NCBI RefSeq assembly: GCF_000142905.1
Contig: NW_013657640.1
Location: forward strand, 1-57,140
Direction: 5' to 3'
Length of the DNA: 57,140 bases
Source of the DNA: Thecamonas trahens ATCC 50062
Taxonomy: Eukaryota; Protista; Apusomonadida
Shown: positions 1-57,140 of the stretch, one piece after another
Layout: the number at the start of each line of letters is the position of its first letter
Position numbering within the stretch: the first letter of the stretch is position 1
The notes under the pieces: model-generated
Databases searched by the model: none
Told to the model about the DNA's origin: nothing
What the model saw: only the letters and a program-made list of their open reading frames with translations
Program-made: the position numbers and the translations under genes

Positions 1-2
1 CC

Positions 3-1985
3 CTATTACATACACACAATGGAACCTTGCTCAGTCTCCAATCCACAGCTGCTGTATTCCAGAATCCGAGTTCTGCCGGCTCAGGCCCAAGTTGTTGGCC
101 CTGTGTCCCTTCGATGCTGCTGACCCCCCCTCCCTGGGCCCATCTCCGACCCCCACTCCCTATCATCTCCACCCACAACCACCACACCCACACCACGCGT
201 ACTCACGATGCCTGCAAACATAGCCACCCACTGCCTGCCCGCCGATATTCACATCAGCCGACGCCAATCCGTCAACAGCATCACTGCCGACCGCCGGCTG
301 CTCACCGCCGACCGCCGCCCGCCGCCGACCGACCACCGCCGGCACCACCGAGAGCAGGCTAGCCATCGACAGGGCATTCGAGGCCATGCATACGGATAGC
401 CACGGCAATAGCAATGGCTACCAGGCTGCCCTCCAACCCAATCCCCCCCTCCCTTCTCCGGCCTTGCCCATCACAGCCCCCGCCGGCCGCTCATCGCCAG
501 CCGCCCCTGCTGCCGACCACCAAGCCAGACGACGAGACCACCGGGCTGGCCAAGACAAGGAAGAACAAGAGGGGGCAAGGGCAAACGGTATCCAATGCAG
601 TGGTGGACTACAGTGCAGTGGTCTGCCTCCTCCTCCAATCCCAAGCCATCGTCCCCATCGACATCCATCTCAATCCAATCCGTCCGCCCTCCTCCCCCTC
701 GCCGCCCAAGTACCCGCCGCCCCTATCGCCCACACCCCACACACATCCATCAGCCGTATCATACTCACCGTCATCAATGCTCAAGCCCAATCGCCATACC
801 CACCACCATTCCGCCCGTCACGACCCCACGTCACGACCCCCCTCATCCCCCCCTACCATACTCATTACCAGCCGTCACCACAAACGACCACCCCCACCCC
901 CTACCCCACCACCATCACTATCATCCCAGCCACAACCCCCACACCCTTGCCATGGCCAAGCCCACCACTATCCCATCGCGCACTCGGCTTCCTCTTCCTC
1001 CTCCTCCGCCTCCTCTCCCCACTCCATCTCACCCCCATCCCCGTCCCCGACCCCGACACCCATACCCCTCAACCATCACAAGCCAGACCGCTTATCCTCC
1101 AACCAATACCAATCTCAAGCCACCCAGCCCCGATCCCGCCCCCTGTGCTGCCCCCGCCTCGCCGACCACCAGCCCCAAGCCGTCGCCCGCTCGCCCGACC
1201 AGCCCCACCTTCATCACCACGTAGCTCCCACCCACTGCCAGCTACACATCCCGCGACCACACTACTGGTCATCACTCACCTCACACTATCACCAGTACAA
1301 ATATCGCTGTCATCGACACCCATCTTCCTCGGCTCATTTCCGCGTCGGCTTGTTTTGCCTAGGCGGTTGAGCACGTCCTCGACCGCCCGACCCCGCACAC
1401 GCCCCCACCAACCGCAATGCAAGATATGCCCGATCTGATTTCACTACTACTTTACTACATACACGCACTACCCCCTTGCACAGTCTCCAATCCACAGCTG
1501 CAGTATTCCGGAATCCGAGTTCTGCCACCCGAGGCCCAAGCTGTTGGCCTGGTGTCTCCTTGATGCTGCTGACCCCCCTGCCACGGGCCCATATCCGACC
1601 CCCACTTCCCACCATCTCCACCCACAACCACCACACCCACACCACACATACTCACCACCCCTACAACCTCACCCACCCACTCCTTGCCCGCCGATATTCA
1701 CAAAAGCCGACACCATCCCGTTATCAGCATCGCTGCCGGCTGCTCACCACCGATCGCCGCCCGAGCCGACCCGTCGACCGCCGGCACAACCCTGATCAGG
1801 CTGAGCCGAGCACGGGTATAGTATGATCTACCCGTGGTAGTGACACAGGTGACAATGGCAATCAGTCCCTTGCCGCAGCCTCTCCCCACCTTCTTCTCCC
1901 CACCTTGCCCATCCTGCCCCCAGCTGCTCACTGCCGAAGCCAAGACTCACCCGCCAGACACGCGTGGACCAACAGCAGGTGCGGT
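3..1985. repeat. Diverged direct repeat pair, offset about 1449 bp (copy A ~3-365, copy B ~1452-1807, weaker similarity continuing to ~620/~1985)
   Basis: Shared blocks such as cagtctccaatccacagctg..tattcc.gaatccgagttctgcc and ctccacccacaaccaccacacccacaccac; ORFs 27..362 and 1476..1826 translate to clearly paralogous low-complexity peptides. Confidence 0.85.
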
Positions 1986-2300
1986 GATTTTGTGCCAATT
2001 TCGGTCAATAATGGTCTGAGAAAGGCGAAAGCTCAGAAAGATTTCCCGCACCCACCCCTCCAACAGTCACCCCTCATACACCTCACGTAGGCTGTATTGA
2101 GCTTCAAACGTCGCTTCCTTGCACGCCTGCTTGTTGTTAGGGACGTACCTTCCCTCTCCGTGCTCTCCCGGCTTTTCACCCTTTTGGTCCTTGACACTTT
2201 GTTGCAATCTCCTGACTGCCCTGAACGGTCTTGACCTTGTCGTCACCACACCACCGGCCTCTCCGCACGTCGTACCTTTTGCTCCACCCACCTCCCTCCC

Positions 2301-3774
2301 ATGGCCGACGCCATGTACCCGAGCCTCTCTGGCTCGCCCACCGGTGGTCGTCCACCGCCGCCTCCCTCCCCCCGCTCCTGGTTTATTGCTCTCCATACCG
2401 GCGCCGGCCAGGTCGCGTTCGGCACCGGCTCGACACCCACTCCGGCCCACACCGCCGCCCTCGCCGCTCTTGAGGCCGGCGCTGCTGTTCTCCGCGCCGG
2501 CGGCCGCGCGCCTGCTGCTGTCGTCGCCACCCTCGGCGTTCTTGAAGAATGCGGCGAGTTCAACGCCGGACGCGGCGCTGTCCTCAATGCCATGGGCATG
2601 CAAGAAATGGATGCGAGCGTCATGGACGGTTCCACGGGCGCGTTTGGCTCTGTTGCAGCCGCACCGTCTCTCGCGCACCCATCGCGCCTCGCCGCCGCTC
2701 TTCTTGCCTCGGGCGGCTCCATGTCCAACTCAGGACTCCGCGTCAACCCGGGAGCTCTTGCTGGCCCTGGCGCTGTCGCACACGCCGCCTCCCTTTTTGG
2801 CCACTCGGACCTGGTCGTGTCCTCGGTCCCGCCGCGCGTCATCCGTGAGAACGCGCTCCATCTCGAGATCCTCACCTCGCGTCCGGGCTCGTACGCCTCT
2901 CCCATGTCGCCCAAGTCACCCCTGCGTCTTTGTCGGCATCAGCGGTCTCACCGTGCTCGCCAACTGCTTCCAACTTGAAGCCGAGTCGAAAGCGCAAACA
3001 CAGCGCTCTGCTTGACAACTCCATCTCTGCACTGATGCAGCGAATGGACACTGTCGGCGTCGTGTGCTGCGACTCTGAGGGCCATTTTGCAGCTGGCTCG
3101 TCGTCGGGAGGCATTCCGCTCAAGGTTCCTGGCCGTGTCGGTCCGGCCGCCGTCCGGGGTGCCGGCGTTTGGGCCGATACCCAAGGCGCCGCCGTCGCCA
3201 CCGGTCAAGGCGAGCAGATCCTACTCACCGAGATGGCCCGGAGCCTGGCTTCCGAAGCACGCTCGGCTGTCCACAATGCAAGCTCTCCTAAGGTCTCGTG
3301 CTCAACCACCACGCCTTCGTCTGACCCGCATGCTTCCAAGCGCCGTCGCACTCTTGATACCCGCTCCAACACCTGCAGCTCAGCGTCTGCCTGCGAGGGC
3401 ACCGGGTCGGCACCATCGGCTGCTGGCCCGAGCAGCTCTGTCATGTCCGTCGCCGAAAACAACAACGATGCTGATGACGACGACGAGCTCGCAGATGTCG
3501 CTTCGCGGTCCAAGCTGTGGATGGAAGATTGCATACTCTCAGCGCCCTCGCTCGCATGCCGCCTAGCCGGCGGCCTCCTTCTTTTCACCTTGGCGGCGGC
3601 GTTCTCGAGCTTGTCTACCTCCACTCTACCTCGGCCCTTCCGCTCGCCTACCAGTCCTCCACCATGGCTCGGCCGGTCTTTGAAGTCTCGCGCCTCGGCA
3701 CCACACGCCGCTACGAGGGCGTTGCCGTTGTCACATCCGGCACGGTTGTCCGCTTGCCCAACTTTAGGAACTAG
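2301..3774 (+). CDS. TASP1: Threonine aspartase (Taspase1)-like Ntn-hydrolase, interrupted by two 1-nt frame breaks (~2919-2922, ~3582-3585)
   Basis: [26 protein letters not shown], autocleavage site MD|[20 protein letters not shown] and TGQGE motifs spread over ORFs 2301..2978, 2930..3805 and 3517..3774. Confidence 0.85.
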
Positions 3775-3866
3775 CAGCCTCATGCCTGCAACTACTTCCT
3801 CCTAATGTTATAACTCATTGAACGCGTCTGCGTTGGCCCTCCACGCGCCGTTCGCGCTTGCGTGTG

Positions 3867-4659
3867 TTACTCATCGTCGTCCTCGTCATCATTCGGGTTG
3901 TACGGCTTGAACTCCATCTTGTAGTGCGCCTTGCGCCGCCGCTCAAACTCGGCTTTCCGCCGCGCCACCTCCTCTGGATCTTCCTCCACCTCGTCATCGT
4001 CATCGTCGTCATCGCCAATCTCAGTCCACACCGGTGCCTCTTCCCACTGTTCCGCCTCGGGCGTTGCCGACGTCTGCCCCACGTGAGCAAGCGCCTCGCT
4101 GATCGACGCCGCCTGCGACTCGAGTTGCTGAGTCTGAGGCACAGCCGGCGGCGGCGGCGCAGTTTCCAGCCCTGCGTTTGCCGCCGTGTTCCCTCGCACC
4201 GCCTTGCCCTCACCGTCTTCTGCCAGCGCGCCTGACGCCCGCACCTCGTCATCGTCCTCCATGTTGTAGTTGTGATACGGCGTGTCCGGCTCCTCAATCT
4301 TCATCGTCGCCGACTTGTTCTCCTCATTGTACGCCAGGTTCTCTTCATCCCACACAATGCCCCTACCCATACTCCCACCAACCGCCATTCCCCCGCCAAT
4401 CCCAATCACTCCTCACATCAGTCCTGCACCAAAGCCCTCTTCCCCGAGCACGGCCCTTCCTGAACAATGCCTCCTCCACCCCCATGCCCCCCCCCCCTCC
4501 CCCCCTCCCCCCCCCCCCCCCCTCCCTCCTCCTGCCCACATACTTGCGCTTCTTATTGCACCCTTCATTTGCACCCGCCTCGTCCCCATGCTCTCGCTTG
4601 AGAATGCCCTTGGTCACCGGCTTGGTCGCCGCCTCGGGTGTCACCTCGCGCACGTCCAT
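3867..4659 (-). CDS. PPP1R2: Protein phosphatase 1 inhibitor-2 (Glc8/IPP-2); exons 4659-4544 and 4362-3867
   Basis: KGILK motif in exon 1; a GTATGT..AG intron joins in frame to KGIVWDEENL, MKIEEPDTPY and FERRRKAHYKME. Confidence 0.92.
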
Positions 4660-4724
4660 TGCTCACCGGAACCGAGCGAGTCAAGTAGCCACCCACACAC
4701 ACCCATCCGTCTCTTGCCGCCGTC

Positions 4725-5840
4725 ATGCTCGCTGCCACCGCGGGCATGGCATACACCTCGGGTCTTGCTGCAGCCCTCTCGCCATGTGTTGTCGTCCTCA
4801 TTCCGCTGGTCCTCTTCCGCTTCTCTGGTCACATCGCTTCCAAGCCGCTGCTCCCGTCGCACACAAAGCACGGCGCCCGCCCGTCGCTGCAGCTTGTCGC
4901 CGATCTCGCCGGCTTTGCTCTAGGCTTTCTGACCGCGTACGTGGCCTTTGCCTCGGCTGTTGCGTACGCGCTCACCTCGTCGGCGGCAGGTGGCGTGACC
5001 GCAGCCATGGGCATGATCTTTGCGGTCTCGGGCGCGCTCTCGCTCGCGGATCGCATGCAGCCGCTCGATGTGCCGCTGCTCTCATGGCCGCCGGCGGTCG
5101 GCGTCGCCTTTGCCGCCCTCGTCTCCATCAACCCATGCACCATTCCGTTCCTCGCCGTCGTCATCTCGTATTCGGCCCGGTCAGCGGCCGTGGCGCTCGT
5201 CGCCTTTGGCTGCGGCCTTCTCACCCCGGCCATCACGTGTGCGCTCATGGGCTCGGGCGTCGTTGCTCTCGTCAAGCGCCACGGTGCTGCTCTCCACTAT
5301 CTCAACCGCGCCATGTCGGCCGTTCTCATCGCCGCTGGCGGCTGGCTTGTCTCCTCGGTCCACACGTACTCGACACTCGAGGCCGCCATCGTTGCTGCTG
5401 CTGCTCCCGTCGTCGCTGCTTTCGTCCTCTCCGCCTTTGCCGCCGATCTTCCACCAAACACTGGCCTCTACCGCGACGCCAAGCCGCTGTTGGTCCTTCT
5501 GGCCGGCGCGACTGTCGTCGTCTTCTGCGGCCTCGTGGCCGTCGCCTCGCCTCCCCTCGGCCTTGCCTCCCACAACTCGATGCTCCACGCTGCGCTCACT
5601 GTCAACGACGCAGCCGAGAGCTCGACATCGCCTGGCGGTGGCTGCATCGATCTCTCACTCCTGCCATCCTGCACGCCGTGCGCCGTCATCCGCATCGCCG
5701 CCCTTGCCGCCACCGCCGTCCTCACCCTCCTCGTCTACGCGCTCCACGTTGTCCATCGCGGGACACACGACCTAGTCGTCGCTGTTCCGCCACACATCCC
5801 TTCCACAGGCCATAGCCCCATCGACGCCCACACAATGTAA
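4725..5840 (+). CDS. CcdA/DsbD-beta-like polytopic membrane protein with C-terminal extension carrying CxxC
   Basis: GLAAALSPCVVVLIP (C21) and INPCTIPFL (C138) match the two Pro-Cys motifs of the CcdA/DsbD TM domain; FALGF, FGCGLLTP and LNRAMSAVLIAAG follow in the expected order; extra TM segments and CTPC (316-319). Confidence 0.72.
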   Translation: MLAATAGMAYTSGLAAALSPCVVVLIPLVLFRFSGHIASKPLLPSHTKHGARPSLQLVADLAGFALGFLTAYVAFASAVAYALTSSAAGGVTAAMGMIFAVSGALSLADRMQPLDVPLLSWPPAVGVAFAALVSINPCTIPFLAVVISYSARSAAVALVAFGCGLLTPAITCALMGSGVVALVKRHGAALHYLNRAMSAVLIAAGGWLVSSVHTYSTLEAAIVAAAAPVVAAFVLSAFAADLPPNTGLYRDAKPLLVLLAGATVVVFCGLVAVASPPLGLASHNSMLHAALTVNDAAESSTSPGGGCIDLSLLPSCTPCAVIRIAALAATAVLTLLVYALHVVHRGTHDLVVAVPPHIPSTGHSPIDAHTM

Positions 5841-5972
5841 TTCCGTTGCCAATCCGCACGAGCCCTGCACGTGACCTCTGTCGCCCCTCCACCACTAGGC
5901 CGGTGCTCGCACACGCGAGCCGAAACCGCCCCCAACCTCCGCCACCCCTCGCCTAGCGCTGTCGAGCACACC

Positions 5973-7459
5973 ATGGCCCACACTACCAAGTGGTACGCCA
6001 TGACGGCGGCAGTCATGCTTGGGACGGTCCTTCTCTCGCTCCTTGGTTCGACGCCCAACGCGTTCAATCGGTTCAACGACGCCCTCAAGGCCAATGGCTA
6101 CTCCGACTCGTACGTCAATCTGGTGGCCTCGTGGGGCCTCGTCGCTGTCAACCTCAACTTTGTCATGGGCGCTCTCAAGGACCACATCGGCGGACGCAAG
6201 GGCTTCCTCATTACTGCTGCACTCGGCACTGTTCTTGGTGCCGGTGGCTACATGATCATGTCGCTGGTCACCTCCACCAAGGCCGGCCCGCTCCTCTGCT
6301 TTGCCTTTTTCCTCGTCGGCCTCGGCAACGGCGCCTGCTTCATCGTCGCCATGTCGGTCGGCGTCTCGCTCTCGCCCACGGGCTCAGGCCCGTCGGTGGC
6401 GCTTGTCGGCGCGGCCATGGGCCTCTCCGTTGCCTTTACCGTCAACTCGGTCAACGTTTACGGCGATGCGGGTGGGTGCGCCGGCGATCACTGCTGGGCC
6501 TCGTGGATGCGCCTGCTGGCCCTCTTCTGCCTCGTCATGCAGGGCGGCGGGACGCTGCTGCTGTTTTTCTCTCCGAGGCCAACTACCCGCATCTCCTCTC
6601 TGTTGAAGACCGCGAGACCGAGAGCCTGGTGGCAAAGGGCGATGTCGGTCCGCCAGGCGTCGGCGGTGACGACTTTGCCTCGGTCCCGCTCGACATCAAC
6701 TCGGCTGATGCCGCGCCGATTTCCGCCCCCTCGAAGCCCTACGTCTCGCCGTCGTATGTCCACGAGCCGATTTCATTTCTCGAGGCGCTCGTTGTTCTTA
6801 AGCACCCGTACTACCTCTTCCTGTTTGCCGTCGAGTTTATCGGCTTCTTCTCGGCCATTTTCATCCTCACCCAGGCCTCGCAGATCTGGGACGACTTTGC
6901 CCCGCACGGCTCGTCCGAGCTGGGCGGCCAGATTCTCTCGGTCTTTTCGTACTTTAACGTCGTCGCCGCCCTCGCCGCCGGCTCAGCCAACGAGATCTTG
7001 TCGCGCCGCCGCATTTGCCGGACCGCCACCTTTGCCGGCATCACCTTTGTCATCTGGGGCGCGCTCTTTATCTTTGGCGGCATTCTCGCCGCTACCACAG
7101 GCAACGCGCCGTCCAAGGCTGTCCAGGTCATATTCTTCCTCGTTCTCACCTCAGACGCTGTCCTCTTCGGCGCGATGCTCGTCCTCTTCCCCACCATCCT
7201 TGCCGAAGAATACGGCTACGTGGCCTTTGCCAAGATCTTCGGCCTCCTCAACCTCTCGCCGGCGGCGGCCTCATTCATTGCGCCGCAGCTGACAGGCGCC
7301 ATCTCCAAGGCCGCCGGCTCGTACAACTCGCTCTTCTTTGCCATCGGCGCTCTCATGGCTCTCGGTGGCATCGGCCTCATCTTTTTCCGCAACACCAAGC
7401 CGCTCAACTACATGGCGTCGACCCGCGCCCGCCTTGCCTCGCTCAACGCCAAGGCGTAA
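5973..7459 (+). CDS. MFS transporter (nodulin-like/Mch1/OFA-type), one frame break at ~6564-6568
   Basis: About 6 TM helices in ORF 5871..7292 (GALKDHIGGR motif-A-like) and about 6 TM in ORF 5990..7459 (FPTILAEEYG..F...FG); one added T joins them. Confidence 0.85.
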
Positions 7460-7528
7460 ATTACACACCTCCCACCACCTGCTGCTACAGCATCACATCA
7501 TGTTACTGAACGCGCAGCCAGGTCGAGG

Positions 7529-8683
7529 CTACTGCTGAGGGAGAATGGACGAGAGAAGCGACGGCGCAATGGCCATCTCGCGCTCCGAAAAGTTAAAGAG
7601 CTCAGGGAGCGGCGAGCCGTCGGGCAGCGTCGTCGTCGGGTCGCGGAGCTCGTCAAAGGCGTTGTGTGCAAGCGCCTCAAACGGCGTGATGCGCTTCTCG
7701 GGCGCATAGATGAGCATGTGCGAGATGAGGTCGATGACCTCGGGCGGGACGTCGCGGCGGAAAACCTTGGACCACGGATACGGCTTGATGCGCGGAAAGG
7801 CAAAGGCGACGTACGTCTTGTTCATCGACGTGATGTCCTTGCGCTGCGGCGTGCCGAGGACCTTGATGATCTCCACGAGCTGATCCACGCCCGACTCGCC
7901 CGGGAACAGGGGGTGCCCGAGGAGCAGCTCCGCGATGACACAGCCCAACGACCAGACGTCGATGTCCGTGGTGTACGTCGTCGATCCAAAGATCAGCTCC
8001 GGCGCACGGTAGTAGCGCGAGCAAATGTATGACACGTTCGCCTCTCCGGGCACAAGGTACTTGGCAGATCCAAAGTCGCAGAGCTTGAGCACCCCGGTCT
8101 CGGCGTTGCACAGCAGATTCTGCGGCTTGATGTCGCGGTGGCAGATGCCGAGCGAGTGCACGTACGCCAGTGCACGGCACATCTGGTACGCGTACAGCTT
8201 GACAAAGAGCATCGGCATCGTCTCAGACCGCTTGACGTAGTGCCGCGCCACGCGGTACACCGTCTCCGGCACATACTCGAGCATCAGGTTGAGGTACACC
8301 TCCTCGTCCGTCTCGCTCTCCTTCGAGTAGAAAAAGTACCGCAACGCAACCACGTTCGGGTGCGAGACGACCTTCATCACCGCAAGCTCGCGGTTCTTGA
8401 ACCGCCGGTCCTGCAGCACTTTCTTAATCGCCATCATCTCCTGATTCTGCAGGTTCTGTGCAAGGAAGACAACGCCAAACGACCCGTTGCCGATGATCCG
8501 CTTGAGCTGGTACGAAATGACCTCCTTGTTGCCGTCCACAGTCGTCACACGCACCTTGAACACATCCTCCACGTTGAGCGACTTGCCGCCGCCGCGCGAG
8601 TCGCTCCCGCCCTCGCCGTCGTTGCCGCCGTTGCCCTCAGAGCCTTCCTCCATCTTCACCGGCTTCTCGTTCTCCGACGCCAT
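7529..8683 (-). CDS. GSK3: Glycogen synthase kinase-3 / shaggy-like kinase
   Basis: [72 protein letters not shown]. Confidence 0.97.
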
Positions 8684-9463
8684 CCTGTGTCCTGCCTTCC
8701 ACATGCCCACCACATACCTGTGTTAGTGCTTCTCTCTCACCCCCACTCCCTCTTCAACCCCATTCATGCTGCTCCCCCCCTCCCCCCCCTCTTCCGCTCT
8801 CCCACTCTCCCGCTTCTTGGTCCACCTCAACTTCGGACAAAAAAACCCACTCAGCCAGCCGGCTCCCCGACTGGTATACACAGTGCATAGACAGCGCACC
8901 AAGCCACCAAGGCCACCCCAAACACCCCAATCCCCTTATTCACCTTCCCTGTCCTGCCCCCGTCCACTCTCTCGCCATGCACACCCACGCTACACTGCGT
9001 CCGCAACGCCCCCATCTTCTGTACTCAGCCGCAACTGCGCCAGGCACTCGCTGGTTGACGAGAAAGTTGGCCCAGCACGAGGGAGAGCCCCCCCCCCCTC
9101 CCTCTACCGTCCACACCCAGCCTTCCTCCCAACCACAGCCCACAGCCCCATACCGAGCAAGAACGACATGCACCACACACTCCCTCCTCTCTCCATCTCC
9201 TTCTCCCTCCCCTCTTCCCCCTTCCTGTACCGGACCACCCCCCCTCTCTCCCTCCCCCCCCCTCCCTCCCCACTCGTTCCTCAACTTGGTTTCAATGTTC
9301 GTCTCTTGACACTAACCAACGTACGGGTGTGTTCCACAACGAATGAGAGACGACTGGCGATACGTCAATCGTTCAATTGAACAGGAATGGCAACTCGAAC
9401 AAAAACCAACAAACTTGGTCCCCACAACCGACCGACCAACCACCACCCCCCCCCCCCCCCTCA

Positions 9464-9563
9464 NNNNNNNNNNNNNNNNNNNNNNNNNNNNNNNNNNNNN
9501 NNNNNNNNNNNNNNNNNNNNNNNNNNNNNNNNNNNNNNNNNNNNNNNNNNNNNNNNNNNNNNN
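9464..9563. other. Assembly gap (100 N)
   Basis: Run of N flanked by poly-C tracts. Confidence 1.
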
Positions 9564-9630
9564 CCACACGACCACCACCACCACCCCCCCCCCCCCCCCC
9601 CCTACCCCTCCTCTCGTACCAGGCCTAACT

Positions 9631-10200
9631 TTACTCATCGGGTTCCACCCAGAGCTCAAATGCATCGCCGCGCCGGGTGATGCCCGAGAACTGCGGGCGA
9701 CGCTTCTGCCTGCTGAGCTGGCGGGTCGAGCCGAGCGTGCGTGCGACCTCAACCCGGGTGCGGGCGTTGAGCGGCGGGACGACAATGTACGGCGTGGGGA
9801 GAGGGCCCTGGCCACGGATGGCCGAGTGCGCCACGTCCAGCGTGTCAGTCAGCACCGCTTGTGATCCGTCATTGCCTTCGGCGGCATCGCCGTCGTCGAC
9901 TGCCGCGCCGTCGTCGGCTGCCGCGCCCTCGGCCTCATCGAGCGAGTGCACTTGAGTCCGTGACGCGCCCTGCTCGGTCACAGTCTTGCGCAGATAGAGA
10001 TCAGCGACGAGATAGTCGAGGTCCGGTGGCTCTGCACGAACGTTTGCCGCCGTTGTGATGAACGGCTTTGGCGTGGCAATCGTCGGTGCCAGTGTCTCGG
10101 CCCACGGATAGCCCTTGTACTTGGCCTCCCACTTGCGAGCCGACTCGTTCTCGGCCTCACACCTGTAGTGCCACACATGGTCCACAAACGCAGACGTCAT
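9631..10200 (-). CDS. Hypothetical protein; N-terminus resembles the C20orf85/CIMIP1-type ciliary microtubule-inner-protein motif
   Basis: Coding-like ORF; DHVWHYRCEAENESARKWEAKY resembles the D-x-x-W-x-Y-R-x-x-A-E...W pattern (recalled, not searched). Confidence 0.45.
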   Translation of the reverse strand: MTSAFVDHVWHYRCEAENESARKWEAKYKGYPWAETLAPTIATPKPFITTAANVRAEPPDLDYLVADLYLRKTVTEQGASRTQVHSLDEAEGAAADDGAAVDDGDAAEGNDGSQAVLTDTLDVAHSAIRGQGPLPTPYIVVPPLNARTRVEVARTLGSTRQLSRQKRRPQFSGITRRGDAFELWVEPDE

Positions 10201-10688
10201 ACTACCACCAACCTTATCTTACTTGCCAAGCCTCCTGTCGTCTGTACCTATTGCCTCTACTCTTTCAATCCGCCCAACTCACAACCTGCCGTTGCCCCTC
10301 CAACAGCCAAGCGAGGAGTGTCACTCGCACCACACACGCTTGTTGTCCAACGTCCAACGTCCAACGTCCGCCTCACTGCGAAACCTCCAACGATCAAAGA
10401 AATAGCAATATAATCGTCACCCCCCCCCCTCCCCCCGTCCATCGTGTCACCTCAATTTTCACTTTGTTCGCCACCGACGCAGACTCGCGACCTGAGCACG
10501 TCATTGCCTCTCCCCACCTCATACCCTCTCCTTCCCCTCCCCCCCCTCCGCGCTCCCCACTGACTGTTGTCCCGCACCACCACTCATCTGTAGCAATCTC
10601 ACAGAACCGAGTACCCTCCCTACACCCCCCCCCTCCCCCCCTCCCTTATCCCCCTCCCTCGCTCTGCTTCTCCACCCGCGGCGTGGAT

Positions 10689-12607
10689 ATGGGCCTCCTC
10701 ACCGTCGGACGGCCGCTGTCATGGGACGAGTCGCGGCGGTACCGTGAGTATGTCCGCCAGCACGGCGTCATTCAGTTTCTCAATCTGTACAAGCGACTGA
10801 TGGAGGAGCCGCGGGATGACTGTCTTCTGTGGGGCGATGAGATCGAGGGCATGGTCATCGAGTTTGACCATGACGCCCGCAGAGTCCGCCTTGCGCTTGT
10901 GGCTGAAGATGTCATCGAGGCCGCCAACGCCGAGGCAGATCCGGCCGATGCCATCTTCCATCCCGAGTACGGATCGTACATGGTGGAGACTACCCCGGGT
11001 ACGCCCTACGCCGCCACCTATGCCGCTCTGCTCTCGGTCGAGGCCAACATGGCTGCCCGCCGCGCGCTCGTCGCCAACCAGCTCGCTCCCAACCAGGCGT
11101 ACTTTACTCTCGGTGGCTTCCCACGCCTCGGCTGTGACGACTTTACCTCGCCGGCCCACGCGCCCGGCGGCCCCATCGCCAAGTCGCAGTACTCGCCTGA
11201 CGAGGCCATCAACTCGCACCCGCGCTTTGGCGCCCTCACCGCCGCCATCCGCCAACGCCGTGGGCGCAACGTCGACATCCGCGTCCCGGCCTTTGTCGAC
11301 GAGGCCTCAGTCGACCCGCCGGTCATTCACATGGACTCCATGCTGTTTGGCATGGGCCTCTGCTGCGAGCAGGTCACCCTCCAGGCCATGGACCTCGACG
11401 AGGGCCGCGTCATCCACGACCTCTTTGTCGTCCTCGCCCCGCTCTTTATGCCGCTCACCGCCTCGACGCCCATCTACCGTGGCCGCCTCGCCGACGTCGA
11501 CTGCCGCTGGAACATCATCTCGGCCTCGGTCGACGACCGCACAGAAGCCGAGATGGTGCGGCCCGACGAGGCCGCAGGCCCGGTCGCACGCGACCCGCCG
11601 TCGTCCAAGACTACCACCACCACCCACACCACCACTCAGAACGTTGGCGACGCCCTCGTCGTCACCACCACGTCAACGACCACCACCACCACCACCATCC
11701 CGCTCGGCGACGGCGCCACCCGCTCCGAGTCGCAGTTCCTGCCCAAGTCGCGCTACGCTTCGGCCTCGGCCTACGTCTCGCTCAGTGCCCAAGAGTACAA
11801 CGACATCGACGCCCCCTTCCACTACCCGGCCTTCCTCACCCTCGTCAACGCCGGCATCGACAAGCCGCTCGCCCGCCATGTCGCCGCCCTCTTTGCCCGC
11901 GACCCGCTTGTCCTCCTCTCCGGCCTCATCGAGGAAGTCTCCGACGCCACCTCCACTCTTCATTTTGAGTGCCTCGCCTCGACAAACTGGGGCTCGGTCC
12001 GCCTCAAGCCGCCGCCGCCCGACTCGAACATCGGTTGGCGCGTCGAGCTCCGCTCCATGGAGACCGGCATCACAGACTTTGAGAACGCCGCCTTTGCCGT
12101 CTTCACCATCCTCCTCACCCGCGCCCTCCTCTCATTCAACGCCAGCATCACCATCCCCATCTCGCTCGTCGACGACAACTTCGACGTCGCCCAGCGCCGC
12201 GACGCTGTCCTCAACGAGGCCTTCCACTGGCGCATCTCCTACGGCGCCGCTGCTGCCGCTGCCCCCGCCTCGGTCGGTAAGGCCTCGCTGGACCACATCT
12301 TCAACTCGGACCTCATTCCGCTCGTCGAGTCGTACCTCGACTCGCTCGCCCTCCCTTTGACGTCCGCACAAAGCTGCAGGCCTACATCGACCTCGTCGGC
12401 GCCCGCGCCGCGGGCTCCCTCGCCACCCCCGCTCACTGGATCCGCAACTTTGTCACCTCTCACCCCGACTACGCCAAGGACGGCCGCGTCACAGACTCGA
12501 TCCAGTACGACCTCCTCACCGCCGTCACGCACATTGCCGACGGCTCCCGCCACGAGCCCTCGCTCTACGGCGATCTCCGCGCCGCTACCGCTGCTGCCTC
12601 TCAGTAA
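10689..12607 (+). CDS. GCLC: Glutamate-cysteine ligase catalytic subunit (Gsh1), frame break at ~12353-12358
   Basis: MGLLTVGRPLSW, LLWGDEIE, PEYGSYMVETTPG, MDSMLFGMGLCC, NWGSVRLKPPP, GWRVELRSME; conserved C-terminus (ARAAGSLATPAHWIRNFVTSHPDY) lies in the -1 frame ending TAA at 12605-12607. Confidence 0.95.
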
Positions 12608-12675
12608 CATCTCGCAATGCGTGCGCTTCACCGCCCCCACCGCTCTCCGCTTCAACCCTTTTACGGTACAAAGCC

Positions 12676-14051
12676 TTAGTTGTACACCAGATACGTCGAT
12701 GTCGCCGAAAACTTGGCGTACGACTTGATCACCTTCTGCACCGCGTCAATAAAGTCCTGGTGCGAGACCGTCCGCCGCCGCGCCCGAATGGCAAACATGC
12801 CCGCCTCGGTACAGACCGACCGCATGTCGGCGCCCGTGGCGTGCGGGCAGAGCCGCGCAATGAGCTCAAACCGGATGCCCTTCTCCACCTGCATCTGTCC
12901 CGCGTGGATGCGGAGAATGTGCGTCCGGCCCTCGAGATCCGGCAGCCCAAACTCGATCTTGCGGTCGAGCCGCCCGGGCCGCAGCAGCGCCGGGTCGAGC
13001 GTGTCCGGCCGGTTCGTCGCCATCAGCACCTTGATGTTGCCGCGCGCGTCAAAGCCGTCCAGCTGGTTGATCAGCTCCAGCATCGTCCGCTGCACCTCCG
13101 TCCCCGATCCGGGGTCATCCTGCCGCGCCCCGCCGATCGCGTCCACCTCGTCAAAGAACATGACGCACGCCTTGCGCGCACGCGCCATCTGGAACAGCTC
13201 GCGCACCATCCGCGCACCCTCGCCCACGTACTTTTGCACAAGCTCCGATCCAATGACACGGATAAATGTCGCGTCCGTCCGGTTCGCCACCGCACGCGCA
13301 GAGAGCGTCTTGCCCGTCCCGGGCGGCCCGTACAGCAGCACGCCCTTCGGCGGGTCGATGCCCAGCTGGATGAACCGCTCCGGATGCAGCAGCGGAATCT
13401 CAAGTACCTCGCGAAGCTGCTTGATCTGCTCCTTGCACCCGCCCACGTCCTTGTACGTCACGTCCGGCTTCTCCTCGATCTCCATCATCGTCACAGACGC
13501 GTCCACCTTGGGCGGCAGCGGAATCTTGATCTGGTACTTGGTCCGGTCCACGCCCACGCGCATCCCCTCCTCGATGTCTGCAGGCGCAACCTGCTCGCCG
13601 AGCGAGACCACAAACTTGGCCATCTGCTTCACGTTGATGATGTAGTGCAGCTCGCCGTCGTCCTTCTTGATGATCTTGGTGCACCGCGCAACCTGCAGCG
13701 GCTGCTCGCTCTTGATCAGCTGCATGTCCGCCGCAAGGTCCCAGTACGACGGCGGCGCAAGCCCCGTGTTCGACTCCTTCACCCCAATGATCTTCTTCAC
13801 CTTCTCCATCACCTCCTTGATCGAGTCCTCCGCATCCTTCAGCTTGCCCGAGTACGGACCCACTCCGTATGCCTTCAGCAGCTCGATGTCGCCCTTGTCA
13901 AGCGGCACAATCTCCGCCTCCTTCTCGGGCTCATCGTCCGCATGAACAGGCTTCTCTTCCTTGCCCTTCTTTGTGCCCTTGGCCACTGCACACCCTCCCG
14001 ACACACACACATACCACCACATTCACATCCACCAACGCGCATACACACACA

Positions 14052-14095
<44 letters not shown>

Positions 14096-14549
14096 CGCAC
14101 GCACACACGCACGCATCGCAACACACACACACAAACGTCCCTCAACTCATGTTAGTCACTGCTCCCCTTCAACTGCCCGATTCCGGCTCTCCGCGCCACA
14201 GGTCGCCTTCCGCCCGACTGCCGCTCACCCACCCACACCCCCCTCCTCCCACCATCCCCACACACCACACACACACAAACACGCACATACACACACGCCC
14301 TCTATCCCAGCATTTCTCCTCCTCCTCTCCTCCTCTCCCACCTACTCTGCTCACTTCCACCTTGTCTGCCCACATGCACTGCAAGCAGGTCGCCCGACCA
14401 CCTGGTCGTCTTCCACCCCGCCTACCTTCCTCTCCCTCTGCCACCACTCATTTTTGCCTTCTATCCCACGCACCTGCCTCCCCCTCCCACCCCCCTTCCC
14501 CTTCCCTCTCTCTCTCCACCACAACAGCAGCGTCTATACTCTACGTACT
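12676..14549 (-). CDS. PSMC2: 26S proteasome AAA-ATPase Rpt1; main exon 13985-12676, ATG probably formed across intron 14548-13986
   Basis: [74 protein letters not shown]; the 5' end is inferred. Confidence 0.96.
14040..14132. repeat. (CA)n microsatellite in the putative PSMC2 intron
   Basis: Visible CA/CACG run. Confidence 0.95.
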
Positions 14550-14788
14550 CTTTCTGCTGTGCAGACTGCCGGGTGCGAGTGCGGTGTACCGTCTCCCTCC
14601 CACACTCCCAACACCTCGTCCCGCTCCCCACCCGGCGCCAACTGATCAACCTCGTCTCCGATCGATCACCGCTACGATCGATCACCCCCCCCTCCGACCA
14701 CTCCAAGGAGCCACTGCACCACTCGACCTCGTTCCACCCACCACACAAACGCAAACACATACACTCGCCAGTCGCGGCTACTGCGAAG

Positions 14789-16228
14789 ATGTATTTGGCA
14801 TGTACACCAATACGTGCCCTGGTGCTCGTGGTCTCCATTCTGGTCATTGTTCAGTTTGGTATGGTCCCGCAAGCACTCAAACTCCTCCTCGCACATGAGC
14901 AGTGCCAAGCAGAGCTGACAGCATTGAGAGCCTTACCACCGCCGCCGCCGTGCCCAGACCCCACACCTATCATCTTTGAGAGAGATAGACTCGCTCGTGA
15001 TCTGCGTGAGAGGACAGAACAGCTCAATGTGGCCAAGGCTCGGCTGAAGCTTGTCCAAGGCCCGGGCGCCGGCGTGGCATCCTCCCAGCGTGCCCTTGCT
15101 CTTCGTCGCGAGATGCACGCCAGACTCTCCGAGAGCCCAAGCTCCGAGCGGAAGTGTGTGCTCGCCGACGTCAAGCCGGCTACTCGCCAGGATAACAACG
15201 ACCTGCTGAAGGTCCTTGTTTACAAGCACGAGTACGAGAACTCGCTGATTAAGGCCGAGGAAGGTGGCCCCATGGGCGAGCTCGCCCTCTTCCACTCGCT
15301 GCTCGACGCCTTGCACACATCGGACCTTGTAGCCGACGGCGGCGTCTTTCTTGCCTCGTCACCCGCAAGTCTGGATGCAGTGCTGGTAGACACCCCGTTT
15401 GATGCATTTGATGTCATCTTCACCGACCAGTACTCGTTTGCTGTCCTCGAATCGGCGGGCCTCTTTCACCTCGATCTCGACCGCTGCCGCTACCGGTTTG
15501 TCGACTTTTGGGGCACGCCGCCGAACCAGAACTCGGTTTGCTTCCATCTGCGCCAGTATCTCACCCCGTACGCCAACGAGTGGAACGCGCCCATGTTCTA
15601 CGACGCGACTGTGTCGGGCGCGCGAACAACAGACTCTGCCGCCAAGCTCGTCTCGCAGGAGGACATCGACCGCGAGCTTGCCGATCTTCCGCCACGCTTT
15701 GCTCTCATCTACGGCAAGGACGCAAAGTACTTTGCCACCGCCCGCAATGCCATTGCCTCTGTTGCCCGCAAAATCCCACTCGTCTCCACCGCACGCAACG
15801 CTCGCGGCCGCCTCCCGCCGGGCGTCATCACCCTCGGCGTCGTCTCCAAGCCGGCCTGGCGCGCTCTCCTCGCTCGCGCCTCGTTTGTCCTCGGCATGGG
15901 CCATCCCGTCATTGGCCCAACCGTCTTTGACGCTTGGTCCGTCGGCACGCCGTTCATCAACCCGACCTTTGCCAAGCCCTTCCAGCTCGCTGACAACACC
16001 CGCTGGGCCCTCGCCTCGCAGCATCCGCCGGCCGTCGACCTCGCCCCACCGGGCTACATCCACACCCTCGACATCAACAATGCCGCCACCCTCGCCAACG
16101 CTGTCGACACCATCCTCGCCCGCGGCAGACTCCAGCCGTTTGTCCCGCCAGACTACACTACCGCCGGCGTTGCAACCGCCATCGACGCCACTCTCCGTGC
16201 CGACTACTGCCGTCCGCTCGCCGACTAG
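14789..16228 (+). CDS. GT18 family (MGAT5/GnT-V-like) type II membrane glycosyltransferase
   Basis: N-terminal TM plus coiled-coil stem; GGPMGEL, DVIFTD, CRYRFVDFWGT, ALIYGK, LGMGHPVIGP, FINP and SQHP occur in MGAT5 order. Confidence 0.8.
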   Translation: MYLACTPIRALVLVVSILVIVQFGMVPQALKLLLAHEQCQAELTALRALPPPPPCPDPTPIIFERDRLARDLRERTEQLNVAKARLKLVQGPGAGVASSQRALALRREMHARLSESPSSERKCVLADVKPATRQDNNDLLKVLVYKHEYENSLIKAEEGGPMGELALFHSLLDALHTSDLVADGGVFLASSPASLDAVLVDTPFDAFDVIFTDQYSFAVLESAGLFHLDLDRCRYRFVDFWGTPPNQNSVCFHLRQYLTPYANEWNAPMFYDATVSGARTTDSAAKLVSQEDIDRELADLPPRFALIYGKDAKYFATARNAIASVARKIPLVSTARNARGRLPPGVITLGVVSKPAWRALLARASFVLGMGHPVIGPTVFDAWSVGTPFINPTFAKPFQLADNTRWALASQHPPAVDLAPPGYIHTLDINNAATLANAVDTILARGRLQPFVPPDYTTAGVATAIDATLRADYCRPLAD

Positions 16229-16425
16229 CGCCACATGGTCACGTTCGTACATCACAACAAGACGTGTGACAGAATCATAAATAACAGACCTCATATCCTT
16301 GATCCCAGCTCGCCTGAATCGAAAACAGCCCACGCGCCGAACCCCTCCCCTCCCCCCCCCTCACCCCCCTCCCACCACCACACCTCACCACCACCTCCTC
16401 CACCACCACCACCACCACCGTCGCC

Positions 16426-17790
16426 ATGTCGAGTGCGTCCGCATACTCGGACTATTCTCCCAGCTCTGCAGACGCACCCATTGTCCTGGACGACCACAAG
16501 GACGACGAGGTTGTTGCCACCGCACCTGCCGCCGCTCCAACCACCACGAGTGACGGCGAGCATGTTGCTGGCAATAGTTCGGTGACTCAGAGGAAACAGT
16601 CTTCGTCCCGGGATGATCCCAATGCTGGTTCCGTCTCAGACGTCTCGCTCGCCTCGGGTGATCTGATCTCCGACAACGGGCCGCCACATGTGGCTCTTCT
16701 CCCGGCGAGGATGAACTCGGACGGTGAGCTGGTGGCTGTCGCTCCGATGGCTCGTGGCTCCTCGGCTCGCTCGCTCACCCTCCTCCAGCCCATGGCCGGC
16801 TGGCTTGCCTTCTGCGGCTACGCTCCGGGAGGCGGCATCGTCGGCACTGGCTGGGCCTTTCTCGTCTGGGCCATGGTCGTCACCCACGCTGTTGTCATGT
16901 TCTCCCTCACCGTTTACCCGATGCGCTTGACCGAGTCCACCTTGTCCGGCTTGGCCATCCTGGCCCTTGCCCCCGTCATCACCCTCCCCACCTTCAACCG
17001 ATACATGCGGTCGGGCGTGCTCGAGGACGAGGTAGCAACGTGCAAGTACGTCCACCAGTACTCGGGCCGCGCCGTCCGCCAGCTTGCGCTTGGCCACACG
17101 CTCGCGGCCATGGCTGTCTCGCTCTTTCTTGTGGTGGGGTGGAACGTGACGCTCGGCCTCGCGCTCGATGGCCAGGGCTTTGGCGGTGGTAAGTCGGACG
17201 CCCTCTACTGGGTCGAGCTCGTCACCTCGATCTTTGCCATTCCGGCCATGGTCACCCCGCTTGCCATGCTCTCGCTGGTGTGCAACCTGCATCGGCTGCA
17301 GTGTCTCTCGTTTATTGGCCGGCTCACCGACGCCGACATGCACATTCCGTCGGCACTCCGCCTCCATCAGGCCATCCGCCGCTCCATTAAGGCCTCCTCG
17401 CGGCTCTTCACTCGCTGGGTCTTCCCCGCAGCCCTCATCTGCGCTGTCTCGCTCACTTACCAGATCTATGGCTACCTCTTGAGCCACAGCAGCTCGCGCC
17501 AGTATAACGGCATCTACCACATCATTGCCGTCACCCTCATCCTCGTCGTCATCCTCGGCGCCACCACCTCGGTCACCCGCGCCGCCCACAACGTCCGCCA
17601 CGCTACCGCAGAGCTCTACGCGGTCTCATTTGGCAGCGCCGCTGACATCTCTCGATTCATGGTCTACCTCAACAACACAGACCTCGCCTTCCGCATCTTT
17701 GCCGTCCCCATGTACCCGGCCTACAACTCACTGGTCATCGTCGGCTTTTCCGCCGTTGTCGGCGGCGTCGTCCGCCAGGCCACCATCTGA
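16426..17790 (+). CDS. Gustatory-receptor-like (GRL/7TMIC) multi-pass membrane protein
   Basis: Long hydrophilic N-terminus, about 7 TM, long TM4-5 loop (CNLHRLQ...LRLHQAIRRSI), RFMVYLNNTDLAFRIFAVPM before a terminal TM ending ..VRQ. Confidence 0.68.
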   Translation: MSSASAYSDYSPSSADAPIVLDDHKDDEVVATAPAAAPTTTSDGEHVAGNSSVTQRKQSSSRDDPNAGSVSDVSLASGDLISDNGPPHVALLPARMNSDGELVAVAPMARGSSARSLTLLQPMAGWLAFCGYAPGGGIVGTGWAFLVWAMVVTHAVVMFSLTVYPMRLTESTLSGLAILALAPVITLPTFNRYMRSGVLEDEVATCKYVHQYSGRAVRQLALGHTLAAMAVSLFLVVGWNVTLGLALDGQGFGGGKSDALYWVELVTSIFAIPAMVTPLAMLSLVCNLHRLQCLSFIGRLTDADMHIPSALRLHQAIRRSIKASSRLFTRWVFPAALICAVSLTYQIYGYLLSHSSSRQYNGIYHIIAVTLILVVILGATTSVTRAAHNVRHATAELYAVSFGSAADISRFMVYLNNTDLAFRIFAVPMYPAYNSLVIVGFSAVVGGVVRQATI

Positions 17791-17832
17791 GCCACACCTG
17801 CCTTTGCTACCCTTCATTGAACAAAAGCCCCT

Positions 17833-19641
17833 TCACTCCCGGTCAGGCCGAACCACGACAAACGCCGCAAAGCCGCCGTATGCTGCAAGCAGCACCGCGC
17901 CGCCGACCCAGTGCAGCCGCCACCGCGCCGCTGCCAACACCGCCACCACCAGAGCGAGCGACGCAAAGAAAAAGAGCGCAAAAACCCGCATGTCGCTCGT
18001 GTTGACCACAACCGGATCGCCCATCAAAGCCGAGAGGAACCATGGAAGAGCGAGCGCGACAAGGATGTCAAACACGTTCGAGCCCATCGCGTTGGAGACA
18101 CACATCGTGCCATGGCCCTGTCGCGCCACAAAGACCGACGACAGCGCGTCCGGCATCGACGTCCCGATAGCCAGAGCAGTGAGGCCCAACGTCTCCTGTG
18201 AGATGTGTAACATGCATCCAATGCGCGCTGCAAAGGCAGAGACGCCGTATATCATGAGCGCAAGCCAGGCAAACGAACAGAGGAAGGTGAGGACAACCAG
18301 GTTGCCTCGCGGCGGAGGGATGGTGTATCGGAAGAGGTGCTCCAGCGGAGTCCACACAACCGCGGTGAGCGCGCCCTCGCACCGCCGCCGAGCCACCCGC
18401 AGCTGTTCAGACTCACGCGTCCGCGAGTAGCCGCCCAAGTCCGGCGACGTCGACTCGTTGCTCGACTCGGAATCGGCATAGACTGCCAGGTTCGAGAGCC
18501 GCGGAGGTCGCCCGGCCTCGGCCACATCGTCGCTGAGGCCGAGCTCACCATCAAAATCCTCGCCAAAGTACAGCACATCGAGCGAAGGCTCCTCCAGCCG
18601 GCCAACAGGCGCAGAACGCAGCGGGGGAGGCGGGGTCGAGGCTCGGGCGGCGGCGGCAAAGACCGAGCCGAACCGAGCGACCGGATCAATCTCGCCGTTG
18701 TTGCTGCCGCTGCTCTCGTCGGCTTCTTCCTCCTGCTGCTCCTGCTCGTCGCACTCGCCGTCGCCGTCAACATTGTCGGTCCACAGCGCATCCAGAGATG
18801 GCGGCAAGAGCGGAAACGCGCGGGCCTCGTCGATGGCGTCGTCTGTGAGCAGCCCGTCGCCACCCCACGAGTCAAGCCGCGGCCGAAGCGCTGGACCGTC
18901 TGACCACATCTCGTTCTCCTCCTCATCTGCGAGTGAAAGCAGCCGCGCACGCTCGGCGCGACGCCCGTCGCCATCAGTCGCCGCCATGGCAGCAGCAGCA
19001 AGTGAACCCGGCGCCGGGCTCTGGTGTGCGTACGGCTCAAGCCAGGCGCACGCGGTCGGGGCCAGAGCCAGGGTCAGACTGGCGATGGAAGCCGAGGCAA
19101 GGAGGCACGTGAGGTAAATGGCGTAGAGGACAAGGCCGATAGCGGCCTCCCACCACGAGATGGCGGCATCCGAGAAGATGGCCATGAGATAGCCAAAGGC
19201 GAGCACGTTGACCACCATGTCTCGCAGCAGAACCTTTGGCGAGAGAGCCAAAGCCGATCCCGCAGCCACAGCAGAAGCACCGATGATGACCAGGAGGTTG
19301 AAGACGGCTGAACCGACAATGGTACCAATGCCCATAGCATCCGTGGGATAAGTGAGCGCCGCCAAAGCCATCAGTAGCTCTGGCATGGATGTGCCTGCAG
19401 CCATGATGGTAGCACCAAGTACGTTATCAGCGAGACCAGTCCTTGCACCCACAGCTTCCAAAGCTTGATAAAACCGTCCTTCACACACCACAGCCACCCC
19501 AAGCATCAAGTACCCCACCCCTGCCATGTAGCCCAGCATGACCCAAGCCGAGCCGTCGTCTCCCACGCACCCACCACCGCCATGCCCACCACCATGACCC
19601 GCACTACTTGTGCTGCCATCACTCGCCCACGTCGTGAACAT
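17833..19641 (-). CDS. K+-dependent Na+/Ca2+ exchanger (NCKX/SLC24-like)
   Basis: Alpha-1 repeat GATIMAAGTSMPEL..GTIVGSAVFNLL; alpha-2 repeat GLTALAIGTSMPD..SNAMGSNVFDI; acidic central loop; start uncertain. Confidence 0.9.
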   Translation of the reverse strand: MFTTWASDGSTSSAGHGGGHGGGGCVGDDGSAWVMLGYMAGVGYLMLGVAVVCEGRFYQALEAVGARTGLADNVLGATIMAAGTSMPELLMALAALTYPTDAMGIGTIVGSAVFNLLVIIGASAVAAGSALALSPKVLLRDMVVNVLAFGYLMAIFSDAAISWWEAAIGLVLYAIYLTCLLASASIASLTLALAPTACAWLEPYAHQSPAPGSLAAAAMAATDGDGRRAERARLLSLADEEENEMWSDGPALRPRLDSWGGDGLLTDDAIDEARAFPLLPPSLDALWTDNVDGDGECDEQEQQEEEADESSGSNNGEIDPVARFGSVFAAAARASTPPPPLRSAPVGRLEEPSLDVLYFGEDFDGELGLSDDVAEAGRPPRLSNLAVYADSESSNESTSPDLGGYSRTRESEQLRVARRRCEGALTAVVWTPLEHLFRYTIPPPRGNLVVLTFLCSFAWLALMIYGVSAFAARIGCMLHISQETLGLTALAIGTSMPDALSSVFVARQGHGTMCVSNAMGSNVFDILVALALPWFLSALMGDPVVVNTSDMRVFALFFFASLALVVAVLAAARWRLHWVGGAVLLAAYGGFAAFVVVRPDRE

Positions 19642-20305
19642 GACCCAAGAGGACCACGTCGAACAAAAGGCTGGAGTTGTGTGGCTTGGGTCTCGTCGTC
19701 GTCAGCATGGCTGGTCGCCGTCTGTGGTACGTGTAGGTGACAAGGTCGGCTTGGGGCTGACATGCCCGTGCGCACAGCACGACGAATCGGCTTGGGCACG
19801 AGATCGTGACACGTTTCGAGATCGATGACGTGGGGAAGGCCAAAGGCCAAGATGGCGCTGGGGTGTTGCGATGAGAGGCAGGGGGGATTGGGATGGCGGG
19901 TAGGGGGGGGGGGGGGGGGGGGTTGAGCTCGTCGGTCGGACAGGTTCATCGGTGGTAGTGGGCACGAGTTGTTGACGGGTGGGCGTCCTGGTAGGGGGGG
20001 GGGGGGCAGTAAAGGACATGGTACCGATTGATTTTACCTTTCTTGGGTGCTTTGCCATCGGTCCCTGCCATCGCAGCGGGTGTTTGCCATCCATCGCCAC
20101 AGATGGTCGCTGGAGAAAGACATAGCTGGCACGCCCGTCAACCGTTGGGCGACCACGTCAAGCCGGATAAAGAGCCTTCGCTTGGGTCGGGCACTTGAGC
20201 CACTTCTCCCAGGCGTTGCTCTCGTGTAGCAACTGCACTCTCCCCTTTCCACCTCAACTGGTGCTGGCTGTGGTGACCTCTACCTTGCTAGCAAGAGCTT
20301 GTAGT

Positions 20306-20846
20306 GGCGGACCAAGTGCAGCGGCAACCACTCGGCGCCGAGTGGAGATTCGTCGTCCCGGCACCAGCACCGGCATCGGCATTGGCATCAGCATTGCCTG
20401 TATGTCGAGTTCATCATCGCTCGCAAGGCTGCGGCAGAGTAAGTGGTTGGAATCAGTGACGGGTAGGCGGAAAGAGGGAGGGAAGACGACTCACGGCGAT
20501 GGCGACGTCGGATACGCAGAGTCGCCGGGCAAGACACCGACATGGCGTGATCTGGTGCGGACTGGGGCGGACCAAGTGCAGCTGCAGCACTCGGCGCCGA
20601 GTGGAGATTCGTCGTCCCGGCACCAGCACCGGCATCGGCATTGGCATCAGCATTGCCTGTATGTCGAGTTCAACATCGCTCGCAAGGCTGCGGCAGAGTA
20701 AGTGGTTGGAATCAGTGACGGAGTGGTTGGAATCAGTGACGGGTAGGCGGAAAGAGGGAGGGAAGACGACTCACAGCGATGGTGGCGTCGGATACGCAGA
20801 GTCGCCGGGCAAGACACCGACATGGCGTGATCTGGTGCGGACTGGG
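20306..20846. repeat. Near-identical 260-bp tandem duplication (20306-20565, 20566-20846) with an internal 21-bp duplication in copy 2
   Basis: ggcggaccaagtgcagc...tctggtgcggactggg occurs twice; agtggttggaatcagtgacgg is doubled at 20701-20742. Confidence 0.95.
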
Positions 20847-21809
20847 CGCAGTGGAGGCCACGTGGTCATCGAGAAGCTATCGCCAGCGTTTGCATCGGTG
20901 TACGGAGCGGCGAGTGTGCCGAGTGATGGCAGCGGGAGCGAGAGGCGCCCCGCAATCGACCCGTATGCGGTCGAGCCGCAGGCAATGCGGAACGCGCGCG
21001 GTGGCGATAGGCGGCGCAAGAAAAAGCGGCGGAAGCGCAAGCACAAGTCGCGGCCACAACAACGTGACGGCGGAAGCCAGTCGGCGACAAGTGGCGGTGA
21101 GTGGGGTGACGCCCACGGCGTGGCTCACGGTCTCGCCCAGGTTCCACTAGACTCGCTCATCGATCTGCAGAAGCACTTGGTCGCGCAGTCGCGCCGGCTT
21201 GCGTCGCAGGAAGAGGAGCTCCGCGCCGTGCGGCGCAAGCTCGCCGATGTCGGATCTGGCGAAGCTCGTGCGCCTGAGCGTCCGCACGATGCTGGTCGTG
21301 GGGCTGTCGGCAGCGCGGACACAGCCCAGGGCGACCTTGGTGTCGTCAAGGTTGTCCATCCGCTGGAAAACGAGGCCGTGGCGCTGTCGGACTCGCTGTT
21401 GAGTCTACGGCCGCCGTTCACGCCGGGCGGGAAGCCCAACTCGCCGCGGCGCGTGCGCCCGGGCACGACGGTCCACATTCCACCGCCGTCACCGACTCGG
21501 CCTGTCGAAAGCCTGGCCTGCTCCGGCGCCGGCCAGCCCGGTCCTGTGTCGCAGGTCCCGCGCATTGCCGTCCGACTCGACGCCGTGGACGATGCCGGTG
21601 AGCTCGAGGCAGGCTCGCTCGACGCGCTCGTGGCGTCGCTTCAGAATCAGCAGCGGGCGTACGACGCGTCGCGCAAGTCTGGTCGGTCACAATACCTGCC
21701 GCTTGTGCGGCAGCTCGAGACGAGCAGAGGCGGCAGCAGCGCAGGCATGGGCCCCGGCCTGCCGGGCGTCCCGCGAGTTCGAGTCTCGCTCCGCGAGCTT
21801 GAGCAATGA
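20661..21809 (+). CDS. Hypothetical protein with basic NLS-like cluster and short coiled coil
   Basis: Open frame; RRRKKKRRKRKHK; LIDLQKHL..EEELRAVRRKL; possible in-frame intron GTAAGT..CAG near the 5' end. Confidence 0.55.
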   Translation: MSSSTSLARLRQSKWLESVTEWLESVTGRRKEGGKTTHSDGGVGYAESPGKTPTWRDLVRTGRSGGHVVIEKLSPAFASVYGAASVPSDGSGSERRPAIDPYAVEPQAMRNARGGDRRRKKKRRKRKHKSRPQQRDGGSQSATSGGEWGDAHGVAHGLAQVPLDSLIDLQKHLVAQSRRLASQEEELRAVRRKLADVGSGEARAPERPHDAGRGAVGSADTAQGDLGVVKVVHPLENEAVALSDSLLSLRPPFTPGGKPNSPRRVRPGTTVHIPPPSPTRPVESLACSGAGQPGPVSQVPRIAVRLDAVDDAGELEAGSLDALVASLQNQQRAYDASRKSGRSQYLPLVRQLETSRGGSSAGMGPGLPGVPRVRVSLRELEQ

Positions 21810-21823
21810 TGGCGGTGGCCAAG

Positions 21824-22464
21824 TTAGCGAATGATCTGCCGCGGCGAGGTCTGGAGGGCAGCAAGGAGCCAGTCAATCGCCTCCGTCACACCGGTGCCGT
21901 CCTTGGCGCAGATAGGTGCCACGTGCATGTTGTGGTCGGGCACGTCGGTGACCCCAAAGGCGTCAGCCACCACGTCGGGGTCGATGGCGTCGTCCTTATC
22001 CATCTTGTTGCACAGCAGGAGAACTGGCGCACCAGCGAGCCTCGGATCGGCAACCACTGTGTGGAACGTTGACCGGGCCTCGTCCATCCGGACCGTGTCG
22101 GAAGAGTCGATGACGAACACCACGGCGTGTGCCTCGTTAAAGTACCGATCCCACATGCCAATCAGCGACCGCTGGCCGCCCACGTCCCAGGTCACCAGGA
22201 CCTCCGTCCAATTGGGATGCGCGCGACTGTGCCAAAACGTGAGTGAGTGGAGAGGGAAGTAAGAGGACAAGGAGTGAGAAGGATGCACAACGTACGGTTC
22301 AGCCCCACAGTGGGCGTGATCTTCTCTTCCGGCAGCGGATCCATGCCCAGGTACATCGACTTCATCTGCTCCAGCAACGTCTATACACATGTCCGTTCTC
22401 ACTATGAGTTGTGTCACCCCCGACACCATACACCGCCGACATCTGACGGGTTGTGCGTCCATCA

Positions 22465-22497
<33 letters not shown>

Positions 22498-22725
22498 CGT
22501 CGACCAATACGATCATTGTCGCGTCGTATCCGTCGATCAGACCGCAGCCACCACCATCACCACGATCAGGCCACCACATCGCGCAGGCCACCACATCGCG
22601 CAGGCCACCACATCGATCAGCAGCACTACGTCCGCGCTCTATCGATCATCCCCACCAGCATGACCTTGACCAACCAACCAACCCCGCCTGCGTCCCCTGC
22701 CCCGTCCCGGTCACCTCATATCCAG

Positions 22726-22819
<94 letters not shown>

Positions 22820-22921
22820 CACGCATACCGTCTTGCCAGCATAGTCTAGACCCACAATAAGGGTAAACAGCTCGGTCTTGGTGAACAGATACTTCCACAG
22901 GCCGGAGAGGAGGGAGAACAT
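21824..22921 (-). CDS. ARFRP1: ARF-related protein 1 (Arl3p-type GTPase); exons 22921-22829, 22380-22296, 22226-21824 with a 1-nt break near 22204
   Basis: MFSLLSGLWKYLF, GLDYAGKTTLLEQMK, ITPTVGLN, WDVGGQ, WDRYF, NKMD, CAKDGTGV. Confidence 0.92.
22726..22817. repeat. (CA)n microsatellite in ARFRP1 intron 1
   Basis: Perfect CA run of about 45 units. Confidence 0.98.
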
Positions 22922-23400
22922 GGCTTCCAGCCGAGTCGAGTGCCTTCCCGCCTTGTCGCCCAACCCGGCCCTGTTGTTGCTGCTGTCCGCCCCGCGCTCC
23001 GCTACCTACCACACCAGCTCAGTTCAACCCCCTGTCTGTAGCAGAGTCGATCGGTGTATGACACTGCGTCTAAACAGCATGGCCGATCAGAGGTTGTCAT
23101 CAGGTGCCCGGCCTTCATCGCCACCCATCGCCACCCATCACACACATATACACACGCGCGCACACACACACATACACACACGGCTAAACAACCACCTGTA
23201 GTGGCCACATCTATCCCTGCCGGTCCGCGATTCAATGGAGACACATGCAGAGATACGCCTCATCCGATTGCAGCAAAAACTTGGGCCTGGTACATGGCAT
23301 CTTACATAGCAAAGACCGCCATGCACGCATCAGCAAAGACCGCCCTGTGTGCATCAGCAAGTCACGTTGTGGATGCGCCCGACTGCAGACTGTGGCAAAG

Positions 23401-23937
23401 CTACAGATCGTCGTGGATGTTCTCCGGAAGATCGATGGTGGTCTTGAGCTCGTCCGCCTCACGACCAGCAATGGCAGCAAGCACCTCCAGGATGTGATCA
23501 CTCGGCTCGAGGTCCTCCATCGAGTAGTGGAGCTCGACTTCGCAGCCTCTGCCCGAGAACTGTTCGGTAGCGAGAGCGATCTCTGTCCGGAGCTCGAGGA
23601 AGGGCAGAGCGTCTGTGGAAGGCAGTGCGACAGCGAGCAGAACAAGCGACCAGGCATCGTTCTCGACGTCTGCAGTGACCTCGTCGAGGACATGAGACAT
23701 AGCTACCGGCACACTTCCGGGTGGAAACACTACATACGCGTCCTTCTCCGGTCCAGCCACTTGCTCGCGCCCGAGTGCCTCGGCCGCAGCACCTGCCGAT
23801 GTCGAGATGGCAGCAAAGACGTCAGAGCACGAGGCGTCGAGGAGCGAGAGCCCCGGTGCAGATGCTGCTGCAGTACTGATGACAAGGCAGAAGAGCGCAA
23901 GGGTACCAGCCGCATGCATCCATCGAGAGAGAGACAT
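23401..23937 (-). CDS. Small acidic protein with signal peptide and C-terminal HDDL (probable ER-lumen resident)
   Basis: MSLSRWMHAAGTLALFCLVISTAAA signal-like; ends ENIHDDL-stop; start uncertain. Confidence 0.55.
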   Translation of the reverse strand: MSLSRWMHAAGTLALFCLVISTAAASAPGLSLLDASCSDVFAAISTSAGAAAEALGREQVAGPEKDAYVVFPPGSVPVAMSHVLDEVTADVENDAWSLVLLAVALPSTDALPFLELRTEIALATEQFSGRGCEVELHYSMEDLEPSDHILEVLAAIAGREADELKTTIDLPENIHDDL

Positions 23938-24289
23938 CGCCAGTCTCACGGTATCAAGATCAAGAGAGGTGATGCCGTACTCGGTGTCTGCACACACAAA
24001 CACACACACGCCCGATCACACACACACACACACACACACACATAAATATATATATATACATACACACATGCACACACACATACATACACACACACACACA
24101 TCCGCGCGCATCAATGTGCCCCCTAAGGTCCCGATCATCACATCCATGATCTCTCACCCCTCCACCCCCGCTGCCGCCCGCTGGCGTTTGGCGCTCGCCC
24201 CCACAGATTCTACCGCTGGCGCCACCGACCGAGCCAGCCACGACCACCACACTCGGTGACCTTTGGAGGGCGGGGAGGAGGACGAGAGT

Positions 24290-24956
24290 ATGGCATACTA
24301 CGACATTGACGCCATTCTGCTTGATGACCAGATAGTGCCTGCCCACTTTAACACCGCCGCCATGGACCTCGGAGTGCTAGACCCGTCGACTCCGTCACCA
24401 CACGTACGTACTGCCTTGCCTTGGCCTCAACAAGATAGAGCACACCACACCGCCATCACTCACTCATCCACGCACTTCATGGTCACTGCTGGCACAGATC
24501 GATCAAGGAACCGAGACGGACATCCCACTTTGGCTCGCACTGTCTCTGGCCAAGCGGAGCATTGTCACACTACGCTCGCCGTCGTTCTTTGGCGAGTCGT
24601 TCCAGGCCCATCTTCTCGCTGATGCCCAGGTCCTCAACATCCACGACAAATGTCCGTTCTTTTACGAGCTCGGCGTCAAGCTAGCAAAGCTGACCGGCAA
24701 CTGGGCTCTACCGGCTGTTCTCAAGAAGGCCTTCCACACTCGCTACCTCCGTATCGTCGACACCTCGATCAACCTCGGTGCCGCAGACTACTCGGAGCAC
24801 ATCCGCAAGCTCACCACCGCAGAGCGCAACCTGTTCCATCTCGGCCACGCCGCGGCAGCAGAGGTTCTCCGCTACAAGACCCGTGACACAGACCGCCTGG
24901 CCGCATCGGCCGTCGTCACCCGCAAGCGTCGCCGTGCTGCGCTCGGCAAAAAGTAG
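24290..24956 (+). CDS. GINS3: GINS complex subunit Psf3; exons 24290-24403 and 24498-24956
   Basis: MAYYDIDAILLDDQ; GTACGT..CAG intron; IPLWLA, LLADA, CPFFYELG and KLTTAERNLF in exon 2, which the ORF track does not report in this frame. Confidence 0.92.
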
Positions 24957-24974
24957 ACGCTCCCAGTTAAACCG

Positions 24975-27519
24975 TCAGTACCGCGAGAACTTGGCTCCGG
25001 CATACCGTGTGCGATGCGTTGTGCCTGATGCCCGCAACAGAGGCCCGCCGCCGCCGCCGCCTCCCTTGCCCATGCCCATTCCAGAGCTGCTGCCGCGCGG
25101 TGGGTACCCACTGCCTGTCCCGCTAGCCCCACTTGCTGCCCCAGTCCGGCCCGCCCCGATGCCGCCCAGTGCGGCGAACGGGTTGAGCGACCGCGGCCGC
25201 ATTCCAGTCCGTGATGACGATGACAGCCGCGACGATGCCCGCGGCTGGCTCGCTGCCGGTCCAGCGGCAGATCCGGGCCCGGGCCCGCCTGCTCCGCTGT
25301 AACGCTGCGCGCCCGCCCGGGCCGCTGCCAGCCCAGGCAGAGGGTCCGTCGAGTACAGTGGCGTCCGCCGCCCCGGCATCGCTGCCGGTCCTGCTGTGCT
25401 CCGCTGCACGCCGTACGCGTCGCGGACCGGCCCGCGCTCGCGCCCATACCCACCACCGTATCCACCGACTCCGCCGCCGCCGACTTGGCCCGCCCCGCCG
25501 TCGTCCGAGTCGGACGACGAGCCAAAGGCAAACTCGTACTGATTGTTGCGCGTCCGCGGCGCGGCTGCACGGACCCGTGGCGGCTGCGACGCCCGCCCCA
25601 CCGTGCCACGCGGTTGCGGTTTGCTGCTCCGCGCCGACGAGCCCGGCAGCAACGACGACGACGACGACGATGACGAGAGCAGCTCAAAGTCGTCCAGTGC
25701 CGTCTTGGCCCTTCGCGCGGCGGGCTTGGCGCCCGAAAACGCGTCGAGTGCATCCAGCTCGTCGTCCGAGATCTCCAGGTCAAACTCGCCGCCGGCCTTG
25801 CTTCTACCGCCGCCATACACCCCGCCGCCTCCGTACGCCCCTCCGCCTCCGTAAGCTCCACCGCTCCCGCCACCAGCCACACCCGTCGCTCCGCTCATGC
25901 CCTGCGACATGACGCGCGGCAGCCGCGACCGTGGAGGGTACGCCGAGTCGAGGTCGTCCGAGTCCGAGTCAGACGACAGAGCAAAGCCGCTGCGGCCGTC
26001 TCCTGTGCCACTGCTGCCTTTGCCTCCGCCCGCCCCGCCGTACGTCCCGCGCCCGATGCCGGCCAACGCAGCCTTGGCGCCCGGCGGCGATACGCTTGCC
26101 TTGGCCGGCGAACGGCCCGGCGCACGGCCTGCCCGCAGCGGGCGTAGCGGTGCAGGCGGTGCAATGGCCAGCGAGAAGAACGGGTGCCGGAGTGCGTCCT
26201 CGGCAGAGAGCCGCTTCTTCGGGTCCCAATGCATCAGCGACTTCATCAGGTCGAGGCCTTCGTCTGATGCGTTCGAGATGAGCGACGACAGCGGCGTCTC
26301 GGCCACCTGCGGAAAGGCGTAGCCCATCTTGGCCGCCAATTTCATGCCCTCCGGCCACTCGCGTGCCGACGGCGTGCCCAGCACCGAGCAGATCCGGAAC
26401 AGCTGGTCCATCTCGGTCGAGCCCGGAAAAAGCGGCCGGAGCGTGTAAAGCTCCGCCATGATGGTGCCCACCGCCCACACGTCCACTGGTGAGTTGTACG
26501 TCGTCGACCGCAGCAGCACCTCGGGCGCCCGGTACCACCGCGTCGACACATACTCGGTGTACGGCGGTCGCGACCGGATCTCTCGCGCAAGCCCAAAGTC
26601 TGCAATCTTGCACAGCTCGTCGCCCTTGACCAGAATGTTTTCCGGCTTGATGTCGCGGTGGAAGAACGCGTTGGTGTGCATGTAGTGCAAGCCCTGCAGG
26701 ATCTGGAACACAAGGTTGCGCACCCGCGACTCGGACAGCAGTTTGGTCCGTGCCTTGGTCATCTGATACAAGTTGCCGTCCAGAAACTCAAAGACAAAGA
26801 ACAGCTCGTCGTTCTCGCGGATCACCTCTTTGAGCTTGACAATGTTCGGATGGTTGAGCTTCTTGAGCGACTGTCCCTCCACCAGCCCGCACCACCACAT
26901 ACAAGTGCACCCATGCGCACAGAGTCGCAAAGCAGCAACAGCAGCAAAAGCCGCACACAACAGAAACGCCGCTGCCCATGTGAGTTGGTCCTCTCTATAT
27001 ATACACTCCCACCTCGTCTCGTTCGCTCTACCAGGGGGGGGGGGGGGGGGAGGGCAGGGGGACCTTGCCACGCACTGGCGTGTTGTGAACAGCGCCAGTT
27101 GGCGATCATGATCGGGAGCAACGCACCTTGACCTCGCGAAGGGCCATGCATTCGTCCCAAGAGTAGAACTTCTGCTTCATCTTTTTGATGGCAACCTGCA
27201 CATCACCATGTAGCCCATGCTCGCCGTGAGTACTCTGTCGCATTCGCTATCCTCTGCCATGCATATTTGCCTGCAATAGCCGAGCAAGAGCCGAAGAAGG
27301 TCGTAGACGCGCGCCAAAACAACCGCCACAGCCTTTGCACACCGCTCACCAGCCGACACACACACACATACACACACGCACACACGCACACACATGCACT
27401 CCATATCACTCTGCCGACAACACCACACGTACCACCTCCCCACTCGACTTGTCGGTGGCCTTGAACACCGCGCCGAACGTTCCGTCGCCCAGCTTGGACG
27501 ACACTGCATACTTTTGCAT
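24975..27519 (-). CDS. MAK: MAK/ICK (CILK1)-family RCK kinase; exons 27519-27433, 27195-27127, 26870-24975
   Basis: [71 protein letters not shown]; long G/S-rich tail. Confidence 0.95.
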
Positions 27520-28148
27520 AGTCGGCCAGCCGAGCGGGGTGTGCTGATTCACCGAACGGTCGCCGACTCGGCACTGACTCGGCACTGACTCGGCCTCGAC
27601 TCGGCCCCGACTCTGGTCCGACTTGTCGCGGTGCCTGTCGACGACGGATGCGATCGGTTCGCGGAAGAACATGCTTGCCTGACAGCACACCATCTCGATT
27701 GCTGACACACTCGCCGATCTCCACCTTGTCTCGGTGGCGATCTGACTCGGGCCCGCACAGCGGGACGAGGCGAGGAGCGACGGCATGCCGTGGATGCAGG
27801 TCGCGACGAGAGTCAGCTGCAGCAGGAGAGCATCACGGTTGCAGACTTATCAATACCAAGATGAAAAACAAGCAGGATGATGCGGCGGGATGCATCACTT
27901 GATATCAAAAGCGGCGCGGCGTGATTGAGAGGCAGCCGTTGTTGACGACGTCATGACGGAATCAAGGGCCAAGGTCAAGAATTTTTCATCAATCATCACA
28001 TGAACAAGACCATGTCACGGGCAGCTGGTAGTGCTAGCTGTTGCGGAGGCAGGCCTACCCTCGCCACCAACACCTCGCTCTCTCCCTCTCTTTACTCTCC
28101 ACACACGCTCACCCCCAACTCTACCACAAACTCCCTTACTCTCTCAAC

Positions 28149-30197
28149 ATGAGCCAGGGCAAGAAGGAAGCCAGCTCGGTTCCCGAGGGCTACCAGGTCG
28201 AGCCGCGTCTCGGTACGGTGCCCGCCCCCCCCCCCCCCCCCTCCCTCCCCTGTTCCCCTTCATTCAGCCACATCGACCCATGTGACTTCCCATGGCCACC
28301 CCCTTCGACCCCACACTGCCTCCTGCTGGCGCACACACACACACGTTCACGCTCCCCACACACATGCATGCACAAGCATACACATACCCTCAACTCCTCA
28401 CCTCTCCTTACACTAACCCTTCCCTCACCTCGCCTTCCTCCCACACGTAGACTACCGCACGGTGACCGAGGTCAATGGTCCGCTGGTGATTCTCGACAAT
28501 GTCAAGGTACGGACGAAAACGAGTGTGTAGCCGACATGGAGAGATGGCCATCAGTTGGGAAAGGATATGCTGACATCCTCGCCCACGGACAACATGTGTG
28601 TACATGACTGTGTGTGTGTATATATTTGTGTGTGTGTGTGTGTGTGGTTGCTACACACACGCACACCATACCCCCTCCCCCCCCCCGCTCTGCTCCCTCC
28701 TCCCCCCCCCCTCCCCCCTCTGCGCTCATCACTACCCACACTCACACCTCCCCACCCACACTCACTTTTTTTCTGTCGGGCAACATCAATCTCTCCCTTC
28801 TGCTGCTGTGGGGGTTTGAATGACGCTCTGCTCTGCATGCGGCCGGCGTGTAGTTTCCCAAATATGCGGAGATTGTCAACGTGACGTTGGCAGACGGGAC
28901 GGTCCGGCGCGGCAAGGTGCTCGAGGTGTCGGGCGGACGTGCTGTTGTGCAGGTGTTTGAAGGCACGACCGGCATTGATGCGCGGCACTCGCGGGTCGAG
29001 TTTACCGGTGACGTGCTGCGGATGCCTGTCTCGCGCGACATGCTCGGGCGGACGTTCAACGGGTCGGGCAAGCCTATCGATGGCGGCGCGCCGATTCTGG
29101 CCGAGGCCTTCCTCGACGTTGAGGGCCAGGCGGTGAACCCTGCAACGCGGACGTACCCGGAGGAGATGATCGAGACGGGCATTTCGACGATCGACGTGAT
29201 GAACTCGATTGCGCGCGGGCAGAAGATTCCGCTCTTCTCTGCCGCCGGACTCCCGCACAACGCCATTGCCGCGCAGGTGTGCCGGCAGGCAGACCTTGTC
29301 GACAAGGAGGCCGGCTCTGAGTTTGCGGTGGTGTTTGCGGCGATGGGTGTGAACCAGGAAGTTGCTCGGTTCTTCCAGCAGGACTTTGAGACGTCGGGCG
29401 CATCGGAGCGTGTCTGCCTCTTCCTCAACCTCGCTTCGGACCCGACGATCGAGCGCATCGTGACGCCGCGGCTGGCGCTGACGACGGCCGAGTTTCTGGC
29501 CTTCGAGTGCGGCATGCACGTGCTGGTCATCATGACCGACCTCACCTCGTACGCCGACGCGCTGCGCGAGGTCTCGTCGGCCCGTGAAGAGGTGCCCGGC
29601 CGCCGTGGCTACCCGGGTTACATGTACTCGGACCTGGCGTCGCTGCTTGAGCGCGCCGGCCGTGTCGACGGCCGCCCGGGCTCCATCACCCAGCTGCCCA
29701 TCCTCACCATGCCCAACGACGACATCACCCACCCGGTCCCGGATCTCACCGGCTTTATTACCGAGGGACAGGTCTTTGTCGATCGCGCGCTCTACCGCCG
29801 CGAGCTCTACCCGCCCATCGGTGTTCTGCCCTCGCTCTCGCGGCTGATGAAGTCGGCCATCGGCGAGGGCATGACTCGCGACGACCACTCGGAAGTCTCC
29901 AACCAGCTCTACGCCGCCGTCGCCATCGGCAACGACGTCGAGGCCATGAAGGCCGTCGTCGGTGACGACGCCCTCACCCCCGAAGACATGCTCTACCTGG
30001 CCTTCAAGGACCAGTTTGAGAACAAGTTTGTCTCGCAGGGCCCTTACGAGTCGCGCACCATCGAGCAGTCGCTTGACCTCGCCTGGTCGCTCCTCCGCCA
30101 GTTCCCGGCAAAGATGCTCAAGCGCATCAAGGCCTCCACCAAGGACAAGTACTACAACCGCCGCTCCGCCGCGGGTGTCGGTGCTGGCCCCAAGTGA
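28149..30197 (+). CDS. ATP6V1B: V-type H+-ATPase subunit B; exons 28149-28212, 28451-28506, 28854-30197
   Basis: [30 protein letters not shown] after splicing; [53 protein letters not shown]. Confidence 0.97.
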
Positions 30198-30281
30198 GCG
30201 GACGCCCTCTCCCTCCCCCTCCGCACATTCCCACGTAAACAATCAAAATGCGTGTCTACTGGCCTGCCGCCCAGCTACCGA

Positions 30282-31088
30282 CTACCGCAGCGGCGGCGGG
30301 AGCCGTGCCACAGCTCCCAGCTCGTCCACGTTCTCGTCGCTGTTGGGCGAGCCCATGCTCGCTCTCGCTCCAGACTCCCTCACCAAGTCTGCCACTGATG
30401 ACGCGCGAACCGAGAGCACCGCAGCCAGCGGATCGCGCTGATCGACTTGGCCGAGCTCGACAGCCTCACGGTTCGATCCCCGACGCGAACGCTTGGCGCC
30501 GCGCTGTTGCGGCGTGCCGACGGCGCCGACAGGAATCGGTGTGAGAGCCGCCCCGCTGCCGCTCACGGGTGAGACCGACGAAGGCGCGGCGTAGACCTCC
30601 GACGTCCGGTCGATGCCCTCGTCGATGAACTTGATGCTGCCGTTCTCTACCTCGTTGTCGCTGCCGTCGTCGTCGGCCAAGTGCGGTCCACCAGGCGTGA
30701 CCCGATGGCGGTTGACGACTGGCGCCGAGTACTCGAGAGCCATTAGATCGCGCGACTTGGACGGAACATGCGTAGTGGTACCATGAGTGGTGTGGAAGGT
30801 TTGGATCATGGCTGCGAGACGCGCGCCCTGCGACTCGTGCTCTGCGCCTCCTTGGCATGCAGGCTAGAGACGCTGTGAGTTTCATGGCTTTTTCCGGAGA
30901 TCGGTAATTCTAACTCTGATCGCGTTTTCGTTGTAACTCACCTCTCCCGATGACGGCACAGCCGGCGGATGCGACGCATCACTTGGGTCGGACTCGCCCG
31001 TCGGGTCAGCAAAGAACGCCTTGAGCTGTGAGAGCTGCTGCTGCTGCTTCCGCGCCCGTGTGCGCGAGCCTCCGGTCCACTTGAACAT
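30282..31088 (-). CDS. Hypothetical protein, candidate HEIP1/REDIC1 (C12orf40) family; exons 31088-30942 and probably 30827-30282
   Basis: N-terminal MFKWTGGSRTR..QLKAFF and a later SRDLMAL; GTGAGT donor at 30941, in-frame CAG acceptor at 30828. Confidence 0.5.
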
Positions 31089-31166
31089 GAATGATGGAGA
31101 AGTGTGGTGGCAAGGAGAGTTTTTTTACAGGGCCGGCCGCCATGGCAGCGTCAACCGCACAAGCCA

Positions 31167-32312
31167 TTATGCCACGTAGATCTTGATGACCTGATCGGGC
31201 GAGAACGATGCGCGACAGATCGGGCAGGAAGAAAGCGGCTGGGCACACTCGAGGCAGAGCGCGAGGTGGCCGCAGACGGAGAGGACGGCTGTTCGCGGCG
31301 CGTCCATGCACACCACACACGACTCGTCCTCATCGTCATCGACATCGTCGTGTGGAAGCCCGCTCGAGCTAGGCAAAGGCGAGGTGGACGAGGCCGATAC
31401 CGGCGCGTGGCCGCGGACCAGTGAGCAAGCGCGACATGCGATGCGGTAGCTAAAGTTGTGATGGCTGCACGCTGGGCAGCGCCAGTCGCCGTCGCGCTGC
31501 TGCGGAGCCAATGTTGCTTTTGGCGACAGGCATGATCGACAGCTGGTACGCACTGCAAAGTTGGAAGTCGTGCACTTGGTGCATGTCCAGTTTGCCACTG
31601 TGGCCACCGGCGACGGCTTGGCAGCACCGCAGTCACGGCACACGCTTCGCGATCCAAAGTTGTGTCCGCTGCATGCTGCGCAGTCCCAATCGCCTGCACG
31701 GCGCGGCGGTGCGGCTGACGTCGCACCCACCGACACCCGTGCGGACGCCGGCGCCGGCTTGGCAGCACCGCAGTCGCGGCACACGCTTCGCGATCCAAAG
31801 TTGTGTCCGCTGCATGCTGCGCAGTCCCAATCGCCCGCACGGCGCGGCGGTGCGGCTGACGTCGCACCCACCGACACCCGTGCGGACGCCGGCGCCGGCT
31901 TGGCAGCACCGCAGTCGCGGCACACGCTTCGCGATCCAAAGTTGTGTCCGCTGCATGCTGCGCAGTCCCAATCGCCTGCACGGCGCGGCGGTGCGGCTGA
32001 CGTCGCACCCACCGACACCCGTGCGGACGCCGGCGCCGGCTTGGCAGCACCGCAGTCGCGGCACACGCTTCGCGATCCAAAGTTGTGTCCGCTGCATGCT
32101 GCGCAGTCCCAATCGCCTGCACGGCGCGGCGGTGCGGCTGACGTCGCACCCACCGACACCCGTGCGGACGCCGGCGCCGGCTTGGCAGCACCGCAGTCGC
32201 GGCACACGCTTCGCGATCCAAAGTTGTGTCCGCTGCATGCTGCGCAGTCCCAGTCGCCTGCACGGCGTGATGGCACCGACGAGTTGCTTCCCATGTGCCT
32301 GGTTCGAGGCAT
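31167..32312 (-). CDS. Multi RanBP2-type zinc-finger protein with C-terminal RING (IAP/MDM2-like); putative E3 ligase
   Basis: Seven W-x-C-xx-C-xxx-N-F-xx-R-xx-C-xx-C units; CVVCMD..CGHLALCLECA..CPICR; start uncertain. Confidence 0.88.
   Translation of the reverse strand: MPRTRHMGSNSSVPSRRAGDWDCAACSGHNFGSRSVCRDCGAAKPAPASARVSVGATSAAPPRRAGDWDCAACSGHNFGSRSVCRDCGAAKPAPASARVSVGATSAAPPRRAGDWDCAACSGHNFGSRSVCRDCGAAKPAPASARVSVGATSAAPPRRAGDWDCAACSGHNFGSRSVCRDCGAAKPAPASARVSVGATSAAPPRRAGDWDCAACSGHNFGSRSVCRDCGAAKPSPVATVANWTCTKCTTSNFAVRTSCRSCLSPKATLAPQQRDGDWRCPACSHHNFSYRIACRACSLVRGHAPVSASSTSPLPSSSGLPHDDVDDDEDESCVVCMDAPRTAVLSVCGHLALCLECAQPLSSCPICRASFSPDQVIKIYVA
31614..32266. repeat. Coding 141-bp tandem repeat, about 4.6 nearly identical units
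   Basis: 47-aa unit GDWDCAACSGHNFGSRSVCRDCGAAKPAPASARVSVGATSAAPPRRA. Confidence 0.97.
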
Positions 32313-32478
32313 ACTAAGGCTGTTGTGGCTGTTGTCGCGGCGAGTCGATGCGTGCTGGCACGGCCTTTTTCAATGCACTCCAACTCCATCGTTCCACCAC
32401 GACAAGCCGGTATTGACTCGCCAGCACGTCTACCACCATCGATCGACTCGAGAACGCTGGACTCACATGGGTTAGGCA

Positions 32479-34026
32479 TCATACGCTTCCTGATGATCCA
32501 TGAAGGGCTGATCGGGCGCGGGCACGCGAGCGGGCGCTCGGCGACGGTCGCGGCTTGGCCAGCTCGGTGGCGCAGGCGTTGCAGACTCTCACGGGCTTAC
32601 CGTTCGACTTGGGCGTCACCATCCGCGCCGGCGAGCAAGCGTAGCAGTAGAGACCGCCGCACGCCCGACAGTGGTGCTTGCGGCGGTAGAAGGAGAACGA
32701 AGGTCGCAGCTAGTGCACGCCGTGGCACCGTCGTCTGGCACCCACGCGCCCTCGGTAGCGGTCTGAAGCTCGGCGAGCGAGCTCCGCAGCTCGCTCACTT
32801 CGGCCACAAGCCGCGCCACAGACGTTCGCAGCTCCTGAACGTGGGCCTGCTCGTGCGTGAGTGACTCACGGAGCTCATCAGCCTCGCGTTCGGCCTGTCT
32901 AGTGTCGGCGCGGGCCTCGTCGAGCACAGCAGCGGCGGCTGTGGCTGCGTCGGCGGCTGCAGCCTTGCTCGCCGCGTGCGCCGCCTGCTCCGAGGCTAGC
33001 CGGGCCTCGGTCCTTGCGAGCGATGACGAGAGCGTCTCGATCGAGTCCTGCAGCGCAGCAGTGTTGGCGGCAGCAGCAGCCGACGTGTCTGCAAGCTCAG
33101 ACTCGGCAAGTGCCAACTGCGCCCGCAGCTCATCGAGTGCCCGCGCGTGATCGGTGGCGAGCTTCTCGGCAGCGTCGCGGACATCGGCTGAGCCGGCGTG
33201 AGCCTCACGCTCGCGGCGGAGTTCGTCTGCGAGTCGCTCGCGCTCAGATTGCAACGTCAGCAGCTCATCTTCTTGGGCTGCAAGCCGGGTGGCAGCATCT
33301 GAAGCCGACTTGGCCGCCGCCAGCATGTCGCTCCGCAGTGAGTCAACCTGAGCGGCCGCCTGGTCGCGCGCCGTCCGCGTCGCCGCCAGCTCGGTCTCAA
33401 GCGTCGCCTTGGCGTCGTGCAGCGCACCTAGCTCGGTCCGCAAATCGTCGATGGTCTCGACCTGCTGCGCCAGCTGCAGCTGGAGTTCAGTCGACGCCGA
33501 GTCGGCCGAGCCCGCCGCCACATGCGTCGACGAGAGCTTCTGGTTCAGCTCCGAGATCGCGTCATGGCACGCCACAAGGTCGGCGTCACGCTGCGCCAGC
33601 GCTGTCTCGGCCACTTTAGCTCGCTGGCTCGCCTCGGCTGCCGCGCTCTCCAGCACAGCCTTTTCCGCCAGCAGCGCCTTGAGCGACTTGTCCAGCCCAT
33701 TCGCCCGCGACTCCGCTTCCTCTTGGCCCTCCACCGCCACAATCGCCCGAACCTTGGTCTTCTCCAGCTCATTCTGCAGCGCCTTGATCTTCAGATCGTA
33801 CTTGTCTGACAGCTTGGTCACCAGCGCCTACTCCACCCGTCCCGATCATCGCCAGTAGCAGCAGCAGTCGCACGCGAGTTCCCATCATCTCGACCTTGCG
33901 TGAGTCTGCTCCCGACCCAGGCCGGCACGCCCCGCACCACAACCTCGCCCCCTTCACAGCACTTCCTCCCGCCAACTCCCATACCTGATGCTGCTCCTGG
34001 AGCTGCTCAATGAGGTCGCTGGACAT
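32479..34026 (-). CDS. Long coiled-coil protein with C-terminal FYVE domain (EEA1/RUFY-like architecture); exons 34026-33985 and 33827-32479, frame break near 32700
   Basis: Heptad-rich ORF ending WVPDDGATACTSC; the shifted frame continues FSFYRRKHHCRACGGLYCYAC..PVRVCNAC. Confidence 0.88.
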
Positions 34027-34547
34027 GGTGTCCCCTCCCGTCCTCTCGTAGACAAATGAGACGTTGTTCCGTTTCTCCACCCGGTAGCACCGGCGGTAGT
34101 CGACCACACGCCACACGCCCGGCACGCTGCGATGGCGCAAGGGCCCACGGCCACGCTGACAACCACCTGATTCGGGATCTTGGCAAGATCCACTCAACAG
34201 CTACACACATCCAGCCTCCGATCAACTCGCCCTGCTTTGGGCAGAGTGAGGGGCTCGACGAAACCAACGTGGTGTGGCGGCTTGGCAGCATCTGACCAAC
34301 CATGACTGATCCACCATGATGATTCGCAGCGCGCATCATCGTCATCATCACCATGACCATCTTGGCCATCTTGGCCATGTTGACCATCATGGCCATCGTC
34401 ATCGTCGCAGTCACCAATCCCCCATCACCACGTTCTTGCGACTGCCTCGGCACGTGCCAAGTCACGAGGTGCAACCACCTGGCTGATGTCGCACCTTATC
34501 ACCGGCACATCTCACCCTCACTCGACTCATTGCCGAGACTATACACT

Positions 34548-35818
34548 ATGGACAAGACGATGAGTGCAACTGCTGTCATGTGTCTGGTGGCGTGCGGGAT
34601 GGTGTGGCTGGCAGCGGGTGACTCTGCGCCTCGGTACCTGTCGGCTGCGGGGAGGTCTGCTGAGCTGGGGCCTTTGTCGACATCGGCCCATTTGGCCGCT
34701 GTCTGGCAAGCTCGCTATCCGGGGTCAAAGATCACTGCCATGCCATACATTGCAGCTCTTTACCGCTACGGTGGTACCATCGGTGTTCTTGGCCGACTTG
34801 ATGCTGATCTCATCGGCAACTTTCCGGCCAACGCCTCATCGCCAACCCCAGCCTGGCTCGCAACTACCGATCTCTTCCCCACCGTCACAGCTGGCGGAGA
34901 CAACGACATTGGCTATGTTTTTACGAACTCGTCTGCCATGGGATGCAAGCTCGAGAGCTATACCCTGCCGGGCAAGGACGGAACTCCGGCGTGGTTGTAC
35001 TCGTGCCCCTCGGGCCACACCGGGGTAATGGCTTCATCCGGCAACGGCGAGCTCGCGGTCGTCGTCCATCTTGACGAGTCGGATGCATCATCGCCGATCA
35101 CCTTTGATGCCTTTACGCCCAACGGCGGCGGCAAGCCTTTCCTCAACGTCGACATCTCGCAGACTGCGCCCAAGCTGGGAACCCCGCTGCAGCACCTCAT
35201 TTCATTCCAGGCCTCAGGCCCTGGCGTCTTTGTCTCGGACGGCTTCTCCTACGCTATTGTCTCCTCGTTTACAGGCAAGGTCCTCCGTCATGGCAACCCT
35301 GGCGCCGGCAAGCCCATTGCCGCCTCGTGTGGTGGCGGCAAGTACCTTGTCCTCGGCTACCCGCAGAATCAGGAGCTCCTCGTCTGGGCCGACCACAAGT
35401 ACTCGAGCATTGCCTCGCTGCCGCAGCTCTCGGTGGCACCTTTTCCGATGACTGCTCCACCCTCGCCGCCATCGCCATCAGCGGCGACAACTCACTCACC
35501 ACCTACTCCATCTCGGGCAACCAGGCGGCCGTCGCGAGCAAGGTCCAGCTCCCGTCGCAGGGCGAGGCTCCAGTCCAGGTCTCGCCCACCGGCGCCGCCA
35601 TTGTCGTCGCCGCCCCCATCGCCAACGCCGTCTACATCCTCCCGCCCCCCTACACAGCCGCCTCGATGCTCACCGCACATGTCTCCTCTCCTGACGGCAC
35701 CAAGATCGGCGCCTTTGAGCCGCCTGCTCCCAACGGCGTCGCCGCTTACATCTTTGCGCCCGGCTACGACTACAACTCGTCCGACTACACTATCGACTAC
35801 TTTCAACTTCTTTCCTAA
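34548..35818 (+). CDS. Secreted beta-rich (possibly beta-propeller) protein, frame break near 35413
   Basis: Signal peptide MSATAVMCLVACGMVWLAAG; coding-like composition switches from ORF 34353..36191 to ORF 35327..35818. Confidence 0.65.
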
Positions 35819-36031
35819 CCACACACTCCCCAAAATCGATTACACAAGCCGATCGCCTGCCTCGGAGCGTGCCGTTCAAACGGCACACGCGAGCAAGCCG
35901 CCGGGCGTCACCAAATTTATGTCATACCCCCCCCCCCCCCCACCCCACCCACCCACCCACCCTTCACCCACCCACCCTCAGCCTCACACTCCCGACCTCC
36001 ACCCACACACCACTCTCTCCTCCACCCGGCC

Positions 36032-39000
36032 ATGTCCTCCACCACAGAGAGTGTTCTGTCAGTCTACGACTCGCTCTTTCCAACAACTGTACGCACCGCC
36101 ATCCCATCGGCCCCCTCCCCTCCCTTCCCTTCTCCTCCCCCCCAGAGCATCCACCGCCCTCACGCCCTCGCACACAGACCACGCTACATGACCTGGTGAG
36201 TGTGTTCCGAGAGAGAGATGGAAGTGAACATGGAGTGCTTCTTCAAGTCCTGGCTCATCGGATTGGAAAAGCTGTTTCCGAGTCCGGGTCTGATGGTCAA
36301 CTTGATGATGACCTTCTCCTCGCTCAGAGCGGTCAAGACGTCCAGTCTGCCCGTCTTCTTGCTCCATCCCTTCCTCATCCTCAGCTCTTTCATCATGCTG
36401 TCGATAACATCCTCAATGTGCTCCTTGCAAGGGCTTCCATCAATGCAGAGGCTGACAAGGTAGAGGTCGACGAGAGAAACGCCCTGCTTGCTCAGGCCGT
36501 CGATCTCGTCCTCTCACTCGCTCCGCACGCTGCCGCCGTTGTCGACGCCGTCATCATTCCGCTCGTGCTCGACATCATTGAATCCTCTCTGACTGCCGAT
36601 GGAGAGACTCATATTGATATGGGCCGCACCTTGGCTGCCGTCCGCGTCCTTAACCTCATCCTCCGCTCGCCGCGCGAGCCCATCCCTCGTGATCATCCGA
36701 TCCTTGAGCGAGTCCGCGCTGCGGTGCTCGCTGCGCTTGACCTCAACTCGCCGCACGAGCTGCGACACGCGGTTCTCGGCGATGCCTTCCTTCTTCTTTT
36801 CTCGTCGCAGACGGCACTTCGCTGGCTCCCGCAGCTCTGGGCCGTGGTCAAGCGTCTGCACGCTGCCATCCCGCACCTCGCCACCATCTCGCGCAAGCAC
36901 CGCGAGCGCAACGCCAAGTCGCGCATCGCCGTCGACGACCTCCCGGATGCTACGCTGGCGTACTACGACGGCTACGCGCTGGCCATTTTTGTCATCCGCG
37001 CCTACTTTGCACCGCGCCAGGTCGCCGCCAAAGCCTCGGTCCGTCCGCCGCGCGACGTCGCCGACGCCGGTTACGACGCCGACAAAGTCAAGGTCCGCAA
37101 GACCAAGTCAGCCAAGCGGGCCAAGGCCGCCCGCCAGGCCGCCGCCGCCAAGACTGCCGCCAAGGCCGCCGCTGCAGAGGACCATGCCGCCGCCGTCGCC
37201 GCAGCGCTCGCAACACTCGACATCCGTGCGTCGGCCTCTACCTGGCAGTTTATCGAGACCGGCATGATGGACGAAGACATCCTCACCCGCAAGCGCGCCT
37301 CGTACATCCTGCAGATTGTCATCGATGTCTCGGTCGCCCACCCCGGCCCGCTGGTCGCGGCGCCGCCGCAGATCGGCACCTACTTTGTCCCGCTGCCGGA
37401 AAGCCCGAGCCCTGATGCGCTGGCCCAGTTCAAGACGGCTTGGAAAGCCCTGTTTGCACTCTACGACGCGCTTGAAGAGGCCGGGCCCATCATCCTCCGC
37501 GATCTTTGGAACGAGCGAGCATCGGTTGTCGAGGCCTACCTCCCTGCCCGCTGGATGCGGCTGATCTACTTCCACGGCTCGACCAACTTTAATGTTCTCC
37601 ACCACCAGGTCTTTGCCCCGCGCCTTGTCCTCACGCCCGGCCCGCTCGCCGTCGACATTTTCGCCGACGACACTCAGTACACCGTCTTCTGGACCATCAT
37701 GCACCTCGGGCTCAACCATGCGGTCCTCTTCCGCTCCCTCCCGCCCGTCGCGCTCCCGGACGGCATCTCGCCGGTGAGCGACGACGCCAACCAGAGCCCG
37801 CTGGGTGCTGCTGTTGTCGCCTTTGTCGCAAACTACATCAACGCGCTCACACCTGCCGCCGCCGTCGCCTTCCTCCGCACCTTTCCGCGCAATCTCTCCG
37901 GCCTTGCGGGCAACTCGCTCACTGCCGAGCTGGGCATTGCGCTCGCGCTCGGCATCTCGTCGTCGGGCCTGGTTGTGGGCGCATGGGACTCGGCATGCTG
38001 TGCCGAGCTTGTTGTGCTCTTCAAGACCGTGTTTGAGGCAGCGTCCATCTCGTACCGCGAGCGGACATACGCCGCTCTCCTCGTCGCCCTCTCGCGGTTC
38101 ATCGACACCGAGTCGGTCAGCCTGGACCAACTAGTCGAGCTGTTCGGCATGTTTCCGGCCGACGCCCTCGCCTGCCTCGCCCCATCATCGATCCATCGTC
38201 TCGGCTCGGCCGTCGGCACTCTCGGCGCCGCTGCAGGCTCACTGAGTGCAGTCATCGCCGCTGTTGCTGCCCCGCTCGACGCCGCCCGGTCGCTTGCTGC
38301 CATCATCCGCCACGCCGATGGCCTCGCCCGCGCGCTTGCGCTTCACGTCCGGGCTCGTGGCGAGAACGAGGCCGAGCTCGTCGGCTGGCTCGCCCCGGTC
38401 CTCACCGTGCTCTCAGGCATTTACTCGAACACTTACCTCGGACCACTGCATGCCGAGCGGTGCATTGCGCTCGTCACCGCGCTTCTTGCCCATCTCGGCC
38501 CGCTACCTGGCCTGGTCGCCGCTCTCGAGCCGGTCCTCGGCGAAATGTTCTCGTACATGGCTGCAGGCCTCGCAAGCTTGAGCGTCATCGAGCAAGCCGA
38601 GGCCCCGCTCGCCACCGCGCTGCACAAGATCGAGGTCCATGCGTCACTGGTGGCGTTTCTGGTTCGCGAGCCGACGCTAGCCTGCCTCCCGAGCGTGGCT
38701 GCCGGCGTCCGGGCACTCGGGCAGCCGATTGTCCACGGTCTGACCGCTTCAGCCGAGCCCGACTCGCCGGTTTCCCCTGTGGCGCGGACGGCGGCCGCGG
38801 CCATGCTTCATGCCATCGCGCCTGCCCTTGTCAGCTATGACGTTGTCGGCCTCGCACCGGCGACCGCGCTGCAGCTGGTGGCCGAGTCAGGGAGCTTGGA
38901 CATTCCGCGATGCATGCGATCGTGGCTCGACCTCCGTCCGACAGCGCTCCTCACCAGGTACTCGCGGGGGATTTGGGGCGCGGTTCACGACGTGCTTCTC

Positions 39001-41187
39001 TCTGTGGGACCGACGCTCGGAATTGATAGCGCGTTGCGCGCTACAGCCGTGCAAGGCCTCCCGCTTTCTGCACTGCTGGACGCCATGATCGGCGCTATTT
39101 CCGAGTGCACGTGGTGGGCAATCGAGCCACTTCTTGCGGCGCTTCGGCTGGTCAACGCGCTCGGCGGCATGCCTGCCGAGCGGGCAGGCGAGGTGTGGGA
39201 CGGTATCTACGACGGCTTCCTCGCGGTGCGGATGGACCGACCGGGCTCGCTCTGTGGTGCGGCGATTTCTGCGGTACTGACGCCGTCGATTGTGACGGCG
39301 CCTGCTGCGGCGCCGGCCATCATCCAGCTTGTCGACGATGTGCTGCGGCTGGCGGTCAAGATCAAGGGCCCAGTCAACACGCTCGCTGCGGCGCTGTACG
39401 CACCGCTGGTGACGGACCCTGCAAGCGTGGCGCGGCTGGCGCCGGCCCTGGTCCGCATCGCGAGCTACATTCACGACGCTCCCGAGTCGGACGTCGGTCT
39501 CTTTGGCATGATCACCGAGATGGAGGCCATTGCCACGAATGGGACCGAGGTGGCCGAAGCAACCGGCAGCGCTCGCTGCCCGGCAGTCTTTACCGCCGAC
39601 GACGTCTACGCCCGGAGTGCCATGGGGGCGTTGGCGGCATCGCTGGAGGGACACGGCGAGCGGGCTGCCGACGCGGTGGCAGCGCTTGTTGCTGAGATCT
39701 TTGCCCAGTTTGGCGGTCCGCCCGAGCCCGAGGGGCGGAAGAGCAAGAAGAGCAAGAAGAGCAAGGCGTGCGAGCTCGGCAACAGCGGTGAGAAGCGGCG
39801 GCGAGTCCACCTCCTACAGCTGCTAGTGAGCTTGGGCGTGGCGATCAGGCACGTGCCGCTGGACGAGCTCTCCGACCCGCTGTGGCAGCTGCAGATGTAC
39901 AACCACTCGCCGCTCGGCCAGATCTTTGTGCACCTTGCCATCCGGTTTGCAGTGGCAGGACACGGAGTGCCGATGCAGGAGCAGCTGCTGCAGCGGCTGA
40001 GGGAGACTCGGGTCATCAACAAGCGTGAGACAATTGGCCTGCTCTGTGCGTTGTATGCGGTGGTGGTCGACCTAGGCGCGAGCGCCGAGACGGCGGCGTT
40101 CCTGGACGCGGTTGTACCGGCCATCCTCCCGCTTGTTCTCACCCACGCGTACCGGACACATGCGCTTGGGGTCATCAACATGGTCAAGGTCCATGAGGTG
40201 CTTGCCAAGCACGCCGCGGCCGGCTCGGCCGAGTGCGCTGCAGTGCTGGCGCGGATGCAGGCGGATGCGACACTCTCGGCGATCGTCAGCATTTCGCAGA
40301 AAAATGAGTCGCAAGCACTAGACCTGCTGACGACGGCACCGCTGTACGAGCGCACGATCCGCGACGGCGAGGCGCGGGTGCGGCTTGTCTACGTCGAGCT
40401 CCCAAACGATGTGACCGATTCTGCGGGCATGCTCGGCTCGGACATGGTCTTTGACGTGCTGTACGGGAAGTGCGACGACGAGACGCTGTTTGCATCACAG
40501 CGCGCGCCGAGCGCGGTCCCGCTGCGGCCGCGGCAGCTTTCGCTTCGGTTGCTGCGGTGCTCGGAGCGGTTCGAAGAGTTTGCTCTGGAGCCAGAGCAAA
40601 GTGCGGCGCTGGCGGAGAACGCAGTGGCGAACGGCGACGCCAACTTTCAAAGCAAGATCGATCCGGGGCTGTGCCTCTCTGGCGAGACCCGCGGCGACGA
40701 CTATGCCCAGCGTGCGCGCGCGGATCTTATTGTGGTGGCATCGCTCATCACGCGCGAAACGAACCTGGGCGGCCTGACGCGGACTTGCGAGATCTTTCAC
40801 GCCGGCAAGCTGGTTGTCGGCTCTGCCGAGGTCCTCCACACGCCGACGTTCCGGTCACTGGCGGTGACGGCCGAGAAGTGGATGCCGATCGAGGTGGTAG
40901 GTGAGCCGGACCTGGCCAGGTATCTGCAGGCGTGCAAGGACGACGGCTACGCCATTGTCGGCGCCGAGCAGACCGCCGAGTCGGTCTCGCTGGAGGACTT
41001 TGAGTTCCCGGCCAAGACAGTAGTCCTCCTCGGCAAGGAGCGTGAGGGCATGCCTGCCGAGTACATCTCGATGCTCGACTACTGCGTCGAGATCCCGCAG
41101 TTTGGCGTCATCCGCTCGCTCAACGTCCACGTCACCGGCGCTCTATTTGTGTGGGAGTATGTTCGCCAGCGCCAGCTCCAGCAGTAG
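36032..41187 (+). CDS. TARBP1: tRNA (guanosine-18-2'-O)-methyltransferase Trm3/TARBP1; exons 36032-36088 and 36178-41187
   Basis: Long helical N-terminus with LTRKRASYIL; C-terminal SpoU domain NFQSKI, LIVVASLI..NLGGLTRTCEIF, LLGKEREGMP, IRSLNVHV. Confidence 0.92.
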
Positions 41188-41581
41188 CCGACGCAGCTGA
41201 CAGAACATTGTCTGAATCCGCGAACCCGCTACAATACAACTCCCTCTCTCCATCTTGGCGATGAACTAGCCATACCGCCACCCGTGGTCCGATCGGCGCC
41301 AGCCGAAGTTTTTGTGTGCTCCGCAACTGATGATGGCCTGCGCCACGTAACCGACCGACCCCGCCCAACATCAAACACAACGAGTCTAGCTCCCGCTCGA
41401 GCATTCTTCCGCGTCACATAAGCGAGCAAGCTTGCGATCACCCTCATAGCTCGTACATCATCGCTGTGGAATGACGTGTCTGCCCCCCCCCCTCCCCTTC
41501 GCGGCAGGCCACCGGCCAATCGAGCCCGTTGTGGTTGTTGCCGAATGGCACTGCTCTTTCAGCCAGCCAACCCGGACGAGC

Positions 41582-43756
41582 ATGTCGTTGCCGGACAGCC
41601 TTGGCCTCCCTTCTGTCCTCAACTACATCACACAAGAGTTCCGTCGTTTTGAACGTGAGCGCGCTATGTGGGAGTCAGAGCGTAGTCAGCTTAATGTACG
41701 TTGTCAATACTGATTGATGTGCCTAGACATGGTGGAGCCTTTTCCATACCCAAGGCCCTGTTGCCGGCGGTGATGTGGCTGGCGGCCATTTTTTGGTCGA
41801 GGGCGTGAGGGGCATGGCCACCGCTACTGAGCACATGGGTGGGGTATGGGGAAGACTAACATGATGAGTGTGTTGTACGTGTTGTGTTGCGTCTACTTGG
41901 TCTCTTCTATCACTTGGTACAGTCCAAGGTCGCTGTGCTGGAAGCTCAGAATGAGGCTGCCTTCAAGTCGGTTGACGACCTTAAGCGGAGGGTGGTCATG
42001 CTGCAATACGCCCTGCGTCAGGAGCGGGCAAAGGCGGCTGCCGCGGGCGCTACTCGGGGGCAAGCCAGGATGATGCTGCAAATCCTGGTGGGACAAGCGG
42101 GGACGGATCGGATGCGCTGGGTATGGCGACCCGAAGCGGAGCGGGAAGAAGATCCGGGTCAAGGCCGACACGGTGCGGATCCCGTCACTGGCCGAGCTTG
42201 AGGCCAAGTCGCCGGCGTCGGCCACGGCCGGCTCGTCGTATTCGATCACCGAGCGGAGCCGGTCGCTGCTCCGGTCGTACCTCCAGGAGATGGGCCTGCA
42301 GAACACGATGGTGCACGCACCGGCGGGCGCGTCGCCGAGCAAGCCACCGCGGCGGGACACGCCTACACCGGTCGTGGCGCCAGAGCCGGCGAGCAGCGGC
42401 TTTGACATGGACGCGCTTTCGGCAGTGACCGGTGCGGCGGAGCCTGCTCCCGTCCCGGCCCCGATTGTCGAGCCGGAGGCGACGGTGGCTCGGCGGACGT
42501 CGAGCCGCGGGCGCAAGAGCAAGCTCGCCGACCAGATGCGGGCATTCCAGGAGGCCGAGGCAGCGCGAGAAGCTGAGGCAGGTGCGGGCGCCGAGGCCGA
42601 GACCGCGGCCGGCAACGAGGCGGACTCCGAGCTCGGCGGGCTCGCCGAGCTGAGCGCGGACATTGCGGCCGGGGCGGAGGAGTCGGGCAACGGCAAGTCT
42701 TCCCTGTCTGGGGCGCCTGTGTGGAAACAGAAGCATTTGCTGCGGTCGCACCTTGACGAGGTGCGCGCGGTGGCGTTCCACGCGTCGGAGCCCGGCCTGG
42801 TGACCGCGTCGGAGGACGGGACGCTCAAGTTGTGGAACATGAACGTGATGGCCGGCGGACGCAAGTCGTCGCAGGACCACGAGCCGGTGTTCACCTTCCG
42901 CGGACACCGCGGGCCGGTCTACTGCTGCGCTGTCGACTCGCACAACAACATGATGTTCTCGGGAGCGGCCGATGGCAACGTGCGCGTGTGGAAGCTGCCG
43001 TCGCTGGCGTCGTCGCCGTACGAGTCGCATGGCTCGGCGTCAGCGTACAAGCTCGATCTTCTCTCCTCGCACACCGACGCCGTGTGGGGCGTGGCGGTTC
43101 ACAGCTCACGCCCGCTCGTTGTCTCGATCGGCGCCGACGGCTTTGTCAAGTTGTGGAACTACTCGGCGGCGCTCAACGCGGCGCCGCTGGTCAAGGGCGG
43201 CTCCGGCTCGACCGGCACTTCGCCGGTGTGGTCGGTGACCGGCCCGTCGGTCCCGACCGCCGTCACATTCCTTGCCGCCGAGCCAGGCAAGGTCGTTGTC
43301 ACCTACCGCGACTCGAGCGTCATTCTCCACGACCTCGAGACCGGTGCGGCTAGCGCTACCATCTCGTTGCCGGTGTCCGAGTCTGGTGCCGGCGGCGTGA
43401 CGAGCCAGCCCAACGCTGTCGCGGCGCACCCGACGCTCCCATGGCTCTTCACTGCGCACGAGGACAAGCGCATTGTGATCTACAACGTCAACTCGTCCGA
43501 AGTGGTCGACACCATCGTGGCGCACCCGTCGGGCGTCGCCTCGGTCGCCGTCCACCCCTCGGGCCTCTACTTTATGTCGGGCGGCCACGACTCGTCGGTC
43601 CGGTTCTGGGACGTCTCCACCCGCCGCTGCGTCCAAGCCGTGCAGAAGCATCTTCGCAAGCACGAGGCGTCTATCAACGCTGTGGCTTACCACGAGGCCA
43701 TGCCGTTCTGCGCCACCGGTGGCGCCGACTCGAACGTCCGTCTCTACGGCTGCTGA
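41582..43756 (+). CDS. STRN: Striatin (STRIPAK B''' subunit); exons 41582-41695 and 41923-43756, frame breaks near 42056-42060 and 42119-42121
   Basis: LPSVLNYITQEFRRFERERAMWESER, DLKRRVVMLQYALRQERAK, RSLLRSYLQEMG, LRSHLDEVR, then WD40 repeats. Confidence 0.93.
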
Positions 43757-43815
43757 CACGGTAAACGCGCACTCACGAGGTTGTTTTACGGATGTTGACT
43801 CACGAGACACTTACG

Positions 43816-45604
43816 TTAGATAGCACCCTCGTCCGAAGTGTACGAGTACTCGTCCCAGTCGTCCGAGTTGTAGTCCATGGCCGCAAAGTCGACGCGGTAG
43901 CGGAGGATACCACCGAGGCCGCCAAAGCCCTTGCAGAACTGCGAGCCCTCCTGCGAGCGGTCGGTGACAAAGGCGATGCGGGCGCCAAACTTGGAGTAGT
44001 TTGTGGCGAGCCACTCGACAAGGTCTTCGCGCTCGCCGATCTCGAGCTCGATGCCGGTCTCGCGGTCGTGGAAGAACGTCGGGTCCTGCTGCTGCTCGGG
44101 GGTGAGGAAGACGACCGTGGCGGTGCCGGTCTGCGGGTTGGTCATCTCGATGCGCTCCATGACGAGGTCCTCCCAGACGATGAGCGTCTCGACGGCGCCC
44201 ATCTCGATGGCCTGCATGGTGTCCTTGACACCGTAGCACACCTTGCCGGTGTCCTGCGCAATGTGCTCAAAGTACTCCTTGATGAGCTTCTTCTCCTTGA
44301 GGAACTTGACGTTGGCGAGAACCTCGGCAGACTGGTCGATGGCCTGCGCCAGGCCGGCCTCCATCCCGTACGAGATGTCGACCTGCTTGAGCACAATGTC
44401 GCGGAGCCGCATGTCGAGGAGCTCAGACTCGGCGAGCTCGCGCTTAAAGTCGGCGGAACCGGCAAGAATGAGGCCTGCCACGTTGGGCATGTCGTCGGTA
44501 ATGTAGTGCTTGGTCGCCATCTCACCGACCTTGCGGACCCAGTTGCGCCGGGCCTCCATCCGGAGACGCGCGAAACGGACCGCAGACTGACCACCACGTC
44601 CGTGCTTCTTGGGCAGCTCGACGCCGACCTTCTGCAGGATGTTCCGGTGGTTACCCGAGAGCGTAGCAAAGAGCGCGCCGGAACCGTCCATGATGATAAA
44701 GCCAAAGGTGTCGTCCTGCTGGAGCAGGTCCTTGAGCGGCTGCACGTGGAACCGCGAGTCGCACATGTACATCGAAGTGTTGAGCGGCTTGATCGGCTCG
44801 ATGGCATACGTGACCTTCTTCTCCTTGCCGTCGTCGGTCAGCACGGTGCCCGTGTACAGCGCCAGGCCGTTCGGCGGGATCTGGTTGAAGCCCTTGAGCT
44901 TCTGCTGCGCAGAGGTAATGGCAGAAAGCACAGAGAGCCGGTTGACACGCGACTTGATGTTCGATGCAGAACCGGCCTCGTCCGTCAGCAGACGCGTCAG
45001 CGACGACACCTGGTCACCCGGCGGCGCGATGAGCGTAATCATCGACGTACCGTTGCTGCGAGGTGGGATGAGGGGTGAGTGTGGAGCCATGGAGGGGGGA
45101 GAGCCAAAGAATGACCATCACGACGCCAATCGACGTGTCGGTCCACATGATCTTGCTCGTCTATAGTGATGGCAACAATGACGTCTGCGCCGATGATCAT
45201 GCCCATGCCGACCAAGGCAGAGGAGGTAAGGAGAGCGGGCGAGGACGTGTGTGGCTTGAAAGTGCGACAGCGGACGATATAAAGCGATGACATGAACAGC
45301 TTTCCGCATACTTGCGCACACGCCTACCATCTCTCGCTGCAGCACCTTGTATGGCGGTAGAAGTGATTATATCAATGATGGCGGTGTGTGGCGTGTATGG
45401 ACAGGGACGAGGTGGATCGGAAGAAATCCACCTTTGGGGCGGGGGGGAGCACGCATGGCGAGGCACGTGGGGGGATAGAGAAGGTTTGGAAGGAGGGAAG
45501 ATGTGAAAGAGTACGTACCCACGAGCGTTCTCAAGCGAAGTAAGGATCTTCTTCATCTTGAACATCTCAACGAGCTCGCGCTCCTCCTTGTCGGGGTCGG
45601 CCAT
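43816..45604 (-). CDS. ETF1: Eukaryotic release factor 1; exons 45604-45519 and 45055-43816
   Basis: ARGNGTSM after splicing, [42 protein letters not shown]. Confidence 0.97.
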
Positions 45605-46000
45605 GTTGGTGTGAGGCTGGCAGAGGGGTGGAGGTACTTGAAACACTGTCAACGATTAATTGAATGTGACCGAATTGAGACAAGGTCCCTGGAACCGTTG
45701 CATGGCAACGACCTTGGATGACTCCAACACTGATTTCAACGACATCGGCCAATACTCTGACTTGGGAACTTGGTAGAAGGACAGATCGATACGCGCCGGA
45801 CACCCTTAAGCCTATTGCCTTATGTACCATACCGTGCATCGTTGCCCACCACACAGCATACGTTCATCATATGTTCATCATGCCAAAATAATCGTTGCCC
45901 ATACGTTCATCACACGTTCATCATGCCAAATAATCCACATCAAACGTTCACCTCCGCAAAGAATCGCTATCTTTGCTTCCTACCTTACTCCCCCCCCCCC

Positions 46001-46475
46001 NNNNNNNNNNNNNNNNNNNNNNNNNNNNNNNNNNNNNNNNNNNNNNNNNNNNNNNNNNNNNNNNNNNNNNNNNNNNNNNNNNNNNNNNNNNNNNNNNNNN
46101 NNNNNNNNNNNNNNNNNNNNNNNNNNNNNNNNNNNNNNNNNNNNNNNNNNNNNNNNNNNNNNNNNNNNNNNNNNNNNNNNNNNNNNNNNNNNNNNNNNNN
46201 NNNNNNNNNNNNNNNNNNNNNNNNNNNNNNNNNNNNNNNNNNNNNNNNNNNNNNNNNNNNNNNNNNNNNNNNNNNNNNNNNNNNNNNNNNNNNNNNNNNN
46301 NNNNNNNNNNNNNNNNNNNNNNNNNNNNNNNNNNNNNNNNNNNNNNNNNNNNNNNNNNNNNNNNNNNNNNNNNNNNNNNNNNNNNNNNNNNNNNNNNNNN
46401 NNNNNNNNNNNNNNNNNNNNNNNNNNNNNNNNNNNNNNNNNNNNNNNNNNNNNNNNNNNNNNNNNNNNNNNNNNN
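46001..46475. other. Assembly gap (475 N)
   Basis: Run of N. Confidence 1.
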
Positions 46476-46519
46476 ACTTTACCCCACCACCACCCCCTTC
46501 CCTCCACTCCCCTCCCACA

Positions 46520-48448
46520 ATGGGAGGAGTATGCGGGCGACCAAGAGCAAGAGCAGATGATGATTACTCATACAATGTAGTCTCGCGTTCTGACATGGCT
46601 CCCACTGTACGTACCAACCCCCTCCCCCCCCCCCTCCGACCACTTCTGCTCCGCTCTCTCTCTCTCTCTGCCTGTACCGCACCCTCCGACCGCCACCCGC
46701 AATGCACAACCATACCAGCGTACACACAAGTAGCTACATATGGAGAGTATTGGCAGTGGTGTGAATGGTTGTCACACAGACTACGTGTAGGCATGAGGTT
46801 GGTATTGTGTACACACACCCCCCTCCCCCCTTTGTCCCTGCTTCTTCTTCGTTGACTGGTCGGTGTCGGTACGGGTGCCACTGCCGCTGTTCTGGCACTC
46901 TGCTTGATCTGTCTGTCCTCTTGCCTGCCTGCTCTCTTGCCTGCTCTCTGGCTACTCTCTGGCTACTCTCTGGCTACTCTATCTGATCTGCATGTTCTTT
47001 TGTCTGCACTCTGGCTGCTCTTCCCGCTCTCTACCTGTTCCTCAGCTACTCTACCTGATCTGCCTGCCCGGCTACCTCGCCAGCTCGACCCGCTCGATGT
47101 CGGCAAAAGTGGGAGTCATCGACATGATACTCACAACTCCCCTCCCCATCTCTCCATTCTGTGTACAGGGAAAGAGGAAGCGCGGCCGCGGGAAGAGACA
47201 CAAGCCGCTGCCTGAAGCTAGTGACAAGTACCGCATCCTTCCGCGCAAAGTCGGAGAGGGTGCATATGGTGAAGTCTTTGAAGCCATCGAGAAAGCCACG
47301 GGTGAGTCGGTGGTCATCAAGACCATCCGTCCAGATAAGGCCAATCCGGTCAAGCTGCGATCGGAGATCGAGATGCTCAAGTTGCTCGCTGATGGGCCGA
47401 ACATTGTCCAACTGCTGGACACGGTCCAGGACTCCAAGACTGGCGTCCAGATGCTGGTCTTTGAGCTCGTCGACGCGCAGTACTACAAGGCTGCTTACGC
47501 CGTCATGAACTACAACGACATGCTGGTGTACATGTACAAGACGCTACTTGCACTCGCGTACACGCACGACCGCGGCGTCATCCATCGTGACATCAAAGGC
47601 GGCAACATCCTCTTTGACGTCGAGGCACACAAGCTGCGCCTCATTGACTGGGGCTTTGCTACCTTTCACTCGCCGCGCACAGTCCACCACGACTTTCCAG
47701 GCACTCGCTACTACAAGGCGCCCGAGCTGTTCCTCCGCCTCAAGTCGTACGACTACGCTTGTGACATGTGGTCGCTCGGCTGCGTCCTCGGCATGATCCT
47801 CTTCCAGCGCAACCACTTTCTCAAGGCCAAGCACAACACAGACGAGGCCCAGATGATTGCCATCGCCCGCGCCCTCGGCACAGACGACTACGCCACGTGG
47901 CTCAAAGCTGCCAAGCCCCCCATGGCCGCTTACTTTCCCGTCTCTGCCCTCAAGGCCGCAAAGTGTCCCGCAGAGCGCCAGTCGCTGTGCGACCTCTTTG
48001 GCTCCGAAGACCACAACGGGCACCTAGTCCGTGACGACGCCGTAGACTTGCTCGAGGGCCTCCTCCGCTGGGATCCTGCAGACCGCCTCACCGCCAGCCA
48101 AGCCCTTGCATCACCCATTTTTGCCCCGCTCCGCGCTCGCGACAACCTGGACACTTCGACCACCAACACCACCAACACATCGCGCTCAGACTCAAACTCG
48201 TCTATCATCAGCCCGCAGTCGGTTGTGCCCATGGTCCAGAAGCGCGAGCTCACTGGCCCGGCCGCCTGCCACCCCTCTGGCTCTCAGACCTCTACACCAT
48301 CGAGCCTATCGATTCCCTCGGCTCGTCGTCGTCGTACTCATCTTCGGACTCGGTCTCCTCCACCATCTCAGCCGGCGACGTCTCCTTCAATCGCGATGCC
48401 ATGGAGACTGACTCCAACTCGTACGCTTCGTTCACCTCGTCATCATAG
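46520..48448 (+). CDS. Divergent CK2-alpha-like Ser/Thr kinase; exons 46520-46606 and 47169-48448, probable frame break near 48257
   Basis: GEGAYGEVFEA, GPNIVQLLDTV, HRDIKGGN, KLRLIDWG, RYYKAPEL, YDYACDMWSLGC; GTACGT..CAG intron joins an MGGVCG exon in frame. Confidence 0.82.
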
Positions 48449-48732
48449 CCATCGCCTGCTCCGATCCAAGCCGCCCTTTCCGCATCCCCCCCCCCCTCCC
48501 AATCGAGCAAATGAAAGACCACATGCCTCCAGTCCAGCGCGGGCGCTTGAAGAGCCGGCGCAGCGGTTTGTCTACACCGGGCTGGAAATGATCGACGTGC
48601 ATGTGACTGAGCGGCTTTCGGCTGGTCGACCGGGTAACCACGGCCAGCGCCAGCTCTGGTCACTCGTCACTCGGCGCCCGGTGCTTGTCGCTCGGACCAC
48701 CGCACTCGCCCTCCCCCCTCCCCTCACACACC

Positions 48733-51659
48733 ATGCGTCCGCTGCTGGTCTGTGCAGTGGTTGCGCTCTGTCTTGCGCAGGTTGTGCTCTGTGTCGACCG
48801 AAGCAACTTTAAGCAGTGCAAGGACGCGTCGTTCTGCTCCCGCCTCCGGGCCACCACTCCCGAAGCCGACTCGTATGCCGTCATGCGGGAGAGCCTCCGT
48901 TTCACGAAGGGCAAGGTACGTCGCCGCCAACGATTAATTGTCGTTCCCCTACGATTAATTGTCGCTCTGCAACGATGAATTGTCGTTCCCCAATGATTAT
49001 TGTCGTTCCCCAACGATTATTTGTCGTTCCCCAACGATTATTTGTCATTCCCCAACGATTATTGCTCACACTGACTCACATGCGGTCTGTGGATCCATGG
49101 TCATTGCAGCTCACCGCTGAGGTGCTCAACGAAGCTGAGGTCTCCTTCTCGCTCGAGATTGTGTTCCCGTCGACGAGGGCTGACCTCATCCGTGTCTCGT
49201 TGAGGGAGAGCACGCCGCTCGTTCCGCGGTTCGAGCCCAATGAGGCGCTGCTTGATCCTGTGGCGGCTCGGGAGACAGCCTCGCCAGAGGCGGTGGTGCT
49301 GGAGGAAGAGACCGATTCGGTGGTCGTCATCGCCCTCCCGCAACTCGGCCGCAAGCTCCGGATCGTCCTTGACCCGCTGGTGGTGACGCTCGAGGACGCC
49401 AATGGGCTCGCTCTCGTCGCGCTCAACTCGCGCAACCTGCTCGCCTTTGAGCACACCCGCACCAAGCCAGTGCCCGAGGTTGTCGGCGGCGCCGGCGAGG
49501 GTGAGGACGCCGCACCAACGCCGCAGGCGGATCAGCTCAAGGCCGAGGAGGCCGCCGGCATGTGGGAGGAGAGCTGGAAGGGGACAACCGACTCGAAGAA
49601 GCACGGCCCGCAGGGCGTGGCGCTCGACATCGACTTTCCGGCCTTCAAGCACGTCTACGGTATTCCGGAGCACGCGGCACCGTTCTCGCTCCCGGACACG
49701 ACCGGCGACGAGGCGCGGTACTCTGACCCGTACCGGCTCTACAACCTCGACGTGTTCGAGTACGAGCTCGACAACGAGATGGCGCTCTACGGTGCGGTCC
49801 CGTTCATGGTTGCCCACTCGGCCGCCGGCTCTGTGGGAGCGCTCTGGCTCAACGCCGCCGAGACCTTTATTGACGTCACGACGCTCGGTGGTGGCGGGCG
49901 CGGCTCGCGGTGGATGTCGGAGACTGGGGTCATCGACGTCTTCCTCATGGTCGGCCCTGCGCCGGCCGACGTGCTGGCGCAGTATGCGGGTTTGACCGGG
50001 GCGGCGGCGCTCCCGCCGGTCTTCTCGATCTCGTACCACCAGTGCCGGTGGAACTACCGCGACGAGGACGACGTGCGAATGGTCGACGCGAAGTTTGACG
50101 AGCACAACATCCCGTACGACGTCCTCTGGCTCGACATCGAGCACACCGACGGCAAGCGGTACTTTACGTGGGACGCGACCAAGTTCCCGGCGCCCAAAGC
50201 CATGATCGACGGTCTCGCCGCCAAGGGCCGCAAGATGGTCACCATCATCGACCCGCACATCAAGCGCGACAACAACTACTACGTCTACCGCGACGCCTCG
50301 GCCGCCGGCCACTTTATCAAGGACGCATCTGGCTCCGAGTACGACGGCTTCTGTTGGCCGGGCTCCTCGGCCTGGCTCGATCTCGTCTCGCCGGCTGTCC
50401 GCGACTACTGGGCCTCACTCTTTGCCTTTGACACGTACGTCGGCTCGACGCCGACCCTCTTTACGTGGAACGACATGAACGAGCCGTCGGTCTTCAACGG
50501 GCCCGAGATCACCATGAAGAAGGACGCCATCCACTTTGGCGGCTGGGAGCATCGCGACGTCCACAACATGTACGGCATGCTCTTCCAACGCTCCACCGCC
50601 GCTGGCCAGCTGGCCCGCTCTGGTGGCAAGGCCCGCCCGTTTGTCCTCACCCGCTCGTTTTTTGTCTCGTCGCAACGCGACGGCGCAGTGTGGACCGGCG
50701 ACAATGCCGCAGAGTGGTCGCACCTCGAGGCATCGGTCCCCATGCTCCTCTCGCACTCGATTGCAGGCATCCCGTTCATCGGCGCCGACGTGGGTGGCTT
50801 CTTTGGCGACGTCGAGCCTGAGCTCCTTGCCCGCTGGTACCAGGCCGGCGCCTTCCAGCCCTTCTTCCGTGCCCACGGCCATCTCGACACCAAGCGCCGC
50901 GAGCCGTGGCTCTTTGGCGAGCCGTACACCTCGATCATCCGCTCTGCCATCCGCGCCCGCTACGCCTACCTCCCCTACCTCTATACCCTCTTTGCCGAGG
51001 CCTCGCGCACCCTCGCCCCGGTCATGCGCCCGCTCTGGTGGCACTACCCGGATCACGCCCCGCTCTTTGACCGCGACTCGGAGTTTATGCTCGGCCGCGC
51101 CCTGCTCATCGCTCCGGCCACCGCCCCGGGCGTCACCTCGGTCACGGCCTACCTTCCGCCCGGCGCATGGTACGACGTCCGCGACTTTGCCATGTACCAG
51201 GGCGGCCAGCTTGTCCCGCTTGACGCTCCACTCGAGTCGATTCCGGTCCTCCAGGCTGCAGGCACCATTGTGCCCAAGAAAGAGCGCGCGCGCCGCAACT
51301 CGGCCGCCATGGTCCTCGACCCCTTCACCCTCGTCGTCGCCCTCGACGCCGCAGGCTCTGCTCGCGGTGAGCTGTACCTCGACGACGGCGCATCGACTGA
51401 CCACGCCGCAGGCGCTTGGACCTCGCGCCACTTTTCCATGGCCAGCGGGATGCTCACCTCGACCCGCGCCCCAGGCGCGCCCGAGTATCACACGCCCGAG
51501 GCCATCGAGCGCATCGTCGTCCTCGGCATGCCCGCCCCGGCCGCCATCACCCTCAACGGCGACTCGCTCTCGTTCACCGTCGATCCAACCTCTGGTGCCG
51601 TTACCATCCGCAAGCCGGACGTGCTCGCCATCGACGACTGGACCATCGTCTTTGCTTAA
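48733..51659 (+). CDS. GANAB: ER glucosidase II alpha subunit (GH31); exons 48733-48915 and 49110-51659
   Basis: Signal peptide plus VDRSNFKQCKDASFC; YGIPEHA, PYRLYNLDVFEY, WLDIEHTDGKRYFTW, WNDMNEPSVF, WTGDN. Confidence 0.97.
48928..49064. repeat. About 21-bp minisatellite (caacgattaattgtcgttccc), ~6.5 copies, in the GANAB intron
   Basis: Directly visible tandem units. Confidence 0.93.
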
Positions 51660-51826
51660 TCATGTTGATGTAGCGGTACACGCCGTAGTTAGAGATCAAG
51701 CAAAAGAACCCGGAGATCCAAGAGTGCGAGGTCAAAGTGGAGTCGCTGATCTCCGGCTCGCGCACTCGCGCACATTCCACCCCACCCCCCACACACACAC
51801 ATGCACACACAAACATACACCCGAAA

Positions 51827-52207
51827 ATGCCGCAGAGCGGGGGTCGTAGACGGCGTTGCGTCATCGAACGTCGCGCTCATCGCGGGCGGGTGGAAGGCCG
51901 TCGTCGCCACCGACGCGCGCTTGTTCCACGAGACGTTCGCTGGGCGCGCAAGATGAGCGAGGCGGGTGCGGAGAAGAAGGCGCTCGGCGACGCAGCCAAG
52001 GCGGAGGAGCGGGCGCTGGAAGTTGCGCGGCGGTGGGTCAAGAAGGCCGACGACGCGGTGATGGCGGCAAAGCAGATGCTCGATGAAGCCGCCAGGGCCT
52101 CGGCCAAGGCTTGGAAGGCGAAGCGCAAGGCTCGGAAGGGGCGCCGTGGTAAGGCGAGCGAGGCTCGCGCAACAACGCGTCCGAACGACCGCACCATTAA
52201 GGGTTAA
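51827..52207 (+). CDS. Small basic helical hypothetical protein
   Basis: Ala/Lys/Arg-rich ORF with coding-like codons from 51953; no recognised family. Confidence 0.35.
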   Translation: MPQSGGRRRRCVIERRAHRGRVEGRRRHRRALVPRDVRWARKMSEAGAEKKALGDAAKAEERALEVARRWVKKADDAVMAAKQMLDEAARASAKAWKAKRKARKGRRGKASEARATTRPNDRTIKG

Positions 52208-52235
52208 AACTGGCCGTTTACACATGCGTGTCGCG

Positions 52236-52745
52236 CTACGCCTTGTTCATCGCTGGAGCGGGCGCAGCATGCTGGGTGTACGCCGGCAGGCCCGGCGGCG
52301 GGGCCTGACCGTAGCTCCCGTAGCCGTACGCCGGCGCCGGTGCGCCACCGTACCCAGGCTGGCCAAGTAGCCGGAGCCGAGCCTCCTCGCGCGCACGCTT
52401 CCGCTTGTTGATCGGACAGCATGAGCAGTAGTGGCAGCAGCAGCAGACGCCGCCAGTGATGCATGCGATGCCGAGCACAACCATGCCGATGGTAAAGGCA
52501 ATGCCCGCACCCGAGAGCTTGACATCGCACGTGTTTCCGGAATCGTCCTTGACGTCGATGGCCCAGTTGCCGTACACGCACTTGTGGCCAAAATCAGAGG
52601 TCGTGCAGCACTTGAGGTCGTTGTTGCCGTCCTTGGCGTCGCACAGCAGTTTGCACGTTGTCGAGTCGGCCGGATAGCCAAGAGTCGGCGTGGCGAGGAA
52701 GACAGCCATGGCCACCACGGCCAGGACAAGCGTAATATGGGTCAT
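52236..52745 (-). CDS. Single-pass Cys-rich membrane protein (Shisa-like architecture), paralog A
   Basis: Signal peptide, 6-Cys ectodomain, TM, juxtamembrane CCCCHYCSCC, Pro/Tyr-rich tail with LPAY. Confidence 0.8.
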   Translation of the reverse strand: MTHITLVLAVVAMAVFLATPTLGYPADSTTCKLLCDAKDGNNDLKCCTTSDFGHKCVYGNWAIDVKDDSGNTCDVKLSGAGIAFTIGMVVLGIACITGGVCCCCHYCSCCPINKRKRAREEARLRLLGQPGYGGAPAPAYGYGSYGQAPPPGLPAYTQHAAPAPAMNKA

Positions 52746-52982
52746 CTATATGGTCGTAGCAATTGCTGTGGTGAGTACGAGTCGGGTGAGTGCCACAAGT
52801 CGCCCGTGCGTCTCCGATACGGGGCGGTGGGCGTGGAAGGTCGGGGGATGGAATGGCGCATGTGCGAGTTTTGTGTTTGGTTGCCTTTTTGCGACTCTTT
52901 GGCCGGCTTTTCCCCCCTGCTGCACGCACGCCGCCATCAAGTCGGGAGTTGGGAGGAGAACAGAGAGAGGGAGTGTGTGTTG

Positions 52983-53060
52983 ATCTTGACTTTGATCCTT
53001 ATCTTGATCTCGATCTCGATCTCGATCTCGATCTCAATCTCAATCTCAATCTCAATCTCA
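52983..53060. repeat. Hexamer microsatellite (gatctc)n/(aatctc)n between the paralogs
   Basis: Directly visible. Confidence 0.9.
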
Positions 53061-53153
53061 CCTCGATCCCAACAAGCACGAAAACGGGAGTGGCCGAGGT
53101 CGGACGTGGGGCGTGCTGTTGCTGGAGGCCGGCAGACTACGTGATGGCTCGCT

Positions 53154-53690
53154 TTACTGCTTGTTGACAGAGGCAGACTGCGGGGTGTACGCCGGGCCGG
53201 CAGAAGGGACGGCATGCTGGTTGTACGCCGGCAGGCCCGGCGGTGGGGCCTGACCGTAGCTCCCGTAGCCGTACGCCGGCGCCGGTGCGCCACCGTACCC
53301 AGGCTGGCCAAGTAGCCGGAGCCGAGCCTCCTCGCGCGCACGCTTCCGCTTGTTGATCGGACAGCATGAGCAGTAGTGGCAGCAGCAGCAGACGCCGCCA
53401 GTGATGCATGCGATGCCGAGCACAACCATGCCGATGGTAAAGGCAATGCCCGCACCCGAGAGCTTGACATCGCACGTGTTTCCGGAATCGTCCTTGACGT
53501 CGATGGCCCAGTTGCCGTACACGCACTTGTGGCCAAAATCAGAGGCCGTGCAGCACTTGAGGTCGTTGTTGCCGTCCTTGGCGTCGCACAGCAGCTTGCA
53601 CGTTGTCGAGTCGGCCGGATAGCCAAGAGTCGGCGTGGCGAGGAAGACAGCCATGGCCACCACGGCCAGGAAAAGCGTAATATGGGTCAT
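53154..53690 (-). CDS. Single-pass Cys-rich membrane protein (Shisa-like architecture), paralog B
   Basis: Near-identical to 52236..52745 at offset 945 bp, with a different C-terminal end. Confidence 0.8.
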   Translation of the reverse strand: MTHITLFLAVVAMAVFLATPTLGYPADSTTCKLLCDAKDGNNDLKCCTASDFGHKCVYGNWAIDVKDDSGNTCDVKLSGAGIAFTIGMVVLGIACITGGVCCCCHYCSCCPINKRKRAREEARLRLLGQPGYGGAPAPAYGYGSYGQAPPPGLPAYNQHAVPSAGPAYTPQSASVNKQ

Positions 53691-53933
53691 CTATATGGTC
53701 GTAGCAATTGCTGTGGTGAGTACGAGTCGGGTGAGTGCCACAAGTCGCCCGTGCGTCTCCGATACGGGGCGGTGGGCGTGGAAGGTCGGGGGATGGGTTG
53801 TTCTTGGTTGCCTTTTTTCATTGGCACTCCTTTTAGCGCGCTGGCAGTAGCTGCATGGCCACGGCCAAGTCAAGGGGGGGGGGGAGGGGAGATGACATCT
53901 CGATCTCTGTGGATATCTCGATTTTGATGACAG

Positions 53934-54821
53934 TTAGCCCCAGCCGCGGAACCGACGGAGCGAGCCAAAGAACGGAGGCGGGCGGCCGGTGTTGAGGGCC
54001 ATGTTGCGGCGGGCAACGTAGCAGAGGTACATGAGCGGGCAGGTGAGGAAGACTGCGGCGATGACGAGGGCGGCACCGGCAAAGACAAGGTTGAAGCCGA
54101 CCATTTCCGGGTAGCCGCGCCGCGGTGGCATGGACACATCCTCGATGCGGAGAACGAGAGAGCGCGGGGAGCCTGGGAACTCAGCTGTGGCGTCGTCGAT
54201 GGCACCACTCCAGCCTGGGCCGGCGTACGACGGGATGACTGAGTGGAGGGTCATGCCGATGACTGAGTCTGCGTAAACGACCTTGGCGGTGATACCGGAG
54301 AGCGGGACGATAGTGGTGCGGCCGGAGTCATAGTCGGGCGTCGAGGCGTACCAATGAATGGGGCTGGAGACGCCAGCGACCTCGACCTCGGCCACAGCGG
54401 CGAGGTCGTAGGGCGGAAAGAGGACCTGCTCGACGGTCGCCTCGTGCCACTCTTGGCTGTACGCCGTGTGCGAGAGCGTGAACAGGCCGGCAGAGCCCAT
54501 GCGTGGGTCCTTGAGCGACCGCTCCGAGTGGGTCTGGAGATTGAGCGAGTACACGGTGCCGTCGACGCCAATGGACGAGGACGAGCCGCCGCTGCGGTAG
54601 TACCTATCGTGCCAGGCCTGGATTCCAGGGAGTGTCTGGCGAAAGGCATTGATCATATCGCGGGTGTCCTCGTCCACCACGGACGTTGGGTACACGCCGA
54701 CCACAATCCAGGTCACCCCCATTAGCAGCAAGCCTACAATGAAGACCACGCCAACAGCCAGTCGCATCCGGCCTTGTTCTGCACTCCATACATTGAGGAC
54801 TAATCTCGGTCGATGAGCCAT
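53934..54821 (-). CDS. Hypothetical membrane protein with two TM segments flanking a lumenal loop
   Basis: Hydrophobic LAVGVVFIVGLLLMGVTWIVVGV and LVFAGAALVIAAVFLTCPLMYL. Confidence 0.65.
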   Translation of the reverse strand: MAHRPRLVLNVWSAEQGRMRLAVGVVFIVGLLLMGVTWIVVGVYPTSVVDEDTRDMINAFRQTLPGIQAWHDRYYRSGGSSSSIGVDGTVYSLNLQTHSERSLKDPRMGSAGLFTLSHTAYSQEWHEATVEQVLFPPYDLAAVAEVEVAGVSSPIHWYASTPDYDSGRTTIVPLSGITAKVVYADSVIGMTLHSVIPSYAGPGWSGAIDDATAEFPGSPRSLVLRIEDVSMPPRRGYPEMVGFNLVFAGAALVIAAVFLTCPLMYLCYVARRNMALNTGRPPPFFGSLRRFRGWG

Positions 54822-54836
54822 AATTCCATTAGTACG

Positions 54837-55168
54837 TGTCCATCATGTCCAGCATGTCCACCACGTCCACCACGTCCACCACGTCCACCACGTCCATCAT
54901 GTCCAGCATGTTCATGTCCAGCATGTCCACCACGTCCACCACGTCCATCATGTCCAGCATGTTCATGTCCAGCATGTCCACCACGTCCACCACGTCCACC
55001 ACGTCCACCACGTCCACCACGTCCACCACGTCCACCACGTCCACCACGTCCACCACGTCCACCACGTCCACCACGTCCACCACGTCCACCACGTCCACCA
55101 CGTCCACCACGTCCACCACGTCCACCACGTCCACCACGTCCACCACGTCCAGCATGTCCACCACGTCC
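54837..55168. repeat. 9-bp minisatellite (gtccaccac)n with gtccagcat/gtccatcat variants
   Basis: About 36 units directly visible. Confidence 0.97.
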
Positions 55169-55636
55169 ATACCCCCTCACAACAATAAGTACACCATCCC
55201 CACACCCCTCTCGCCATCCTGTTTTCCTTGCCCATACCCCCTCCCACCCTAATACCTACACTTGTATCCGCCATCCCCATCACCACCACCACCACCACCA
55301 TTGCCAGGGCCTCCTCCAGTGCTGACTTCGCCAGGCCCAGCCTCACCCGGCACCACCCCCATGCCCTCGCGCTGTTCAACATGCTCCATGCGCACCTCTG
55401 TGGTGGTCATGGTATAGAAGGAGAGAATGGGTGGAAGGGTGAAAGAGAGATGTGCTCCGTACTCCCGTACCCTGGGCACGAGCCCTGTCCTTGCCTTCGG
55501 GTCGTCTCGCTGCGCGCGAACTTGTCGCTTGTCGTTTGGCGCGCGCCTGCCGGCACCTCGGTGCCGAAATGAGATGAAGGGTCAGAGCACGAGAGAAGGC
55601 TACTTCTACATACTTAATTACGATGTATGAGGGGGC

Positions 55637-57001
55637 CTACGACGACTGAGTAGCGTAGTAGATGCGGGCAGACTCCTTGGCCTCAGCAGCCTCGCGGCGG
55701 ATGTCTGAGGCGGCGCGCTGCTGGGCAAACGAGTGGACGACCGAGAGGGCAAACCAGCCGATGAAGGCGATCATGACAACCGACCAAAGCCTGGCCAGCA
55801 GCGGCGCGGGCGGTGCGGTCGGCGACGAGGCGGTAGCGGTGGCGGCGCCATCGGCGCCGGGCATGAACCGGGCGCGCTGCTTGAGGAACGCCTCGTTGAC
55901 CTTCTCGTCGATGTTCCACGCCTCGGGCGTGAACCGCTCCACAAACCGGACCAGCACATCGAGGTACTCCTTGCGGAAGATGGTGATGAAGAAGAGAGCC
56001 TGTCCGTTGACCTTGATGAGGGCCTTGCCGATAAAGGTGGCGCCGAAAAAGACCCAGAACGGAATGAGAAAGTGGCCGCAGGCGAGGCCGCACAGGTCAA
56101 ACGCCATGTTCGGCCAGGCCGCAAAGGCCAGGATGGCCCAGAACCCGTACTTTTCCAGCGAGACAAACATCCAGTCCCGCATGGCGTTGACCACCGACGA
56201 CGCCGACTCGTTCTCGATCCACTCGTCAAGCTCCTCGTTGGCCTCGCCGGCCAGCCGGGCCGCCCGCGACACTGCGTACGGCGGGATCTCGCCAATAGCT
56301 GTCCCGGCGCCCCACAGCAGGCACGGCCATGCCACCATCTGCCACAGGCCGAGGAACGAGACCGGGTACGCGGCGGCGCCCGCCGAGCCAGGCTCGGAGA
56401 GGCACTCGAGATCGGCGGTACTAAAGTGAAGCGACTCGCACGCCGACGCCGTCATGCACACCTTGGCAATGTGTGGGAAAAGGAAGAGAAGGCCCGAGTG
56501 CATGCCCGTGCCCAGCCCCACTGATGAGAGCACGCCAAGTCCAACCCACCAGACGACCAAGACAATCTCGGACAGGATGGAGTCCACGAGCGAGGAGTGC
56601 GGCCCAGGGATGAGCCAGCCGAGAGCCAGAAGAAGAGCCACCGGGACCAGACCAAAGACAAAGGCAGGATGAGCAGCAATAGCAGCAAGTAGAGAGTGAG
56701 CATACTCGCCAGCAACTTGGGCGAACAATGTCATCGTTCGCAGTGGTGCACGGAAGACGGTCAACTTGCGCGACTCGGCCACAGCGCCCCGGACGGCCTC
56801 ATCAAGCTCAGCTTCATACTCGGCAAAGGTGTTCGGAACTCCAGGCGTCGGTACTCCAGACGCAAGCATACTGAATACTATTTCACCTCTCCTCCTTCTC
56901 TGTCTCTTTCTCTTGGTTGAGTTCAGAGAGCGAGTCGAGTGTGGCGACCTCGGGTGTGTGACCTCGCCTTTGCCTGCTGCGGGTGACGTGGCCTTCGTCA
57001 T
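55637..57001 (-). CDS. VMP1: Vacuole membrane protein 1 (VMP1/TMEM49, VTT-domain scramblase)
   Basis: WWVGLGVLSSVGLGTGMHSGLLFLFPHI, WGAGTAIGEIPPY, WPNMAFDLCGLACGHF, FFGATFIGKALIK; start uncertain. Confidence 0.93.
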   Translation of the reverse strand: MTKATSPAAGKGEVTHPRSPHSTRSLNSTKRKRQRRRRGEIVFSMLASGVPTPGVPNTFAEYEAELDEAVRGAVAESRKLTVFRAPLRTMTLFAQVAGEYAHSLLAAIAAHPAFVFGLVPVALLLALGWLIPGPHSSLVDSILSEIVLVVWWVGLGVLSSVGLGTGMHSGLLFLFPHIAKVCMTASACESLHFSTADLECLSEPGSAGAAAYPVSFLGLWQMVAWPCLLWGAGTAIGEIPPYAVSRAARLAGEANEELDEWIENESASSVVNAMRDWMFVSLEKYGFWAILAFAAWPNMAFDLCGLACGHFLIPFWVFFGATFIGKALIKVNGQALFFITIFRKEYLDVLVRFVERFTPEAWNIDEKVNEAFLKQRARFMPGADGAATATASSPTAPPAPLLARLWSVVMIAFIGWFALSVVHSFAQQRAASDIRREAAEAKESARIYYATQSS

Positions 57002-57140
57002 TCGTCATTCCGGCCGAACAACAACAATCATTGGCTCATGCATTAATTGACGCTGCTCCTCTGCCGGGTGATCATACTCCAGGTAGGGGGAGGGAGGGGG
57101 GGGGGGGGCGGGGGGACGACGTGGACTGTTGTCACGTCCG

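What the first reader, a model, noticed from the sequence alone, without database searches (positions are those of the whole stretch)
4725..5840. Bacterial-type CcdA/DsbD transmembrane reductant transporter in a eukaryotic nuclear locus, fused to an extra CxxC module
Seen: an intronless ORF with both Pro-Cys motifs (SPC21, NPC138) spaced as in the CcdA/DsbD-beta fold. The first TM starts at residue ~5, so there is no evident transit peptide. Further TM segments follow, with a loop carrying C307 and C316-T-P-C319. Known: CcdA/DsbD relay electrons from cytosolic thioredoxin across bacterial and thylakoid membranes, and eukaryotic members are chiefly plastid proteins; the carrier moving reducing equivalents across the ER membrane is an open question. 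Inference: this may be a self-contained trans-membrane disulfide relay of the endomembrane system or plasma membrane in a non-photosynthetic protist, possibly acquired horizontally.
Basis: partly seen in the sequence, partly recalled or inferred. Interest (0 to 1): 0.8.

Follow-up and report, generated by a model that had tools for sequence, protein, structure and literature searches.

The report
DsbD-like membrane thiol relay in Thecamonas
This gene of the heterotrophic protist Thecamonas trahens encodes a nine-helix membrane protein of the DsbD/CcdA electron-transporter superfamily with a small extra cysteine loop facing away from the cytosol; it belongs to an undescribed subfamily shared with tiny DPANN archaea and a few plastid-free protists (one without mitochondria), so it probably carries reducing power across a non-organellar membrane.

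Summary
Window 4725-5840 (+) is an intact, intronless 371-aa ORF with S-P-C21, N-P-C138, C307 and C316-T-P-C319.

The CcdA/DsbD assignment holds only at profile level. Pfam finds nothing with the single sequence. A 70-member family profile hits Thermus CcdA (5VKV) at E 9e-16. hhalign gives 99.6% against canonical CcdA and 95.7% against E. coli DsbD. Both Pro-Cys cysteines are invariant in 70/70 sequences.

The organism is Thecamonas trahens. The public model AMSG_12154 hides this gene by fusing it to the downstream MFS transporter.

The extra Cys module is not a Thecamonas fusion. C307/C316/C319 are invariant across a subfamily found in DPANN archaea (Woesearchaeota, Nanobdellota, Altiarchaeota) and in scattered eukaryotes: Paulinella, Paratrimastix, mitochondrion-less Blattamonas, and environmental sequences. 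A CPR-type sister branch also exists.

The positive-inside rule gives N-out, 9 TM, with the Cys loop on the non-cytosolic side, where DsbD carries its gamma domain. Six of 19 archaeal loci have a cytoplasmic CPHC thioredoxin gene directly adjacent. Thecamonas uses haem lyases (System III), and no presequence exists.

Most likely it relays electrons from cytosolic thioredoxin to the lumen or outside. Localisation, substrates and the role of the loop (redox or metal) are untested. The direction of transfer between archaea and eukaryotes is unresolved. No other note of this scan mentions it.

The parts
4725..5840 (+). Complete intronless gene, 371 aa plus TAA stop: DsbD/CcdA-superfamily membrane protein with 9 predicted TM helices
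   Evidence: ORF list. 100% identical to residues 1-353 of public model AMSG_12154. 137 family representatives in the exhaustive HMMER search. AF2 pLDDT 82.9, pTM 0.80.
4725..5363 (+). DsbD/CcdA-like 6-TM core (residues 1-213), two inverted 3-TM halves
4779..4787 (+). S19-P20-C21, first redox cysteine, inside TM1
   Evidence: P20 and C21 invariant in 70/70. Aligned with the 'SPC' of Thermus CcdA and the 'TPC' of E. coli DsbD.
5130..5138 (+). N136-P137-C138, second redox cysteine, inside TM4
   Evidence: P137 and C138 invariant in 70/70. Aligned with 'TPC' of CcdA and 'SPC' of DsbD.
5373..5546 (+). TM7-TM8 hairpin (residues 217-274) that returns the chain to the non-cytosolic side
   Evidence: AF2 helices 217-239 and 248-274. 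The K/R-rich L7-8 loop is cytosolic across the family. Weak colinear alignment to the TM7/8 region of DsbD.
5547..5681 (+). Non-cytosolic acidic loop (residues 275-319) with H283, H288, C307 and C316-T-P-C319. The CxxC caps the N-terminus of TM9.
   Evidence: The loop has mean D+E 4.6 against K+R 1.8 over 70 sequences. C307/C316/C319 are invariant in the C-terminal module alignment. H-x4-H and C-I-D are specific to the eukaryotic clade. No PDB or Pfam match for the module.
5673..5747 (+). TM9 (about residues 317-341)
   Evidence: AF2 helix 317-352. Hydropathy segment 315-344.
5748..5837 (+). Cytosolic C-terminal tail
   Evidence: The tail is the most K/R-rich segment of the family, mean 4.06. 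P356, H357, T361, H363 and H369 are conserved with P0001, so the tail is coding.
4660..4724 (.). 65-bp divergent spacer to the inhibitor-2 gene on the minus strand. It leaves no room for an upstream targeting exon.
   Evidence: Minus-strand ORF 4363-4659 begins MDVREVTPEAATKPVTKGILKR. Pfam IPP-2 hits 3867-4409. In-frame TAG at 4686-4688.
5784..5966 (+). Stretch removed as an 'intron' in the public model AMSG_12154. It contains this gene's last 18 codons, its stop codon and the intergenic spacer. Probably an annotation artefact.
   Evidence: Mapping of P0002 onto the window. Exon 2 starts 2 codons before the MFS gene's own ATG at 5973. No family member has an MFS domain.

Best explanation
The gene encodes a divergent member of the DsbD/CcdA superfamily of transmembrane thiol-disulfide electron transporters. 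Its predicted topology is N-terminus outside, nine TM helices and a cytosolic tail. I infer that the two invariant Pro-Cys cysteines in TM1 and TM4 (C21, C138) alternate between a disulfide and dithiols. They would take electrons from a cytosolic thioredoxin and expose them on the other side, as shown for DsbD and CcdA. Two additional helices (TM7-8) bring the chain back to the non-cytosolic face. There a short acidic loop carries C307 and C316-x-x-C319 at the N-terminal cap of TM9, in the position where DsbD carries its thioredoxin-like gamma domain. I propose that this loop is a built-in minimal acceptor that passes the electrons on to lumenal or surface substrates. In Thecamonas the membrane is most likely ER, another endomembrane or the plasma membrane, not an organelle. 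Shown here: superfamily homology, cysteine conservation, sequence-based topology, absence of a presequence, and thioredoxin gene linkage in archaeal relatives. Inferred: the electron flow, the redox role of the loop and the localisation.
For: Homology: single sequence vs PDB has CcdA 5VKV as top hit with both PC motifs in register. Family profile vs 5VKV E 9.3e-16. hhalign vs canonical CcdA 99.6% and vs E. coli DsbD 95.7%. 26/70 members hit Pfam DsbD_TM on their own. Language-model neighbours are CcdA clusters at 0.90. Foldseek top hit is CcdA at prob 0.99. Catalytic residues: C21 and C138 in 70/70, C307 in 69/70, and the CxxC in all complete eukaryotic and all 33 DPANN-type sequences. Topology: K/R-rich L1-2, L3-4, L5-6, L7-8 and tail, against K/R-poor N-terminus, L2-3, L4-5, L6-7 and an acidic Cys loop. 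This agrees with DsbD, whose TM1 follows a periplasmic alpha domain (PMC3322552). Redox context: a 112-129-aa CPHC thioredoxin without signal peptide or TM lies directly adjacent in 6 of 19 archaeal loci, co-oriented 2-12 nt upstream in four, and 4 kb away in a seventh. Not for cytochrome c or plastids: the genome has two haem lyases and no other DsbD_TM or DsbD_2 hit. In-frame stops lie 5-25 codons upstream of the ATG in the window and in all six eukaryotic homolog loci checked, one a poly(A) transcript. Homologs occur on 0.3-0.8-Mb contigs of Blattamonas nauphoetae, which has no mitochondrion (PMC10703272).
Confidence: 0.58

Rival explanations
1. Same DsbD-like electron-transporting core, but the C-terminal Cys/His loop is a metal-binding knuckle (Zn, Cu or Fe) that is structural, a docking site or a sensor, and not a redox relay. 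Electrons would go directly from C21/C138 to a separate lumenal or external thioredoxin-fold partner, as in CcdA.
For: There are three conserved cysteines, an odd number, plus H283-x4-H288 in eukaryotes, and His-Cys plus four closely spaced cysteines in DPANN forms. CPR-type members dispense with the CxxC. Canonical CcdA needs no built-in acceptor (PMC3322552).
Against: A CxxC at the N-terminal cap of a helix on the oxidising side of a membrane is the usual setting of redox-active pairs (my knowledge of thioredoxin, DsbB and VKOR). The histidines are not conserved outside the eukaryotic clade. No metal-binding family matches the module.
Confidence: 0.2
2. It is not a redox protein but a small-solute or metal-ion exporter of the wider LysE/DsbD-related transporter superfamily, with the cysteines and histidines lining a metal pathway.
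For: DsbD belongs to a superfamily that also holds metal and amino-acid exporters (discussed in papers listed; not examined further here). The Cys/His-rich outer loop fits. One archaeal locus each has a P-type ATPase or an ArsP permease nearby.
Against: The best matches at every level are DsbD_TM and CcdA, not LysE or NicO families. The two strictly invariant Pro-Cys motifs, one in each half, are the DsbD/CcdA signature. Thioredoxin is the only functionally suggestive recurrent neighbour; small methyltransferase-domain genes also recur, in 4-5 neighbours.
Confidence: 0.07
3. It works in the mitochondrial inner membrane, supplying reductant to the intermembrane space for cytochrome c/c1 maturation or other thiol chemistry.
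For: Classical CcdA serves cytochrome c maturation, and eukaryotic CCDA is organellar (PMC5526843). Thecamonas has mitochondria.
Against: Thecamonas has two haem lyases, that is System III. No presequence exists, and there is no room for one. Homologs exist in mitochondrion-less Blattamonas (PMC10703272).
Confidence: 0.05
4. The ORF is the first exon of a CcdA-MFS fusion protein, as in the public model AMSG_12154, and the Cys module serves the transporter.
For: The public model joins them with GT...AG boundaries at 5784 and 5966.
Against: The ORF has its own stop, and its tail beyond the supposed donor is partly conserved in P0001. Exon 2 starts 2 codons before the transporter's own ATG, and the MFS_1 match begins near that Met. 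None of the homologs carries an MFS domain, and P0001 is followed by unrelated minus-strand genes.
Confidence: 0.05

Closest known systems
DsbD (E. coli thiol-disulfide exchange protein), beta-gamma part
   Same: Two Pro-Cys cysteines in TM1 and TM4 of an inverted-repeat core. TM1 starts on the outer side. Two further TMs after the core return the chain to the outer side, where a CxxC element sits. hhalign 95.7%, E 1e-8, colinear over family columns 9-248 and DsbD residues 163-423. Architecture as described in PMC3322552.
   Different: No alpha domain and no thioredoxin-fold gamma domain (Pfam empty). Instead there is a 35-45-residue loop with C...CxxC and an extra ninth TM with a cytosolic tail. 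It occurs in DPANN archaea and protists, not Proteobacteria.
CcdA (Thermus thermophilus 5VKV; Archaeoglobus 2N4X; plastid CCDA)
   Same: The 6-TM core and both redox cysteines. Best sequence and fold match among solved structures. Thioredoxin as the presumed cytoplasmic donor.
   Different: CcdA has only the six core TMs and hands electrons to a separate thioredoxin-like protein for cytochrome c maturation. This protein has three more TMs and its own outer cysteines. It separates from canonical CcdA with 100/100 support. It also sits in a genome that uses haem lyases.
ScsB / other DsbD-superfamily classes
   Same: They show that the superfamily repeatedly recombines the membrane core with different outer redox modules (PMC3322552).
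   Different: ScsB has large periplasmic alpha and gamma domains and a diagnostic Lys eight residues after the first Cys, as described in that paper. At that position this protein has L29 (read from the translation), and there is no such domain here.
The unidentified ER-membrane component of the mammalian cytosolic thioredoxin-reductase-dependent reductive pathway
   Same: [quoted passage not shown] The predicted topology and chemistry of this protein would fit such a role.
   Different: That factor is defined in mammals. This family was found only in a few protists and its localisation is unknown. The link is an analogy, not an identification.

Membership tests
DsbD/CcdA superfamily (Pfam DsbD_TM PF02683 clan) | Significant sequence-profile similarity to the DsbD transmembrane domain | tested here: met
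   Not met by the single sequence. Met at family level: 26/70 members hit PF02683, best 8.5e-9. Profile vs 5VKV E 9.3e-16. hhalign 99.6% vs canonical CcdA and 95.7% vs E. coli DsbD.
DsbD/CcdA superfamily (Pfam DsbD_TM PF02683 clan) | One conserved cysteine preceded by proline in TM1 and one in TM4, plus a downstream proline | tested here: met
   P20-C21...P27 and P137-C138...P141. P20, C21, P27, P137 and C138 are invariant in 70/70, in register with CcdA and DsbD.
DsbD/CcdA superfamily (Pfam DsbD_TM PF02683 clan) | Fold of two inverted 3-TM repeats with broken cysteine-bearing helices | tested here: inconclusive
DsbD/CcdA superfamily (Pfam DsbD_TM PF02683 clan) | TM1 enters from the non-cytoplasmic side | tested here: met
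   Positive-inside statistics over 70 sequences. This is prediction only, not experiment.
DsbD/CcdA superfamily (Pfam DsbD_TM PF02683 clan) | Accepts electrons from cytoplasmic thioredoxin and reduces an outer partner | not testable with these tools
   The only support is indirect: an adjacent CPHC thioredoxin gene in 6/19 archaeal loci.
CcdA sensu stricto | Consists of the six-TM core only | tested here: not met
   Three further TM helices and a conserved Cys loop. Separated from canonical CcdA at 100/100.
CcdA sensu stricto | Serves System I/II cytochrome c maturation | tested here: not met
   The genome encodes two haem lyases, System III. Homologs occur in mitochondrion-less Blattamonas.
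DsbD sensu stricto | Periplasmic alpha (Ig-like) and gamma (thioredoxin-like) domains flanking an 8-TM beta domain | tested here: not met
   No thioredoxin or other domain in the N- or C-terminal parts. The alignment to DsbD does run into TM7/8, with low confidence.

The most novel reading that the evidence does not exclude
This subfamily is a self-contained DsbD-like conduit that brings cytosolic thioredoxin-derived electrons into the secretory pathway lumen, or to the cell surface, of certain eukaryotes. That would make it the first eukaryotic, non-organellar transmembrane disulfide relay. It is shared with, and possibly exchanged with, DPANN archaea.
Probability: 0.25. Interest if true: 0.85.

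Novelty: new variant of a known kind. Interest (0 to 1): 0.62.

Why it matters
DsbD/CcdA proteins are the textbook way in which bacteria and plastids move reducing power across a membrane. Outside plastids, eukaryotes are not known to have them. How reductant crosses the ER membrane is an acknowledged gap (PMC7197872, PMC5751730).

This gene gives a concrete, testable eukaryotic candidate. It has the right predicted topology. It sits in a plastid-free protist, and it has homologs in a eukaryote that also lacks mitochondria.

It also defines an undescribed architecture of the superfamily: the core, then two TMs, then a mini Cys loop, then a TM. Its distribution is odd, covering DPANN archaea, a CPR-type sister branch and a handful of unrelated protists. 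That bears on gene exchange between ultra-small prokaryotes and eukaryotes.

It will not by itself identify the mammalian factor, because the family was not found in animals.

Practically, the public Thecamonas annotation hides the gene inside an 'MFS' model, and that model should be split.

Tried and rejected
Searches and tests that led nowhere:
- Single-sequence Pfam and NCBIfam searches found nothing useful.
- The word-indexed homolog search was swamped by low-complexity candidates. It returned only 1 hit for the single sequence and 5 for the profile.
- The search for related loci with the full family alignment failed for lack of a conserved stretch. A DPANN-only alignment worked.
- pdb_via_wide returned only generic helical hairpins for residues 243-355.
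- The 'atlas' fold library was unavailable.
- The C-terminal module alone matched nothing in PDB (best E 0.2) or Pfam.

Phylogeny:
- The first quick tree placed the eukaryotes nested inside Woesearchaeota.
- I rejected that reading after an AU test. The test found a constrained tree, with all prokaryotic members as one clade, that was 48.9 lnL better than the free tree.
- In the careful tree the relation is a polytomy. Neither eukaryote monophyly (p 0.47) nor DPANN monophyly (p 0.34) is rejected.

Explanations rejected:
- Contamination: the gene is on a 338-kb contig with native GC3 and eukaryotic neighbours.
- A plastid or mitochondrial role.
- The MFS fusion.

Literature searches for CcdA+Thecamonas, CcdA+Preaxostyla and DsbD+DPANN returned no paper.
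Full report
**1. The observation**

Window 4725-5840 (+) is an uninterrupted ORF of 371 codons ending in TAA. An in-frame TAG lies 13 codons upstream of its ATG.
- S19-P20-C21 (nt 4779-4787)
- N136-P137-C138 (nt 5130-5138)
- C307 (nt 5643-5645)
- C316-T-P-C319 (nt 5670-5681)

An AlphaFold2 model built on a 70-sequence alignment is confident (pLDDT 82.9, pTM 0.80). Its first helix starts at residue 2. A six-helix core ends near residue 211. Three more long helices follow at 217-239, 248-274 and 317-352.

**2. The organism and the gene model**

An exact look-up shows that the first 353 residues are identical to the N-terminus of AMSG_12154 / XP_013755494.1 of Thecamonas trahens ATCC 50062. That entry is an 835-aa 'uncharacterized / MFS profile domain-containing' protein on a 338-kb contig.

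Mapping the public model onto the window shows that it removes 5784-5966 as an intron. This skips the ORF's last 18 codons and its stop. It then resumes two codons before the ATG (5973) of the downstream MFS transporter.

I regard the fusion as an annotation artefact, for three reasons:
- The tail beyond the supposed donor site is partly conserved in the homolog P0001, at P356, H357, T361, H363 and H369.
- The MFS_1 match starts close to the transporter's own Met.
- No homolog carries an MFS domain, and P0001 is followed by unrelated genes on the other strand.

Upstream, the inhibitor-2 gene runs on the minus strand. Pfam IPP-2 hits 3867-4409. A first-exon-like ORF ends at 4659 and begins MDVREVTPEAATKPVTKGILKR. 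That leaves a 65-bp divergent spacer and no room for a targeting exon.

The ORF's GC3 (0.77) matches its neighbours at 0.83 and 0.74. The gene is single-copy in the 28.7-Mb assembly.

**3. Is it CcdA/DsbD?**

The single sequence hits nothing in Pfam or NCBIfam. A six-frame scan of the genome with PF02683 or PF13386 also finds nothing. The only hint at that level is a weak phmmer hit to Thermus CcdA (5VKV, E 0.0074) with both Pro-Cys motifs in register.

An exhaustive HMMER search of 1.84 billion representatives found 137 relatives, 37 of them below 1e-30. With a 70-member alignment (A2) the relationship becomes firm:
- The profile hits 5VKV at E 9.3e-16.
- hhalign against canonical CcdA-type sequences gives 99.6%, E 2.8e-24.
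- hhalign against E. coli DsbD gives 95.7%, E 1e-8.
- 26 of 70 members hit Pfam DsbD_TM on their own.
- Language-model neighbours are CcdA clusters, score 0.90.

The invariant columns are G13, P20, C21, P27, P137, C138, F161 and G205.

**4. The extra module is a family feature, not a local fusion**

Nearly all relatives share the same layout: the core, then two TMs, then a loop with C...CxxC, then a last TM, then a basic tail. Conservation is as follows:
- In a 23-sequence alignment of the C-terminal module, the only invariant columns are C307, C316 and C319.
- C307 is present in 69/70 sequences.
- The CxxC is present in every complete eukaryotic sequence, in 33/33 DPANN-type sequences and in 7/7 'other' sequences, but in only 4/15 of a CPR-type branch. 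Those CPR-type sequences often have just three cysteines.
- DPANN forms add a His-Cys at the end of TM8 and a third cysteine, giving CxxCxxC.
- The eukaryotic clade instead has H283-x4-H288 and a C-I-D motif.

The module matches nothing in PDB (best E 0.2) or Pfam.

**5. Topology**

Over 70 sequences the K/R-rich segments are L1-2 (2.5), L3-4 (1.2), L5-6 (2.3), L7-8 (2.0) and the tail (4.1). The N-terminus, L2-3, L4-5 and L6-7 have 0.01-0.3. The 35-residue Cys loop is acidic, with D+E 4.6 against K+R 1.8.

This gives N-out, nine TMs and C-in, with the Cys loop on the non-cytosolic side. The orientation agrees with DsbD, where a periplasmic alpha domain precedes TM1 and eight TMs lead to a periplasmic gamma domain (PMC3322552).

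The hhalign alignment to DsbD continues colinearly past TM6 into the TM7/8 region, though with low per-column confidence. The layout is therefore best described as DsbD beta-gamma-like, with the thioredoxin-fold gamma domain replaced by a mini Cys loop plus an anchoring helix.

**6. Who has it**

A reference-genome scan with the prokaryotic sub-alignment returned 20 loci. Nineteen are labelled as archaeal MAGs and one as Paceibacterota. The archaeal labels are Woesearchaeota, Nanobdellota/Nanoarchaeota, Altiarchaeum/Altiarchaeales, three 'uncultured Methanosarcinales' and one unclassified archaeon. The scan used one short peptide pattern, so it is biased towards that type.

Other named members are Nanohaloarchaeota, and Dojkabacteria in the CPR-type branch. 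In 201 sampled genomes of the Woesearchaeota phylum, only 9 have a full-length member.

Eukaryotic members:
- Thecamonas.
- Paulinella micropora.
- Paratrimastix pyriformis.
- Two paralogs in Blattamonas nauphoetae, on contigs of 0.3-0.8 Mb. The Paratrimastix gene is on a 1.4-Mb contig.
- An EukProt transcript.
- P0009, on a 24%-GC contig with deoxyhypusine synthase, proteasome, Tom22 and Ras genes.
- P0012, on a transcript with an AATAAA signal and a poly(A) run.

Every eukaryotic locus I could read has an in-frame stop 5-25 codons upstream of the ATG. The short N-terminus without a presequence is therefore a clade feature.

**7. Phylogeny, with a correction**

A first quick ML tree nested the eukaryotes inside Woesearchaeota. 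An AU test then showed that a constrained tree, with all prokaryotic members together, was 48.9 log-likelihood units better. The quick search had been poor, so that nesting cannot be claimed.

A careful search on 47 balanced rows gives:
- the family against canonical CcdA, 100/100
- DPANN plus eukaryotes, to the exclusion of the CPR-type branch, 100/98
- a main eukaryotic clade that includes Thecamonas, 100/99
- a Preaxostyla clade, 100/99
- a polytomy among these and the DPANN lineages

Neither eukaryote monophyly (p-AU 0.47) nor DPANN monophyly (p-AU 0.34) is rejected. The safe statement is that the eukaryotic proteins belong to the DPANN-type subfamily. Direction, number and age of transfers are open.

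**8. Functional context**

- In four Woesearchaeota/Nanobdellota-type loci, a 112-115-aa thioredoxin-fold gene lies 2-12 nt upstream on the same strand. It has a CPHC active site and no signal peptide or TM.
- In two further loci the same protein is the immediate downstream neighbour on the opposite strand.
- In a seventh locus it is 4 kb away.
- Among the other neighbours, small methyltransferase-domain genes recur in 4-5 loci, with no evident link to redox function.

This fits a cytoplasmic donor for the membrane protein. It holds for archaea only, and for a minority of loci.

In Thecamonas the flanking genes, inhibitor-2 and an MFS transporter, say nothing. The genome encodes two haem lyases, that is System III. 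Blattamonas has lost mitochondria altogether (PMC10703272). Cytochrome c maturation is therefore not the job.

**9. Mechanism proposed**

Shown here:
- superfamily membership
- invariant core cysteines
- the conserved outer cysteines
- the predicted topology
- the absence of targeting signals
- the archaeal thioredoxin linkage

Inferred:
- Cytosolic thioredoxin reduces the C21-C138 disulfide.
- The core then switches to outward-facing, as described for DsbD and CcdA.
- The electrons pass to C307 and C316-C319 in the loop that caps TM9, and from there to lumenal or surface substrates.

In a eukaryote the archaeal 'outside' corresponds to the lumen of the secretory pathway or the cell surface.

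The main rival is that the loop binds a metal. It has an odd number of cysteines, histidines in eukaryotes, and His-Cys plus four cysteines in DPANN. In that case the core would feed a separate partner. I cannot separate these two readings with the tools at hand.

**10. Relation to what is known, and novelty**

The closest known systems are DsbD (beta-gamma part) and CcdA. It is a member of their superfamily, but of neither family in the strict sense. It is not CcdA sensu stricto: it has nine TMs, its own outer cysteines and no link to System I/II. It is not DsbD sensu stricto: it has no alpha or gamma domains.

I found no paper linking CcdA or DsbD to Thecamonas, Preaxostyla or DPANN. UniRef's automatic names for the Preaxostyla proteins do recognise a 'cytochrome c biogenesis protein transmembrane domain', so the domain has been seen by machines but not discussed.

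A membrane protein is required for the thioredoxin-reductase-driven reductive pathway of the mammalian ER, and it is presumed to act like DsbD (PMC7197872). This family was not found in animals, however, so it is a parallel and not the missing mammalian factor.

I rate it a new variant of a known kind, with moderately high interest.

**11. Limits**

- Nothing was tested for expression, localisation, redox activity or metal content.
- No model coordinates were available.
- Labels for environmental sequences rest on contig features.
- The search of this scan's earlier notes found nothing on this family elsewhere.

Noticed in passing
window 4725-7459: Public gene model AMSG_12154 (835 aa) joins the DsbD-like ORF to the downstream MFS transporter through a 183-nt 'intron' (5784-5966). 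That intron contains the ORF's stop codon. The transporter has its own ATG at 5973.
   Followed up: yes
window 6534-6577: The MFS gene changes frame across a 44-nt stretch (GTCATG...CCGAG). The public model treats it as a very short intron. It could also be a sequencing frameshift.
   Followed up: partly
window 3867-4659 (-): Protein phosphatase inhibitor-2 gene in two exons. The first-exon ORF starts at 4659 with a KGILK (SILK-type) motif and is separated from the IPP-2 Pfam part by a poly-C/G tract at about 4480-4525. Its ATG is only 65 bp from the DsbD-like gene's ATG, so the two genes share a tiny divergent promoter region.
   Followed up: partly
window 46001-48000: GC content drops to 0.44, against about 0.62 elsewhere in the window.
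   Followed up: no
L008-L011, L015, L026 (archaeal loci): A distinct small CPHC thioredoxin (TSxTCPHCP...SVPTFII, basic C-terminal tail) is adjacent to the DsbD-like gene in Woesearchaeota/Nanobdellota-type MAGs. It looks like a dedicated two-gene redox module.
   Followed up: partly
G003:C126:22532-23419, G086:C3:8197-9138, L026:5001-5917: Some archaeal copies are interrupted. One internal TAA occurs in the second Altiarchaeum copy and one in a Woesearchaeota-phylum genome. The KatS3mg002 copy is split into two ORFs. These may be pseudogenes or assembly errors.
   Followed up: no
P0055, P0074, P0075, P0078, P0079, P0084, P0089 (CPR-type branch, e.g. Dojkabacteria relative P0070): This branch has lost the CxxC but keeps the C307 equivalent, leaving exactly three cysteines. 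That suggests the single loop cysteine is the most indispensable part of the extra module.
   Followed up: partly
P0004, P0007, P0013, P0018: Several eukaryotic members, including Paulinella micropora at 672 aa, are 490-670 aa long. They have large insertions between the core and the CxxC, or long tails, and no Pfam match.
   Followed up: partly
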